In this document: piece after piece, positions 1 through 64,000 of the stretch | Numbering within the stretch: the first letter of the stretch is position 1 | Layout: each line of letters begins with the position of its first letter | Assembly: GCF_965641715.1 (NCBI RefSeq) | Contig: NZ_OZ282455.1 | From: Escherichia coli | GTDB lineage: Bacteria; Pseudomonadota; Gammaproteobacteria; Enterobacterales; Enterobacteriaceae | DNA length: 64,000 bases | Strand: one strand, 5' to 3' | The notes under the pieces: model-generated | Told to the model about the DNA's origin: nothing | The model's input: the letters and a program-made list of their open reading frames with translations, nothing else | The model's database searches: none | Program-made: the position numbers and the translations under genes

Positions 1-390
1 CTCATCTCCCTTTTCTATTGCTGTATGCATATACAGTATTCTAATAACTGAATCCACACACAGTCAAATGTCATTATTGTGACTAAAAAACGCTCAATTC
101 TCTGAGCGTGTGGCTGTATGCCTGCTGTGGACTGCTGTGTCCAGCTTATCCACAGCATTTTGCGCACGGTTCTGTGGACAAAATACCTGGTTACCCAGGC
201 CGTGCCGGCACGTTAACCGGGCTGCATCCGATGCAAGTGTGTCGCTGTCGCCGGCCTCCTCACCCGGTCACGTTTCGTCGTTCCTCCTCCACGCGCTGCG
301 GCTTCGGGGCCGCACCTGCATTCGTATGCGGTCGCCCGGTTACAGGTGCGGCACGGCCTGATGGAGGCCGCATGTGAGAGGAGAATTCCC

Positions 391-1317
391 ATGCCAAACT
401 GGTGCTCGAATCGTATGTATTTTTCTGGTGAACCGGCACAGATCGCTGAGATTAAACGACTGGCCAGCGGCGCAGTCACACCGTTTTATCGCCGCGCCAC
501 AAATGAAGGTATTCAGCTGTTTCTGGCCGGAAGTGCCGGACTTCTGCAGACCACTGAAGATGTGCAGTTTGAACCGTGCCCCGGACTGACGGCTGCCGGA
601 CGTGGTGTTGTATCGCCGGAGAATATCGCGTTCACACGCTGGCTGACACACCTGCAGAACGGTGTGCTACTGGATGAACAAAACTGCCTGATGCTGCATG
701 AACTCTGGCTGCAGAGCGGTACTGGACAGCGTCGCTGGGAAGGATTACCGGACGATGTCAGGGATACCATCACCGCACTTTTCACCGCAAAAAGAGGTGA
801 CTGGTGTGGCTTCTGGAGTAACGAGGATGTATCGGTGTGGTGGAACCGTCTTTGTGACAACGTACTGCCGGAAAAAACCATGCCGTTTGACCTGCTGACG
901 GTTCTGCCCACCCGCCTGGATGTTGAAGTGAATGGCTTTAACGGTGGTGTTCTGAACGGTGTTCCTTCTGCATATCACTGGTATACGGAACAGTATGGCG
1001 TGAAGTGGCCTGTGGGGTATGAGGTGAATATCAGCAGTCAGGGAGACAACTTCATTCAGGTTGATTTCGACACGCCGTGGTGTCAGCCGGAAAGCGACGT
1101 TATTGCAGAATTAAGCCGCCGTTTCAGCTGCACGCTGGAGCACTGGTATGCCGAACAGGGCTGTGATTTCTGTGGCTGGCAGTTGTATGAGCGCGGAGAG
1201 CTCGTTGATGTGCTGTGGGGGGAACTGGAATGGTCTTCCCCGACAGATGACGATGAGCTGCCGGAAGTCACCGGACCTGCGTGGATAGTCGACAATGTGG
1301 CGCATTATGGCGGATGA
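391..1317 (+). CDS. hypothetical leading-region protein (308 aa)
   Basis: Track ORF 346..1317; first ATG at 391 preceded by GAGAGGAG; Cys/Trp-rich; no motif I recognise. Confidence 0.55.
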   Translation: MPNWCSNRMYFSGEPAQIAEIKRLASGAVTPFYRRATNEGIQLFLAGSAGLLQTTEDVQFEPCPGLTAAGRGVVSPENIAFTRWLTHLQNGVLLDEQNCLMLHELWLQSGTGQRRWEGLPDDVRDTITALFTAKRGDWCGFWSNEDVSVWWNRLCDNVLPEKTMPFDLLTVLPTRLDVEVNGFNGGVLNGVPSAYHWYTEQYGVKWPVGYEVNISSQGDNFIQVDFDTPWCQPESDVIAELSRRFSCTLEHWYAEQGCDFCGWQLYERGELVDVLWGELEWSSPTDDDELPEVTGPAWIVDNVAHYGG

Positions 1318-1700
1318 AGTATGACGGAGACGGGCGGGAAACCGCCCGTTTCTTTTCCGACAAAGGATGTCGCCGTGCTCCTCTTTTTACTGCGCCGGCT
1401 GACGCGGCGCGGCATAAACGCTGCCTGTGGTCAGTGTCCCGCGTCCGGCGGGCACGGGACGGGCGCTTTTACCGCTCCCGGCTGGCGTCGGTGACAGTGT
1501 ACGCCAGCCCGTCGCCCTTTTCTGATGAACGCCCTTCAAGCCGCTTTCGCGGCATAACCTCGCCGTCAAAAAGACGACGGCTGCGGTATTCCACGGTCGG
1601 CCTGACCCGTTACCGGACGCGGTGAACAGCCCACAGGCAGCGGGGAACGGGCGCCACAGGGGTGCCCTCCCGGTGCCCTCTGTAAGAGAAGGAGTTTTGT

Positions 1701-2384
1701 ATGTCCCGTTTTATCCAGGGTAACTGCGTGCGTGTTATGGCCACGTTTCCGGGCAATGCTGTCGATTTCATCCTTACCGACCCGCCATATCTCGTCGGTT
1801 TTCGTGACCGACAGGGGCGTACCATCGCCGGCGATAAAACCGATGAATGGCTGCAACCGGCCTGTAATGAAATGTACCGCGTACTCAAAAAAGACGCGTT
1901 AATGGTGAGCTTCTATGGCTGGAACCGCGTCGATCGCTTTATGGCCGCCTGGAAAAATGCGGGATTCAGCGTGGTTGGCCACCTGGTCTTCACCAAAAAC
2001 TACACATCGAAGGCCGCATATGTGGGCTATCGCCACGAATGCGCCTACATCCTGGCAAAAGGCCGTCCACGTCTGCCACAAAACCCGCTGCCGGACGTGC
2101 TGGGCTGGAAATATTCAGGCAATCGCCATCACCCGACGGAAAAGCCCGTTACCAGCCTGCAACCGCTGATTGAGAGCTTCACACACCCGAACGCAATTGT
2201 GCTGGACCCGTTTGCAGGCAGCGGCTCAACCTGCGTCGCCGCCCTCCAGTCCGGACGCCGGTATATCGGTATCGAGCTGCTTGAGCAGTATCACCGTGTC
2301 GGGCAGCAACGCCTTGCCGCCGTGCAACGGGCCATGCAGCAGGGGGCCGCGAATGATGACTGGTTTATGCCGGAGGCTGCGTAA
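1701..2384 (+). CDS. orphan DNA amino-methyltransferase (N6-adenine/N4-cytosine class)
   Basis: DPPY catalytic motif near N-terminus and FAGSGST SAM-binding motif near C-terminus; no restriction endonuclease gene adjacent. Confidence 0.85.
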   Translation: MSRFIQGNCVRVMATFPGNAVDFILTDPPYLVGFRDRQGRTIAGDKTDEWLQPACNEMYRVLKKDALMVSFYGWNRVDRFMAAWKNAGFSVVGHLVFTKNYTSKAAYVGYRHECAYILAKGRPRLPQNPLPDVLGWKYSGNRHHPTEKPVTSLQPLIESFTHPNAIVLDPFAGSGSTCVAALQSGRRYIGIELLEQYHRVGQQRLAAVQRAMQQGAANDDWFMPEAA

Positions 2385-2606
2385 ATGAACTATGCCGGAC
2401 ACGAAAAACTTCGCGCCGAAGTGGCGGAGGTGGCCAATGCCATGTGTGACCTGCGTACAACCATGAATGAGATGGAGCGGCGGTACAGCTTTAATGCTGA
2501 CACCCTGCCGGAACGTCTGGTGCGTCAGACGTTGTTTCGCGCAAACCGCCTCCTGATGGAGGCATATACCGAAATTCTTGAACTGGATGCGTGCTTCAAA
2601 GATTAA
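2385..2606 (+). CDS. hypothetical protein (73 aa)
   Basis: Track ORF; start overlaps stop of methyltransferase gene (TAAATG), suggesting translational coupling. Confidence 0.45.
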   Translation: MNYAGHEKLRAEVAEVANAMCDLRTTMNEMERRYSFNADTLPERLVRQTLFRANRLLMEAYTEILELDACFKD

Positions 2607-2618
2607 GGAGGAGACGAA

Positions 2619-3053
2619 ATGTACGGAACATGCGAAACGCTCTGCCGTGAGCTGGCAGCAAAGTATCCGGGAAACACGCCGCTGATGCTGCTTATCTGGT
2701 CCCCGGAAGAGATTCAGGCACTGGCCGACGGTATGGAAATTTCTCTGACCGATCATGAAATCAGGACTGTCCTGGCGCACCTGGAGGACATCCCGGAAGA
2801 CCAGCGGACTGAGTCCGGTATTTCTTCCGCCGCGGCGATGGAGATTATCAGCAACGTGAGCGAAAACCGCCTGGTGACCGTCCCTGCTGAACTGCTGGCG
2901 TCCCTGATTCAGACCGCTGAACAGGCACTGTGGAAACGTGAATGGGCCGCCCGTGATAACGGCCTTGCCGTCCCGGAATGTGTTACCCGCCGTCAGGCAG
3001 TGATTAATCAGGCCCGCACCCTGCTGAAAAACAACACACACGAAAACAACTGA
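2619..3053 (+). CDS. hypothetical protein (144 aa), paralog of 4762..5184
   Basis: Track ORF with AGGAGG-like SD; shares SLTD.E..TV...L.D and VTVPA motifs with ORF 4762..5184. Confidence 0.6.
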
Positions 3054-3103
3054 TGTTATCGCCGCCTGCCCTGCGGGCGGCGATACAGGGAGAACGCTTA
3101 ATC

Positions 3104-3874
3104 ATGAACAAAACGCTGAATGCACTGGTTTGTCGTCACGCCCGTAACCTGCTGCTGGCGCAGGGCTGGCCGGAAGAGACGGATGTTGACCAGCGAAATC
3201 CGAACTATCCGGGCTGGATCAGCATTTACGTGCGGCTGGATGCGCCCCGGCTGGCGACGTTACTTATCAACCGTCACGGCGGCGTACTGCCGCCGCTCCT
3301 GGCCTCCGCCATTCAGAGACTGACCGGAACCGGGGCGGAACTGGTACTGTCCGGCAGTCAGTGGCAATCGCTGCCGGTACTTCCGGCAGACGGAACGCAG
3401 GTGTCTTTCCCGTATGCCGGAGAATGGCTGACCGAAGACGAAATCAGGGCTGTTCTTGATGCGGTGCACGATGCGGTACGAAGCATCTGTTACCAGGTGG
3501 CAGACGATGCGCGGCGTATCCGTGCGGCGCTGACCACCACCGGTCAGACGTTGCTGACCCGCCAGACGCGCCGCTTTCGCCTGGTCGTGAAGGAAAGCGA
3601 TCACCCCTGCTGGCTCGATGAAGATGACGAAAACCTGCCCGTGGTGCTCGATGCCATCGTGAACCGGGGAGCACGTTTTTCGTCGGTGGAAATGTACCTG
3701 GTCAGCGATTGTATTGAGCATATCCTGTCCAGTGGGCTGGCCTGCGATGTGCTGCGTATACCTGATGAATCGCCCCGCCGCTGGTTTGACCGTGGTGTTC
3801 TGCGGGAGGTGGTCCGGGAAGCCCGGACCGAAATCCGCAGCATGGCGGATGCCCTGGCAAAAATCCGGAAATGA
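3104..3874 (+). CDS. hypothetical protein (256 aa)
   Basis: Track ORF 3053..3874; ATG at 3104 follows a stem-loop (3056..3082) and a GGGAGA SD-like sequence. Confidence 0.55.
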
Positions 3875-3882
3875 TGACACTG

Positions 3883-3905
3883 GCGGGGAAAATCCCCGCC
3901 TTTTT
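3883..3905 (+). terminator. Rho-independent terminator
   Basis: GGCGGGG-aaaat-CCCCGCC hairpin followed by TTTTT directly after stop of 3104..3874. Confidence 0.5.
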
Positions 3906-3932
3906 CCTGCCGGTCCCCGGACAGAGCACAAA

Positions 3933-4270
3933 GGAAGTCGCCGCCGGCTCCGCTTTACCCGGCCATGCAGAGCATGGCCTTGTGGTTTTCAGTTATGTGG
4001 CCTCAGCGTCGTGTGCGGGCTGTGCCGTGCCTCCATCTTAGCCGGGCTGGCGTTGATGCAAGGGTACGCTTCGCCGCTGCGGTCACCCGGTCCCTCCTTC
4101 CCGTCTGCCGTGATTTTCCGGTCGTTCACCCGCTCAGATTTCGCGGTCTCACCCTCCAACTCCCGCCAGCCGTGTGCGTCAGGCTGCGGCTTCCCTTGCG
4201 CCCCTGCATCCCCGCCTTATCGCCCGGCTTTTCTGGAGGCACGGCACCGCCCGGTGTCGCGGAATATGTG
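3933..4270. repeat. dispersed leading-region repeat, family A copy 1 (candidate ssDNA promoter / ssi element)
   Basis: About 340 nt nearly identical to 10878..11218; GC-rich, non-coding, ends about 20 nt before klcA start. Confidence 0.7.
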
Positions 4271-4289
4271 AACAACGGAGGAAAACATC

Positions 4290-4715
4290 ATGCAATATGC
4301 GAAACCTGTCACTCTGAACGTTGAAGAGTGCGACCGTTTGTCTTTTCTGCCTTACCTGTTTGGCCAGGATTTTCTGTATGCCGAAGCGTCTGTATACGCG
4401 CTGGCGAAACAAATGATGCCGGAATATGAAGGCGGATTCTGGCACTTCATCCGCCTGCCGGACGGTGGCGGTTACATGATGCCGGACGGTGACCGTTTCC
4501 ACATGGTGAACGGTGCAAACTGGTTTGACCGTACCGTGAGTGCTGATGCCGCAGGCATCATCCTTACCTCCCTTGTGATTAACCGCCAGTTGTGGCTGTA
4601 CCACGACAGCGGGGATGCAGGACTGACCCAGCTTTACCGGATGCGCGATGCGCAGTTGTGGCGTCACATCGAATTTCACCCTGAATGCAACGCGATTTAC
4701 GCAGCACTGGACTGA
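4290..4715 (+). CDS. klcA: KlcA/ArdB-family antirestriction protein
   Basis: 141 aa; RLSFLP, GGFWHF and C-terminal AIYAALD motifs matching my memory of KlcA/ArdB. Confidence 0.8.
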
Positions 4716-4761
4716 TTAACGGACGGGGCGGCAATGCCGCCCCTGTAAAGGAGACGAGAAC

Positions 4762-5184
4762 ATGTACTGTACTGTTAAAGAAATTATCCGTGATGTACTG
4801 GATACAGACGTGCCGGACAGTGAATGCGTTTTTGCCGTGGTGCTGACCCGTGGGGATGTGCGTCACATAGCCCAGGACTGGAGTCTGACAGACGATGAGC
4901 TGGAAACCGTCATGCAGCGGCTGGACGATGCCTTTGAATATGGTGCGGATGTCAGCGTTGTTCACGGCGTTGTTCGTGAACTGATGGAAGAAAAGCGCGC
5001 CAGCCGTCAGGTGACAGTCCCGGCGGTGATGCTGGAAAAAGTGATGGCGCTGGCAGGCAGTGAAATGAAGCGCCTGTATGCCGTCGGGAGTGAGAACGGG
5101 GGCGACGGTGACGCATTCGTCAGGGAGGAACGCGAAGCAATGGACGTTGTGTTACAGGCGCTGGACGGGGAGACGATGTCATGA
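4762..5184 (+). CDS. hypothetical protein (140 aa), paralog of 2619..3053
   Basis: Track ORF with GGAGACGAG SD; shared motifs with 2619..3053. Confidence 0.6.
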   Translation: MYCTVKEIIRDVLDTDVPDSECVFAVVLTRGDVRHIAQDWSLTDDELETVMQRLDDAFEYGADVSVVHGVVRELMEEKRASRQVTVPAVMLEKVMALAGSEMKRLYAVGSENGGDGDAFVREEREAMDVVLQALDGETMS

Positions 5185-5372
5185 ATATCAGCACAGAAAC
5201 CCGCGAAATTCTGCGCAATTACAAAGCCGTGATTAATGCGCGGCGTCGTGAAATGGGGCAGAAACCGCTCACCACTGCGCAGATTGTTGATGAAATCTGC
5301 GATTTTGTGGCGAATCAGCAGGCGGTTTTCCTCGGTGGTCACTATATCCTTCAGGGCAGCAGAAACAGGTGA
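5181..5372 (+). CDS. hypothetical protein (63 aa)
   Basis: Track ORF; start overlaps upstream stop (ATGTCATGA). Confidence 0.4.
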   Translation: MNISTETREILRNYKAVINARRREMGQKPLTTAQIVDEICDFVANQQAVFLGGHYILQGSRNR

Positions 5373-5411
5373 TACAGGGCAGGCGGTAGAGGCCGCCTGT
5401 CAGCCCGCGCG

Positions 5412-6125
5412 AAAACCCCTGGCAGGCTGACGCCTGCCGGAAATGCGGGGTGCAGCGCCTGCGGCGCTGCCGGCCCGGCTTTCCGGTCAGAAGGTAGTGT
5501 ATGGCTGTATGCAGGGAACAGGTGTGATATTCCGTGACACTGTCACTGTTTCTGGCTGTCTTTTATTGCGCCCACTTCGGCTCCCGGCTGCCTGGCGGCA
5601 TCCGGTCGTCAGGCCCGACTCCGACAGGCAGCTGCTGGCGCACCCGCCAGTCTCCGCCGAACCCGCTGGCGCGGTTTCGGGCTGCCGCTACGGTCCGATG
5701 CGTGAAAACCCGGCTTGCAGCGACCGTTCCGGTCGCGCCGCCCCTGTCGCGCCGTGACCTGCGCTCCCTGCACACCTGACGGTGTGTGAGGAAACTGCGC
5801 CTGATGGCGCAGCAGTCTTCCCTCCTGCCGCCACCCCTGCGGCCTGTTTCCCGCTGTGGACTTTCCGGGGGGCAGACGTAACCCCCTCCCGTTCCATCTG
5901 TCCAGGGTGAGATGCACCGGCCACAAAATTTTTAGCCATGAACCCGGCTAAAAATTTTGCGTCCGCCCCCGGACAGCTGTCCCGTGAGGCGGTAAACGGG
6001 CCCCCATCGGAAAGGTCCACTGCGGGGAGAAACCCCTGTGAAGTGGACGGCAGGAGGAGCTTTCGCTCCTCTGAAGGGGCACATGAACGTCCCGTCGCCG
6101 GTATCCGGTTTATCTCACATCTTTC
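5412..6125. repeat. dispersed leading-region repeat, family B copy 1 (candidate ssDNA promoter / Frpo-ssi-like element)
   Basis: About 700 nt highly similar to 11782..12445; 3' part (about 5745..6125) also shared with 14961..15315; contains AT-rich palindrome CAAAATTTTTAGCC-N9-GGCTAAAAATTTTG; ends at ssb SD. Confidence 0.7.
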
Positions 6126-6140
6126 AGTCAGGAGGTTCTT

Positions 6141-6668
6141 ATGAGTGCACGTGGTATCAACAAGGTCATCCTCGTCGGGCGTCTGGGCAATGATCCGGAA
6201 GTCCGTTACATCCCCAACGGGGGCGCAGTGGCAAACCTGCAGGTGGCCACATCAGAAAGCTGGCGTGACAAACAGACGGGGGAGATGCGGGAGCAGACGG
6301 AATGGCACCGCGTGGTGCTGTTCGGCAAGCTCGCGGAAGTGGCAGGTGAATATCTGTGCAAGGGTGCGCAGGTCTACATCGAAGGTCAGCTTCGCACCCG
6401 TAGCTGGGAAGATAACGGTATCACCCGTTACGTCACTGAAATTCTTGTTAAGACCACGGGCACCATGCAGATGCTGGGGAGTGCACCACAGCAGAACGCT
6501 CAGGCGCAACCGAAGCCTCAGCAGAATGGGCAGCCACAGAGTGCTGACGCGACGAAAAAAGGTGGCGCGAAAACGAAAGGCCGTGGACGTAAGGCCGCGC
6601 AGCCCGAGCCTCAGCCGCAACCGCCGGAGGGGGAGGATTACGGGTTTTCAGACGATATCCCGTTCTGA
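6141..6668 (+). CDS. ssb: single-stranded DNA-binding protein (plasmid SSB)
   Basis: 175 aa; OB-fold N-terminus ([16 protein letters not shown]...), Gln/Pro-rich linker, acidic tail DDIPF. Confidence 0.95.
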
Positions 6669-6686
6669 CTGGCCTGACTGTGATAA

Positions 6687-6959
<273 letters not shown>

Positions 6960-7011
6960 GAGAGGTGCCGGACGCGCGAACGTCCGGCAGGACATAAGCA
7001 ATTATAAGGGG

Positions 7012-8976
7012 ATGATTATGCCTGTAACGAAGTGTGAACCAGAAACCACCCGCAAAGCAAGCCGTAAATCTGCAAAAACGCAGGAAACAGTCCTGTCTGC
7101 CCTGCTGGCGCAGACGGAGGAAGTGAGCGTGCCGCTGGCCTCACTGATTAAGTCACCGCTGAATGTGCGCACGGTGCCGTATTCTGCGGAGTCCGTCAGC
7201 GAACTGGCAGGGTCCATTCAGGGCGTCGGACTGCTGCAGAATCTGGTCGTGCATACCCTGCCTGGTGAGCGCTACGGTGTCGCCGCAGGTGGTCGCAGAC
7301 TGGCAGCACTCAATATGCTGGCTGAGCGTGGAATCATTCCGGCTGACTGGCCTGTCCGCGTGAAAATTATTCCGCAGGAACTGGCGACGGCTGCATCGAT
7401 GACCGAGAACGGTCATCGCCGGGATATGCACCCTGCCGAACAGATTGCCGGATTCCGCGCAATGGCGCAGGAAGGCAAAACAGCGGCACAAATCGGTGAT
7501 TTGCTGGGCTATTCACCCCGCCACGTTCAGCGAATGCTGAAACTGGCAGACCTTGCGCCTGTCATCCTTGATGCGCTGGCAGAAGACCGCATCACCACAG
7601 AGCACTGTCAGGCGCTGGCGCTGGAGAACGACACCGCGCGTCAGGTGCAGGTGTTTGAAGCTGCCTGTCAGTCGGGATGGGGCGGAAAACCGGAAGTACA
7701 GACCATTCGTCGTCTGGTGACCGAAAGTGAAGTGGCGGTGGCGGGGAACACTAAATTCCGCTTCGTGGGGGCTGATGCCTTCTCGCCAGATGAACTGCGC
7801 ACTGATTTGTTCAGCGACGATGAGGGTGGCTATGTGGACTGTGTTGCGCTCGATGCCGCCCTGCTGGAAAAACTCCAGGCTGTTGCAGAGTACCTTCGGG
7901 AAGCTGAGGGCTGGGGATGGTGTGCCGGACGCATGGAGGCCGTTGGTGAGTGCCGTGAAGATGCCCAGGCATACCGCAACCTGCCGCAGCCGGAAGCAGT
8001 GCTGACGGAGGCGGAAGAAGAACGCCTGAACGAACTGATGGCACGTTACGACGCACTGGAAAACCAGTGTGAGGAATCTGACCTGCTGGAAGCAGAAATG
8101 AAGCTGATGCGCTGCATGGCGAAGGTCAGAGCGTGGACGCCGGAGATGCGTGCCGGAAGCGGTGTGGTGGTGTCCTGGCGTTATGGCAACGTGTGTGTCC
8201 AGCGTGGTGTGCAGTTGCGCAGCGAGGATGACGTGGCTGACGACGCTGACCGCACGGAACAGATGCAGGAGAAAGCGTCAGTGGAGGAAATCAGTCTGCC
8301 ACTGCTGACGAAAATGTCTTCCGAACGCACGCTGGCAGTCCAGGCGGCACTCATGCAGCAACCGGACAAATCTCTGGCACTGCTGGCATGGACGCTCTGC
8401 CTGAATGTGTTTGGCAGCGGGGCGTACAGTAGTCCCGCCAGAATTTACCTGGAATGTGGGCATTACTCACTGACCAGCGCTGCGCCGTCAGGGAAGGAAG
8501 GTACCGCATTCATGGCGCTGATGGCAGAGCACTTTCGCCTTGCTGCCCTGCTGCCGGATGAATGGGAACGGGACATGACGACGTTCCTGTCACTCAGCCA
8601 GGAGGTGCTGTTATCCCTGCTCAGTTTCTGCACTGCATGCAGCATCCACGGCGTTCAGACCCGTGAGTGTGGTCACACGTCACGCAGTCCGCTGGACTCG
8701 CTGGAAACCGCCATCGGCTTTCACATGCGCGACTGGTGGCAGCCGACAAAAGCAAACTTCTTCGGACACCTGAAAAAGCCGCAGATTATCGCAGCCCTGA
8801 ATGAGGCAGGACTGTCCGGTGCCGCACGGGACGCGGAGAAGATGAAGAAAGGTGATGCGGCTGAACATGCAGAGCACCATATGAAAGACAACCGCTGGGT
8901 TCCAGGCTGGATGTGTGCACCACATCCACAGACAGATGCCACTGAACGCACCGATAACCTGGCTGATGCCGCCTGA
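7012..8976 (+). CDS. ParB-like nuclease-domain protein (large leading-region ParB/Srx homolog)
   Basis: Track ORF 6928..8976; ATG at 7012 after AAGGGG; N-terminal ParB box (VAAGGRRLAAL) followed by HTH-like segment. Confidence 0.8.
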   Translation: MIMPVTKCEPETTRKASRKSAKTQETVLSALLAQTEEVSVPLASLIKSPLNVRTVPYSAESVSELAGSIQGVGLLQNLVVHTLPGERYGVAAGGRRLAALNMLAERGIIPADWPVRVKIIPQELATAASMTENGHRRDMHPAEQIAGFRAMAQEGKTAAQIGDLLGYSPRHVQRMLKLADLAPVILDALAEDRITTEHCQALALENDTARQVQVFEAACQSGWGGKPEVQTIRRLVTESEVAVAGNTKFRFVGADAFSPDELRTDLFSDDEGGYVDCVALDAALLEKLQAVAEYLREAEGWGWCAGRMEAVGECREDAQAYRNLPQPEAVLTEAEEERLNELMARYDALENQCEESDLLEAEMKLMRCMAKVRAWTPEMRAGSGVVVSWRYGNVCVQRGVQLRSEDDVADDADRTEQMQEKASVEEISLPLLTKMSSERTLAVQAALMQQPDKSLALLAWTLCLNVFGSGAYSSPARIYLECGHYSLTSAAPSGKEGTAFMALMAEHFRLAALLPDEWERDMTTFLSLSQEVLLSLLSFCTACSIHGVQTRECGHTSRSPLDSLETAIGFHMRDWWQPTKANFFGHLKKPQIIAALNEAGLSGAARDAEKMKKGDAAEHAEHHMKDNRWVPGWMCAPHPQTDATERTDNLADAA

Positions 8977-9030
8977 TGAACAACCACACCGCCCCGCCGG
9001 AGACGGGGCGGCAGCAAGGGAGATACCGTG

Positions 9031-9465
9031 ATGAAAACTGAACTGACCCTGAATGCCCTGCAGTCCATGAACGCACAGGAATATGAAGATATCCGTGCTG
9101 CGGGAAGCGATATGCGCCGTAATCTCACTCACGAGGTGATGCGTGAAGTGGACGCACCGGCTAACTGGATGATGAATGGCGAGTATGGCAGTGAGTTCGG
9201 GGGCTTTTTCCCCGTCCAGGTTCGTTTCACGCCAGCCCACGAACGTTTCCACCTGGCATTATGTTCGCCGGGAGACGTCTCTCAGCTCTGGATGCTGGTT
9301 CTGGTGAATTGTGGTGGACAGCCTTTCGCCGTCGTTCAGGTGCAACATATCTTCACGCCTGTCGCTATCAGTCACACGCTGGCGCTTGCCGCGACACTTG
9401 ATGCGCAGGGGTACAGTGTTAACGACATCATCCATATCCTGATGGCAGAAGGAGGTCAGGCATGA
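9031..9465 (+). CDS. psiB: plasmid SOS inhibition protein PsiB
   Basis: About 144 aa; [27 protein letters not shown]... matches PsiB as I recall it. Confidence 0.95.
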
Positions 9466-10181
9466 GCGCACGTTCACGGGCACTGATCCCCCTCAGCGCA
9501 GAGCAACAGGCCGCCATGCAGGCTGTGGCTGTCACCGAACAACGTCGTCGTCAGGGACGCACACTTTCAGCATGGCCTTATGCCAGCGCTTTCTTTCGCT
9601 GCCTGAATGGCAGTCGCCGGATTTCGCTGACCGATCTCCGCTTTTTTGCTCCTGCGCTGACGAAGGAGGAATTTCATGGCAACCGTCTCCTGTGGCTGGC
9701 TGCCGTGGATAAACTGATTGAAAGTTTTGGTGAAGTCTGTGTTCTTCCCCTGCCATCCGATGCGGGGCATCGTCTGTTCCCGTCCGTTCCTTTTCGTGAA
9801 GGTGAGCGGCGTCGTCAGAAAACCACGCTGACAGAGCAGAAATACAGCCGCCAGCGGGAACGTGAGGCAGAACGACGGGAACTGGAATACCAGACATGTT
9901 TTGCTCAGGCGCAGATTGACCTTGCGTTTCATACTCCCGCCACGGTCGGAAGCTGGTTGTCCCGCTGGTCTGGTGTTGTTGAGGAGCATGATCTGGAAAC
10001 GATTTTCTGGGGGTGGTGCGGGCGTTTTCCATCACTGTCATCATTTGACCGGTTTTTCTGGCAGGAGGAACCACTCTGGCGGCTGATTTTTGAAGCCGGT
10101 GAGGCCGGTCGTGGTGCACCGGTACAGGTACGTGCACTTGAGCAGTGGATGATCCCGAACAAGCTGGAGAACGCAATATGA
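9462..10181 (+). CDS. psiA: plasmid SOS inhibition protein PsiA
   Basis: 239 aa, start overlaps psiB stop; matches PsiA as I recall it. Confidence 0.9.
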
Positions 10182-10774
10182 TGAAATCAGACGAACAATA
10201 TCACGTTCCCGTGTGGATGCGACCTCTGTTGCCGTTGCTCTGCAATACCGGTGGTAATGATCCGGAGGAACTGCTGAATGATACAGAAACCACCGCCAGT
10301 GCGAATATTGTCCGTTATGTACTGATAGTTGCAGTGCGGTCGCAGATTGATCTGCTGCAGCTACTGTACAGGAAAGGACTGTTGCGCACAGAGATACCAG
10401 GTGGCTTTTCACCGGAAGAAGCGCAGGAACTCCTGGATAATCTGGTGCGCAGCCATATCAGCAAGGCGCTGTCGGGTGAGCGAATGGCAGCCCGTGACAG
10501 AAATGCCGATCTGACCTGGATTCGCCAGCAACTGGTCGATGCCGCCTGGTTTGTCCGTGCCACACTGGAAGCGCATGGGATGGGCGTCGGAAATGAGAGT
10601 CCCTCTGCTCCGCCGGAGACAATGCCGGACATACAGACACGGGAACTGGTTATGTTGATCAAGCGACTGGCATCATCGCTGAAAGCGGTGAAACCCGACA
10701 GTAGCGTGGTGCGTGAAGCGCAGGACTGGCTGTGCGACAGAAAACTTGTGGATATCACAGATATTCTCCGGTGA
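10178..10774 (+). CDS. hypothetical protein (198 aa)
   Basis: Track ORF 10145..10774; ATG at 10178 overlaps psiA stop. Confidence 0.55.
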   Translation: MMKSDEQYHVPVWMRPLLPLLCNTGGNDPEELLNDTETTASANIVRYVLIVAVRSQIDLLQLLYRKGLLRTEIPGGFSPEEAQELLDNLVRSHISKALSGERMAARDRNADLTWIRQQLVDAAWFVRATLEAHGMGVGNESPSAPPETMPDIQTRELVMLIKRLASSLKAVKPDSSVVREAQDWLCDRKLVDITDILR

Positions 10775-10877
10775 ACCAGACATGTATATTTTACGCAGGG
10801 ACACGCCGATCATGATCGTTTCATATCAGGGGTGGTCTGGAGGTCATGCGGCGTGTCCTCTGCACTCGCCGGAATAA

Positions 10878-11218
10878 GGAAGTCGCCGGCGGCTCCGCTT
10901 TTACCCGGCCATGCGGGGCATGGCCTTGTGGGTTTTCAGCTCTGTGGCCTCAGCGTCGTGTGCGGGCTGTGCCGTGCCTCCATCTTAGCCGGGCTGGCAG
11001 GGATGCAAGGGTACGCTTCGCCGCTGCGGTCACCCGGTCCCTCCTTCCCGTCTGCCGTGATTTTCCGGTCGTTCACCCGCTCAGATTTCGCGGTCTCACC
11101 CTCCAACTCCCGCCAGCCGTGTGCGTCAGGCTGCGGCTTCCCTTGCGCCCTGTGCATCCCCGCCTTATCGCCCGGCTTTTATGGAGGCACGGCACCGCCC
11201 GGTGCCGCAGAACATGTG
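10878..11218. repeat. dispersed leading-region repeat, family A copy 2 (candidate ssDNA promoter / ssi element)
   Basis: Near-identical to 3933..4270; ends about 18 nt before ardA start. Confidence 0.7.
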
Positions 11219-11236
11219 ACTATGGAGGATTCGGGA

Positions 11237-11737
11237 ATGTCTGTTGTTGCACCTGCTGTATACGTTGGAACCTGGCACAAATACAACTGTGGAAGTATCG
11301 CCGGACGCTGGTTTGACCTGACCACGTTTGATGATGAGCGCGACTTTTTCGCCGCCTGCCGTGCTCTTCACCAGGATGAAGCCGATCCTGAACTGATGTT
11401 TCAGGATTATGAGGGATTCCCGGGGAATATGGCCTCTGAATGCCATATCAACTGGGCCTGGGTTGAAGGCTTCCGCCGGGCACGGGATGAAGGCTGCGAA
11501 GAGGCTTATCGTCTCTGGGTGGATGATACCGGTGAGACGGATTTTGACACCTTCCGCGATGCCTGGTGGGGCGAGGCTGACAGTGAGTAGGCTTTTGCGG
11601 TTGAGTTCGTCAGTGATACCGGCCTGCTGGCTGACGTGCCGGAGACGGTGGCGCTCTATTTTGACTATGAGGCGTATGCGCGGGATTTATTCCTGGACTC
11701 CTTCACCTTTATTGACGGTCATGTGTTCCGTCGGTGA
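11237..11737 (+). pseudogene. ardA: ArdA antirestriction gene interrupted by in-frame TAG at codon 118
   Basis: [20 protein letters not shown]... matches ArdA; reading frame stops at TAG 11588..11590 (…GEADSE*) and resumes in frame with the ArdA C-terminus (AFAVEFVSDTGLLADVPETVALYFDYEAYARD…RR*) to TGA 11735..11737. Confidence 0.85.
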
Positions 11738-11781
11738 TTTACTCCCCCGCTCCGGCGGGGGTATGGCCTGCCAGGCCGCCG

Positions 11782-12445
11782 GAAAACCCTGGCAGGCTTA
11801 CGCCTGCCTGAAATGCAGGAGGGCCGCGCCTGCGGCGCTGCCCTTCCTGCCCGTCATGGTGTGAGGCATTTTTCTGTTATGTCGTTTCTGTTGTTCTGAT
11901 TTCCGGAGGCGGGGACACCTTCGGCTCCCGGCTGCCTGGCGGCATCCGGTCGTCAGGCCCGACTCCGACAGGCAGCTGCTGGCGCACCCGCCAGTCTCCG
12001 CCGAACCCGCTGGCGCGGTTTCGGGCTGCCGCTACGGTCCGATGTCTGAAAAACCAGGCTTGCAGCGACCGTTCCGGTCGCGCCGCCCCTGTCGCGCCGG
12101 AAACGGCGCTCCCTGCACACCTGACGGTGTGTAAGGCCACTGCGCCTGATGGCGCAGTCAACCCTTCCGCCGCCACCCCTGCGGCCTGTTTCCCGCTGTG
12201 GACTTTCCGGGGGCTGGAGTAACCACATCCCGTTTCAGCAGTCTAGGGGAAGATATACCGTCCACAAAATTTTTAGCCATAAACCCGGCAAAAAATTTTG
12301 CGTCCGCCCCCGGACAGCTGCCCCGTGACGTGGTGACGGACGCCCCATCGGAAAGGTCCACTGCGGGGAGAAACCCCGAAGAAGTGGACGGCAGAAGGGG
12401 CTTTCGCCCCTCCGGGGAGCAACCGGTCGGCCCGGCGACCTGATT
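11782..12445. repeat. dispersed leading-region repeat, family B copy 2
   Basis: Similar to 5412..6125 over about 660 nt; ends at SD of ORF 12466. Confidence 0.7.
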
Positions 12446-12465
12446 CAGCAGAAGGAGACGTTTTC

Positions 12466-12900
12466 ATGACAGTCAGCAGCACGATTTCCGTTTTTTGCCG
12501 CGACGGGGTGTTCCGTACCGTTTACTGCCACCTGCACGGGGAGCCGACCTGGAACGGTCGCATCCTGCATACCCACTATGCCACCGGTCAGCAGGCCGAA
12601 GCCCTGGTTGAACACGGTGATATCCGTTGCCTCGGTCCCCGTTGCGACAAACCCGCCGGGCATACGCTTCAGAACCCGGTGGACGGTGTGACGGCTTATT
12701 ACGGACGTGACAGTGGTTTCCGGATGGACAGTGAGGCGCGTGAGTACCGTTCTTTCAGGGAGGCTATTGCCACTGAAAGCACTGAAGAGGTGCGCTTCCA
12801 TTATGTGTTCATCGACGGCTACTGGAAGGTGATGTACCGCACGCCGGAAGGCTGGAAGATGAAAGCGCTCGCGCTGGCACTGCGTCGCTGTCCGAAATGA
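12466..12900 (+). CDS. hypothetical protein (144 aa)
   Basis: Track ORF with GAAGGAGA SD; immediately downstream of family B repeat; hairpin after stop. Confidence 0.6.
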   Translation: MTVSSTISVFCRDGVFRTVYCHLHGEPTWNGRILHTHYATGQQAEALVEHGDIRCLGPRCDKPAGHTLQNPVDGVTAYYGRDSGFRMDSEAREYRSFREAIATESTEEVRFHYVFIDGYWKVMYRTPEGWKMKALALALRRCPK

Positions 12901-12993
12901 AAAAAAGGCAGGGCGATAAACCCTGCCTCTCTCCGCCGGCGCTTCCCCGCCAGGAAGTCCGGCATCTCAATCACTATCTATGGAGATTATGCC

Positions 12994-13260
12994 ATGAGAC
13001 CATCAATTATCTTCGCAACCGCCGAGTATGTAAAGCGTCTGCGTGAAGAGTGCCTGCGGGAGAATAAACCCCTGCACCGCCATACCCGCTTCAGACGTCA
13101 GGAGCTGGCACAGGATGAGATTAACCCGGACGTCCTGGCGATGAGCGGCCATATCGCCAGACGCTGCAGTGAGCAGAAGCGGGTGCGTATCCCCGCTATG
13201 AAAGTCAGCGAATGGGGCCACCTGCTCCGCGCGCTTGAAATTGAGCGGGTCTGCCACTGA
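12994..13260 (+). CDS. hypothetical protein (88 aa)
   Basis: Track ORF with GGAG SD. Confidence 0.5.
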   Translation: MRPSIIFATAEYVKRLREECLRENKPLHRHTRFRRQELAQDEINPDVLAMSGHIARRCSEQKRVRIPAMKVSEWGHLLRALEIERVCH

Positions 13261-13324
13261 TTAACCCTTGCCGTCTGCCTGTGCAGGCGGCAGGATACGT
13301 TCAGACATCTCACCAGGAGGAACC

Positions 13325-14251
13325 GTGAGTAAGAAGAAAACCACCACGACGCCCACGCCGCATGATGCCGCGTTCCGGTCGTTCCTGGCGAATCCCGACG
13401 TCGCCAGAGATTTTCTGGAACTGCATCTTCCGGCGGAGTACCGGCAGTTGTGCGACCTGTCCACGCTGAAGCTGGAACCCGCCACCTTTGTTGAGCCGGA
13501 CCTGCATCAGTACGCCAGCGATATCCTCTGGAGTGTGAAAACCACCGGGGGTGAAGATGGCTATGTTTATACGCTCATCGAGCACCAGAGCACCGAAAAT
13601 CTGTACATGCCTTTCCGCATGTTACGTTACAGTGTGGCGGCGATGCAGAGACATCTGGAGCAGCACAAAACGTTGCCACTGGTCATTCCGGTGCTGTTCT
13701 ATCACGGTGAGCGCAGCCCGTACCCGTACAGCATGAACTGGCTGGACTGTTTTGAGAATCCGGCGCTTGCGGCTAAAATATACACAAAGCCGTTTCCGCT
13801 GGTTGATATCACTGTCGTTGATGACAATGAAATCATGAACCATCGCCGGATGGCCGCACTGACGCTGCTGATGAAGCATATCCGCCATCGTGACATGATG
13901 GAGCTGCTGGACAAACTCCCGCAGGTCATGGTGGAAATTTCAGACGAGCAGGTGCGTGTTCTGATTCATTACATCGTTAACGCAGGGGACTCTGTATCAC
14001 CGGAATTTATGCGGGCGCTGGCTGAGCGTCTGCCGCAGCATGAGGATAAACTGATGACTATCGCAGAACGTCTTGAGCAAAAAGGTCGCCAGGAAGGCAG
14101 GATGGAAGGACGCATGGAAGGACGCATGGAAGGAGCGCTTGAAAAAGCCCTGGCTATTGCGTGCCAGCTTCAGAAAATGGGGATGACGCCGGAGCAGATT
14201 AAGCAGGCTACCGGACTTTCCGATGACGAACTGAAGAAAATCACTCACTGA
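13325..14251 (+). CDS. Rpn-family recombination-promoting nuclease (YhgA-like, PD-(D/E)xK)
   Basis: Track ORF 13268..14251; GTG at 13325 after CAGGAGG; YhgA-like N-terminal region; C-terminal tandem GRMEGRMEGRMEG repeat (about 14096..14134). Confidence 0.75.
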   Translation: MSKKKTTTTPTPHDAAFRSFLANPDVARDFLELHLPAEYRQLCDLSTLKLEPATFVEPDLHQYASDILWSVKTTGGEDGYVYTLIEHQSTENLYMPFRMLRYSVAAMQRHLEQHKTLPLVIPVLFYHGERSPYPYSMNWLDCFENPALAAKIYTKPFPLVDITVVDDNEIMNHRRMAALTLLMKHIRHRDMMELLDKLPQVMVEISDEQVRVLIHYIVNAGDSVSPEFMRALAERLPQHEDKLMTIAERLEQKGRQEGRMEGRMEGRMEGALEKALAIACQLQKMGMTPEQIKQATGLSDDELKKITH

Positions 14252-14262
14252 GTAAACATCAC

Positions 14263-14288
14263 AGCCCGGCAAAATGCCGGGCTTTTTT
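14263..14288 (+). terminator. Rho-independent terminator
   Basis: AGCCCGGC-aaaat-GCCGGGC followed by TTTTTT after Rpn stop. Confidence 0.6.
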
Positions 14289-14312
14289 GTCAGCAGGAGC
14301 AGAGCAAACAGC

Positions 14313-14471
14313 ATGACGATTGCAGAACGTCTTATTCAAAAAGGCGCACTTGAAGTGGCGCGGGAAATAGCCTGCCGGCTGCGGGATATGGGCTGGACGC
14401 CGGAACGGATTCAGGAGGCAACCGGACTTTCCGGTGAAGAACTGAAAAAGCTGTTTCCTGATGAGCAGTAG
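14313..14471 (+). CDS. small protein homologous to the Rpn C-terminal tail (RpnS/YpaA-like)
   Basis: 52 aa (MTIAERLIQKGALEVAREIACRL…) aligns with the last about 60 aa of the upstream Rpn protein but lacks the GRMEG repeats. Confidence 0.5.
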   Translation: MTIAERLIQKGALEVAREIACRLRDMGWTPERIQEATGLSGEELKKLFPDEQ

Positions 14472-14501
14472 CCTGGCATTCAGCCAGGCTGTGAATCACG
14501 C

Positions 14502-14753
14502 TCACACATCCTCTGCCGTTTCCCCCAGTTCATTTTCCAGTCGCCTGATGATATCTGCCTTACGCATCCCCTGCATGTGAGGCAGCAGGTCACGGACTGA
14601 AAGTGCCTGGGTGGTCCTCCAGACGGTGACGTCCACCTGTTCCGCATTTTCCCAGGCGTGCCATGTTCTCTGCGTCACGCCAAATTCTCTGGCCGCTTTT
14701 TCGCGTGACCAGAGCATGCTTTTTCGCCAGATTCGCAGTTCCCAGCCGGTCAT
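14502..14753 (-). CDS. small HTH DNA-binding protein (XRE/Cro-like candidate regulator)
   Basis: 83 aa; HTH-like segment SREKAAREFGVTQRTWHAWEN; AAGGTG SD; divergent from leading genes. Confidence 0.6.
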   Translation of the reverse strand: MTGWELRIWRKSMLWSREKAAREFGVTQRTWHAWENAEQVDVTVWRTTQALSVRDLLPHMQGMRKADIIRRLENELGETAEDV

Positions 14754-14767
14754 AAAACACCTTTAAA

Positions 14768-14788
14768 AAAGTGAAAAAACTTCACTTT
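14768..14788. promoter_or_regulatory. operator-like palindrome AAAGTGAA-N5-TTCACTTT (site 1)
   Basis: Perfect 8-bp inverted repeat about 15 nt upstream of the HTH gene start. Confidence 0.5.
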
Positions 14789-14834
14789 ATTTTATCATCA
14801 TAATCACCAAATTAACGCGATAAATAAGTGTGAA

Positions 14835-14855
14835 AAAGTGAAGAAATTTCACTTT
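14835..14855. promoter_or_regulatory. operator-like palindrome AAAGTGAA-N5-TTCACTTT (site 2)
   Basis: Second identical palindrome 67 bp from site 1 in an AT-rich divergent promoter region. Confidence 0.5.
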
Positions 14856-14960
14856 TTTTGCTTGTAAATGTCGTGCGGTTTTCTCTGTTTTCACCTGTGC
14901 GGGAGTGGTGTGCCAGTGACCACCACATGCCATTGTTGTGCCGTCGTTTTTCTTCAGTCG

Positions 14961-15315
14961 CGCCGTATGCGGCGCTCCCTGCACACCTTACGGTGTGTAA
15001 GGCCACTGCGCCTGATGGCGCAGCTGTCTCTGCCTGTCTGCCGCCGCACTGCGGCCTGTTCTCCGCAGACGGACTTTCCGGGGGTACATACATGACCACA
15101 TCCCGTTTCAGTCGTCCAGGGGAGAGATGTACCAGCCACAAAACTTTTTGCCGCAGGCGTCAAAAACTTTTGCGTCTGCCCCCGGACAACTGCCCCGTGA
15201 CGTGGTGAGCGTCCCCCGTCGGAAAGGTCCACTGCGGGGAAATCCCCGAAGACCCGGACGGCAGAAGGAGCTTCGCTCCTCCGGGAAATGACCTGGCTGA
15301 CCCGGCAGTCGTGAC
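14961..15315. repeat. dispersed leading-region repeat, family B copy 3 (3' unit only)
   Basis: Matches only the 3' about 355 nt of copies 1 and 2; ends at SD of ORF 15330. Confidence 0.65.
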
Positions 15316-15329
15316 GATGAGGAGACAAT

Positions 15330-16181
15330 GTGATGAATCAGACTTTACCCACTGCTGACCTGAATACTGCCGGCACGACAGATGTTATTCCGTCTGTGGC
15401 TATCGACCGCATCATCGCGCAGCGTAACGAAGGTATTGCACTGTTCATGCAGGCGATGGAATGCCTGGCGACAGCGCGCAAGATTCTGCTCGATGCGTCA
15501 GGTGATATTTTTCTTTACGGGTTTGAAGACTGCGTGACTGATTCCGTTCGTCGCATAGATAAACCGGAAGAAGCGAAAAGGAATATCACCCGTCTTGCCG
15601 ACCGGAAAATCTGGGATCGCCTGATGACAGATACGGGCATGTACACCTTCATGAGTTCATGCCAGCGTGATGAGTGGAACAGCCAGCTGATGAGCGACAC
15701 CTGTCCTGAAATCACCCTGGACAATGTACTGGCAACATTCCGCCATCTGAATGCCTGCAAGATGCAGACATTTGAACAGGGACTGATTGATGTCTACCGG
15801 AAATTGTCATGGGATTACAGAACCAATAATCCCTGCCGTCTGGGTAAGAAAATCATTATTGAAAACCTGCTGTACCGCTGGAGTAACGGGCGTGTGACGC
15901 TGGACTGCAGCGGACGGGAGGCACTGGATGACCTGGTACGTCCGTTTTATCTGCTGGAGGGGCGCAACGTTCCTGACTTCAGGAACAGTATCGGGGCGCA
16001 GTATGGTGAATTTCTCGGGAACGGCGACAATGTCGGTAAGCTGTTAGAAGGGGAATATTTTACGGTGCGTGGCTACCAGAAAGGGACCGTACACATTGTC
16101 TTTAAGCGTTCTGACCTTGTTGAAAAACTGAATGATATTATTGCACGGCATTATCCAGGTGCATTGCCGCCACGAGTCTGA
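15330..16181 (+). CDS. hypothetical protein (283 aa), oriT-proximal leading gene
   Basis: Track ORF with GAGGAGA SD; hairpin plus T-run after stop. Confidence 0.6.
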   Translation: MMNQTLPTADLNTAGTTDVIPSVAIDRIIAQRNEGIALFMQAMECLATARKILLDASGDIFLYGFEDCVTDSVRRIDKPEEAKRNITRLADRKIWDRLMTDTGMYTFMSSCQRDEWNSQLMSDTCPEITLDNVLATFRHLNACKMQTFEQGLIDVYRKLSWDYRTNNPCRLGKKIIIENLLYRWSNGRVTLDCSGREALDDLVRPFYLLEGRNVPDFRNSIGAQYGEFLGNGDNVGKLLEGEYFTVRGYQKGTVHIVFKRSDLVEKLNDIIARHYPGALPPRV

Positions 16182-16266
16182 TTAAACAGAAAAGCCCTGG
16201 TATTTATGCCGGGGCTTTTTTTTCTGTAATCATCATAATCTCAGAACACGATGTGACATTGTCACA

Positions 16267-16602
16267 TCAATTGTTGTTCATATCGATGCCATCTTTCCTG
16301 CCTGAATCTGTCTTTTTAGGTGCTGTTTTAGAGGAAGAACGGCGGGATGGTTTTTTCGATTCTGCTTCCCGAATAATGTCACGAAGTGCCTTCTCTCCTA
16401 CTTCATACCCTGCATTTTTGAGCGTGTCACGAACATCTGCCAGTGTATAACCCTTTGTCCTTACCAGGACAATAATGTCATCACGAATGGCATCAAGAAA
16501 ATCACGCAATGTTTTCCGTTGAGCGGTGAGATCTGGCAATTCCGATAAAGCAGCTTTTGCCAGCTGGATGTCATCATCTGAGTAAAATTTTTTAGAAGCC
16601 AT
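16267..16602 (-). CDS. hypothetical small protein with basic C-terminal tail (111 aa)
   Basis: Track ORF 16267..16608 (GTG); ATG at 16602 with GGAGAG SD; tail SKKPSRRSSSKTAPKKTDSGRKDG suggests nucleic-acid binding. Confidence 0.5.
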   Translation of the reverse strand: MASKKFYSDDDIQLAKAALSELPDLTAQRKTLRDFLDAIRDDIIVLVRTKGYTLADVRDTLKNAGYEVGEKALRDIIREAESKKPSRRSSSKTAPKKTDSGRKDGIDMNNN

Positions 16603-16660
16603 TGGCACTTTCTCTCCGTTTCATGTTGAAGTCTGATTTTATCATCAAAAACTGACTCCT

Positions 16661-16791
16661 GGCAGGGCTGCGCCCTGCCTCTGCCGTCTGCATAAGACTA
16701 TGATGCACAAAAATAACAGGCTATAATGGCCTGAAAAACGGGACAGGATGTGCAATTGTAATACCGTCACACGCGACGCTATTACAATTGC
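16661..16791 (-). other. oriT: oriT (origin of transfer) with predicted nic site on the - strand
   Basis: 12-bp inverted repeat GCAATTGTAATA / TATTACAATTGC (16752..16763, 16780..16791); on the - strand the repeat is followed by ACATCCTG then TCCC, matching the IncP-type nick consensus ATCCTG|Y, which places the nick between + coordinates 16744/16743, 8 nt from the repeat; second palindrome GGCAGGGCTGCGCCCTGCC at 16661..16679; directly upstream of nikA. Confidence 0.7.
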
Positions 16792-16835
16792 CATCTGGTC
16801 AGGGCTTCGCCCCGACACCCCGTAAGGAGCCTGAA

Positions 16836-17168
16836 GTGAGTGATAGTGCGGTAAGAAAGAAAAGTGAGGTACGGCAAAAGACAGTTGTCAGGACACTCAG
16901 ATTCTCTCCTGTTGAGGATGAAACCATCAGGAAAAAAGCTGAAGATTCCGGACTTACTGTATCTGCTTACATCCGAAATGCAGCACTGAATAAGCGAATT
17001 AACTCCCGTACAGATGATGCTTTTCTGAAGGAGTTAATGAGACTGGGAAGGATGCAGAAGCATCTGTTTGTTCAGGGAAAAAGAACCGGTGACAAGGAAT
17101 ACGCAGAAGTGCTTGTTGCCATAACCGAACTTACAAATACATTGCGTAAACAGTTAATGGAAGGTTGA
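16836..17168 (+). CDS. nikA: relaxosome accessory protein NikA
   Basis: Track ORF 16788..17168; GTG at 16836 after AAGGAG gives 110 aa; adjacent to oriT and nikB. Confidence 0.85.
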   Translation: MSDSAVRKKSEVRQKTVVRTLRFSPVEDETIRKKAEDSGLTVSAYIRNAALNKRINSRTDDAFLKELMRLGRMQKHLFVQGKRTGDKEYAEVLVAITELTNTLRKQLMEG

Positions 17169-17178
17169 GGATTCTCCG

Positions 17179-19878
17179 GTGAATGCAGTCATTCCAAAAA
17201 AGAGAAGGGACGGCAAGTCTTCGTTCGAAGACCTGGTATCCTACGTCTCTGTCCGGGATGACATGACCGATGAGGAACTGGATTTATCTTCTTCTTCGCA
17301 GGCTGAACAACCGCACCGAAGCCGTTTCAGTCGCCTTGTTGATTATGCGACACGTCTTCGAAATGAGTCATTCGTGGCGCTGGTTGATGTCATGAAGGAC
17401 GGCTGCGAATGGGTCAACTTTTATGGTGTCACCTGCTTTCATAACTGTACTTCTCTTGAAACTGCCGCTGCAGATATGGAGTACATTGCCCGGCAGGCAC
17501 ACTATGCAAAAGATGACACTGATCCTGTTTTTCACTACATTCTTTCCTGGCAGTCACATGAAAGCCCGCGTCCGGAACAGATTTATGACAGTGTACGTCA
17601 TACGCTGAAATCACTCGGCCTTGCCGACCATCAGTATGTCTCTGCCGTGCATACTGATACAGATAATCTGCACGTCCATGTGGCTGTTAACCGGGTACAC
17701 CCTGAAACGGGTTATCTGAACCGGTTATCCTGGAGTCAGGAAAAACTCAGTCGTGCCTGCCGTGAGCTTGAACTGAAGCATGGTTTTGCTCCGGATAACG
17801 GTTGCTGGGTCCATGCACCGGGAAATCGTATCGTTCGCAAAACCGCCGTTGAACGTGATCGCCAGAACGCGTGGACACGCGGGAAAAAACAAACTTTTCG
17901 CGAGTATGTCGCGCAGACAGCGGTCGCTGGTTTACGCAGTGAACCTGTAAATGACTGGTTATCCCTGCATCGTCGTCTTGCGGAAGATGGTCTGTACCTG
18001 TCTCAGATGGACGGAAAATTTCTGGTGATGGATGGCTGGGATCGCAACAGGGAAGGTGTACAGCTTGACTCGTTTGGTCCCTCCTGGTGTGCAGAAAAAC
18101 TCATGAAAAAAATGGGTGACTACACGCCAGTACCAAAAGACATTTTCAGCCAGGTGGAAGCACCAGGACGCTATAATCCGCACTTCATTGCCGCTGATGT
18201 TCGCCCGGAAAAAATCGCTGAAACAGAAAGTCTGCAGCAGTATGCCTGTCGTCATCTTGGAGAACGTCTGCCGGAAATGGCACGGGAAGGACGGCTGGAA
18301 AACTGCCAAGCTATTCACCGCACACTGGCTGAAGCGGGATTATGGATGCGTGTTCAGCATGGTCACCTGGTTATCTGTGACGGTTATGATCATAACCAGA
18401 CTCCCGTTCGTGCTGACAGCGTATGGTCGCTGCTGACGCTCGACAATGTGAATCAACTCGATGGTGGCTGGCAGCCTGTACCAACAGATATTTTCCGCCA
18501 GGTTACGCCAACAGAACGCTTCCGTGGTCGTCGTATGGAGAGCTGTCCTGCGACCGATAAAGAATGGCACCGTATGCGTACAGGCACGGGGCCGCAGGGG
18601 GCTATCAAACGCGAACTGTTTTCTGACAAAGAAAGTCTGTGGGGATACAGCATCAGCCATTGTAGCCCTCAGATTGAAGAAATGATCACACAGGGTGAGT
18701 TTACCTGGCAGCGTTGTCATGAGCTGTTTGCACAACAGGGACTGATGCTACAGAAACAACATCACGGGCTTGTTGTCGTTGATGCCTTTAATCATGAGCA
18801 AACGCCGGTGAAGGCCAGCAGCATTCATCCTGATCTGACACTGGGGCGTGCAGAGCCACAGGCCGGACCTTTTGTGAGTGCCCCAGCAGATTTGTTTGAC
18901 AGGGTGCAACCTGAAAGTCGCTATAACCCGGAGCTGGCTGTCAGTGACAGGTACGGGGTCAGCAGTAAACGTGACCCAATGCTGCGCCGGCAGCGACGTA
19001 AAGCCAGAGCTGAGGCCCGTGCTGACCTGCGTGCCCGCTATCTGGCATGGCGTGAACAATGGCGTAAACCAGATCTGCGTTATGGGGAACGTTGTCGGGA
19101 AATTCATCAGGCATGCCGTCTGCGGAAGTCACACATTCGTGCGCAGTACGATGATCCGGCATTACGTAAGCTGCATTATCACATTGCAGAAGTTCAGCGA
19201 ATGCAGGCATTGATCAGGCTGAAAGAAGACATCAGGGATGAGCGACAGAAACTTATTGCTGACGGGAAGTGGTATCCACCCTCTTACCGTCAGTGGGTCG
19301 AAACTCAGGCTGCTCAGGGAGACAGGGCTGCTGTATCGCAGCTGAGAGGCTGGGATTATCGCGATCGCCGTAAAGACAGGTCACGCACAACGACGACAGA
19401 CCGCTGTGTCGTGCTTTGTGAACCGGGCGGAACGCCGGTATACGGTAATACCGGTGATCTCGAGGCCCGTCTGCAGAAGAACGGGAGTGTTCGTTTCCGT
19501 GACCGTCGGACGGGAGAGTTTGTCTGTACGGATTATGGTGACAGGGTTGTTTTCCGTAATCACCATGACCGCAATGCGCTGGCAGATAAACTGGATTTGA
19601 TTGCACCGGTATTATTCGGGCGTGATCCTCGCATGGGTTTTGAACCAGAAGGAAACGACAAACAATTTAACCAGGTCTTTGCTGAAATGGTTGCCTGGCA
19701 TAATGTGACAGGCCGTACCGGTCACGAAGACTACAGGATTACGCGACCGGACGTGGATCATCACCGTGAAGGAAGTGAACGCTACTACCGCGATTATATC
19801 GCGGCGAACAGCAACGATGACGCATCACTGCCTCCGCCGGAGCAGGATAAACGCTGGGAACCGCCTTCTCCAGGTTAA
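17179..19878 (+). CDS. nikB: relaxase NikB (MOBP family)
   Basis: 899 aa; histidine triad HTDTDNLHVHVAVN typical of relaxases. Confidence 0.95.
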   Translation: MNAVIPKKRRDGKSSFEDLVSYVSVRDDMTDEELDLSSSSQAEQPHRSRFSRLVDYATRLRNESFVALVDVMKDGCEWVNFYGVTCFHNCTSLETAAADMEYIARQAHYAKDDTDPVFHYILSWQSHESPRPEQIYDSVRHTLKSLGLADHQYVSAVHTDTDNLHVHVAVNRVHPETGYLNRLSWSQEKLSRACRELELKHGFAPDNGCWVHAPGNRIVRKTAVERDRQNAWTRGKKQTFREYVAQTAVAGLRSEPVNDWLSLHRRLAEDGLYLSQMDGKFLVMDGWDRNREGVQLDSFGPSWCAEKLMKKMGDYTPVPKDIFSQVEAPGRYNPHFIAADVRPEKIAETESLQQYACRHLGERLPEMAREGRLENCQAIHRTLAEAGLWMRVQHGHLVICDGYDHNQTPVRADSVWSLLTLDNVNQLDGGWQPVPTDIFRQVTPTERFRGRRMESCPATDKEWHRMRTGTGPQGAIKRELFSDKESLWGYSISHCSPQIEEMITQGEFTWQRCHELFAQQGLMLQKQHHGLVVVDAFNHEQTPVKASSIHPDLTLGRAEPQAGPFVSAPADLFDRVQPESRYNPELAVSDRYGVSSKRDPMLRRQRRKARAEARADLRARYLAWREQWRKPDLRYGERCREIHQACRLRKSHIRAQYDDPALRKLHYHIAEVQRMQALIRLKEDIRDERQKLIADGKWYPPSYRQWVETQAAQGDRAAVSQLRGWDYRDRRKDRSRTTTTDRCVVLCEPGGTPVYGNTGDLEARLQKNGSVRFRDRRTGEFVCTDYGDRVVFRNHHDRNALADKLDLIAPVLFGRDPRMGFEPEGNDKQFNQVFAEMVAWHNVTGRTGHEDYRITRPDVDHHREGSERYYRDYIAANSNDDASLPPPEQDKRWEPPSPG

Positions 19879-19884
19879 AAAAAA

Positions 19885-19909
19885 GGCCGCGCCAGAATCC
19901 GGCGCGGCC
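19885..19909 (-). terminator. Rho-independent terminator (for trbC; sits between convergent nikB and trbC)
   Basis: GGCCGCGCC-agaatcc-GGCGCGGCC hairpin with A-run on + strand (U-run on - strand). Confidence 0.5.
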
Positions 19910-19914
19910 ACTGT

Positions 19915-22206
19915 TCAGTACATTCCGTCCCAGTCCGGACGGTTGGTTTTTTTATGATGAAACCCGTTTACAGGACGCCCTGTCGGGTGGTTATTGTCCT
20001 GTGGAAGCGTTAACAGGTTTATACCTGCTCTTTCTGCTCTCACTGATATCTGATTTTCCTCTTTTGTTTCAGGTAGTTCTGGTCTGTTCAGCGTGATATA
20101 GCGAATTCGTCGCTCTTCCCGTGTGGTCGTTTTAAGCGTATTCACCGCTGTTTCCCACAAGGCACTTTCACGTGCGTTGATATCTGTGTCGTACTCTTCC
20201 AGCATTGCCATAGCCGCCTGACGTCCTGCAATGCGTTGCTGGAATGTATCCACGATCGTGTGCGGCTCTGTGCGAATTTTTCGTCTTTTTCTGGAGGGTT
20301 TTGCAGTCAGGACGCCAATGATGGCACTGACATTTTCCGGTGACGGTATTCGACGTTGAGTAGTACGGGGAACAAGACGGCGGAGACGGTCCAGGCGTGG
20401 CGCATCCACGCTGATATACCTGTTTATAACAACGGGATCGCTGCTGCAGCTTTTCTCATCGTCAGGGATGAAGAATGATGCTGATGGTACGGTTTCTCCC
20501 CGGAAAATAGAAAAGAACTCGCCAGGATGAAGTTCAATCAACTCCTGAACATTTATCTTGCTTTCCATCAGGATGCTGATTTGTGGGCTGTCAATCCATG
20601 ATTCACCAAATATGCCGTCCTGACGCTGCAGGTTGTTCATTCTCGCCCTGGCTTCTTCACCGGCGGCGCTTTTCAGCGTTCTGGCCGTACTACCCTCGCT
20701 GACAATCCTGCCGGCAAATTTTGTCCCCGTGTTCTGCATCAGTGTTGCAGTATTCGTGGCTGTTGTCTGTCCTTCTATACGTTCCTGGTCCTGTGCCATC
20801 AAAATCAGAGCAAAATCCAGTGAACGCACCTGAGTGGCTTCCACAGCAATACGGTCCGTATAGTATGCCCCCACTTCATCAAGGAAACACAGATAAGGGA
20901 AACGCCCCTTATATTTTTTGACTTCCAGTGCATCGGAATCAGTTCCTTCGAGGCGGTAGCCCAAATCACGGGCGAGAATCATACTTTTCTGGGTGATAAA
21001 CATTCGTCCAAGAGCAGACGTTGTATGCGCTGATGTATCCAGAGCGGGGATCATTACCATCAGAATCCTGTCGCTGTGAATGCTGTCACGGATATCGATA
21101 TCACCGGAATCTTCAGCAAAAATATCCCCGAATGCTTCCGTGAATGTGCTGAAAGTTTCAGAAAACTGCCCGGAGAGATAAGCATGTTGTTTTCTGGGTT
21201 CTTCCGTCCAGGCTGATGGTGTCCTGACCAGCGACAGGTCGAAACCGGGAACGTCCTGAAGGTAGTTACGTAACGGTGCGATAGCTTCTTCCGGCCACTG
21301 ATCATCGAGGCCACGACAGTAAAGTTTGGCCATCCCTTCGAGAGTCATATGTTCACGGAGCATCTGCAGCGACATTGTTTTGCCTTCGCGCACACACCAG
21401 AATTTAGTACCAAATACCAGTGCCTTATTCATGGCAATGGCCCGGGACTGCCACTCGCCCCCCTGGACGTTCTGGGGCAGCATTGACTGCATTGTCTCCG
21501 CTGTGAATGCCTCAGTGCTGTAACAGAAGGGATTCCAGGTATTTGACTGAGGACGCGTTTTTTCACCACTCAGAATGATTTCACTGCGGGATTTTCCTCC
21601 GTTCATGAAGTTAATGACTTCCACATCGTCTTCACGTCCAAAGCGTCTGGCCAGATACCAGATCGTTCTTGCCGTATCATTCTGTGCCTTGCCATCGACA
21701 AGGGTGAATCCTCTTGCCCAGCAAAGTGGGTTAATCGCCCAGGCAAAGATGGTTTCCGTTTTACCGCCACCGGTGGTGGCGAAAAACATTATATGGCGGG
21801 TCAGATCGTCCATACTCAGCCATAACTCCCTGCCAATATCCCTGACGCGTTGATAACCAACATAGAATATGCCGCTGGCCGGTGATTCCAGAATGACCTC
21901 ATACTGGAACAGGGTTGGCCAGAAGCTGAAAAGACTTCTTTTAATCATTCTGTCCTGTGACGGGTCAGCACATTCCAGCGTCATGGGCATACGAAGAGGG
22001 CAGCGCCATCGCTGCAGACTAAATACCAGCATTGTTATCAGTGTGAACAACAGACATGCCGGTAATGCAAGTGGCCAGATAAAACTGGCCACAAGACTTG
22101 CCACCAGGCAAAAGCCATAGATATTGAGACTCTGGAGTGCATTCCAGACAGGATTTCCCCAGGCTGTACGGTGTAAAAGCTCGGGGTTAACGCGATGTTC
22201 ACTCAT
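19915..22206 (-). CDS. trbC: conjugal transfer protein TrbC (NTP-binding)
   Basis: 763 aa; Walker A-like ATTGGGKTE; N-terminal TM segments; position matches R64 trbC. Confidence 0.8.
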   Translation of the reverse strand: MSEHRVNPELLHRTAWGNPVWNALQSLNIYGFCLVASLVASFIWPLALPACLLFTLITMLVFSLQRWRCPLRMPMTLECADPSQDRMIKRSLFSFWPTLFQYEVILESPASGIFYVGYQRVRDIGRELWLSMDDLTRHIMFFATTGGGKTETIFAWAINPLCWARGFTLVDGKAQNDTARTIWYLARRFGREDDVEVINFMNGGKSRSEIILSGEKTRPQSNTWNPFCYSTEAFTAETMQSMLPQNVQGGEWQSRAIAMNKALVFGTKFWCVREGKTMSLQMLREHMTLEGMAKLYCRGLDDQWPEEAIAPLRNYLQDVPGFDLSLVRTPSAWTEEPRKQHAYLSGQFSETFSTFTEAFGDIFAEDSGDIDIRDSIHSDRILMVMIPALDTSAHTTSALGRMFITQKSMILARDLGYRLEGTDSDALEVKKYKGRFPYLCFLDEVGAYYTDRIAVEATQVRSLDFALILMAQDQERIEGQTTATNTATLMQNTGTKFAGRIVSEGSTARTLKSAAGEEARARMNNLQRQDGIFGESWIDSPQISILMESKINVQELIELHPGEFFSIFRGETVPSASFFIPDDEKSCSSDPVVINRYISVDAPRLDRLRRLVPRTTQRRIPSPENVSAIIGVLTAKPSRKRRKIRTEPHTIVDTFQQRIAGRQAAMAMLEEYDTDINARESALWETAVNTLKTTTREERRIRYITLNRPELPETKEENQISVRAERAGINLLTLPQDNNHPTGRPVNGFHHKKTNRPDWDGMY

Positions 22207-23269
22207 GGCCAGACTCGCTGTCGGTGGTTTTCAGGAATAAATTAAGCGTGCCAGTTTCCTGCAGAATTCCTGTAGGCAGATGCCAGCCGGTGTCGGACAG
22301 CACCCATGGGGTACCGGCAAATCCGAACTTACGGAAGGCGACATTGTTAACATCAATCGCAGCTCTGGCTGCTTTCAGGCATGTTTCATCTGCAGGCGTT
22401 GTTTCTTCTGATGGCGTCATCATTCCGTTATCTGCGGAATACAGTCGGTGCCAGCCGGCAGCACGTTTCTGAGCATCTTTTTCACACAGCAGTGGTGCCA
22501 CACGGTCGGTGGATTCCTCTCCACCAATAACTGAAACCGGGTAGATAACGACATTGAAGTCGCTGGCCAGGCGTTTTAAGGCCGGCTCCAGAAGTCTGCA
22601 GTTAGGACAGGCAGGATCGAGAAATGCGAACAGGGTTCGTTCATGACCGGATGACAGGTTGATGGTAAACATGCCCCGATCGGCGTTCCGCTTCAGAACA
22701 GTAGCCAGATTATGTCGCGCAGCTGCGGCTTCCGGATTTTTGCTTGTGATTGTTTTCTCCGGGACCTGGACGTCTTTTTTCGGGGGAACCGGGAGTTGAA
22801 TGCCTTCATTTAATGGCACAGTGTGATTCAGGTGAGGGGGTAGCAGTCGTGGCTCACCTGCTGTCTGTACTGCTTCAGGCGTTGTATCATCCCAGAATAC
22901 ACGATCAACATAGCGGAACAGAGAGAAGCCAATCGTTGCCATTACGAACAGCACAACGCTGGCGATTATGCCACGGAACAAAGGTGTTCTGCTGAAGCGG
23001 CGTTCCATCAGATATTCAAGGCGCAGGCAGGAATCAATAGCTGTAAGTATCTGGTCAGCGTTATGCTCCTGTTTATCAATCAGGACGGTTTCTCTGTTAC
23101 GGGTGCCCATGGCGTCAAAGGCTATATGAATCAGTTGATTATTTCGTGTTACCAGCCCTGACAGGGCATCCCGTGGAAGGACGGCAATAATTTCTGTCCT
23201 GCCATCCGGCCAGATTGCCTGCACGGAAATATGTTTTGCAATGCGTGTTGCAAAGTACTCGATTGTCAT
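22199..23269 (-). CDS. trbB: TrbB thioredoxin-fold disulfide isomerase-like protein
   Basis: 356 aa; CPNC active-site motif; N-terminal TM segment. Confidence 0.8.
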   Translation of the reverse strand: MTIEYFATRIAKHISVQAIWPDGRTEIIAVLPRDALSGLVTRNNQLIHIAFDAMGTRNRETVLIDKQEHNADQILTAIDSCLRLEYLMERRFSRTPLFRGIIASVVLFVMATIGFSLFRYVDRVFWDDTTPEAVQTAGEPRLLPPHLNHTVPLNEGIQLPVPPKKDVQVPEKTITSKNPEAAAARHNLATVLKRNADRGMFTINLSSGHERTLFAFLDPACPNCRLLEPALKRLASDFNVVIYPVSVIGGEESTDRVAPLLCEKDAQKRAAGWHRLYSADNGMMTPSEETTPADETCLKAARAAIDVNNVAFRKFGFAGTPWVLSDTGWHLPTGILQETGTLNLFLKTTDSESGHE

Positions 23270-23287
23270 TTTCAGTTCTCCGGATAA

Positions 23288-24496
23288 TCAGAATTCGTTG
23301 TCTGTAGCAGGTGTGCGGGGCAGGATGTCGTCGGTGAGGGACCAGTTGGTCAGGATGCGGCGTTTCCGGTCGCGATCTGGTTGTGGTTCATCCCAGATAA
23401 GACCGAGACTGAGCATATCCCGCCGTAAGCCTTCCACCGCTTCATCAACACAGGGTTCAGGGCAGGGAAGACCAAAACGCATGGCTTCGGCCTCTGCACG
23501 TGCAACGGCCACCACGCCAGCGCCTTCAATAAATCCTTTCGTGGTATTGGCGCGGTGTAATGCATAAAACAGCGTCCTGTCCACGCCTTTCAGCCAAATC
23601 CAGTTGGGTGGCGTAAGCCGCAGGTCATGTGCATACAGCCAGACCAGCCCACTGCGGACGTAGCGATGTTGTTTCAGCCATTGCTGTGCTCCGTTGCTTT
23701 TAATCACTCTCTGGAAAGCTGATTTGGCCAGTGAATAAACAGGGGTACAGAATTTCCCACTGTCCCGTTTGCTTTTAATTCTGCATGAGAGGTTCAGTGT
23801 ATCCATGAGCTTTAATGCTGCCTTACGATCATCCAGGAAATACTGAAGACCAAATATGGCAAAGAGCGCTTTTTCATGTGGTGCCATGTCTTTCCAGGAC
23901 GTTAAAGGTTTACCCAACTGGGCCATGAAACATCGTCTTGCAGCTGCAACATCGAGCTGCATATTGGTGATGAGAGTATGCTGCTCGACAAATGCTTCCG
24001 GGGTGAGAGCAACCCGCCGTTCAGGTCGTTTGCCACCATGAAAGAGTTTTTCCGGATCACCATCTGCCAGTACAGGGGCGATAGCAGGGGACAACGAAGC
24101 AAAGATGTGTGGCAGTCGGGTAATATCTACTGGTCTGCGGGTGAAACGGCTTTGTCCCGGATGTTGATACCATTCCCACAAACACCAGAGTGTCACAGGT
24201 AAGAGGTACATCCACAGAATACCTATGGTCTGCTCCATGACGTTAACCCACTGGCTATAGCTTATGTTGGCGGCGTTGTTACCGGTCATGGCAAGCAGGT
24301 TGTATCGTGGTGCTGCATAGTTATGAAATGGCCCCCAGTCGACCAGTCCCCATAAGGTATGAAGAATCAGGCAGCTGGCGTAAACCACTTCCGGCAAGAA
24401 TAACCATATGACGAATAGCAGCAGGATAAGAAGGACACCAACAGCGCCCCATATCTGCATAGGATCTTCTGCGACAGGCTGTCGATTGTAAGACAT
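23288..24496 (-). CDS. trbA: conjugal transfer membrane protein TrbA
   Basis: 402 aa; N-terminal hydrophobic segments; synteny. Confidence 0.75.
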   Translation of the reverse strand: MSYNRQPVAEDPMQIWGAVGVLLILLLFVIWLFLPEVVYASCLILHTLWGLVDWGPFHNYAAPRYNLLAMTGNNAANISYSQWVNVMEQTIGILWMYLLPVTLWCLWEWYQHPGQSRFTRRPVDITRLPHIFASLSPAIAPVLADGDPEKLFHGGKRPERRVALTPEAFVEQHTLITNMQLDVAAARRCFMAQLGKPLTSWKDMAPHEKALFAIFGLQYFLDDRKAALKLMDTLNLSCRIKSKRDSGKFCTPVYSLAKSAFQRVIKSNGAQQWLKQHRYVRSGLVWLYAHDLRLTPPNWIWLKGVDRTLFYALHRANTTKGFIEGAGVVAVARAEAEAMRFGLPCPEPCVDEAVEGLRRDMLSLGLIWDEPQPDRDRKRRILTNWSLTDDILPRTPATDNEF

Positions 24497-24648
24497 GACA
24501 AAGTCTCCATTTCTGGAATTTAAATCAAACGGAAAGGTTAAAAATTTATTTGCAGGCGATAAGAGCTAACCAGAGGAATTAGCCGTGCGATAAAAGGATT
24601 GTTGCAGATACGAAAGTCGTTAGAATAGCTGCGGGCGCTTGAGGCTGT

Positions 24649-24933
24649 ATGCCGAAAGCGTTTTGTGGACGGTATACAGCAGAAAGCCCCTGGAGATTTT
24701 TTTATCAATCAACCAAGGGCTCTACTGTAATGCCTAGACAACATTATAGTAGCCCGATAACCGCCGTAAGGCAATGGAGGGGCTATGATGCCACAGCGAA
24801 CGTTTTTAATGATGTTAATCGTCATCTGTGTGACGATTCTGTGTTTTGTCTGGATGGTGAGGGATTCGCTTTGCGTACTCCGGCTCCAGCAGGGAAACAC
24901 AGTGCTTGTGGCAACGTTAGCCTACGAAGTTAA
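24649..24933 (+). CDS. pndC: PndC-like (Mok-equivalent) overlapping reading frame
   Basis: Track ORF overlapping pndA in another frame, as in hok/mok loci; true start probably internal. Confidence 0.4.
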   Translation: MPKAFCGRYTAESPWRFFYQSTKGSTVMPRQHYSSPITAVRQWRGYDATANVFNDVNRHLCDDSVFCLDGEGFALRTPAPAGKHSACGNVSLRS

Positions 24934-24940
24934 ACGTTAA
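24788..24940 (+). CDS. pndA: PndA, Hok/Gef-family type I toxin
   Basis: 50-aa ORF found by hand (MPQRTFLMMLIVICVTILCFVWMVRDSLCVLRLQQGNTVLVATLAYEVKR); Hok-family hallmarks SLC…G…LAYE; GGAGGGG SD. Confidence 0.8.
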   Translation: MPQRTFLMMLIVICVTILCFVWMVRDSLCVLRLQQGNTVLVATLAYEVKR

Positions 24941-25011
24941 CGGGCAACACGGCGGCAGGTTTTCTGCCGCCGCTTTGTTGCGAAGGCTGACCTCATTGCG
25001 CCCTTTCTTCT

Positions 25012-25263
25012 TCAATGAAGCGTATCCGGTATTGTTTCATTTCCCCTGAAGCCGATTAGCTCCAGCCGAATGCCTTTGCCATCGGGGGCCACGTTCTGCA
25101 TTTCGCAGATACCACGTCGGGTCATGAGTGTGAAGGCTGTCATTGCCAGCATGGCTAACGCGTTTTCCTCGCTTCCGCTGCGTTTCTCGAGAGCATCGGC
25201 AATTTCTTCTATGCTCCCCACCTGAAAGCAAGAGTCGAATTCTTTACTCCACTTTTCTGACAT
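25012..25263 (-). CDS. hypothetical protein (83 aa)
   Basis: Track ORF; ATG with GAGAG SD. Confidence 0.45.
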   Translation of the reverse strand: MSEKWSKEFDSCFQVGSIEEIADALEKRSGSEENALAMLAMTAFTLMTRRGICEMQNVAPDGKGIRLELIGFRGNETIPDTLH

Positions 25264-25416
25264 CGGATTTTCTCTCTGTATTTATGGGTAGTTATCGAAC
25301 TGAATGTGCCAGTTTTTTCAGGAGACGGCAAAGTTGAGATGATTGGTTCTGATTCAGAGCATGAGTTTCCTCGGTGTGACGGGCATGTCGGGCGGATTTT
25401 GAGAAACAACAGATGT

Positions 25417-25503
25417 AAAAAAACCGACTGGTGAGGTCGGTTTTTTTACTGTTCCGTTACAGAGTGGGTGGCCCTGACCGGAGGAAATCTCTTTTCAACT
25501 AAC
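25417..25503 (-). ncRNA. candidate trans-acting antitoxin sRNA (about 87 nt)
   Basis: - strand promoter TTGCTA-17 nt-TATTAT (about 25510..25540); 5' 24 nt complementary to 25667..25690; terminator A7-CCGAC-loop-GTCGG-T7 at 25417..25447. Confidence 0.45.
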
Positions 25504-25761
25504 GTTCTTATAATAGCGAGCTGTTCATTTGATAGCAACCATCCTTATAATCCGCAGGTTAGCTCTGTCTGGCGACACTTCTGCCGTGATATCCATCGGG
25601 ACTATGGATGCAAGATTTTAAGTCCTGGCTGAACAAACAGGTGGTGCTGTGTTCAGTGCTCTGGCAGGAGGAAGTCTCTTTTCAACTAACACTGAAAGTG
25701 CCGTTGTGACAGGCAATGTAAGAGTAAGCAACGGTGATTTCCTCCAGTGATGGAGAAGCGG

Positions 25762-25857
25762 ATGATTAATCTGTTAATCATCGTTCTCAGGGCAGTAGTT
25801 GCCGTTGCAAACGCGCTGATTGCTGTTCTGGAACTGATCCGGGAACTTGTCGACTGA
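25762..25857 (+). CDS. candidate type I toxin, 31-aa hydrophobic peptide
   Basis: ORF found by hand: MINLLIIVLRAVVAVANALIAVLELIRELVD; GGAG 8 nt upstream; long 5' UTR holding the sRNA target site; hairpin after stop. Confidence 0.45.
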   Translation: MINLLIIVLRAVVAVANALIAVLELIRELVD

Positions 25858-25921
25858 TAAGCCTGGAAACGTAACTAAGGGCAGGGAGTTACCGCTTCCT
25901 GCCCTTTAACAAAAAGAGATC

Positions 25922-26098
25922 TCACGTTAAAAATTTGTACCCTTCTTTAACTTCCAGTGCCTGCTCCTTTGACTCAAACATCAGTCTTGTTTTCCCGGGA
26001 ACACCCCATGAAATGTATTCAACATCTATCCACCATTTTCCATATTCTTCATATGGCCCGGATATTACTTTTTTGACAAAGGCGTCTACCAGATTCAT
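25922..26098 (-). CDS. hypothetical small protein (58 aa)
   Basis: Inside track ORF 25922..26206; ATG at 26098 follows AAGGAAAA; AT-rich context. Confidence 0.35.
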   Translation of the reverse strand: MNLVDAFVKKVISGPYEEYGKWWIDVEYISWGVPGKTRLMFESKEQALEVKEGYKFLT

Positions 26099-26483
26099 TA
26101 TTTTTTCCTTTTTGTGTTGAAAATAATTAATGCCAGAGCACAGCGAAAATAATGAATGCGCTGGCTGTGATAATTGCGATTTTCTCCCATATGATATTTT
26201 TCTCATGGGGGATTCTACGGAGATTATTTCTTCGCATTGAGATACCGGTATTCATGTTTTATCTTGGACTTTTGTTTTGTTGTCTGTCTGGCAGGCTGTT
26301 CTGCGCCCGTTTGTGACAAGGTTAGCTTATGGGGTTAAATGGTCACGGACATCATGCGGACGGTTCCCTGTCACATGCCATCTGGTTTTTTCATTCAAAT
26401 TGAGAGATATTGCTAAGTTGAGTCGCTTGCGATAGTGGACTCCTGTTTGTAAGTGAGTGCCATTGTTTATTTCATGAAGAGGA

Positions 26484-26699
26484 TTGATTATGAGCATGCC
26501 TCCTGCGATAGCTAATACTTTCTTGTTTGAAATGATGAAGAGTAAATCAAAAGACGTTACACTTGCTGCGATCTATGCATTAGGTGAAGGCCGGTGTCAG
26601 GCGGAGAACATTACTCGTGAATTACATAGATTGAGTCAAAGTGATGATATGGAAATAAAAATTGCTGCGATTAAAGCACTTGGTCGAATTTATCGGTAA
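26484..26699 (+). CDS. hypothetical small protein (71 aa) with HEAT-like repeats
   Basis: Track ORF with GAGGA SD; two AAI.ALG helical repeats; AT-rich. Confidence 0.35.
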   Translation: MIMSMPPAIANTFLFEMMKSKSKDVTLAAIYALGEGRCQAENITRELHRLSQSDDMEIKIAAIKALGRIYR

Positions 26700-26770
26700 C
26701 GGCATAAGTTATCTGTTGTAATGAACAAAAGCCGGCTCATTTGAACCGGCTGTTATGGAGGGAGCTTATC

Positions 26771-27445
26771 TTAAAATACTTCGGCTACAGGCATGCCTGC
26801 AATCTGCTCCCACTCCTTACGCTTCTCCTGAATTAGGCGAGGAAAGTCGACAGGGTAATCATATCCTCTTTCTGCCATTGCATGCATTGTATCCGCCATC
26901 ATTTTGGGATGGATGCATCCTGACGGAATTGAGACCATTGGTATATTTATGTATTTTGTATAAATCTCTAGTGTCTTGGCGTCGGTCACAGTGCGTGTGA
27001 AGTTGTCAATGTCAAAGCCGATAATATCCATTATATTTCCAGGGTAAGCACGAGCATACAGCATAGTGCCTTTTTTGGTATCCACGCCAAAATAGACGCC
27101 CTGAGTAAAAGACAGTCCCTCATATTCTTTGTCAGGTGAATAAAAACCGGTGTTTTTTATCTCCGCGACAATTTTTTTTATTTTGTCTTTTCTTGAGCTT
27201 GCTCGGGAATACATCAATATTGCAGGGGCAATTAGTAAAAACAGACAGACGCAAGTATAAATATAATCTTCTTGCGTCACATATCTTGAAGATGTAATGG
27301 AGAGCACTCCGAAAAGAATAAAAATGGATAACACTGGTATGCTTATGAAATATATAAATCTAAGGGCGTAATATAATGTCCACCAAGCAGGATATCTATT
27401 GATTGTTTTTACCATTTGCATAATAAACCCTCCATAAACACTCAT
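26771..27445 (-). CDS. excA: entry exclusion protein ExcA
   Basis: 224 aa inner-membrane protein immediately downstream of traY as in R64; strongly AT-rich. Confidence 0.7.
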
Positions 27446-27494
27446 CGATATTTTAATGCGATTGAGTGTTTATGGCAAGGTTGTTTTATTAAAA

Positions 27495-29732
27495 TTATCC
27501 TTTTATTCCATCTTTATTATCATCCTTTGTGACATTTTTTAGTCTGTCCTCTCTAACTCCAGGGCTGTGTCTAATATTTCTATTAGAACCTGCAAAAATA
27601 TCTTTTACTGATGAGGTGAGGTTGCCAAGAGTATTTACACCATCTCTACCACCCAAGAAATTGATAACATGGTCAGGAAGATATGCTTGTAAAGCAAATA
27701 TTGCAGCTACAGACGTTGTACACATACGGGCGTAAATTAGCAGGAACCCGGCAAGGCTGAATATCCCTGTTAATGATTTTACCTGTACGTTAACTAGTGC
27801 TGCGCCAAACAGTGAGTTTAATATTGTGCCGACGGCAATGATGGCGACAGAGGCAAAAAAGAAACCGAATACCATGAGAGGTGGTCTTATCATGCTGTCA
27901 ATTAAGTATATATATCCGTAAGCTGCTCGACTTCCTCTGTCCTCTGATGTTCCTAGATGTGTTGCTGCCCACAGAGGCCCGGCGGTGCATCCTATTAATA
28001 CGCTTACTATCCAGTTCCCAATGCCTGTCATCCAGAAAATGAATGGTATAAATGGTAGGTAAATTGATAAGGAAAAACCCGCACAAAACAACAGGAACAA
28101 CAAGAAATATATTGGGGGAGCTGCAGCATCCAGCAGAGCAACAAATCCTTTAGGTAATCCAGAGAACAAATTAACAGCCTTTCCGAAAATAGAGTTATCA
28201 CCCATTGTCGCGAGAACTCTGACAGTTGTATATCCTGTCCAGAGAATTTCTGTTGTACCCAATGTATAATCGCCGATGTTTTTCATCTTAATTAATGGGT
28301 TAACTTGGTTGCTGGTTGTTCCTGTTCCTGACCATTCAGTAGCAGCTTGGTTTGTCCATTTTAATATGGTTGGCGCTATACTTTTCATGACCACACTTTG
28401 TGGGTCTGTGCTATTAGCTGCATTACTTTCATCTTGAGTTGTTATCGTTCCTATCGTTGGAGTATATGTGGAGTTCTGCAATTGAGTCTTGTATGCCCCC
28501 ATAACAGCACTAAATAAATCAGTATCGCCAACTTCCCCAAGTGATGACATTGAAGTTACAGCTGGAGCTCGGTCTGCCAGCTCTGCCAGACGTTGGTTAG
28601 CAGTGGCAAAGGTCTGATACCACGCGCCAAGCGTCACCCATCCATAGGTTGTGAGATAAGACTTGAGAGCTTCTTTCCTGGATTGTTCTCCGTTATCAAT
28701 AGGTAATGATTTTTGTACAGCACGTTCATACTCGTCGGCTGCTCTCTGAATCCGTGTCTCGATATCCGGCAATGTTCCGTTGCCAGAATTTCTTTTTTCC
28801 AGAAATGTTGTCACAAACTCACTGGCAGCGTTGTCCATGTCGCTAATCATATTATCCATGGCTGCACGTTGTGCTGAGATAACACCGCTGTATTCGTTTT
28901 TACTGAAGGGATTAAAGAATTTTCCAATCGTCGATTGATCTGTTGTTCCGTTTCCTTCTACTGACAGGCTGGCTGAACCACAGATACCGCTGCCATTGGA
29001 TACCGTGACAGTGTAATTACCACTGGCGGTTTTAGCTGATTCTGTCATCAGTGAAGTCGAGGATTTGACCGTCTGATTAAAATCATTTAGTCCTGCGTTA
29101 ACCGCATACTTACACAGTTCCATTTCAAAAATGCCACGCGCTGCTGTTCGTGTGGATGCCTGAACTGGCTGTACAGTCATTGAATAACCATTTGCGATAT
29201 TATCAGCGGCAAGTTGCACCATCACATTGGCGGACCCAACCCCCATTATCGATGCGCCCCATAACATAATGAGCTGAGCGATACTCCAGCCATTTCCGGT
29301 TGGAACGATCATCAGAAAACCTGCAACGACACTCAGTGTGCCGACGATATCGCGTCCGGTGCTGAATACCTGTCCCTGATGCCCCGAACGCACAACATGA
29401 CGGATACCAATGAACATAAACCAGACAACGGCAAGTACGGCGATGATACTGTTGAACGCCCCGAACATGCTTCCGATCAGAGTGGGGGCGCTGGTTGACA
29501 GTGGATTGGTGACTACATCACCGAATATCGTGACCAGCGCCTGACGGGACAGATCGTCAGGATTGGTTGCGGCAGACACAATATCCTGATAGGTCACTGA
29601 AGCCATTGCCGGCAGTGAGGATATAGCAAGGCCTGCACAGAGTGCGCGAAGTAAAATTTTCACAGTAACTCCGGAATAGAATTGCGTATGGGCAAAGGCC
29701 ACACAGGATTTAATTAAGGGGGATGGCGACAT
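27495..29732 (-). CDS. traY: conjugal transfer integral membrane protein TraY
   Basis: 745 aa polytopic membrane protein; size and position match R64 TraY. Confidence 0.85.
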   Translation of the reverse strand: MSPSPLIKSCVAFAHTQFYSGVTVKILLRALCAGLAISSLPAMASVTYQDIVSAATNPDDLSRQALVTIFGDVVTNPLSTSAPTLIGSMFGAFNSIIAVLAVVWFMFIGIRHVVRSGHQGQVFSTGRDIVGTLSVVAGFLMIVPTGNGWSIAQLIMLWGASIMGVGSANVMVQLAADNIANGYSMTVQPVQASTRTAARGIFEMELCKYAVNAGLNDFNQTVKSSTSLMTESAKTASGNYTVTVSNGSGICGSASLSVEGNGTTDQSTIGKFFNPFSKNEYSGVISAQRAAMDNMISDMDNAASEFVTTFLEKRNSGNGTLPDIETRIQRAADEYERAVQKSLPIDNGEQSRKEALKSYLTTYGWVTLGAWYQTFATANQRLAELADRAPAVTSMSSLGEVGDTDLFSAVMGAYKTQLQNSTYTPTIGTITTQDESNAANSTDPQSVVMKSIAPTILKWTNQAATEWSGTGTTSNQVNPLIKMKNIGDYTLGTTEILWTGYTTVRVLATMGDNSIFGKAVNLFSGLPKGFVALLDAAAPPIYFLLFLLFCAGFSLSIYLPFIPFIFWMTGIGNWIVSVLIGCTAGPLWAATHLGTSEDRGSRAAYGYIYLIDSMIRPPLMVFGFFFASVAIIAVGTILNSLFGAALVNVQVKSLTGIFSLAGFLLIYARMCTTSVAAIFALQAYLPDHVINFLGGRDGVNTLGNLTSSVKDIFAGSNRNIRHSPGVREDRLKNVTKDDNKDGIKG

Positions 29733-29759
29733 GCCAGTGGTACTGGCATCTGGACGTGA

Positions 29760-30344
29760 TCAGTATTGTTTACTGGTTACGGCAATTAATGTGGCATTGC
29801 GCCAGCCATTGCGGTCGTTCAGAAAATCACGGAAAGTCCCCTGCTCGGGTTCGCTGACTTTTCGTTCATGCAACTGCCAGAGGCGGTATGTAACAATCAG
29901 TGCTCTGGAAGCACAAAGAGCGACGCCTGACAGTATCAACACAAGAGTGCTGATGGCGCGTACCAGAGTCGTAAGAGGTAATGAAGAGGCGGCAAAGAGC
30001 ATACCACTGAGAAACAAAGCGATGGCCAGCAGACTCCAGCAACAGAATCGCCATACTGTTCTGCGCCGGCGGAAACGACGATCCAGATCGTCTACTGACA
30101 TATGGCTGGCCTGCAGAGCTTCTTCCCACGTGAGGTGGAGTTGCGCCTTTTTATTATTTACCTGACGAAATCTGTCCAGCCTGCGTTTTTGTTGTTCCAG
30201 CATATGCTGTACAGAATTCGTTATCAGGCGAGTCTCCATCAGAGGAACAAAAATGTTAATAATCCCCCGGGTGGCTATGCGGGTTATGGATGGTGATTTT
30301 TTGACGTTTTTCGTCTGGTCTGAATTTTCCGGTAACTTATTCAT
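29760..30344 (-). CDS. traX: conjugal transfer protein TraX
   Basis: 194 aa with TM segments; synteny. Confidence 0.7.
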   Translation of the reverse strand: MNKLPENSDQTKNVKKSPSITRIATRGIINIFVPLMETRLITNSVQHMLEQQKRRLDRFRQVNNKKAQLHLTWEEALQASHMSVDDLDRRFRRRRTVWRFCCWSLLAIALFLSGMLFAASSLPLTTLVRAISTLVLILSGVALCASRALIVTYRLWQLHERKVSEPEQGTFRDFLNDRNGWRNATLIAVTSKQY

Positions 30345-30372
30345 TTTTTCAGTCCTGTTCTGACGTCAGCTT

Positions 30373-31575
30373 TCAACGTGCGTTTGCCTGATTGATTGTT
30401 TTCTCAAGGCTACCGAGTTGTTTTTCATAATACTGGCGGGCGGTCAGAGCCAGTTGCTGTCCAGAGATGACATTACCCTGGCGGATCTGTTCTTTCAGGT
30501 CGTTCAGTTGCCAGTTCATTTGCGCAGTGATTCTTACCAGTTCACGGAGCAGGTTATCTCCCTGCATTTCCTGTAAATCCACCAGGTATGCTGTGTTGGC
30601 GTAGCGCCGGCCAGCCTCAAAAGCTTCAAACTCACGGGTACTCATATATCCCCGTGCTTTTGCTTCTGGTGAAGCCACCTGGTCGAAGTAAGCGGCCGCT
30701 GAGTCTGACTGCAGTGTTTCAGCCAGTGCTTTACGTGTGCTTTCATTAGGCGTGCTGTCAGCAATCAGCGTCAGTTGGGGATTCGACGCAGAATCAATGA
30801 TGCCGTTGTATTCGTTCTGGAGTCCGACGTAGGTTCGCCCACTCTGGGTATTCACTTCTCCTTTACCCAGAGCACGACCGGCAGAGGGGCGGGAAGTGTT
30901 TTTCATGTAAGCCGTCGCTGCATCTATTTGCTTCTGATCCCATGTCAGTGCTGCAGGTGTGTCCGCTGTACCTGCGCCGTGGTAAATCGAGCGTACCTGA
31001 CTGTCTCCACCTGGTATTTCGCCCACAGAAGGACAAACGGCGGTTCCTCCAAAACGTGCATATTCTGCTTCTGTACAGTAACTGGCGTGTATGGCCGCGC
31101 CATCATAAGCTTCCCGCACGGGAGAGTTTGCTGCGCTGGCCAGACGGTCGCGGATGCTACGGTTGCTCACACCGCCACCTTTACTGAGTTTTGAGGCTGC
31201 GGATGCTGAGGCACTTTTGCTTTCTGTTGCAATCCCTGATGCGGATTCACTGCAGATGGAGTCTGGCACGGTGAAGCTTTTCCGTGCCTCCTCGAGGCGC
31301 TGAGTTTCATTACTGAAAATCATCTGCTGACGTGTCGCCTGTCCGTTCTGGGCAATGACACTTGCCAGCTTTTCAGAGTTCTGATTGATAGCGGTACCCG
31401 TGGCTGTCTGGGTACTCAGTATGTTGCCAAGGACATCTTTGATGGCTTCCATTCTGGGGATGACCTGCTCTTCAACAGGCCGGCTGGCGACGACGGTGAC
31501 TGAATAAGCATGAGCCTGGCATGCCGTTCCACTCAGGGTGGCTATAAGGGCTGCGAGTAATGTTTTTCTTTGCAT
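30373..31575 (-). CDS. traW: conjugal transfer protein TraW
   Basis: 400 aa with signal peptide; synteny. Confidence 0.7.
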   Translation of the reverse strand: MQRKTLLAALIATLSGTACQAHAYSVTVVASRPVEEQVIPRMEAIKDVLGNILSTQTATGTAINQNSEKLASVIAQNGQATRQQMIFSNETQRLEEARKSFTVPDSICSESASGIATESKSASASAASKLSKGGGVSNRSIRDRLASAANSPVREAYDGAAIHASYCTEAEYARFGGTAVCPSVGEIPGGDSQVRSIYHGAGTADTPAALTWDQKQIDAATAYMKNTSRPSAGRALGKGEVNTQSGRTYVGLQNEYNGIIDSASNPQLTLIADSTPNESTRKALAETLQSDSAAAYFDQVASPEAKARGYMSTREFEAFEAGRRYANTAYLVDLQEMQGDNLLRELVRITAQMNWQLNDLKEQIRQGNVISGQQLALTARQYYEKQLGSLEKTINQANAR

Positions 31576-32156
31576 TTTATTGTCTCCTGCTCGGGATGGA
31601 GCACAAGGTCAGGAAGGCTGTCGTATTTTCTGTTTTCAGGTAGTGGGGCCAGTGGGAAACACTGAAATCGCCTGGTGATATAACCTTTCCTGTTCCGGTT
31701 ATCGATGATGCTGAAAGAACGACGTCTGACGCGCCGTAAGGTGGAAGGGTCAGTATCCATAACAGGCCAGTCACCGGCACTCAGTGCCGGCGTTCCGGGA
31801 ACGGATGGCCATAACCAGGTATCATCGGACATCAGCGAAGCCAGCGGTGAAGGGAGTATCCACTGGATGACATGCTGAACGTCGAATGGTGCTTCATCCG
31901 GGACAGAAACCTGCCATATTGCCGTTGTTATCAGCTCATCTGTGCTGGACGGCAACAACAACCGCATGCCTGTAACCTTTCCCTGTGTTCTGGCATCCGA
32001 GGCGTATATCACTCTGGGATTGGGGGCCGGATGTAATCTGAAGACACGTGACGGCAGAGTGAATGAGAAACTGTCACCTTTTACCTCAAGTTTTTTAAGA
32101 AATACCTGCCCTCTGGCAGGTCTCCGGCAGCGTGGGGTGATATGAATTGTACACAT
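31542..32156 (-). CDS. traV: conjugal transfer protein TraV
   Basis: 204 aa; overlaps traW start; synteny. Confidence 0.7.
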   Translation of the reverse strand: MCTIHITPRCRRPARGQVFLKKLEVKGDSFSFTLPSRVFRLHPAPNPRVIYASDARTQGKVTGMRLLLPSSTDELITTAIWQVSVPDEAPFDVQHVIQWILPSPLASLMSDDTWLWPSVPGTPALSAGDWPVMDTDPSTLRRVRRRSFSIIDNRNRKGYITRRFQCFPLAPLPENRKYDSLPDLVLHPEQETIKCKEKHYSQPL

Positions 32157-35100
32157 CAGAGATTGTATCCCTGTTTTCGGATGAGCTCCGAGGCCAGTTC
32201 TTCAATAACATTGTCACTGTTATGTTGGCCCGCCCGGTGCTCAATTAATGACGTTGCAGAACCTCTGGGGAAGTTTTCGGCCAGAATCTTACGTGCCCGA
32301 ACTGAACCTAACTTATTTGTCAGTGTTTTACGCAGGGCACTGTCTTTTGGCGATGAGTTCAGCGCCCATAGCTCCAGTGGACCGACGGTAAATTTGAGTA
32401 TTCTCGCAAGCGTGCCACTTTTTACCCTGAATACTCCCAGAACAGGAACACCACTACCATCTGGTGCCGGGCCTTCCGGCATTTTCAGGAAGCGTTTCAG
32501 CATAAATTCAGGAACGTTGAAGTTATCCCTCAGTACGGGGATATCTTCGGGTTTGTAGCGCAGTAACCAGAGAGTATTTGCTGACTTAAGAACGCTTTCC
32601 GGGTAGTCCCTCAGATACTGCGTACTCAGAACCGTGCGGATAGCAAACTTGCGTTGCTCACGCTCCTGGGTATCCAGATTTTCCCAGATGAAGTCAATGC
32701 CCCGGGCGTTATGCAGTTCATCATAAACTTTTGTCTTAACCTCCTGATCAAGTTGGTTAATACGTTTAAGAGCGATTTCATGGTATTCCCGTGGAAGCTG
32801 CTTTAACACTTCATCCCTGTATTGTGGCAGGGTGAAGTCACCACCGGCGATCTGACCTGCAAGCAGGTACATGATGCCGGTTTTAAGCCTGCCTGCAGGC
32901 GTTTTGTCACCGGCAACATTATTCAGATCGACAGCGATGACCCGGGTTTCCGGGTTGATCATAAACCGGGTATACCCGGATATCATGGGGTAGTCGTTAT
33001 GTCCCTGCTCCAGGGCGCGGCGGATGTAGTCCAGCAGAAGCTCGTTTGAACCATCACGCTGAACAGTACCGAAAACATCCCTGAGACTGGTATGGCCCAG
33101 CATCGAGGACACTTCGGGAAGCTGGGGCATTGCCTGATAATGTGCCCGCTGAGCCGCCATGATATACCCGGCATTGTGGAGCATATCCCGGACTTCAAAC
33201 CAGGTTGATCTGGCCCACCAGGCTGCATCATGTTTTTCATACAGTCCCGAGTCCTGCAGTGCTGAATCCACCAGTTCTTCCGTTGAGGCGCGATAAAGTC
33301 GCGGATTATTTTCACCGTACTCTTTAAAAGCCAGCTCGATAAGCTGGTTGATAATTTGTCGGGTGTCTCCGGGGTTACAGGGTTGACCGGTACCGGTATC
33401 GACACAGAGAGCACACAGCACCGATGACATGAAATTCTTTTCCGGCGTAATAGGCTTTTTAGCGCCGTACATCACGTCAAAAAGGTTACGGGTGTAGTCC
33501 GGATCATTGCTCAGAATAATACCGACAGCTTCGTCTTTTCTTTCCTGAGGAAGACTGTCGCGAATAAGCTGAACCAGTCCCTGAGCACTGTATCCCTTAT
33601 CGATATAGGCAATGAAGGGCAGGTTTTTCTGAGCAGATGATATCTGTATTTCCGACAACGTATTAATCAGAACTGATTTACCCAGTCCCGGATCGCCTGG
33701 TGCCAGTTCTGTATGTTTATTTTGTTGGGATGACGCCAGACCAACCTCAAATGCGGAACCGTCTTCTGTATGTAACATCAGATTCCCTTTGCCTCGCCAG
33801 ACAGAGCCTGCCCTGTTAAGCGGGAAAAGCGAGATGGCATGTGACAACGGGGGATACAGGGGAACCGGGCCGGAGCCTCCGGATGCCGCGAGAATGGTAT
33901 TCACCCAGGCGCGTCGGGGATCGCCAAATGTTGTCGTGGTGCCACATACGCCCCAGCCTTCAATGGCCGATTTCAGAATGGCCTGGTTTCGTGTGCATAT
34001 TTCACGTGTTTTTCCCCACGTGGAGGCCATGATGGTCATTATGCAGACAGGTTCTTTTTCATCCGTTGCCGCCAGGGTCATAACGGATTCATACATTGGA
34101 CGAACGGCAGAAATGAAGCTGCTGTAAGTCAGAAGCGTTTTCTTCAGATTAAGAGCCTTCATCCCGCCGGGCATCAGATCCATTCTGATGCGCCAGGGGA
34201 CTGCGCGGGGGACGGCACGGACCAGTTCGTTAAACGTCTGCAGATTTTGCGGAGGTAAAGTAATCGATACCATTCCGTGCCAGAGTCCACCCGCCTGAAC
34301 CAGGTTGCCCTGTGTGGTCACCTGAGTGTTGAATAACTGCAAATGCAATGAAGGAGCATGTAGTACGGATTCATCGTCAGTCCAGCGATATCCCGCTGGC
34401 TGGGCATCTTCAGGCAGGTGGGGTTGCCAGTTACGCGGTGTGCTGTGCCGTTCTGTCTGACGACGTATTTCACGCCCGACCTCGTGTATATCCAGTAGCC
34501 GGAGAATCAGGCCATCAGATGAATGTCTCAGTGCCTGTTCCACATTATCAAGAAAAGCTTCGTGGCGGATTTTCAGTGCAGATAAGGTCCACTGCCAGGG
34601 GGACTGGGCAAAGCGTGCTTTCGGTACCCGTTCAGCCAGTCTTCTGACAAGCTCATCATGGGCGGTGCGATCGCTGTTGCTGATAAGGTCGGGTCCACTC
34701 CAGATCGCCAGCCAGCAACGCTCCCGGACCAGCCATGGGGACAGTGTTGTGACTTTCTCATCGACCACATCCTGTAACTGGATACCTGTATTAGCCAGTG
34801 AGCGCTTTTGTGGGGCGACCATGTCTTCGATTTCTTCTTTCCCCATGTCAGGATCACGCTCAAAAACGAAGCTGATTTTATGACCGCTGTTTTTATATGC
34901 CGTATTCAGGCTGTCACTCATGCTGGTGATCAGCGATTCCAGTGAACCTGGGCCAGTCTGGTCGGATGCTTCATCCATTTCCCTGAAAGCACCGCTGACT
35001 TCAAAGACAGAGAGATATTCTCCACGCTTTGTGGCTGCAATATAGGGCGAATTCAGCCATGGGCGACGTTCACGATCCTGTCTGTCCAGACCTATTACAG

Positions 35101-35293
35101 TACGTAAATCGCAATACTCAACAAAACTGCTTGCGACAGAGAAACGGGATAGCGTGTTCAGACAGTCTTCGATAGTGAAGATTAAACGGTTTATGTTCAT
35201 AGGTGAGGGAACTCCGGACTTACAGGAGGGAGGTTTGTGCAGTTTGATTTTTTTAATGCCACCCCGCGCTGGAGTGGCATGAAGAAAAATCAA
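32156..35293 (-). CDS. traU: conjugal transfer ATPase TraU
   Basis: 1045 aa; Walker A-like GDPGLGKS; synteny. Confidence 0.8.
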   Translation of the reverse strand: MIFLHATPARGGIKKIKLHKPPSCKSGVPSPMNINRLIFTIEDCLNTLSRFSVASSFVEYCDLRTVIGLDRQDRERRPWLNSPYIAATKRGEYLSVFEVSGAFREMDEASDQTGPGSLESLITSMSDSLNTAYKNSGHKISFVFERDPDMGKEEIEDMVAPQKRSLANTGIQLQDVVDEKVTTLSPWLVRERCWLAIWSGPDLISNSDRTAHDELVRRLAERVPKARFAQSPWQWTLSALKIRHEAFLDNVEQALRHSSDGLILRLLDIHEVGREIRRQTERHSTPRNWQPHLPEDAQPAGYRWTDDESVLHAPSLHLQLFNTQVTTQGNLVQAGGLWHGMVSITLPPQNLQTFNELVRAVPRAVPWRIRMDLMPGGMKALNLKKTLLTYSSFISAVRPMYESVMTLAATDEKEPVCIMTIMASTWGKTREICTRNQAILKSAIEGWGVCGTTTTFGDPRRAWVNTILAASGGSGPVPLYPPLSHAISLFPLNRAGSVWRGKGNLMLHTEDGSAFEVGLASSQQNKHTELAPGDPGLGKSVLINTLSEIQISSAQKNLPFIAYIDKGYSAQGLVQLIRDSLPQERKDEAVGIILSNDPDYTRNLFDVMYGAKKPITPEKNFMSSVLCALCVDTGTGQPCNPGDTRQIINQLIELAFKEYGENNPRLYRASTEELVDSALQDSGLYEKHDAAWWARSTWFEVRDMLHNAGYIMAAQRAHYQAMPQLPEVSSMLGHTSLRDVFGTVQRDGSNELLLDYIRRALEQGHNDYPMISGYTRFMINPETRVIAVDLNNVAGDKTPAGRLKTGIMYLLAGQIAGGDFTLPQYRDEVLKQLPREYHEIALKRINQLDQEVKTKVYDELHNARGIDFIWENLDTQEREQRKFAIRTVLSTQYLRDYPESVLKSANTLWLLRYKPEDIPVLRDNFNVPEFMLKRFLKMPEGPAPDGSGVPVLGVFRVKSGTLARILKFTVGPLELWALNSSPKDSALRKTLTNKLGSVRARKILAENFPRGSATSLIEHRAGQHNSDNVIEELASELIRKQGYNL

Positions 35294-36090
35294 TCAACGT
35301 ATTCTTTTTTGATGAATGAATCTGGTGTCAGAATCAGGGCAATCCCGTTCATTTTTTCACGCAGGGGCGAACGACCGGAAGGTGGATAGCGACGAAAAAC
35401 GTCAGCGAAATCGGCCGGGCGGAAACTGCGGAATTTATCCTCAACCGCCAGTCTGTTTTGCATCAGTGCAGAGAGCGCTTCCCGTCCCCGCCGGACCCGG
35501 AACTTATCATTACTGAAAACTTCCTGTAATGAACGACGGTTAAGGGCCACGACCGTGGATGGATGAAGGTCGGGTAGCCACACCATAACGCCCTGTGCTG
35601 CGGCATAACCATTCAGTGAATGCCAGGCGTGGCAGAAAGCACATAAGCTGTAAGGCGGGCCGTCTTCATGAAACAGTTCCTGCTCTTTCTCTGACAACGA
35701 CTCTGTACTGGTGATTTCAGCTTTCTGTACATGGCGGAGTGAAAGACGTCTGGCAGACAGACGGGCCTGCTCAAGCGCCCGTTCAGCGGCTTTTACTGCC
35801 GTGTTGTACTTTTCCTTTTCGCCGGTTGCGACTGGTTCACCACGCTTTTTTAACTTATCCAGATGTTCTGTGGCCTTATTAAGACGAACTCGTGTGTCAC
35901 TGATTGTGTCGGTAAGCTGTCTGAGTGGCCATGAGTCATCCAGTCTGAAACGGTGCCTGACGTTTTGCCGGCAGCAGATACATCGACCGGGCGTTGTTAA
36001 TTCCGGTTCCGGTAACAGTGGCTCCTGTGTATGAACCACATCAATTTCTGGAAAGGGATACAACCACAAGTCTTTAATGCTGTGTTGCAT
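35290..36090 (-). CDS. traT: conjugal transfer protein TraT
   Basis: 266 aa; synteny. Confidence 0.7.
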   Translation of the reverse strand: MQHSIKDLWLYPFPEIDVVHTQEPLLPEPELTTPGRCICCRQNVRHRFRLDDSWPLRQLTDTISDTRVRLNKATEHLDKLKKRGEPVATGEKEKYNTAVKAAERALEQARLSARRLSLRHVQKAEITSTESLSEKEQELFHEDGPPYSLCAFCHAWHSLNGYAAAQGVMVWLPDLHPSTVVALNRRSLQEVFSNDKFRVRRGREALSALMQNRLAVEDKFRSFRPADFADVFRRYPPSGRSPLREKMNGIALILTPDSFIKKEYVD

Positions 36091-36262
36091 GAGCAGGCTC
36101 CGTACTGGTGTAACGTTTCACGGCTTCCAGAATGATGTTTGCGATTTCATCGGAACAGCATTCTGCAAAAATGAATTCCTGATCGTCCCGACTGTCGTGG
36201 GCAATCACATTGCCGTTTTCTGTTCGTCGTAACGTTATGTGCTCCGGGCTCCAGGCAGACAT
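36074..36262 (-). CDS. traS: conjugal transfer protein TraS
   Basis: 62 aa; synteny. Confidence 0.55.
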   Translation of the reverse strand: MSAWSPEHITLRRTENGNVIAHDSRDDQEFIFAECCSDEIANIILEAVKRYTSTEPAHATQH

Positions 36263-36325
36263 ATGTGCCTCCTTGTATTGCCGAACAGGAAGGGCACCGG
36301 ATAAATGCCAGTGCCCTGGACAAGA

Positions 36326-36730
36326 TTAGCCAATGGAAATTGTGGAAATCCCCAGCTGTTTCTGGCTGCGACTCATCATTTCAGGTCCGGCGACAAGTAG
36401 CGCCCCAATGACGATAGATACAATGCAACCAGCCAGTCCCATCCCCCCTTGTTTCCCAACTTTTTTCAGGCCAATCAGGCCCCCGAGAAACAGAATTACG
36501 CCGATGAACTGCGCAATAGTCAGTGATGATGACTGTGCTGTTTTGGCACCTTGTTCGACATTGCGAACCATATCGGCAAGATCTCCATCGGCAAGAACGG
36601 CTTTGGGCAGCAACATCATGGGAATGAGCAGCAGGAACTTAGTCAGTTTGCTCCGGCATGACATTACAAACAGTTGTGCGTGGATAAATGCGGCGTACAG
36701 ACGGGCCGCTACGACACGAATACGTGACAT
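36326..36730 (-). CDS. traR: conjugal transfer membrane protein TraR
   Basis: 134 aa with TM segments; synteny. Confidence 0.65.
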   Translation of the reverse strand: MSRIRVVAARLYAAFIHAQLFVMSCRSKLTKFLLLIPMMLLPKAVLADGDLADMVRNVEQGAKTAQSSSLTIAQFIGVILFLGGLIGLKKVGKQGGMGLAGCIVSIVIGALLVAGPEMMSRSQKQLGISTISIG

Positions 36731-36780
36731 AGTTTCTCCTTAAATGGATATATCAGTGGTTTATATGAAGGTGAAAAAAA

Positions 36781-37308
36781 TCAGAAGACGATTCCAATGC
36801 TTGCCAGCAGGGCATTGAGGACACGATCGATAAAGACCAGCAGGACGCCGGCAATAAATTTGACGTTTCCCTTACTGACGGATTCACTGGCACTCAGTGC
36901 GGTATGTCCATCGAGTCCGGCCTTGCGCCAGATGGATATCCCGTTCATTACAAATCCAACACCGGCCAGCTTGGCCAGCGACAGAACTGCATTTGCTGCG
37001 CCAGCAGCAGCGCCAAACGTCTGAGGTTGTACATATGCAATCGGGCCAAATGAGTCAGCCCTGAATCCCATTTGTACGCCTCCGGCGTTAATCATTGCCG
37101 GGAGTGATACGAGCATGCAGCTGGTTAACATCCCCGCAATAAATTTTCCGGGAGACATTTTTACCGGACCGGCTGAACGGGCGCGGGCAAACAGGGTAAT
37201 CATGCTGATCACCCCGATGAATTCTCCCCAGGTAAACAGGAAATCCATTCCGGCACTGAAAATACTGCTGGCAAAGTTCTCAATGGCGGTCAGGGCATCC
37301 ATGTTCAT
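36781..37308 (-). CDS. traQ: conjugal transfer membrane protein TraQ
   Basis: 175 aa hydrophobic; synteny. Confidence 0.7.
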   Translation of the reverse strand: MNMDALTAIENFASSIFSAGMDFLFTWGEFIGVISMITLFARARSAGPVKMSPGKFIAGMLTSCMLVSLPAMINAGGVQMGFRADSFGPIAYVQPQTFGAAAGAANAVLSLAKLAGVGFVMNGISIWRKAGLDGHTALSASESVSKGNVKFIAGVLLVFIDRVLNALLASIGIVF

Positions 37309-38012
37309 CAGCGTAACGTCCCTGCACTGGTGATGATGGTCCGGGTCGTCGGATCAATCCGCTGGATCACCACATTGCCCAGAGTCTGACCTTCTCTGAC
37401 AGCCCAGGTACTACCCTGCCAGCGAATCCAGGCCATGCCAGTTTCCATCGACATGATTTTCATTCCGTTAAGTACAGACGACGTTTTTTTCTTTGCTGGA
37501 TGCGGTGTGGAAGAGGATTCGGTGACGCTTTTCTGTGTCATCATTCCGTTCAGGTGGCTCCGGATATCATCCAGCTGACGGCGCGTTTCCTGTGCGTATT
37601 CTTCATCCTTTTTTATAGCTTCGCCCAGCTTGTTAATGCTGTCGTGAAGCATATTCAGTGTTGCCTGAATTTTTTCATCGCGGTTATCCAGCTCTGTTTT
37701 TACATCCCGGGCAAGCTGGCTCATATCTTCTCCTGTCCGGACAGTCATGGTCTCAGTGGACTGAACGGAAGGTGATGATTCTTGTGTGGTTTGCCAGGTC
37801 TGTACGCCAGCATCCGCATCATTAAACGGAGGCATGCCTGTTTCCGATGGTGCTCTCAGGAACAGATACCATATGGCTGCGAGCAATACTACTGCACATA
37901 GCCCCCATGTTGCTACAGATATCCCCCAGACGGAACGTTTCCAGAAAGGGGCGGGTTTCTCTTCGGGTTCACCGAAGCTGCCGGTTTCATCTATTTCTGT
38001 TTCAGGTTTCAT
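37308..38012 (-). CDS. traP: conjugal transfer protein TraP
   Basis: 234 aa with N-terminal TM segment; synteny. Confidence 0.7.
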   Translation of the reverse strand: MKPETEIDETGSFGEPEEKPAPFWKRSVWGISVATWGLCAVVLLAAIWYLFLRAPSETGMPPFNDADAGVQTWQTTQESSPSVQSTETMTVRTGEDMSQLARDVKTELDNRDEKIQATLNMLHDSINKLGEAIKKDEEYAQETRRQLDDIRSHLNGMMTQKSVTESSSTPHPAKKKTSSVLNGMKIMSMETGMAWIRWQGSTWAVREGQTLGNVVIQRIDPTTRTIITSAGTLR

Positions 38013-39301
38013 TATGGTGTCTCCGGTTGTTCATCATACCGACGTTGCATCACAGCTTTTCTTTGCTCCATGGCTGTCTGCATTCGTGCCTGCGAGCGTT
38101 GTTCCGTCTGTGATGTACGATTAACTGAAGGGGAAATGCCACTGGAAAGGGAAGATGACCTGGCGTCGTTTGTCATTACCGGGTCAACAAACAGAATTGA
38201 TACGACTTCATGCTGATACACTTCTACCTGTTTATAGGGCTCACTTTCTGCCTGGCGGGTTAATATCTGACTTCCTCTTTCCGCCATACCACCGGCAATA
38301 ACGCCCGCAACAGCTTCACCACTGGGCATTCCCACGCGTCCGGTAACCGTGCCATAGTTACCCTGAATAACCTGCGTGTTGGCATCTTTATAAAGTGTGC
38401 CAATACTGCCCACACCTCCTAACACTGACGGCAGAATGATATGTTTAAACCAGCGTGTATTCACATTGCTGGCCACGGATGACATCAGGTTGTCTTCCCG
38501 TTGAGCATATGCATTGACCTTAAGGTCCATGCCGTTCCAGCTCATCCGGTCGAAATGGATCTCCACGCCGTTACCCACCAGTTTGACTCCCGGACTGAAC
38601 AGCGTTGCCCCTGCCCAGGGGCCAGCGGGAATGGTTGCGATAACCTTGGATGACGGGTTATCAGAATCCACTGCCGTATCAATATATGCTGGTATACGGG
38701 TCAGAGCAGGTATCAGTTGTATCCCTTTTTCTGCTACCGGCGTGGACAGGCTGGCATTCTGTAATGCGAATTGCTGCGTACCATTCTGCCCTGTTGTTTC
38801 TGCCGGAGATTTATTCCACATAGCCGTTGCTATGGTTGGTGTACTACCGGCAGGATGCTGATCTTTTATTCTTACAATCAGCTTTTGCAGCCGCTCCATA
38901 CGTTTTTCACTGGCTGCTCGATCCTCCTGTGGTGTGCCGGAAGCCTGGCGATGAGCATAGTTTTCCGGTTTTGCTGCAGGCTGTTGTTGCTTTTCCGGAG
39001 TGTCCGGAATATCAAGCCCCTGTGGAAGACTGGCAATGAACGTCTGATTATTGCGGGCTGCAGCTGCGGCCCCTCGTTCATTATCAGCTCTTAACAGTTC
39101 ACGATAGTGAGGCGTTTCGGTAACGCTGCGCGTTCCGCCGCTTGCTGCACTGTTAATGTTCACGGCTGACTGCATATCGCTGTTACTCCCTGATATTTTG
39201 GAAAACGCGATATAGCCGACGCCAAATAAGATGATGCTGCCCAGTCCAAGCAGGGCAGCCAGTTTCTTTCCGGATTTACCGGCATCCTGTTCAGCACTCA
39301 T
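38012..39301 (-). CDS. traO: conjugal transfer protein TraO
   Basis: 429 aa; TM segment then Pro/Gln-rich region; synteny. Confidence 0.75.
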   Translation of the reverse strand: MSAEQDAGKSGKKLAALLGLGSIILFGVGYIAFSKISGSNSDMQSAVNINSAASGGTRSVTETPHYRELLRADNERGAAAAARNNQTFIASLPQGLDIPDTPEKQQQPAAKPENYAHRQASGTPQEDRAASEKRMERLQKLIVRIKDQHPAGSTPTIATAMWNKSPAETTGQNGTQQFALQNASLSTPVAEKGIQLIPALTRIPAYIDTAVDSDNPSSKVIATIPAGPWAGATLFSPGVKLVGNGVEIHFDRMSWNGMDLKVNAYAQREDNLMSSVASNVNTRWFKHIILPSVLGGVGSIGTLYKDANTQVIQGNYGTVTGRVGMPSGEAVAGVIAGGMAERGSQILTRQAESEPYKQVEVYQHEVVSILFVDPVMTNDARSSSLSSGISPSVNRTSQTEQRSQARMQTAMEQRKAVMQRRYDEQPETP

Positions 39302-39303
39302 GA

Positions 39304-40287
39304 TTACTCCAGTTCTGGTGTCACGTGAACGGACTGGCCATTCACAGAGAAAGTCAGTAGTGGGGTGACGGGAAGTTTCCAGAGATGAGTTCCGTCGGCA
39401 GAGGACAAGGTCTGTTCAAATTCATCGCGCAACATCGCCCGGGAACGAACCAGTAGGTCATCGCCGTGTTGCCAGATCGTTGTATCCGGGACATTACCTG
39501 TGAATTTCAGCCTCTTAACTGAAGGGTCCCGGGGAGGAATACCATCCAGAAATGCCTGTAATGTTGCATCATGCAGGGCGATTTTATCCGTCGGGATGGA
39601 GACAACCGGGCTGGTTGGTCCCTGCCGTGGTATTCGCAGATCCAGACGACTGTCCATTTCCTGACTGGATGACGGCGTATCTGTTTCGCCACTGGTTACG
39701 TTCAGGATGACCGGTACCGACAGACCTTTCAGGTAGACAGAAATGTTTCCGGATGCCCATGGCCGCAATGGTGTGATTGTCACCATGTTCTCGTTGTACT
39801 GCACATCAAAGAGTTTTGGTGCCGCGTTATAAGGAGGATCGGATTGTGGCCATGGTGAACCGTTGATATCGGTAAATGTCACTACGCTCAGGTTGTTCAT
39901 GGCTGTGCGAACAAGAGGAAGGCTGGCACCGGGGGACAGATTAACTGTCAGAGAGCTGATACGGGGTACAACACTGGTGATGGGCGCATTGATGGCCCGC
40001 TCGTTATCCGCCATGAGACTGCGTAGTGAGCGAATCTCATCGGCGGAGAGCTCAGAATCAAGTCTTGCCGCATCCTGTACCAGCGGGCTGGCCTGCCCGG
40101 GGGCAGGCAGCTCACCTTTTACCAGTGTTGCCGGAACACCTCCGGTGTTTTGGGAGGCGTTCTGAACGTGATCGCTGGCAGAATTTGTCGTTTGTGGTGT
40201 GCGTGCGTTCTGCCATCCTGCGTTATCTGCAGACGTGGCGGCGCTGCACACCAGGAGCAGTGTGCTCAGTAAATAACGTGATTGCAT
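39304..40287 (-). CDS. traN: conjugal transfer protein TraN
   Basis: 327 aa with signal peptide; synteny. Confidence 0.7.
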   Translation of the reverse strand: MQSRYLLSTLLLVCSAATSADNAGWQNARTPQTTNSASDHVQNASQNTGGVPATLVKGELPAPGQASPLVQDAARLDSELSADEIRSLRSLMADNERAINAPITSVVPRISSLTVNLSPGASLPLVRTAMNNLSVVTFTDINGSPWPQSDPPYNAAPKLFDVQYNENMVTITPLRPWASGNISVYLKGLSVPVILNVTSGETDTPSSSQEMDSRLDLRIPRQGPTSPVVSIPTDKIALHDATLQAFLDGIPPRDPSVKRLKFTGNVPDTTIWQHGDDLLVRSRAMLRDEFEQTLSSADGTHLWKLPVTPLLTFSVNGQSVHVTPELE

Positions 40288-40297
40288 ATTACTTATC

Positions 40298-40990
40298 TCA
40301 GGAGTTCGGTCCGGCGTTACGGGAGATCATCTGCCGGATTTCCATACCGGATGGTTTCAGTCTGGGGTCAACACGCTGGATGGTGATTTCGAAAACAAAA
40401 GACTGTTCTGGCTTGCTGGTTGTCTGGCCGACCAGACGCATACGGACAGGATACTGAAATGTCCAGAACCATACGCCGTCGGACATTTGTCCCTGTCGTA
40501 CCAGAACGCCAGCGCCTGTCGTGGCGGTCAGATTCATCTTCTCTTTCTTGATCGTCTCCAGAATGTTAGATGCCTGTAATGCATTCACATATCCGGCAAA
40601 ACCTTCGTCAGAAAAACGCGGAGACAGAGAGGAAATCTGTGAACGATAGTGCACAAAATCCAGGTTGAATGCGGTCGCCAGTGCCTGGCTGCCAAAGGCC
40701 ATTGCGTCATTCTGACTCCATGCTGGCTGATTTGTTGGTGCCAGCCTGACCAGACGACCATTGTCTGTAGCGAAATATTCGCGCTCCACATTCGTTGAGT
40801 GCCAGTACTGAATGGCGTTACCAGTAATACTGATAAGAAGACATGTGCCCGTACATAAAAGCGCTTTTATCAGCGCAGGGACATTATTTGCCCGCTGTTC
40901 TGACTGCTTCATAGCCCTGATTGTGCTCTTCAGTATTTCCGGGTCAGGTGCCGGATGTGATGGCGAGGATGGCTCGGTATTTTCGGTCAT
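40298..40990 (-). CDS. traM: conjugal transfer protein TraM
   Basis: 230 aa; synteny. Confidence 0.7.
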   Translation of the reverse strand: MTENTEPSSPSHPAPDPEILKSTIRAMKQSEQRANNVPALIKALLCTGTCLLISITGNAIQYWHSTNVEREYFATDNGRLVRLAPTNQPAWSQNDAMAFGSQALATAFNLDFVHYRSQISSLSPRFSDEGFAGYVNALQASNILETIKKEKMNLTATTGAGVLVRQGQMSDGVWFWTFQYPVRMRLVGQTTSKPEQSFVFEITIQRVDPRLKPSGMEIRQMISRNAGPNS

Positions 40991-41334
40991 AGGTTGTAGT
41001 CCTTCCAGGGATCAATATTCCCCGGCAGCTTTTCATTCACCTTGTCCACGACCGCGTCGCAGACCTGGTTTTCCAGCTGCGACAGAATGTCGTCAAGGCT
41101 GGGGAACTGGGGGAGGTTTATGCTGATTTTTTTGATTCGTGACAGACAGGACTGCAGGGATGAGGAAACATCGTTTTCACGTTGTGACCATGCATCCGCA
41201 GCTGCACGTGCTCGCTCATATCCTGTATTACTACCGGCCTGTGCCGCGCTACCCGCACGACAGGTTGCAGCACTTGCCGTGGATGAAATCAGGATAAGGC
41301 CGAGCACGGCAACCAGAGACTTATGCATGTTCAT
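40987..41334 (-). CDS. traL: conjugal transfer protein TraL
   Basis: 115 aa with signal peptide; synteny. Confidence 0.7.
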   Translation of the reverse strand: MNMHKSLVAVLGLILISSTASAATCRAGSAAQAGSNTGYERARAAADAWSQRENDVSSSLQSCLSRIKKISINLPQFPSLDDILSQLENQVCDAVVDKVNEKLPGNIDPWKDYNL

Positions 41335-41351
41335 ATGGCTTCCTTACCGGC

Positions 41352-44300
41352 TCATCGGCCGGGGCTGTGGGAGAGATCCTGATGCAGAGTTTTTTCCTGC
41401 CTGTCCTCCGGCTTTTGGCTGTTGGACCACTGCTGCCATGACTGCTCGAAGCCCAGGTTCCGGTACAACGCATCAGGTTGTTTTTCCGGCGTGTAGACAG
41501 CAGCAAAAAGCGGTTCTTCCCGGGTTTTCAGATGAAACTGCATAAGCTCCGGTGCGGGGCGATTCGTGCTGTCAGCATCGTGGTTTACCGCTTCACCATA
41601 ACCTGCAAAGCGTAAACCTTTGTCGGTCAGCGCATTGATAACCAGCTGACTGTTGTCGGCTGATGGGGTGGCCAGTGCCGGATACAATGTGCCGTTCAGC
41701 CGGACCACACCCTGCAGATGTTCATCGGCACTCTGGACAAGTAGCAGGTTGAGTTCACGCGTATCCTTATCCACTGATCCCAGAACAGGTGTCAGCTTGT
41801 CAGGGGCTGCGCTGGTTATTTCTGTTACCTGATTTGCGTTCTGTGGCGCGGAGACCGGATGTCGGTCTTCACCGATAAACAGATGTGAGCCGACGTTTTC
41901 TGGCATACGTAACGTTTTCATCTCTTCGGGCCACCCCTGGCTGATTTGCGCAGCCACTTTCATAAAGGTTTCGACCGGAATCGCCTGAATACGCTGACCT
42001 TTATCCGGATTATCATGTGATACCGAGATCCCGTTGGTAACTGACTCCATGGACCACTTATTCCGGAAACGTGCTTTTTGCTCTCCCGGGAGGATGAATT
42101 GTTCGCGGTTCTGAAGTGTCAGTGTCACCACGTCACCTTTCTGATGGTTTTTGACCAGACTTTCCAGTTGCTCCCCCCAGTAGAGTTTGCTGCCACTGCG
42201 GTTTTTAAGCTCAACAAAGAAACTCTCTCCTTTGCCGGGTGCATATTCAGCACGACCAAAATTGTGCAGTACGGCAGTCACGCTCTCTCCCGGGCGAAGT
42301 TTTCCTGGTGGTTCTTCACCTTGTGCCGCATCTGCCGTTTTGCCAGGTTCAGCCGGTGATGATGCAGGGACGGTGCTGACGGTTGATGCTTCAGGGGCTA
42401 TTGGGGACGCCGGGGATTGTGTGGCTTCTTTTTCCTGAACAGGGTCTGGGACTGCTGGTTGTTCAGGGGTATTCCGGTTAAGTTCCGGTGTTGGCTTATG
42501 GGTGACAACAGCATCCTTACTGACAGCCATTTCCTTGCGTAATTTTTCTAGTTCAGCCCGTTGATCTGGCAATTTCATCCGGACATCGATGTTGTGCTCG
42601 ATAATCAACTGCATTGCTTTTTGCTTAAAGGCATCACTGCCCGTCAGCTCTATGACGCCCCCATAAAATTTGGTGGCCACAGCAAGTGCGGCCAGAACGC
42701 TGCGATCGTCATTGCTGGCACCGTTGACCATTTCCAGCCGGTTTACCCGGTCAATGAAGGCAGGTTTGCCATCCAGTTTGTACAGGACGGTTCTGTCTGC
42801 TCGTTTTTCCCAGTCGAGCTCTTTAAGAATTTCGTCCATGTTGAGCGATATCGGTGCATCAGAACGTTCCGGGGCGTAGACAATACTGTCAGGTATCGGT
42901 GGAGTCGTCGTGGTTTCCGCTGAGGGCGTGGGATCACTGTTCTCATGTGCCTGTGAATCCGTTTTTTTACGCGTAAAAAAGCCACGCGCTTTGTCGAGAA
43001 ACGATGAAGTATTATCAGAAGGTGATGTGCTCTGAACAGGTTGCTGTGGAGTGGGTTCATCCCGGACAGCCGGTTCTGCAGTATCTGTTGTGGCCTGAAG
43101 TTCTGACTCATCTGCCTGAACGTGGTCTGTGTCCGGTTGCGACGGCATATCACTGTTTTCCTGCAGATGCTCAGGATTTTCATTGTTCATCAGCTCCTGA
43201 TATGCGCTGTAGTTTTCGTATTCTTCGGGGCCATCTGACTCAGGAAGGAACGGCTCTGGCTGAAGGGGAATGTCTTCAGTTACATGGTTGACCGCCTCTT
43301 CCCGGGGAGTATCCGGGGATATTCCGGTGCTTTGTTTGTCATCAGGCTCCGTCATCACGGTCATTTCCTCTTTGACTGCATCAGGGGAAGGTGATGGCTC
43401 GGCTGATTCATTCATGGTTTCAGATGAGGGACTGTCTTCAGGGGATGCGGGGGCGGCAGCAGGGGCCGGTATTTCAGGTGAAGTGCCGGATTCCTGTTGT
43501 GACTCGTTTTTTTCCGGTTGTGACAGTTCGGCTTCAAATTCACGCCAGTCTTTATCTGTGGCCACCGAGACAACTTTTTCCGGAGGTTCCGCCGGATGAG
43601 CGGGTTCATCAGGGGCAGATGCCGTTGTACTTTCCGGGGACGCCGGTGATTCTGCAGGGGAGTCCTGAACTACAGAGCTTTCCGTTTGCGCCTGAACGTT
43701 ATCAGCGTGCCGCTCATCTTTGCCGTTATTTTCAGTGGCGTGACTGGTAAATGACTGTGTTTCATCAGCAATGTTACTGCTGGAAGCAGCTGGTTGTTCC
43801 TGCTGCGTGGCGGACGGCAGAGAAGGTCCCTGGTCATGGCTGTGCCCTGTATCGGGTGATGTTTCAGGATATTCTGTCGGAGTCATGGTTTTTTCCTCAG
43901 TGTGGACCGGTGTAAAAACGAGGTTGCCGATCACCAGTGCCTCGCGGATTTCCGGGGTGTTACTGTTGGGGGTGGAAACCCCGATGTGTTCTAACTGGGC
44001 GTTGATGACATGCTGAAAAGCGGCCCGTCCCCGGCTTGCGTCCAGGTCATTGAAATCGGTCAGCCCCTGCGCTTTTTCGGCATCGGTGAACGCAGGAAAG
44101 ATGACCGTTCCTCCTGTCAGTTCTGCGGCTTTTGTTGCACTGACGATACCTTTGTTAACCCGGATTGCATGATCGTTGTCGGCACAGAAGATAAAGGGGC
44201 TTTGCGTCCACTTTTGCCGGGCATTTTCGGCAACGGCAATCATGTTGCCTCCATCCACCGTCATCAGTACCGGAAGGCCCGTGGCTTCGTGCAGGGAGGC

Positions 44301-45155
44301 CGCAGTGGCATAGCCCTCGGCAAACAGTACCGGCTGACCGTTGCGCGGTGTGCCCAGCGCAAACCAGTTACCGGTTTTCTCTGAATCTTTCAGGATGCGG
44401 GCATCCTTCCCCCCGGTGACCGGAATACGCTGGTAAGAGCGTATCGCGCCGTTACGGTTACTGAAGGGAATAACCAGTTCATTTTTGTTGTTTACCCGCA
44501 CCCCCGGTGCAGCCTGAATGCCTTTCCGGGTCAGGTATTCATGTGCTGTGGCCTGCGGCCATTTGTTGACATAGCGGCGGGCATACGCGGCCTGTCGGTT
44601 GTACTGTGCTTTCAGTTCCCGCTCCGCGTCCTCCCTGCGTTGCATTGAATGCGCTTTCAGGTGGAGTCTTGCGCGGGGATCTGTCTGTTCTCCGCCGGAG
44701 AAGGTCCAGGTGATCGGCGAATCATCCGCGCTGCGATAATCCCTGTACCAGCCGGCAGGTCTGCCGTCCAGGAATCCGCGATATGCGCCACTTTTTTGTC
44801 CTTTTTTGTCATCGGCGGTCGGGACACGGTGGATTTTCCCGTCCATGACCGGCAGTTCTTTCAGAACCAGTCCGGCATTCTCCAGAACCTGGGCAAACTC
44901 GGTGACCGGATCACTGCCGTTCATGGAGACGTCCTGTGGCCGGGGCAGCCAGCGGTCCAGCCTGGACAGGTCCGCCCCCGGGCGGGCGAACCAGAGTTTG
45001 TGCTCCTTGTCCCAGATGACGGGCGTGTGCCCGTTCATCGGGGGATGTGCTTTTTTGAGATCTTCTATTTCATCTGCAGGCACGGCAAGCCAGGTGCGGT
45101 AGCGGGATACAGACGGCATGAGTGCTTCTCCTGAAAAAAGACGGAAAAAAACCAC
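41352..45155 (-). CDS. sogL: Sog DNA primase (SogL; SogS expected from in-frame internal start)
   Basis: 1267 aa; N-terminal primase region with EGYATAASL motif; about 350-aa acidic Pro/Ser/Glu/Thr-rich low-complexity linker; size matches IncI1 sog. Confidence 0.9.
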   Translation of the reverse strand: MVFFRLFSGEALMPSVSRYRTWLAVPADEIEDLKKAHPPMNGHTPVIWDKEHKLWFARPGADLSRLDRWLPRPQDVSMNGSDPVTEFAQVLENAGLVLKELPVMDGKIHRVPTADDKKGQKSGAYRGFLDGRPAGWYRDYRSADDSPITWTFSGGEQTDPRARLHLKAHSMQRREDAERELKAQYNRQAAYARRYVNKWPQATAHEYLTRKGIQAAPGVRVNNKNELVIPFSNRNGAIRSYQRIPVTGGKDARILKDSEKTGNWFALGTPRNGQPVLFAEGYATAASLHEATGLPVLMTVDGGNMIAVAENARQKWTQSPFIFCADNDHAIRVNKGIVSATKAAELTGGTVIFPAFTDAEKAQGLTDFNDLDASRGRAAFQHVINAQLEHIGVSTPNSNTPEIREALVIGNLVFTPVHTEEKTMTPTEYPETSPDTGHSHDQGPSLPSATQQEQPAASSSNIADETQSFTSHATENNGKDERHADNVQAQTESSVVQDSPAESPASPESTTASAPDEPAHPAEPPEKVVSVATDKDWREFEAELSQPEKNESQQESGTSPEIPAPAAAPASPEDSPSSETMNESAEPSPSPDAVKEEMTVMTEPDDKQSTGISPDTPREEAVNHVTEDIPLQPEPFLPESDGPEEYENYSAYQELMNNENPEHLQENSDMPSQPDTDHVQADESELQATTDTAEPAVRDEPTPQQPVQSTSPSDNTSSFLDKARGFFTRKKTDSQAHENSDPTPSAETTTTPPIPDSIVYAPERSDAPISLNMDEILKELDWEKRADRTVLYKLDGKPAFIDRVNRLEMVNGASNDDRSVLAALAVATKFYGGVIELTGSDAFKQKAMQLIIEHNIDVRMKLPDQRAELEKLRKEMAVSKDAVVTHKPTPELNRNTPEQPAVPDPVQEKEATQSPASPIAPEASTVSTVPASSPAEPGKTADAAQGEEPPGKLRPGESVTAVLHNFGRAEYAPGKGESFFVELKNRSGSKLYWGEQLESLVKNHQKGDVVTLTLQNREQFILPGEQKARFRNKWSMESVTNGISVSHDNPDKGQRIQAIPVETFMKVAAQISQGWPEEMKTLRMPENVGSHLFIGEDRHPVSAPQNANQVTEITSAAPDKLTPVLGSVDKDTRELNLLLVQSADEHLQGVVRLNGTLYPALATPSADNSQLVINALTDKGLRFAGYGEAVNHDADSTNRPAPELMQFHLKTREEPLFAAVYTPEKQPDALYRNLGFEQSWQQWSNSQKPEDRQEKTLHQDLSHSPGR

Positions 45156-45208
45156 CGCCGGAAGCCGGGGGTGGCTGGGGGGATAGAAAATCGGGGGAGA
45201 AATGTTTG

Positions 45209-45760
45209 TCAGGGTTTCCAGTCTGTACCCTTATTCCAGCGATCCTGCCAGTGTTCAAGATATTGTGCGGCTACATCCGGCATATTCTTGAGCACAACGA
45301 CATTCTCTGAATTCTTGCGTGCAGCAGCACGAGAGAAGTTATAGGAGCCAGTTTCAACCGTGTTTCCGTCAACAATGATGACTTTGTCGTGATGGATGGG
45401 GAAGGCATCTACAGTCCGGAGAGGAATGTCCAGCAGGTTGATATATTTCATCGCTTCCTGACTTGCCCGGTTCGTATTCCCCTTGTCATCAACAACAATA
45501 CGGACGTCCACTCCGCGTTTTTTCGCTTTTGCCAGCGCATGCATTACATCCGGGTCGGTGAAGGAATATGCCATCATCCTGATGGAGCTTTCCGCACTGT
45601 TGATTGTGTCAAGCACCAGAGCGGATGCGCTTCCTTCAGGAGAAAAGCCGACCTTCACGGATGGCGTGTCGATCATTGCAAACGATGGTGTCGTGAACAG
45701 TAACGGGCATGCCAGTAGCGATACCCGGAGCAGAGTAACGATAGTTTTTTTACCTGACAT
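45209..45760 (-). CDS. nuc: Nuc endonuclease (phospholipase D/HKD family), secreted
   Basis: Inside track ORF 45209..46120; ATG at 45760 after GGAG gives signal peptide MSGKKTIVTLLRVSLLACPLLFTTPSFA; HKD motif HDKVIIVDG. Confidence 0.8.
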   Translation of the reverse strand: MSGKKTIVTLLRVSLLACPLLFTTPSFAMIDTPSVKVGFSPEGSASALVLDTINSAESSIRMMAYSFTDPDVMHALAKAKKRGVDVRIVVDDKGNTNRASQEAMKYINLLDIPLRTVDAFPIHHDKVIIVDGNTVETGSYNFSRAAARKNSENVVVLKNMPDVAAQYLEHWQDRWNKGTDWKP

Positions 45761-45774
45761 AAAGACTCCAGAAT

Positions 45775-46065
45775 TTAATCGAGGCCAGTCCAGTCTCGTG
45801 GTGATTCCGTATGGTGGCGATACCACCATGGACGACCGGAGGCGATGGCCCCTCTCAGAATGCTGAAAATGCGTGTACAGATAGTCCTGACAGTCCAGCC
45901 TGAACGGTCGAGAATAACGAAAAATAAAATGATGCCGGTGCAAATCCAGAAGGTTGTTTTGGAGGGAAAGGGGCATATAAACAGATAAATCATGGTGAAC
46001 GGCAGAGGTACGCCCTGGATGTTGACTGGCGGTGTTGCATATCGCCAGAAACCTTCTCTTTTCAT
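45775..46065 (-). CDS. traK: conjugal transfer membrane protein TraK
   Basis: 96 aa hydrophobic; overlaps traJ stop; synteny. Confidence 0.55.
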   Translation of the reverse strand: MKREGFWRYATPPVNIQGVPLPFTMIYLFICPFPSKTTFWICTGIILFFVILDRSGWTVRTICTRIFSILRGAIASGRPWWYRHHTESPRDWTGLD

Positions 46066-47210
46066 GACCGTAACTCCCCTGGCGGGATAAAAAGAATCGC
46101 TTCTCTTCGGTCAACTTCATTCCGGATATACATTTCCAGAATCTGGTCCCGGATACGGCGCTTCTCCTGCCGGATTATGGCATCAATGTGATGCCCCCAC
46201 TCTGCATGCGGCATTCCGGAAAGATTGTCGCGAAGCTCATCGTTAATGACGATATATTCCCGGACGGCTTTACGACCACCGTCATTTGTTCTGACCAGAA
46301 CCTGAACCAGAATGAACTGCAACAGTGACAGGACAGCCCAGGCCATCGAATCCCTGATGACAGGGGGAAACAGCCCAAGAAGACGTGCCAGCGTTTCACC
46401 AGGAGATTTCGTATGCATGGTGCTCAGGCAGTAATGCCCGGTGTTGCCTGCCTGTACCGCTGCGTCGGCGGTTTCGTTATCCCTGATCTCACCAACACCG
46501 ATAATTTCGGGATTACGTCGTACAGCAGAACGCAGTCCGGCAGCAAAACTGACCACATCACGCCCGATTTCTGCCTGATGCGGTGGGAGCAGATCGTTTT
46601 CATTTCCCAGGATATATTCCACCGGGTCTTCATATGTCACGATTTTGGCGTCGGGGAAATTGTCCATAATGTAACGGTACAGTGCTGAACACAGCGTTGA
46701 TTTTCCTGACCCGGTTTCACCACATACAAATCCCAGACCGCTTTTGCAGACCATTGCTTCAAGCAGGTCTGGTTCAATGTTCATGGAGAGAATGTCCGGT
46801 ATTTCTGTCGGGATGACACGCATGGTTATTGAGATTGCTTTCTCCTCCGCACCAGATGTGCCCTGAATGAGGTGAGAGCGTAACCGGATGCGTTCTCCGC
46901 GTTTAAGACCATAGCGCCCGGATGCATCCCCGTTAATCTGTATCGTCCTGTCAACCGGATTGCCTGCCAGAACGCGGGGAATGACTTCCCGACCGAACAG
47001 TTCATCAATCAGGGAGGACATGAGTGTGGTTGGTAACGTTGCACTGGAACAACGCACCCGTCGGCCAAAGCGACTGACAGATACAGGTGACCCGCCGGTC
47101 AGATCCACATCACTGACTTTATGTGCGGCACACCAGACAAAGAAATGCCGTAGTTCATCTGCAGTGAAACGCTGAAACGGAAAAAGACCAAACTCATCAG
47201 GAATATTCAT
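46062..47210 (-). CDS. traJ: conjugal transfer ATPase TraJ
   Basis: 382 aa; Walker A GETGSGKST; synteny. Confidence 0.8.
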   Translation of the reverse strand: MNIPDEFGLFPFQRFTADELRHFFVWCAAHKVSDVDLTGGSPVSVSRFGRRVRCSSATLPTTLMSSLIDELFGREVIPRVLAGNPVDRTIQINGDASGRYGLKRGERIRLRSHLIQGTSGAEEKAISITMRVIPTEIPDILSMNIEPDLLEAMVCKSGLGFVCGETGSGKSTLCSALYRYIMDNFPDAKIVTYEDPVEYILGNENDLLPPHQAEIGRDVVSFAAGLRSAVRRNPEIIGVGEIRDNETADAAVQAGNTGHYCLSTMHTKSPGETLARLLGLFPPVIRDSMAWAVLSLLQFILVQVLVRTNDGGRKAVREYIVINDELRDNLSGMPHAEWGHHIDAIIRQEKRRIRDQILEMYIRNEVDRREAILFIPPGELRS

Positions 47211-48025
47211 CGGGAGCCTCCTTCAGTGCCTATAAGCGGACGCCAGTGAGATTTCTGAAGATTGAATTCCGCATGATTTTTAAGGCGACGAACACGATCT
47301 CCAGTGACCAGTTTTTTCCCGTCACCTGTAACGGTTTGCATTTGATCAGAAACATCCGGACGGGTGATCATGCCCTGACGCCAGAGAAGTGAGTACAGCA
47401 TCATGCCCCGGTAATCACGGGTGAGGGTTTTCTGGTTGGCTTCAAGCGTCAGGTCGGCGTTTTGTCTTCCTTCCTGCCATCCCTGCCGTAATGCGGTTTC
47501 CCACACTTTTCGTTGCACGCTGTCTTCTGGAACGACGCTGCCTTCTGTACCCGGAGTGGCTGTTGTTGAAAGCCCCCGGAGAAGCCAGTCACGCCAGCCC
47601 GGTGGATTGCTGACAAAGCGTTCAGGGCGAATGATGGTCCAGACCCGGGAAGAGGTCCGGATTTGATCTGGCGTGATATGAGCTACGTCCTGTGCTTCAT
47701 CAATAACCGGTGGTAGCCAGCCTTCCGGGCTAATCAGTGGCCGGAAATCGTATAAGGCATTAAGTGTGCTTTCCCGGGCGTTGAGCGCCTGAATCAGCTC
47801 CCATGAACGCTGAGCCTTGCCACCACGAAATCCAAGCGTTTTACCTGCGTCGGTCAGCATTTTCCAGCGTGTTTCTGACAGACTATCCGGCTTTTCACTT
47901 CGTGGTTTAAGCCATGCATTAATGTCAGGTGGTGGCGTATTGACACCACCTGGCGAGATGGTAGGGGAAGAAGAACAACCAGTAAGCAGTATTACTGGCA
48001 AAAGGAGAGAGGTGAGTGCTTTCAT
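47207..48025 (-). CDS. traI: conjugal transfer lipoprotein TraI
   Basis: 272 aa; lipobox LLTGC; synteny. Confidence 0.7.
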   Translation of the reverse strand: MKALTSLLLPVILLTGCSSSPTISPGGVNTPPPDINAWLKPRSEKPDSLSETRWKMLTDAGKTLGFRGGKAQRSWELIQALNARESTLNALYDFRPLISPEGWLPPVIDEAQDVAHITPDQIRTSSRVWTIIRPERFVSNPPGWRDWLLRGLSTTATPGTEGSVVPEDSVQRKVWETALRQGWQEGRQNADLTLEANQKTLTRDYRGMMLYSLLWRQGMITRPDVSDQMQTVTGDGKKLVTGDRVRRLKNHAEFNLQKSHWRPLIGTEGGSR

Positions 48026-48480
48026 TTTTTCCGGTTCTCCGGCTGCATGAAGCTGACCTGTAACAAGCCCGGATATTGATGGATTGTTGCTCTCCAGGCT
48101 GTCTGGGCTTCAATAAGTCTCAACGTATTGGAAAACGTCATATCCCGGACGTGAAGGTTGACTGGTAACGGCAGGCGGACACCATTGTAGTTAAACTGCA
48201 TCCCCCTGACTCTGGCCAGTTCGTTCAGTAATTCAATTGCATCACCTTCCCAGTCAAAGGAAAGGCGATCGCTGTTAGCTGTCAGAAGATGAGACCCCGT
48301 TGAAACCGGAAGTTGGCCGGAAAATACACCTTTGTCCCATAATGTGTACTGAGTGTGCCGGGTAACCGCCACATCAGAGGCAGCACCGTAGTTACGCGGA
48401 ACAGGAGTATGCTGAGAAGGGGAGTTGCAGCCAGCCAGAAAAAGGGCGGCAAGACACCCCGCAGGTATAATACGGTTCAT
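48022..48480 (-). CDS. traH: conjugal transfer lipoprotein TraH
   Basis: 152 aa; lipobox LAGC; synteny. Confidence 0.7.
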   Translation of the reverse strand: MNRIIPAGCLAALFLAGCNSPSQHTPVPRNYGAASDVAVTRHTQYTLWDKGVFSGQLPVSTGSHLLTANSDRLSFDWEGDAIELLNELARVRGMQFNYNGVRLPLPVNLHVRDMTFSNTLRLIEAQTAWRATIHQYPGLLQVSFMQPENRKK

Positions 48481-48874
48481 AATAATTCCTGAGCAGTTAA
48501 ATCAGAATGGGATATACCGGTGCTCCGGTACAGACAGGATGATGTTTGTTTCCGGCTATACTTGCGTTACCGGAAATAAATGCCAGTGTGGCCAGGTAAA
48601 TAGCCTCATAGTTTACTGAAGGTGATTATTCCTGATACTGGCTGGTTGATGTGTCGTCAGACATAAAACGAATATGAGCGTAATCTTTAACGCTCCGCGC
48701 CGAATCGATCCATGATGGATGACTCGACGATTTATGAATCGAACGTACCGGCGCTTGTCCCTGAAACAGTTCCCGGCCCTCGTCCGGATAACCTGCAATT
48801 CAGACAGGCACATGTGCCCGTACACTCTTGTATCTTACTGAGTATATCAGAATTTATGTAAATTCAAATATCCT

Positions 48875-49459
48875 CTATGCCTCTTTGTTGTATTTTCCGT
48901 CAAGTATGAGCCGGGTACCATCGTAATGCATGATCAGGGCATCAAGGTACGCCGGTTTGAATTTCTTGCCGAGCCTATCTCTGGCCAGAAATGATAAACA
49001 ATGATTATGTGTCATTATTACTATGTTCCTTTTATGAGATTCTCTTGCGATTGATTCAAGCGTCTTATAAAGATCATTATTGCAGTCTGATAAACTGTCC
49101 ATAACGACGGGTTCTTTACCGGAGAAGAATTTTGCAGTTTGTATGGTTCTTACCGCATTGCTGGAGTAAATATCATATTCACTGAAGATTGTTGCGAACT
49201 TAATACCTTCCTGCTGTGCTTTCTCTGTACCGGTAATAGTGATTCCGCTTTTATCCGAATAGCATGGCATATCTGAACGGTCGCAACGTTCTCCATGGCG
49301 GAAAAGGAAAATAACGGTGTTATCAGCATTAATTTCTTTTGCCTGTTCCAGGGTGATATCGGGAAGCGAGCTTTTTGCTTTTGTCACTGCCGCTACCAGG
49401 AAAACAGAAAATAAAAGAATGAATGCTGTTTTTGAATAAGAAGAACGTGGTTTCATCAT
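48875..49459 (-). CDS. secreted histidine phosphatase, Ais/PmrG-like (occupies the traG position)
   Basis: 194 aa; signal peptide; RHG-type catalytic motif LFRHGERCDRS and later HNHC histidine; resembles Ais from memory; AT-rich. Confidence 0.7.
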   Translation of the reverse strand: MMKPRSSYSKTAFILLFSVFLVAAVTKAKSSLPDITLEQAKEINADNTVIFLFRHGERCDRSDMPCYSDKSGITITGTEKAQQEGIKFATIFSEYDIYSSNAVRTIQTAKFFSGKEPVVMDSLSDCNNDLYKTLESIARESHKRNIVIMTHNHCLSFLARDRLGKKFKPAYLDALIMHYDGTRLILDGKYNKEA

Positions 49460-49518
49460 GTTATTTAAACTGAATATAAAAATACCCCCGGGTTTAGTGC
49501 CGGGGGCGGGGACAGTAA

Positions 49519-50721
49519 TCAGAAAGTGAACTGAAGTTGTGCCATTGCACCGTAATCGTGGTCAGTTCCTACCAGGCCGGAAACATCGATATGTACGACG
49601 TCAAATGGAGAGATACCAACGCCAGCGGTGAAGGCGCTTCCGGAGTTTGATGCCATGTTCTGACGATAACCGGCACGCAATTGCGCCCATTTCCATGCGT
49701 TAAATTCAGCACCAACACTTGCAAACTGACGTTTGCTGTCAGAAGTGAAGCCACTGGCAGGAGTCAGATCAATGTCAAGAGCAGTGGTAAACAGGTCATT
49801 ATGCCAGGATACACCGGCGGTTGCCTGCGGACGAACTTTGAAGGTTTCTTTAAAGCCATTGACGACTTTAGTATCAATACTGCGTGGAATGATGTTCTGG
49901 GCAACAAGACCGACAGTCCAGTTGTCATTCAGGTCTGTATAAGCACCAATATCGGCGTTGAATCCGTTTTTCGTGTTGTGGTACTTGTCACCGTCAAAAT
50001 CGTCTTTGTCGTAATCACGAACCGTTACGTTGTAGTTAAACAGGTCCACACGCTGATATTTTGGTGTGACGCCAAGAGACCATTTTTGTCCGGCCGTTTC
50101 CAGTTCTTTGGCAAATGAAATTCCGACGTCGGTAATTACAGCTGCACGCCCGAATGCGCGTGAGGTCAGGGCATTCTTATCGACGTCGGTAATTGTTCCA
50201 TTGGCAACTTTGTCCAGATAATCCAGGTCTGCATCGTTTACTTTTCCGTTTACGCTGACAGTTCCGTAAGACTTGACCATAAGGGCAAACGGCAGAGTGT
50301 CATTTGCCATGGCTGCTACAGCTGATACACCTACCTGAGCATCTGCATTGATATTGCGGAATTCCTGCAGACGATGTTTAAGATTTGCCGCTGCCTGTTG
50401 TACGCCATGCTGGTTATCTACAGCACTGTCAAACAAATCCCAGTCATCTTTAACATCATCAGCTTTATTTGATACATCATCAGGATCAGCAACTTGTGCC
50501 CCAACAGACGGCAGAAGAAGGCTGAAATCATCATTGCTGTTGTGCTTTGTCAGTAAAGCCGGGTTTGCCAGAGGTGCCACACCATAATGGGAAGATGCTA
50601 CCCCGGTACCACCCATTGCATCGTTACGCGCTTCAAAATATGACGTCGCTGCTGCAGCGTTAAAGGAAAATAATACAGCAGATGCAATGATGGTGCGGGT
50701 AATATGATTTTTCTTCATCAT
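49519..50721 (-). CDS. traF: conjugal transfer outer-membrane protein TraF
   Basis: 400 aa; signal peptide; C-terminal aromatic residue (…QFTF) typical of beta-barrel OMPs; synteny. Confidence 0.7.
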   Translation of the reverse strand: MMKKNHITRTIIASAVLFSFNAAAATSYFEARNDAMGGTGVASSHYGVAPLANPALLTKHNSNDDFSLLLPSVGAQVADPDDVSNKADDVKDDWDLFDSAVDNQHGVQQAAANLKHRLQEFRNINADAQVGVSAVAAMANDTLPFALMVKSYGTVSVNGKVNDADLDYLDKVANGTITDVDKNALTSRAFGRAAVITDVGISFAKELETAGQKWSLGVTPKYQRVDLFNYNVTVRDYDKDDFDGDKYHNTKNGFNADIGAYTDLNDNWTVGLVAQNIIPRSIDTKVVNGFKETFKVRPQATAGVSWHNDLFTTALDIDLTPASGFTSDSKRQFASVGAEFNAWKWAQLRAGYRQNMASNSGSAFTAGVGISPFDVVHIDVSGLVGTDHDYGAMAQLQFTF

Positions 50722-50805
50722 TTAATTTCCTGTTTATCAGAATTTAGACAAAACAACGCTATGACACGGATGTGCCGTAATTTTTACTTTGGTACTATCT
50801 GGTAT

Positions 50806-51630
50806 TTACCAGGGTAATAAAGACGTATTAAATAAGCTAACAGGTAGTATTTGCCCTGTAATAAGGTTCCCGGCAAGGCCAGGTCTCAACGTGACGCGTC
50901 GCAAAGACATTGTTGTATTCTGCCTGGTTGTATATTCAGTTAACCATTTTCTTTTTTCATCGTTCAGAAGTGTTGGTGATAATGATAGTGCCGGATATAT
51001 TACAGAGCCATTTATTTCTTTTTTCTGTCTCAATATTACCCCGCAATATTCTCTTTTCGTGTTTCCGGCGAAGGGGAAACTATGCCAGAAAATAACTTCA
51101 GTGTTGCTGCTATCACTAATAAGCATTCTGAAATTATCAGCAGTATCTGGCCATTCACCGGACAACGCTATCGGATAGTTTTCATGGCCATTCAGCCAGT
51201 CCGGATTGAGATTAAAACATTCAGCAAGATGTTCGAGAGCGTCAGCTGAAAGATAGTCTGCAAGTCTGGCCGGGTCCTGTATAACCGTGGAGCGGATATT
51301 CCATGGCGACAGCAATGTTGCCAGTAATGGCGCATTTATATCATGCGACAGCATGATGTATTCAATTCTGCTTATTATGTTTCCTGTGGTGTTATCCGCA
51401 GGCATAAACATATTATGAAGAGCATCCTCAAGCAGGATTCGGGTTAAATCAGCGGTGGATATGGCTAATTGTTCGCTCATTATCCCCAGAACTTCTCTTA
51501 CCCCTTGGGGGTAACGGACCTGCAGAGGTGTCGGGTTTATCTGACGACCGTTGATGAGTTTTTCGCCGATTGCTTTTTTGTCCAGCGAGAGCATCATTCG
51601 GGCCGCAATACCGGTCGTATTCAGTCTCAT
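50806..51630 (-). CDS. traE: conjugal transfer protein TraE
   Basis: 274 aa; synteny (between rci and traF). Confidence 0.65.
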   Translation of the reverse strand: MRLNTTGIAARMMLSLDKKAIGEKLINGRQINPTPLQVRYPQGVREVLGIMSEQLAISTADLTRILLEDALHNMFMPADNTTGNIISRIEYIMLSHDINAPLLATLLSPWNIRSTVIQDPARLADYLSADALEHLAECFNLNPDWLNGHENYPIALSGEWPDTADNFRMLISDSSNTEVIFWHSFPFAGNTKREYCGVILRQKKEINGSVIYPALSLSPTLLNDEKRKWLTEYTTRQNTTMSLRRVTLRPGLAGNLITGQILPVSLFNTSLLPW

Positions 51631-51780
51631 TGTTCCTCCGACTGAAAAAGTCTTTTCAGCTCATGTGGTTATTGTATCTTCGGTGTTTTTTCTGGTGAAA
51701 CGAATAATTTCGATCATGCAGATCGAATGTGTTTGGCGAGTTGTTGCAACTCGCCTTTCTGTATGTGTTTTGAATGATGT

Positions 51781-52935
51781 TTACAGCGGGGTGCTGCCCG
51801 GGTTCAGAGGGCAAATCATAATGTAGTCAGGGTCGTTAACAGGTAACGCTCCGGGAGATGGGACACGTTCGCCTTTCTGTGCTGCAATGGCCAGTGTACG
51901 CAACAAAACCTCACTGGCGCGGTGAACTGCTTCCTCTTTCGTTGTGGCAGTGACGTGAAGGTTATCAAAATCACCGATCTCAATACGATGCGCTTTCTGC
52001 CCATTTTCTTCATCGATGGTCGTGATATGGGCAGGATACGGCACAAACCATGCTGCCACTTTTTGTGTCTGCCGCCGGCGGGCATCAAGCTTACTGACCA
52101 GTTGCCATGCACGAAGATGAGTATACCGTTTCAGCATATTCATGGAACGATGTCCTGATATTGCAGCAATCTCCATTACATTCAGGCTACCCAGTTCGAA
52201 GAAGCGGCTTATTGCTTCATGCCGTAGATCGTGAAAATGCAGGTCCTCGATGCGAAGTCGTTGTGTGGCTATTCTCCAGGCATTTTTAAAGCCGGATGCG
52301 GTGTAATCAAAAACATTGCCGTGGAGATTAACGGGCATCATCTGAAGAAAGTTACGGGCACGTCTGGACAGAGGAACATCCCGTGAGTGACCGTTTTTGG
52401 TTTCAGGTAAATGAGCCACACCGTGGCGCAAATCAATGTGCTCCCAACGTAAGGCCAGTATTTCGCCCTGCCGCATGGCTGTCTCAAGGGCAAGATGGAA
52501 AATGACATACAACATCAGATTTTTTTCGCGGAAATAGCGAGAAAGGCGACGTTCTTCTGAAGACGTTAGCCGGCGATCTCGTCCCGAGGATACTTTCGGC
52601 TTGCGAACCAGTTCAACCGGGTTAGTACGACAGGTTCCCCATTCAACACGAGCAATATTGAACAGAGATGACAGAAGGGCGAGTTCAAGACGTACAGTAT
52701 TACCTGTAATGGGTTTACCCGTTCGGGGGTTGATTTCTGCTAAACGAACGTCTCTGTATGTAGCAATATCAACGGTTGTTATTTCGTCCATATTCCGAAG
52801 GGCAATGGGATATCGCTTGATAACATTGCTCCGGTAAAACTCCTGTTGATGCCCTTTCTTGTGAACAGAAACTGTTTTCAGGTACTTATCCAGTGCGCGT
52901 GACAGGGACATTTTACGGATGCGTGGAGACGGCAT
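51781..52935 (-). CDS. rci: shufflon-specific tyrosine recombinase Rci
   Basis: Track ORF 51781..52971; ATG at 52935 gives 384 aa; C-terminal HxxR…Y integrase signature; adjacent shufflon. Confidence 0.9.
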
Positions 52936-52986
52936 GCTAACCTCAAAAGAGGCAAAAAATAATGCCAACAATCATTCTCTGCAAGC

Positions 52987-54595
52987 GTGCCAATCCGGTA
53001 CCTGGGGCGCTCCTAAAATTCAATTCACAACGCAGACCTACAACATAGCTAAAAACACTCGTAATTTAAGGCTCGGGGTCCATGCATATTGCTCATGGAC
53101 TTACCTGAATGGCTCACCCTTTGGTGGTTTTCAACAGGTATATTCCGACCAAAACAACGTTTGGTATGTGAGTAATTATGCTTGGGGAAATTATGAGTCT
53201 GGTGGGACCATATCAGTCACATGCCTCAATCTTCCTGGTGCTGGAGCTTAATTAAAGGGGCAACAGTAGGCATCGACATGTTCCTCATCAACACCATCAC
53301 CAATACCGTACATGCGTGTTCCAGTCATAATGTATCCAGTCGGACATTGAATCGGCTTGTAATAGATCGAACCACCACTCTTACCGCCGATAAAGTGATT
53401 CATTGCTACGGATGATTTGTACCAATTACATGCTGAGTAATTAATTTTATTACCCCCTGACCACCGACCGGATTGGCACTGGCCTACGTGCCAATCCGGT
53501 ACCTGGAAATCATCATCAGCGTCGATATGGACGAATATAAAAACATTTACGTTATATCCCAAAAACACACAGGTCTTAGGGAGGTTTAAACTGTGTATTA
53601 ACACCTATCGTATTGACGGGCGTGAAATGGCAGAAACAGAAGTCGTTCCTATTGACATGCCTGACTCTAACGGCGAGATGACTTGGCAAGCCAAAAACTA
53701 CACACAGTATTCGTCCTACTTTATGAAGATTACTTGCTTGAAATAGCTTATTGGCAAATGGCATATACAGTTATTGAACCATTCTGATCTTCGGTTGTAT
53801 CGCACGCAGCCGACCATGAGTTATTGGCTGATGGGAATGACCTGGTAAGCCATATGTAACCAGTTCGTGAGGTGCATATTCCGCCGCCACCTGTAACACG
53901 TTTTCCAGTTGGACAGGTAGCTGTTGCTCCAGGAAAGCGCCAACCTGTGGCCTGTGCTGTAGCAATTTGAAGCTCACCAGATCCTACCTTTCTCCAGGTA
54001 CCGGATTGGCACGTAGGCCAGTGCCAATCCGGTACGTGGGGGACAATAGGTGGAAAACTCAAAGTTACTCAGCTTTCCACCACAGGTTATCTGGGGCAAT
54101 TCGACTTCTGTGCCATTGCCAGAATGGGCAACGCAGAGGATGCCCACTACTGCCAGGTAGTTGAGAGCCCAGCAGGTTCACGCAAATGGTACAAATACGA
54201 GCATAAGACAGGTTGTATTGCGTCGTGTGTAACGCTCAATTAAGTTTGATATCCAAATACTGAAAATACCCCGGCACCACATGATGTATTTTCTGTTGGA
54301 TAGGATGTTATCTGATAGGAAGTACCTGCAGGTACAGCAAAGCTGATAAAGGCTGTTTTTCCATATGCAGGGTTATTACTGGCATTCACGCTAATTAGCG
54401 TCCCACCAACATATCCCTGCAGTCGGGATGTATTTGCACATGCACCTCCGGCAGATCCTCCATTACCTCCAGATGCATAAATAAACAATGTACTGCCCCC
54501 TGAATTCCGCCCTGAGAATGAACCTCTATGTGAACCTAAGTTTGTGTAAGAACCATTGAGCGAACCAGAAGTCTTCCACGTACCGGATTGGCACG
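52987..54595. other. shufflon (clustered multiple-inversion region for PilV C-termini)
   Basis: At least six copies of the sfx core GTGCCAATCCGGT(N3)TGG in alternating orientation (about 52987-53005 +, 53461-53479 -, 53488-53506 +, 53994-54012 -, 54021-54039 +, 54576-54594 -) bounding three segments; partial ORFs on both strands all read CQSG(T/R)W across the repeats. Confidence 0.85.
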
Positions 54596-55676
54596 AAAGT
54601 ATTGCCCCTGTATTATCGCGGCCTACAAGGCCGTTAGGCGAACATGATGCGCCAGCAACGGCAGTTCTTTCCAGTTGTAAGTATTCACCAGTATAAAGGC
54701 GACCATCAGCCCGAACAGTACCGCCTTTCACCTGACCGCCGGTATAGATGCCCTTGTTGTTTACACTTCGAACCCATGATCCGTCGGACATATAAAATCC
54801 GCCACCGTGAGTTTCATTGAGCCAGCCTTTGCTGTTACGAGTAATTAACCAACCATTATTACTTCTGATATCACCGCCAGCGGTGACATTTACGTCAAAG
54901 TTTCCGCTATTGCCTTTTACCTGACCGCTGAAAGTGCCATTTACACCATTCACATTGCCGCTGAAATTACCAGTCTGGGCATTTACTGCCCCAATGTTAT
55001 TCAGGTTATTTGATCCCATATCAATGGCCGTGTGCATTTTGTTTAAGTCAGGGCGACCATTGACCTGGAATCTGTAAAGACGATCAGTGTCCTCTGCTGC
55101 ACCACTAAGTTCATCTGTCGATAACAGTACGGCAATATGCCCGTTACCGCTTTTGGCACCATAATTACTTAAAGCTACTGACCAGGAACGTAATGCACCT
55201 GTGGCTGTTTTGCCGTCCTGGATATATCCACCAAGACCAGTGGTAATATCCTTAGCCATCTGGATAAGTGCTTTCACTGGATAAGGGGTGCCACCACTGG
55301 ATACAACCATTGCCTGTAGTAATTCCGGGTTTTGGGCGTTTCGAACTACATATGCCTGTAACCGCTGCCCCTCGCTGTTTGTCTCAATAAAGCCGCTGGA
55401 CAAAAAGCCGGTATTTTTCAGCATGGTTGTCGTGATAACGGCAGGGGTTGATGTGGTACTACTTGCCTGGAGAGTTGTGTAGTTTTTCCCTATATAAGAG
55501 CGGGCTGCACTGGCCCAGTTGCTGACAAGACGAGCTTCAGCCTGCCAACCTTTGGTTTTTAAATAGTCCTGCCATATGCCTGCTCCCCAGGCAACTATGA
55601 TCATAACAATCAATAAAGCCGCGCCAATTTCCAGCGATGCCCAGCCTCGGTCATATTTTTTCATCAGATTACCCAT
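54240..55676 (-). CDS. pilV: thin-pilus adhesin PilV (prepilin-like); C-terminus set by current shufflon arrangement
   Basis: 478 aa; prepilin-like N-terminus (RG|WASLE); CQSGTW encoded across the sfx repeat at about 54576..54593; variable segment 54240..54575. Confidence 0.85.
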
Positions 55677-56347
55677 AGTGGTTGATAAAGATTATCCAGT
55701 AGCAAAAGGACATGGCCAAGACACAGCCATGGACCCAGTGGGCCTTCTTTATGTCCTTTTATGCACCATGTTGAATGCCATAAGACAAATCCTCCTGCGC
55801 CCAGCAACACACTCCATATGGCGTTATATAGCCCTGACCATGCGGTAATACCTGCAATAAGCCACAGGTCTCCTGTGCCAATATTAAGACGATGGCGGTT
55901 AACCAGTTTATGCAGACAGAATAAGACAATTGCGGCAGAGACAATTTCTGTTGCACGGAGCCACCATATATCAGTTGTGATTTGTGATAATATTCCAGCG
56001 ATTAAAAAACGCCTGGTGAATGTACCAGGTAAGAGGCCTGTTAGTGCATCCGTTACTGCCATTTGCAGCATGAACGAAAGAATAAGAACAGCATGAATAC
56101 GGTAGAGAAGTTGGGATGGCGATAAAATAATTAATGCCACAGCTATACTATATAGCCATATTCCTGACAGAACTGCAGTGTGTGTCTTATACCAGAGATG
56201 TTCTGTATCAGATAAAAAATAACGAACTCTGAATAACAGAGTTCGTCCAATAATGGAAAATATGAACATCAATGGGAGGATATAAACAGGGGAGAGACTT
56301 ATGCCTACGATTGTCTGCATTGTCTGCCTCCCTGCCCGGGAAGGCAT
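55664..56347 (-). CDS. pilU: prepilin peptidase PilU
   Basis: 227 aa polytopic membrane protein; position downstream of pilT. Confidence 0.75.
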
Positions 56348-56865
56348 ATCCCTTTCATGTCACGATAAATTCTCCATACTTTATTAGCATATTGCTCTCT
56401 TGTTTCATGTCTGTCCTTACGGAATCCGGCATTGTATGATCCAAGGCAATTCCAGCTGACGCCACATATCTGAAAATGTCTTGCCAGTATCCAGCTTCCT
56501 ATATGGATATTAAGACATGGTTTGGTAATTAAATCCTCAGACTTTTTGATTACGCCCATCTTTATAAGCTTTGGAATATGGGTTGAGTTTATTTGCATCA
56601 ACCCATAATCCGTACTACTGGCTTTGCCTGTTTTTCTGTCCTTATTTATGTTAATTGCGCCCGGCTTCAATGAAGATTCCCCGGCAGAAATGGCCTTCAA
56701 CAATAATGGTTCAATTTGATAGCGTGCGCCGGCGGCGGCAAAGCAATTGTCCCACTTGTTAGTCCAGATTTGTTTGGGGGCGATGTATGAAGCTCGGGCG
56801 GGATAAATAAGAGAACAAAGCAGGATTAATGAAATAAGTCTGAGGGGCACTTTACCCCCGGACAT
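56305..56865 (-). CDS. pilT: lytic transglycosylase PilT
   Basis: 186 aa; signal peptide; SLT-domain motifs ES…GLMQIN. Confidence 0.8.
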   Translation of the reverse strand: MSGGKVPLRLISLILLCSLIYPARASYIAPKQIWTNKWDNCFAAAGARYQIEPLLLKAISAGESSLKPGAININKDRKTGKASSTDYGLMQINSTHIPKLIKMGVIKKSEDLITKPCLNIHIGSWILARHFQICGVSWNCLGSYNAGFRKDRHETREQYANKVWRIYRDMKGICLPGQGGRQCRQS

Positions 56866-56874
56866 TAAAACTCC

Positions 56875-57489
56875 TTAGCCATTGATGGTGAAGATTAGTT
56901 TGTTTGTACCGGTGCTGCCATTATCAGCTGTGCATTGCGCACTGGCTTCTTCAGTAGTGACTTTTCCATCATTGTGAGTCGTACTGTTCAGGGTAATACC
57001 GTTAGTTAAACCAGTACGACTGATTTGTGTGGCAATCTGGATACAGGCATCCTGTGGGACTTTTTCATAGGTGACGGTAAAACCATTGTTGAAACCTGAT
57101 GTTGAAGCCGGAGCAACAGTTACGGCACCGCCCCATGAGTTATAGAGCGTTGCAGTACCTGATGATGGAGTACCACGCACTGTCATAGTCTTGGGTACGC
57201 CACCCATCTGAATGAGAGCACCCGTCATTTTGGTTCCACTGGTAAACGTATATCCATCGCTACCTTTTAGCAGCCCCTGAGTACTTGTGATGATTGTCTG
57301 TATGTTCGAGCTTTCATTTGCCACACCGGTTCGTGAACGCAACATATACAATCCACCAAAAACAAGGGCAAGTACGATAATTACAACAAGTGCTATTGCA
57401 CCCTGTTCCATAATACCCCAGCCTTTGTCATGAGACGTTTCTTTCTCATTTTTCTTCAGAGCGTTAACATCAATATTTTGGATTAACAT
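56875..57489 (-). CDS. pilS: type IV (IVB) major pilin PilS
   Basis: 204 aa; long leader then hydrophobic helix (GWGIMEQGAIALVVIIVLALVFGG). Confidence 0.85.
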   Translation of the reverse strand: MLIQNIDVNALKKNEKETSHDKGWGIMEQGAIALVVIIVLALVFGGLYMLRSRTGVANESSNIQTIITSTQGLLKGSDGYTFTSGTKMTGALIQMGGVPKTMTVRGTPSSGTATLYNSWGGAVTVAPASTSGFNNGFTVTYEKVPQDACIQIATQISRTGLTNGITLNSTTHNDGKVTTEEASAQCTADNGSTGTNKLIFTING

Positions 57490-57505
57490 AAATACCTCGT
57501 TTTAT

Positions 57506-58591
57506 TTAAAGATTACCCATACTGTTGTCGCCAATAGACTGAATGTCTACAACGGCCATGACCAGTAACAGGAGTGACATGACAAGAAATATCAGCATAA
57601 TTAAACGCACAACAGCTGCTCGTTTTTTTACTCGCTCCAGCGTTTGTACAAGCCACCGTTGGCCATAATTGCCGATTAGCTCCGTTGCGCCATCTCCCTG
57701 TAATAAAGACAGGAAGTTGGCTGCTTCCCTGGATGGGAACTGATAACCGCACTGACGCAAAGCCAGCCCAAGGTGATCCCCCTGGCGTACGCGGTAAATA
57801 ATGCTGTCAAGGCGTGTGCTTAACCATGGTGATGCAAAGTCCTGAAGAACGTTCAGTGAGTTGAGCGTTGTCATTTTGGCTTTCAGAAGTGCAGCCATAT
57901 TCAGGAGGAATGCTGCCCCCTGTATATCCTTATAAATACTCCATGGCATTATATTGTCAGCCAAAGAGCGGCTTTTCCAGTTTTTCAGAGACCATGATAT
58001 TACACCTGTGACCACTGCAAAAAGAACGGCACATATAGCGCCGTAATTATCGACAAACAAAGATAATCCATAGAGAAAACCAAGAGCACCACTCCATGAA
58101 TCAGGGGAGCTTATTTTGCTCAGTACAGGTATTAGCTCTGTATTAAGAACATATAATGTCCCCGTCATCATGATTAACAACCCCACCGGGTAAATAGCCA
58201 TTTGCCATATGGCCTGATGGAGTTGCTTTTTGGCATCTGTAAGTGTGGTGGCAAATTGTAATGCATCCACAATGGAACCACTTCTTATTCCGGCACTGAT
58301 TACTGCAGCCTCTTCCTGGGGAACCCATAAACCAAGAGTATATTCCAGAGAGTTTTCGCCACTGTTTTCACGAAGAGACTCAATACAGTCTGTGGCCAGT
58401 TCAGCAAAGGGATGCCATTTTCGTCCAAAGTCTGTCCAGGCATCCCGCATCTGTTCCAGTGCGGTCTTTAATGGCTGTTTATTTTCCAGCAGAAAACGCA
58501 GAGCTTCGTAAAACTGCACCCTGTAGGGGGCGCTGAACGTTTTTCTGACAATGAAACGTCTCAGCCGTTGACTGAAATTCATTTCACGCAT
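57506..58591 (-). CDS. pilR: type IV pilus inner-membrane platform protein PilR (GspF/PilC-like)
   Basis: 361 aa polytopic membrane protein. Confidence 0.8.
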   Translation of the reverse strand: MREMNFSQRLRRFIVRKTFSAPYRVQFYEALRFLLENKQPLKTALEQMRDAWTDFGRKWHPFAELATDCIESLRENSGENSLEYTLGLWVPQEEAAVISAGIRSGSIVDALQFATTLTDAKKQLHQAIWQMAIYPVGLLIMMTGTLYVLNTELIPVLSKISSPDSWSGALGFLYGLSLFVDNYGAICAVLFAVVTGVISWSLKNWKSRSLADNIMPWSIYKDIQGAAFLLNMAALLKAKMTTLNSLNVLQDFASPWLSTRLDSIIYRVRQGDHLGLALRQCGYQFPSREAANFLSLLQGDGATELIGNYGQRWLVQTLERVKKRAAVVRLIMLIFLVMSLLLLVMAVVDIQSIGDNSMGNL

Positions 58592-58603
58592 GTTGTTCTC
58601 CTG

Positions 58604-60157
58604 TTAGGCATCATCGATGCTGAGGCGTTCGTCTTCGTCCAGAGGGATGATTCTGTCGGCTTCAAGAGGGTCCACCAGGCCTTCATTGATACGGCGAAGA
58701 AGATGCTCTACACGACTGATGCCATGCATGTTTTCAAGCCAGTATTTACGTGCTGCAACTTTGCCGCGTGTTTTCAGAATCTGAAATAAGCGATTATCAG
58801 GTTCTATCACTTCAGCAATTACGGTCCTGCCGGTGAGGCCTTTACCTATTTCACCGCGCTTTCTGCCGTTAATAATTACGTCGTGATTACAGTCGGAGCA
58901 TCCGTGAGGATTTCGGAACCAGATATTATCTGTACTGCAGAGTGAATCTTTATTGCAGTGCCGCTCAAGGTAAGCGCGGTCGTCTTCGCTAAGTTCTGGT
59001 ACTCGCTTTTCCCATGGAATACGGCAGGAGGGACACAGAGTTGGTACAAGACGCTGGCTGATCATCCCAATCAGTAATTGCGCATCGCAAATAAGATCGG
59101 CATTCATACCCATCGTAATCATCCGCTCCGGTATACCCAGAGCTGAGTTTGTATGTAATGTCGTCAGAACGATGTGACCGGTCTGAGCCGCGTAGGTTGT
59201 TGACATCATCGAGACAAGATCGCGCATTTCCCCTTCCATGATGGCATCGGGGTCAAGTCGCATTGCCGATGAAATAGCACGACTCCATGCCAGTTTGACG
59301 GCCTCTTCGTCGGATTTGTCACAGATAATCGGGGTTTGTGTTGCCCCCAGAATCTGTCCTTCCAGCGGATCTTCGATCGTCAGCAGGTGTCGCCCCTGAT
59401 TATCGTCAAGATATACACGGCAGGCACTGCGTAACGTTGTTGATTTACCTGAACCTGTTGGACCAGACAGAACTATTTTCCCTTCCGGGCGGCGCAGCAT
59501 GACGTTCAGCAACCGGATTTGCTCCGGTATAAAGCCCAGTTGCTTAAACGTGGGAACTTTGTCTCCGTCATCGGGTATCAGGCGCATAACTGCAATCAGA
59601 CCATCTCCCGTAGGTCTGTGACTGTATCGTGCACCAAATATTCCTATTTTTCGCATTAATTGTGGGGACAGGCGCGCATCCTGTTCCCTTTGAGGGAAGA
59701 AACTGGTTTCAGTCACATCAGCCATTGACAGAATGGCTGTTGCGCAAAGTGAATAACCCAACGCAGGTTGATCTTCATCTACAGTTTGCAGTTCACCGAA
59801 TATTCTCATGCGAACTTTGAAAATAGACTCTGAAATTAAAAAATGAATATCTGAAGCACCAAGTTTTCTGGCTGTTTCAAAATAGGAGAGAACTTTCTTC
59901 TCACTTTCACTAACATCTGCAAGATCTTTCAGATGAATAATCCGTTCTTTCGGACCTTTATTTTCATCATCCTGACCGGCTTCCTGTAACTCAGACAGCG
60001 AGACTACTTTTGGGGTGATGTCAGGGTATAAGTTTAGCAGTTCCTGGAGATTACTCTGTACGTCAGGTCTTGTTCGCTGATTTGTTTCGATGAGAATTTC
60101 ATGGGTGTCTCCCCGGGATATAAAAAGGAGAGCATCCTTCAAATTATATTTGTCCAT
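58604..60157 (-). CDS. pilQ: type IV pilus assembly ATPase PilQ (GspE-like)
   Basis: 517 aa; Walker A GPTGSGKST; tetracysteine-like motif. Confidence 0.9.
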   Translation of the reverse strand: MDKYNLKDALLFISRGDTHEILIETNQRTRPDVQSNLQELLNLYPDITPKVVSLSELQEAGQDDENKGPKERIIHLKDLADVSESEKKVLSYFETARKLGASDIHFLISESIFKVRMRIFGELQTVDEDQPALGYSLCATAILSMADVTETSFFPQREQDARLSPQLMRKIGIFGARYSHRPTGDGLIAVMRLIPDDGDKVPTFKQLGFIPEQIRLLNVMLRRPEGKIVLSGPTGSGKSTTLRSACRVYLDDNQGRHLLTIEDPLEGQILGATQTPIICDKSDEEAVKLAWSRAISSAMRLDPDAIMEGEMRDLVSMMSTTYAAQTGHIVLTTLHTNSALGIPERMITMGMNADLICDAQLLIGMISQRLVPTLCPSCRIPWEKRVPELSEDDRAYLERHCNKDSLCSTDNIWFRNPHGCSDCNHDVIINGRKRGEIGKGLTGRTVIAEVIEPDNRLFQILKTRGKVAARKYWLENMHGISRVEHLLRRINEGLVDPLEADRIIPLDEDERLSIDDA

Positions 60158-60167
60158 ATCACATCAC

Positions 60168-60620
60168 TCAGAAAGTAAGGGTGGTGCCATCACTTAACGT
60201 GACGCCAGACAATGAGATCGACTTCACCGTGACGGATGTACCCGGAAGCTGGCTACCAGTGGTGACGCTTGTCTGACGTCCATCAGCCATGCGAAGAACG
60301 GCATGAAGACGTTTATCTTTGCCGTTTATTTCCATAATAACGGGCAATTCCTTTCTGTTTTTAGATGTCGGCTGCTCTGAAACTGATGGCAAAGAGGCAG
60401 TCATACCAGAGAAACCTGAAACAGTTTCAGATGACAGATTAACATCTGATTCTTCGAGTTGTTTCTGTAGCTGTGCGCCCTGAACTTTTGCCTGTAAAAG
60501 AATATTCCGGTTTTGTTGTGCTTCAAGTTCTCCTATTGTGACAAGAGGTTGTGTTGTTGCAAATGAAAAACCGGAGAAGAAAAATATGGATGGAATAATG
60601 AGTGATTTACCTGGACGCAT
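60168..60620 (-). CDS. pilP: pilus biogenesis protein PilP
   Basis: 150 aa with signal peptide; synteny. Confidence 0.7.
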   Translation of the reverse strand: MRPGKSLIIPSIFFFSGFSFATTQPLVTIGELEAQQNRNILLQAKVQGAQLQKQLEESDVNLSSETVSGFSGMTASLPSVSEQPTSKNRKELPVIMEINGKDKRLHAVLRMADGRQTSVTTGSQLPGTSVTVKSISLSGVTLSDGTTLTF

Positions 60621-61902
60621 AAATATGACCTTCTGAGGAATAACTGAAAGTACCGCCGTTTAATTCAAAATGGATATTGCTCAGACGAACGCCGGTATCC
60701 TGAAATAAAGGGAACAACTCATCAGGATTTACAGGCGTTGATAAACTGAACTGATATTCTTTCCATTTCTGAACAGGGGCTGGTTCACCATCGTTACCTG
60801 GTAATGGTTCCGGTATGGCTATTTCATTAATGGCCGGCGTTAACTGTTTTTTCTGAAACCACGTGAACACCCGCATCAGTTGTTCTGAGGGGGCAGGGAC
60901 TGCCTCATCCCTGCGGGGCAGGGAAGGCAGTGGTCGGGTTACAGAAGCCAGGCGTGCACCATCTTTAAGGTTAAAGTCAGGAATAACATTAAAGATTTCT
61001 TTGCTTCTTGCCAGAAAGCCTTCAATAGTTCCTCCTGGCTGTCGTTCGTAAATCAGTGTGAATGTCTCGGGAGTACATGTTCCACCGGTAAGTTTCCAGC
61101 CTTCTAGCGCGACCGGTGATGGTTTTCGAAGGTCCGCGCAGGCTTTCAGAAAATCACTGATTACAGGTTGTGACGCCCATGGATGCGGGAGCTCCGGTGG
61201 TGGTTCGAGCTTTTTAAACTGTAATCTTGCCCGTGCAGCTATCTCCTCGGCGGTCGGTCCGACATCAGGCTCTGGCTGAGTCATCCAGAATACTGTGCCT
61301 GCGCCGGCTGCTACTAAAAACAGTACGGCAGGAAGTGTGAATTTGCTGCGATTGCCGACAGTAAGTTTGCAACGGCGGAGGTCTGCTGATGATAACCGGG
61401 TAATAATACTTTCCCAGTTATCAGGATGTTCCAGAGACGATACAACCTGCCATTTTTCGGGGGGCTCTTCGTTCATCGCCAGAAAAAGGCTGACCTTTTG
61501 GGCAACGTCGGCATCATTTCCTGATAAGTCAGCCATAACGGCAGGCTGGCCATTAATGGAAGCAAGGAATAAGAGCTCCTTATCGCTGTACCGGAAGACA
61601 CCGTATCCATTTCTGACCCATGAGCAGAAAGCCAGTGCCAGGGAAAAATAATGATTGCGTTCTGGCCTGGTCAGTATTCCTGTGCCGGTAAGGCGGCTGA
61701 TCTTTCCACGGGAATTTCTGCTGCCTACAGTCACTTTCAGGGAGGTAAGCCGTCTGGGTTTTACATGAGACTTGTGTTTATGATGTGAGGGGACGCGCTG
61801 TTTTTTTACGACAGGAGTCCATTTAAGACAGGCAGCCCACACGCGATGATTTACTTTAGGATCTGCGAGAAGCACTACCGGGTTGATATCTTCATCAGCC
61901 AT
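60607..61902 (-). CDS. pilO: pilus biogenesis protein PilO
   Basis: 431 aa; synteny. Confidence 0.7.
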   Translation of the reverse strand: MADEDINPVVLLADPKVNHRVWAACLKWTPVVKKQRVPSHHKHKSHVKPRRLTSLKVTVGSRNSRGKISRLTGTGILTRPERNHYFSLALAFCSWVRNGYGVFRYSDKELLFLASINGQPAVMADLSGNDADVAQKVSLFLAMNEEPPEKWQVVSSLEHPDNWESIITRLSSADLRRCKLTVGNRSKFTLPAVLFLVAAGAGTVFWMTQPEPDVGPTAEEIAARARLQFKKLEPPPELPHPWASQPVISDFLKACADLRKPSPVALEGWKLTGGTCTPETFTLIYERQPGGTIEGFLARSKEIFNVIPDFNLKDGARLASVTRPLPSLPRRDEAVPAPSEQLMRVFTWFQKKQLTPAINEIAIPEPLPGNDGEPAPVQKWKEYQFSLSTPVNPDELFPLFQDTGVRLSNIHFELNGGTFSYSSEGHIYASR

Positions 61903-63577
61903 TATTGCCTCCTGACGGGAAAGTCGGGGTAATGATGATCACAAGCGTGCTGCGTTCATTTTTCCCGGTTTGTGAACCACCAAATAATGGATTTGCTGGC
62001 GTAAATGTACCGGCTTTACTTGTCGTCGTATTGTTCTGATCGAAACCAGTAACGACAAGTGATTGCCCTTCTTTCAGATTGACCTTCTGGCTCAGTGAAC
62101 GCAGTTTGGTATATGGCATTTCGATGTAACTGTTTCCGTCTTTTGACGTAAAGCTACGGATAGTTGGGGGATCAGACAGATTAAAGTTCATCTGCAACTG
62201 GAGATTGCCTGTTTTCTGAATTAAAGGCAGCAGGGTCATATTGAATCCAGTGGTGATCATGCCCGGTGTTAATGTTGTTGTTGCTCCTACATCCGTAGTC
62301 GTAGTTGTTGCTGACTGGGCGACGTAAACTGTCTGATCTGCCATCTGGATAGGTACCGGCGTCAGGTTTGTGACAGTGCTTTCTTGTGAAGTTACAACGC
62401 TGACATCGCCTTGTTCACTCAGTGCTTTAATCAGAAGGCTGGAACCGCTGAATTTGGCGGCATTCCCTGTTGCCGTATCCAGAATTGATACGCCTGCAGA
62501 TGTAGCGCCTGTAAAATCTCCGCTTGCATTGTTCAACGTTGCTCCGGCGGAATGTAGCGATTTATAAACAAGGTTCCAGTCCAGACCGAACTGTTCGTTT
62601 CTGGTATTGCTGACGCTCAGAACCTGTACGTTCAGGGCTACCTGGCGGTTCATAATACTGTTTTGTTCGTCTACATATCGTGCGACGGCTTCCTGGACAG
62701 CTGGAGTATCAGTGACTGTCAGCGTTGAGCTCGATGCAGATAACCAGTAACGGCCTTTTTCTGGTGTCAGCATTGCTTCAATAGTTTTCCGGATATCTTC
62801 ATACAGATCGTATTCCTGACCAACGGTTGTGCTCTGAGAGGACGTTGCATCACCGGATGCTGAGTTATCCTGGCCTCCTGTTGCCCCCATTGTGCTTGTT
62901 GAGCCAGAGCTGACACTGGAACTGCTGCTGGTTTTGGTGTTCAGCATATGAAGTGGATACGTTCTGGTTTCAGTCAGATAGAATACAATCCGACCATTAT
63001 CCATGCGCCAGTACAGACCACTCCGGCTGGCCATCAGATCCAGAAGACCATTGATATCTCCCTGCCACATGAGGTTATTCAGCGTTAATGGCTGAGTGGA
63101 GGTAGCCATTGTTGTGCTGCCCAGGCTGCTTAACGGTAGACGTCCATTTTCATCTGGTGCTGGTAGTGTTCCTGTCATCTGGCGGGTAGCGCCTCCTTCA
63201 AGAGTTGAATTGGCTGCGTCAGGCGTGATGATCACAGGGATGCCGCATACGGCAGTAATACGTTGCCCCAGTTCCTGCAGAGTGATCTCTCCTTTTCTTG
63301 CCTGCGTGATGTAGCAGGCTGGAGCTGTTTGTTTTTTCTCTCTTGATACCTGAGCGACCGGAACAGGGTTTATCCATTGATTATCGAGCCAGGTAAGAGC
63401 CTGCGATTTACGGGCCGAAAGGGCTGATACCTTTTCCCGTGCATGTGCTGAGTCTTCCTGTGCTTTTTTCTGCATTTTGTTGATTTCGCTGAAAGTACAT
63501 CCGGAGATGGAAAGAGCGACGGCGATCATGCAGGGGAGCACCGCCAGCTTCATTGAACGCTGGTGTGATTTTTTCAT
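61895..63577 (-). CDS. pilN: secretin-like outer-membrane lipoprotein PilN
   Basis: 560 aa; lipobox LSISGC; Ser/Thr-rich region; secretin-like C-terminus. Confidence 0.8.
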   Translation of the reverse strand: MKKSHQRSMKLAVLPCMIAVALSISGCTFSEINKMQKKAQEDSAHAREKVSALSARKSQALTWLDNQWINPVPVAQVSREKKQTAPACYITQARKGEITLQELGQRITAVCGIPVIITPDAANSTLEGGATRQMTGTLPAPDENGRLPLSSLGSTTMATSTQPLTLNNLMWQGDINGLLDLMASRSGLYWRMDNGRIVFYLTETRTYPLHMLNTKTSSSSSVSSGSTSTMGATGGQDNSASGDATSSQSTTVGQEYDLYEDIRKTIEAMLTPEKGRYWLSASSSTLTVTDTPAVQEAVARYVDEQNSIMNRQVALNVQVLSVSNTRNEQFGLDWNLVYKSLHSAGATLNNASGDFTGATSAGVSILDTATGNAAKFSGSSLLIKALSEQGDVSVVTSQESTVTNLTPVPIQMADQTVYVAQSATTTTTDVGATTTLTPGMITTGFNMTLLPLIQKTGNLQLQMNFNLSDPPTIRSFTSKDGNSYIEMPYTKLRSLSQKVNLKEGQSLVVTGFDQNNTTTSKAGTFTPANPLFGGSQTGKNERSTLVIIITPTFPSGGNNG

Positions 63578-63590
63578 GAATATATCCAGA

Positions 63591-63959
63591 TTAGTTAACG
63601 TAGACGACAGAACCAGCAGTAATGCCTGCCGGGGGTGTCAGACCGGTTGCAGTTCCTGATAGCCAGGTGAGTTGCCCGTTTTGGAAGATCCCTATTAGTG
63701 CAGAACCACGACTTTTTGAACGCAAAGTTTCAACAAGTCCTGGTTGTTCAGGCATCCATACCCACAGACGCCCCTGTTGTAACTGATGTTTAATTCGGGA
63801 GTCCGGAGTGACAGGGAGAGCCAGTTTATCTGAGGAAATTACTCCGTCCTGCTGGCCTGATACGTATCTGATATCATTGATTCTATTAGCAATCATTAGT
63901 ATCTGACTTGCCCATACAGACGCACTTGCATATTGCTGGGCGTTTGTGGTTTCAGACAT
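63591..63959 (-). CDS. pilM: pilus biogenesis protein PilM
   Basis: 122 aa; synteny; upstream gene runs off the window end. Confidence 0.6.
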   Translation of the reverse strand: MSETTNAQQYASASVWASQILMIANRINDIRYVSGQQDGVISSDKLALPVTPDSRIKHQLQQGRLWVWMPEQPGLVETLRSKSRGSALIGIFQNGQLTWLSGTATGLTPPAGITAGSVVYVN

Positions 63960-64000
63960 CTTCTGATTCTGGTAGCTACCAGTGATAATCAGAATGGTCA

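Follow-up and report, generated by a model that had tools for sequence, protein, structure and literature searches.

The region at 52987-54594 of the window (the whole 64-kb stretch of DNA analysed here) is very probably, judging from its sequence, the shufflon of an IncI1-type conjugative plasmid in the three-segment A/B/C, ColIb-P9-like form, with an inversion switch that would be active. The identification is made because an Rci recombinase identical to that of R64 adjoins six consensus sfx sites and because pilV carries the Shufflon_N constant region. The five structural traits of the shufflons of I-complex plasmids were all found: i) rci; ii) asymmetric, inverted sfx sites; iii) a pilV that ends in a fixed sfx; iv) start-less tails; v) location in the pil operon. 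Furthermore, exactly segments A, B and C and six sfx sites lie between rci and pilV, as in the ColIb-P9 type; the window lacks the marks of the R64 four-segment type (segment D and a seventh sfx with core TACTTGG) and those of the IncI2 R721/TP114 type (a BD segment and a variable 3-bp patch). Nothing in the sequence is contrary to the shufflon reading. The features are the following.

51781-52935, minus strand: rci, shufflon-specific tyrosine recombinase, 384 aa from the ATG at 52935
52987-53005, plus strand: sfx 1, rci-proximal, arm 52987-52998, core TACCTGG, opens the C tail
52988-53248, plus strand: C ORF, 87 aa from the sfx Cys (GAPKIQ...), named C by elimination
53006-53460, no strand: segment C, 455 bp, tails C and C'
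53478-53251, minus strand: C' ORF, 76 aa, Swiss-Prot SHU6
53461-53479, minus strand: sfx 2, core TCGGTGG, opens the C' tail
53480-53487, no strand: junction 1, 8 bp, TGGCCTAC, between two head-to-head conserved arms
53488-53506, plus strand: sfx 3, core TACCTGG, opens the B tail
53489-53743, plus strand: B ORF, 85 aa, named B by elimination
53507-53993, no strand: segment B, 487 bp, tails B and B'
54011-53751, minus strand: B' ORF, 87 aa (RKVGSG...), Swiss-Prot SHU4
53994-54012, minus strand: sfx 4, core TACCTGG, opens the B' tail
54013-54020, no strand: junction 2, 8 bp, GTAGGCCA, reverse complement of junction 1
54021-54039, plus strand: sfx 5, core TACGTGG, opens the A' tail
54022-54240, plus strand: A' ORF, 73 aa, Swiss-Prot SHU2
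54040-54575, no strand: segment A, 536 bp, tails A and A'
54593-54243, minus strand: A ORF, 117 aa, Swiss-Prot SHU1 (Shufflon protein A), now fused to pilV
54576-54594, minus strand: sfx 6, core TACGTGG, fixed site closing the pilV constant region
54240-55676, minus strand: pilV, present form PilVA, 478 aa from the ATG at 55676, constant region 55676-54595
55664-57489, minus strand: pilU prepilin peptidase, pilT lytic transglycosylase and pilS major type IVb pilin (Pfam Peptidase_A24, SLT and PilS)
Absent from the window, no strand: D' tail, 99 aa in R64, Swiss-Prot SHU7

The 13-mer GTGCCAATCCGGT used as search core occurs in six copies without mismatch, all inside 52987-54594 (52987(+), 53467-53479(-), 53488(+), 54000-54012(-), 54021(+) and 54582-54594(-)), where the initial annotation had proposed at least six sfx repeats in alternating orientation; there are exactly six, and their alternation is strict, which delimits three segments. 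Every site has the form GTGCCAATCCGGT followed by NNNTGG, and the alignment to the sfx consensus that had been suggested as a check succeeded at all six, each matching the 19-bp R64 repeat (GTGCCAATCCGG-T-NNN-TGG) with a perfect 12-bp arm GTGCCAATCCGG. Three of the sites have the 7-bp core TACCTGG, two have TACGTGG and one has TCGGTGG; the 12 bases past each core, compared among the six sites, are mutually unrelated and form the variable other arm. Such conserved arm, 7-bp core and unrelated 12 bases correspond to the published asymmetric layout of sfx, with a conserved right arm, a 7-bp core and a variable left arm (PMC9045228, PMC11852207). In 100 shuffles that preserved dinucleotides, the core search (up to two mismatches) never attained seven matches, and the six perfect 13-mers compare with none expected. 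The outer boundaries are likewise those of the known systems: the left flank of sfx 1 is TTCTCTGCAAGC, the fixed rci-side flank in R64, ColIb-P9 and other relatives, and the sfx 6 flank GGCAATACTTTC is unchanged across all relatives.

An sfx-like 13-mer with two mismatches, GAGCAAATCCGGT, was also seen further into the pil operon (59512-59524, minus strand). It is the sole extra core match with up to two mismatches in the 64 kb, is no more than chance would give (2.24 matches of this kind expected) and has neither a partner nor an associated ORF.

The three segments (455, 487 and 536 bp) are joined by two linking blocks, each consisting of an arm, 8 bp and an arm. From each sfx an ORF runs inward in the frame TGC-CAA-TCC-GGT (C-Q-S-G), so that every segment holds two convergent ORFs, in agreement with the convergent partial ORFs that had been proposed for three segments. 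The tails (73-117 aa; 87, 76, 85, 87, 73 and 117 aa in the order of their sites from 52987 to 54594) are start-less in all six cases, begin with CQSG(T/R)W within the sfx and stay in frame with it. To name them, each tail was joined to the R64 constant region and the fusion was looked up exactly among Swiss-Prot names. Each of the six tails has a counterpart of 100% identity in both R64 and ColIb-P9, and the comparison with R64 PilV that the initial annotation had called for thereby returned A, A', B, B', C and C'. An NCBIfam scan assigned no specific family to any of the six tails.

The segments contain essentially no non-coding DNA. The stop codons of the convergent C/C' and A/A' pairs overlap in a palindromic TTAA (53248-53251 and 54240-54243, respectively), and a gap of 1 nt separates those of segment B (53744-53746 and 53748-53750).

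At the end of the type IVb pil operon, pilV encodes a protein with a Pfam Shufflon_N match over residues 37-365 (E 4.2e-185); the NCBIfam scan of PilV gave only a weak prepilin-like match. Its length is 478 aa, or 474 aa when the ATG at 55664 is taken as in the NCBI PGAP annotation. The sfx at 54576-54594 is in frame at pilV codons 361-367, and the gene continues for 111 codons past the 19-bp repeat (117 from the Cys within it) to a stop at 54240-54242; the initial annotation, which had pilV reading through this sfx into a 111-aa C-terminal segment ending at 54240, was thus correct in both coordinates and length. It had also held that the current PilV variant could be identified, and the identity of the tail to Swiss-Prot SHU1 identifies it: by this sequence match, the variant supplied to pilV in the recorded arrangement is PilVA. 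A same-length ORF with an identical 117-aa tail is annotated pilVA in LC567071, which agrees with this naming.

Relative to R64 PilVA, PilV differs at 12 aa, all in the constant region; 11 of the 12 fall within the first 93 residues (55388-55664), and the variable tails are 100% identical. This distribution suggests a recombination boundary or a lineage difference (IncI1 vs IncI-gamma-like) inside pilV.

The rci gene lies downstream of the shufflon. Its 384-aa product shows 100% identity to R64 Rci and belongs to the Phage_integrase family of tyrosine recombinases (Pfam, E 5.9e-24); with full-length R64 identity, it is the adjacent tyrosine recombinase with an extra C-terminal domain that is typical of shufflons. 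Its start in the mechanical ORF list is further upstream (TTG at 52971), and in relatives the same gene is annotated as rci or as a site-specific integrase. The order of the pil genes matches R64 and p17-AB00090, and the genes from pilM to pilV, followed by rci, traE and traF, are collinear with both. More broadly, the backbone of the window is an IncI1 transfer region (nikB, trbABC, traU/Y/O/N ... traJ/I/H/F/E, pilM to pilV). A promoter scan of 51600-55800 showed no enrichment (six promoter-like sites vs 7.4 expected), and a terminator scan of the same interval found no terminator-like site within the shufflon. When 52900-54700 was compared by megablast with a plasmid collection, 1854 records were retrieved, 1806 of which are predicted to be conjugative.

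The initial annotation had suspected that the segment count might differ from that of the four-segment R64 shufflon. The suspicion was right because segment D, with its D' ORF, is absent and three segments remain: blastn found no hit to D across the 64-kb window, and the core search found no seventh sfx in it. Moreover, 52900-54700 equals CP082483.1 minus the 329-bp sfx-to-sfx D unit of the latter (1588-1916 of the CP082483.1 excerpt, L001), with no mismatch in 1801 nt. Taken with the lack of a D hit, this exact match makes the locus a clean three-segment A/B/C shufflon. Segment D is one-ended, and in every arrangement examined its body is followed by CTGC, TGGCCTAC and the next arm; the D unit is therefore bounded by two directly oriented sfx.

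Reduced shufflons of this kind are documented. R64 carries A, B, C and D, and ColIb-P9 carries A, B and C only (Sekizuka et al., PMC5430464); segment D was missing in all IncI1-ST3 blaCTX-M-1 plasmids studied (PMC8305760); other subsets, such as A-B-D, are also known (PMC8069031). The segments are found in 1274 (A), 1108 (B), 844 (C) and 667 (D) PLSDB records, a graded prevalence (A > B > C > D) in which D is the most often missing and which implies many IncI-type plasmids with reduced shufflons. Since the three-segment form has long been known (ColIb-P9, IncI1-ST3) and is common in databases, the shufflon described here is not a new variant; it is already known and ordinary, with no novelty of substance.

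Because the gap left by D runs precisely from one sfx to the next and these two are direct repeats, its absence is formally an excision, and the D-less state might tentatively be ascribed to precise, Rci-mediated recombination of the directly oriented sfx flanking D, although we regard this origin as somewhat doubtful. Wild-type Rci is not known to carry out excision on asymmetric sfx, and its segments are described as inverted without being excised (PMC11852207, PMC4176322 and PMC9045228). D may equally have been lost by slippage or short-homology recombination, or it may even be a gain and not a loss. If Rci-mediated excision did take place, the graded prevalence of the segments could reflect rare, irreversible loss of cassettes and a progressively narrower recipient range.

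Comparison with named systems places the window closest to ColIb-P9 (IncI1, NC_002122), which has the same six sfx and three segments, six of six tails 100% identical, and likewise no D; its deposited record also expresses PilVA. The two Rci proteins differ by one aa (D308N). The shufflons differ in arrangement (B+ C- A+ in ColIb-P9 vs C+ B+ A+ here) and in both 8-bp junctions, which are opposite; in these two respects they represent different isomers of one kind of shufflon. R64 (IncI1, NC_005014 / AP005147) shares with the window the identical Rci, the sfx arms and cores, the A/A'/B/B'/C/C' tails and the pil context, but it has four segments and seven sfx instead of three and six, the surplus being the one-ended 329-bp D unit with the 99-aa D' tail and the seventh sfx core TACTTGG, all lacking here. 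The IncI2 shufflons (R721: A, BD and C; TP114: four segments and eight tails) follow the same logic: they too have an Rci-type shufflase and asymmetric sfx, their cassettes for the 3' end of pilV are convergent, and they are tied to LPS or recipient specificity (PMC9045228, PMC5430464). In IncI2, however, the right arm of the sfx contains a 3-bp patch that varies, and D' is the partner of B' (per PMC5430464 and PMC9045228, R721 being compared by description), whereas in the window the arms are invariant, B is paired with B' and the backbone is IncI1.

The mechanism proposed for this locus derives from work on R64, carried over here by identity, and its statements rest on later papers that cite the R64 originals. 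According to passages in PMC11852207, PMC4176322 and PMC9045228, Rci that sits on the conserved arm brings a second monomer to the variable one; recombination takes place inside the 7-bp core and requires two sites in inverted orientation, so that segments invert singly or in groups without excision. By extension, Rci produced from the downstream gene would bind the conserved 12-bp arm of each sfx, and any two inverted sfx could recombine in the 7-bp core, leading to inversion of single or grouped segments without deletion. The segment end that faces the fixed sfx would supply the last 73-117 codons of PilV; as the constant region of pilV ends in this site, it is the facing end that decides the PilV tail. 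PilV is expected to act as the tip adhesin of a thin type IVb pilus, and the three two-ended segments would give 48 arrangements and six adhesins. In a block model of the window all 2^3 x 3! = 48 arrangements were reachable, with six adhesins; a formula of the 2^n x n! type is likewise given in PMC5430464. The six adhesins would differ in the recipient LPS core that they bind, and different recipients would consequently be reached in liquid mating. In liquid mating, the PilV variants are reported to recognise different core structures of the recipient LPS, with GlcNAc(beta1-3)Glc of the R1-type LPS core as the ligand of PilVA (PMC5430464, PMC9045228).

The recorded arrangement is rci, C+ B+ A+, pilV, and as a single assembled sequence it represents one isomer. 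Relatives carry other arrangements: B+ C- D+ A+ in R64, B+ C- A+ in ColIb-P9 and D+ B+ C+ A+ in pN441. From the intact enzyme and sites, together with the occurrence of identical segments in other orders in these relatives, we infer that the switch is probably active in this plasmid.

Several smaller differences were seen among the relatives. The head-to-head junction between B and A (54013-54020) reads GTAGGCCA here vs TGGCCTAC in pUA1139 (L002, 2603-2610), in which order and orientation are otherwise equal. A non-standard event was considered for this flipped junction and rejected, as seven ordinary inversions suffice in the block model; a single inversion of the 33-bp block of arm, 8 bp and arm is an alternative. 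In pN441 (LC567071; L003, 1917-1935) the core of the B-tail sfx is GACGTGG, not TACCTGG, a hybrid or mutated core that may be a record of strand exchange between differing cores. The B' tail of pUA1139 (L002, ~2520-2614) is frameshifted, has 63 aa and diverges after ...PGATAT, while the window, R64 and ColIb-P9 all have the 87-aa form. Evidently, silent cassettes can decay.

Three other readings of the locus were weighed. A shufflon that is present but frozen, with PilVA effectively fixed, would fit the one arrangement visible in the window and has a parallel in the IncI1-ST3 blaCTX-M-1 plasmids, whose arrangements were reported as stable in long-read assemblies, with little heterogeneity; the plasmids of that study carry an ISEcp1 insertion (PMC8305760). 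No insertion element was found in or beside the shufflon here; its Rci and the functional enzyme of R64 are identical, the arms of six of six sfx are perfect and their cores known, and identical segments occur in different arrangements among plasmids. With the enzyme and all six sites intact, a frozen switch is therefore highly unlikely. Doubt could also fall on the assembly, since misassembly is documented for shufflons, of which one clone holds many isomers (PMC5430464), and the loss of D corresponds to what a collapse of two direct sfx repeats would leave; the three-segment state or the C-B-A order would then be an artefact of a heterogeneous four-segment shufflon. But shufflons lacking D are real and frequent (the six sfx recur in ColIb-P9, again with no D, and PLSDB holds D in 667 records vs A in 1274), no fragment of D lies anywhere in the window and a clean sfx that fits the consensus stands at the junction, so that an artefactual origin has very little probability. 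The recorded order itself could be a minority or chimeric isomer and not the dominant one, because shufflons are a known assembly hazard.

That the repeats arose by chance, or belong to an integron-like or IS-derived element unrelated to pilV variation, would be in keeping with the bare presence of inverted repeats only. Six perfect 13-mers were observed where none is expected, and the sites are exact matches to R64 sfx, keep the pilV frame and each begin an ORF identical to a known PilV tail. Chance or another repeat-based element is accordingly excluded by the shuffle test, the match to R64 sfx and the identities of the tails. We thus retain the three-segment A/B/C shufflon, with a switch that is presumably working, as the reading of 52987-54594.

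The shufflon sets which recipient LPS cores an IncI1 plasmid attaches to in liquid, and through this choice it influences the spread of IncI1 plasmids, which are major carriers of ESBL and AmpC genes. Nothing in the window alters the current understanding of these systems. Its value lies in annotation: pilV stands in the PilVA state, the locus is a known assembly hazard, and the plasmid has six adhesins at its disposal, not seven.
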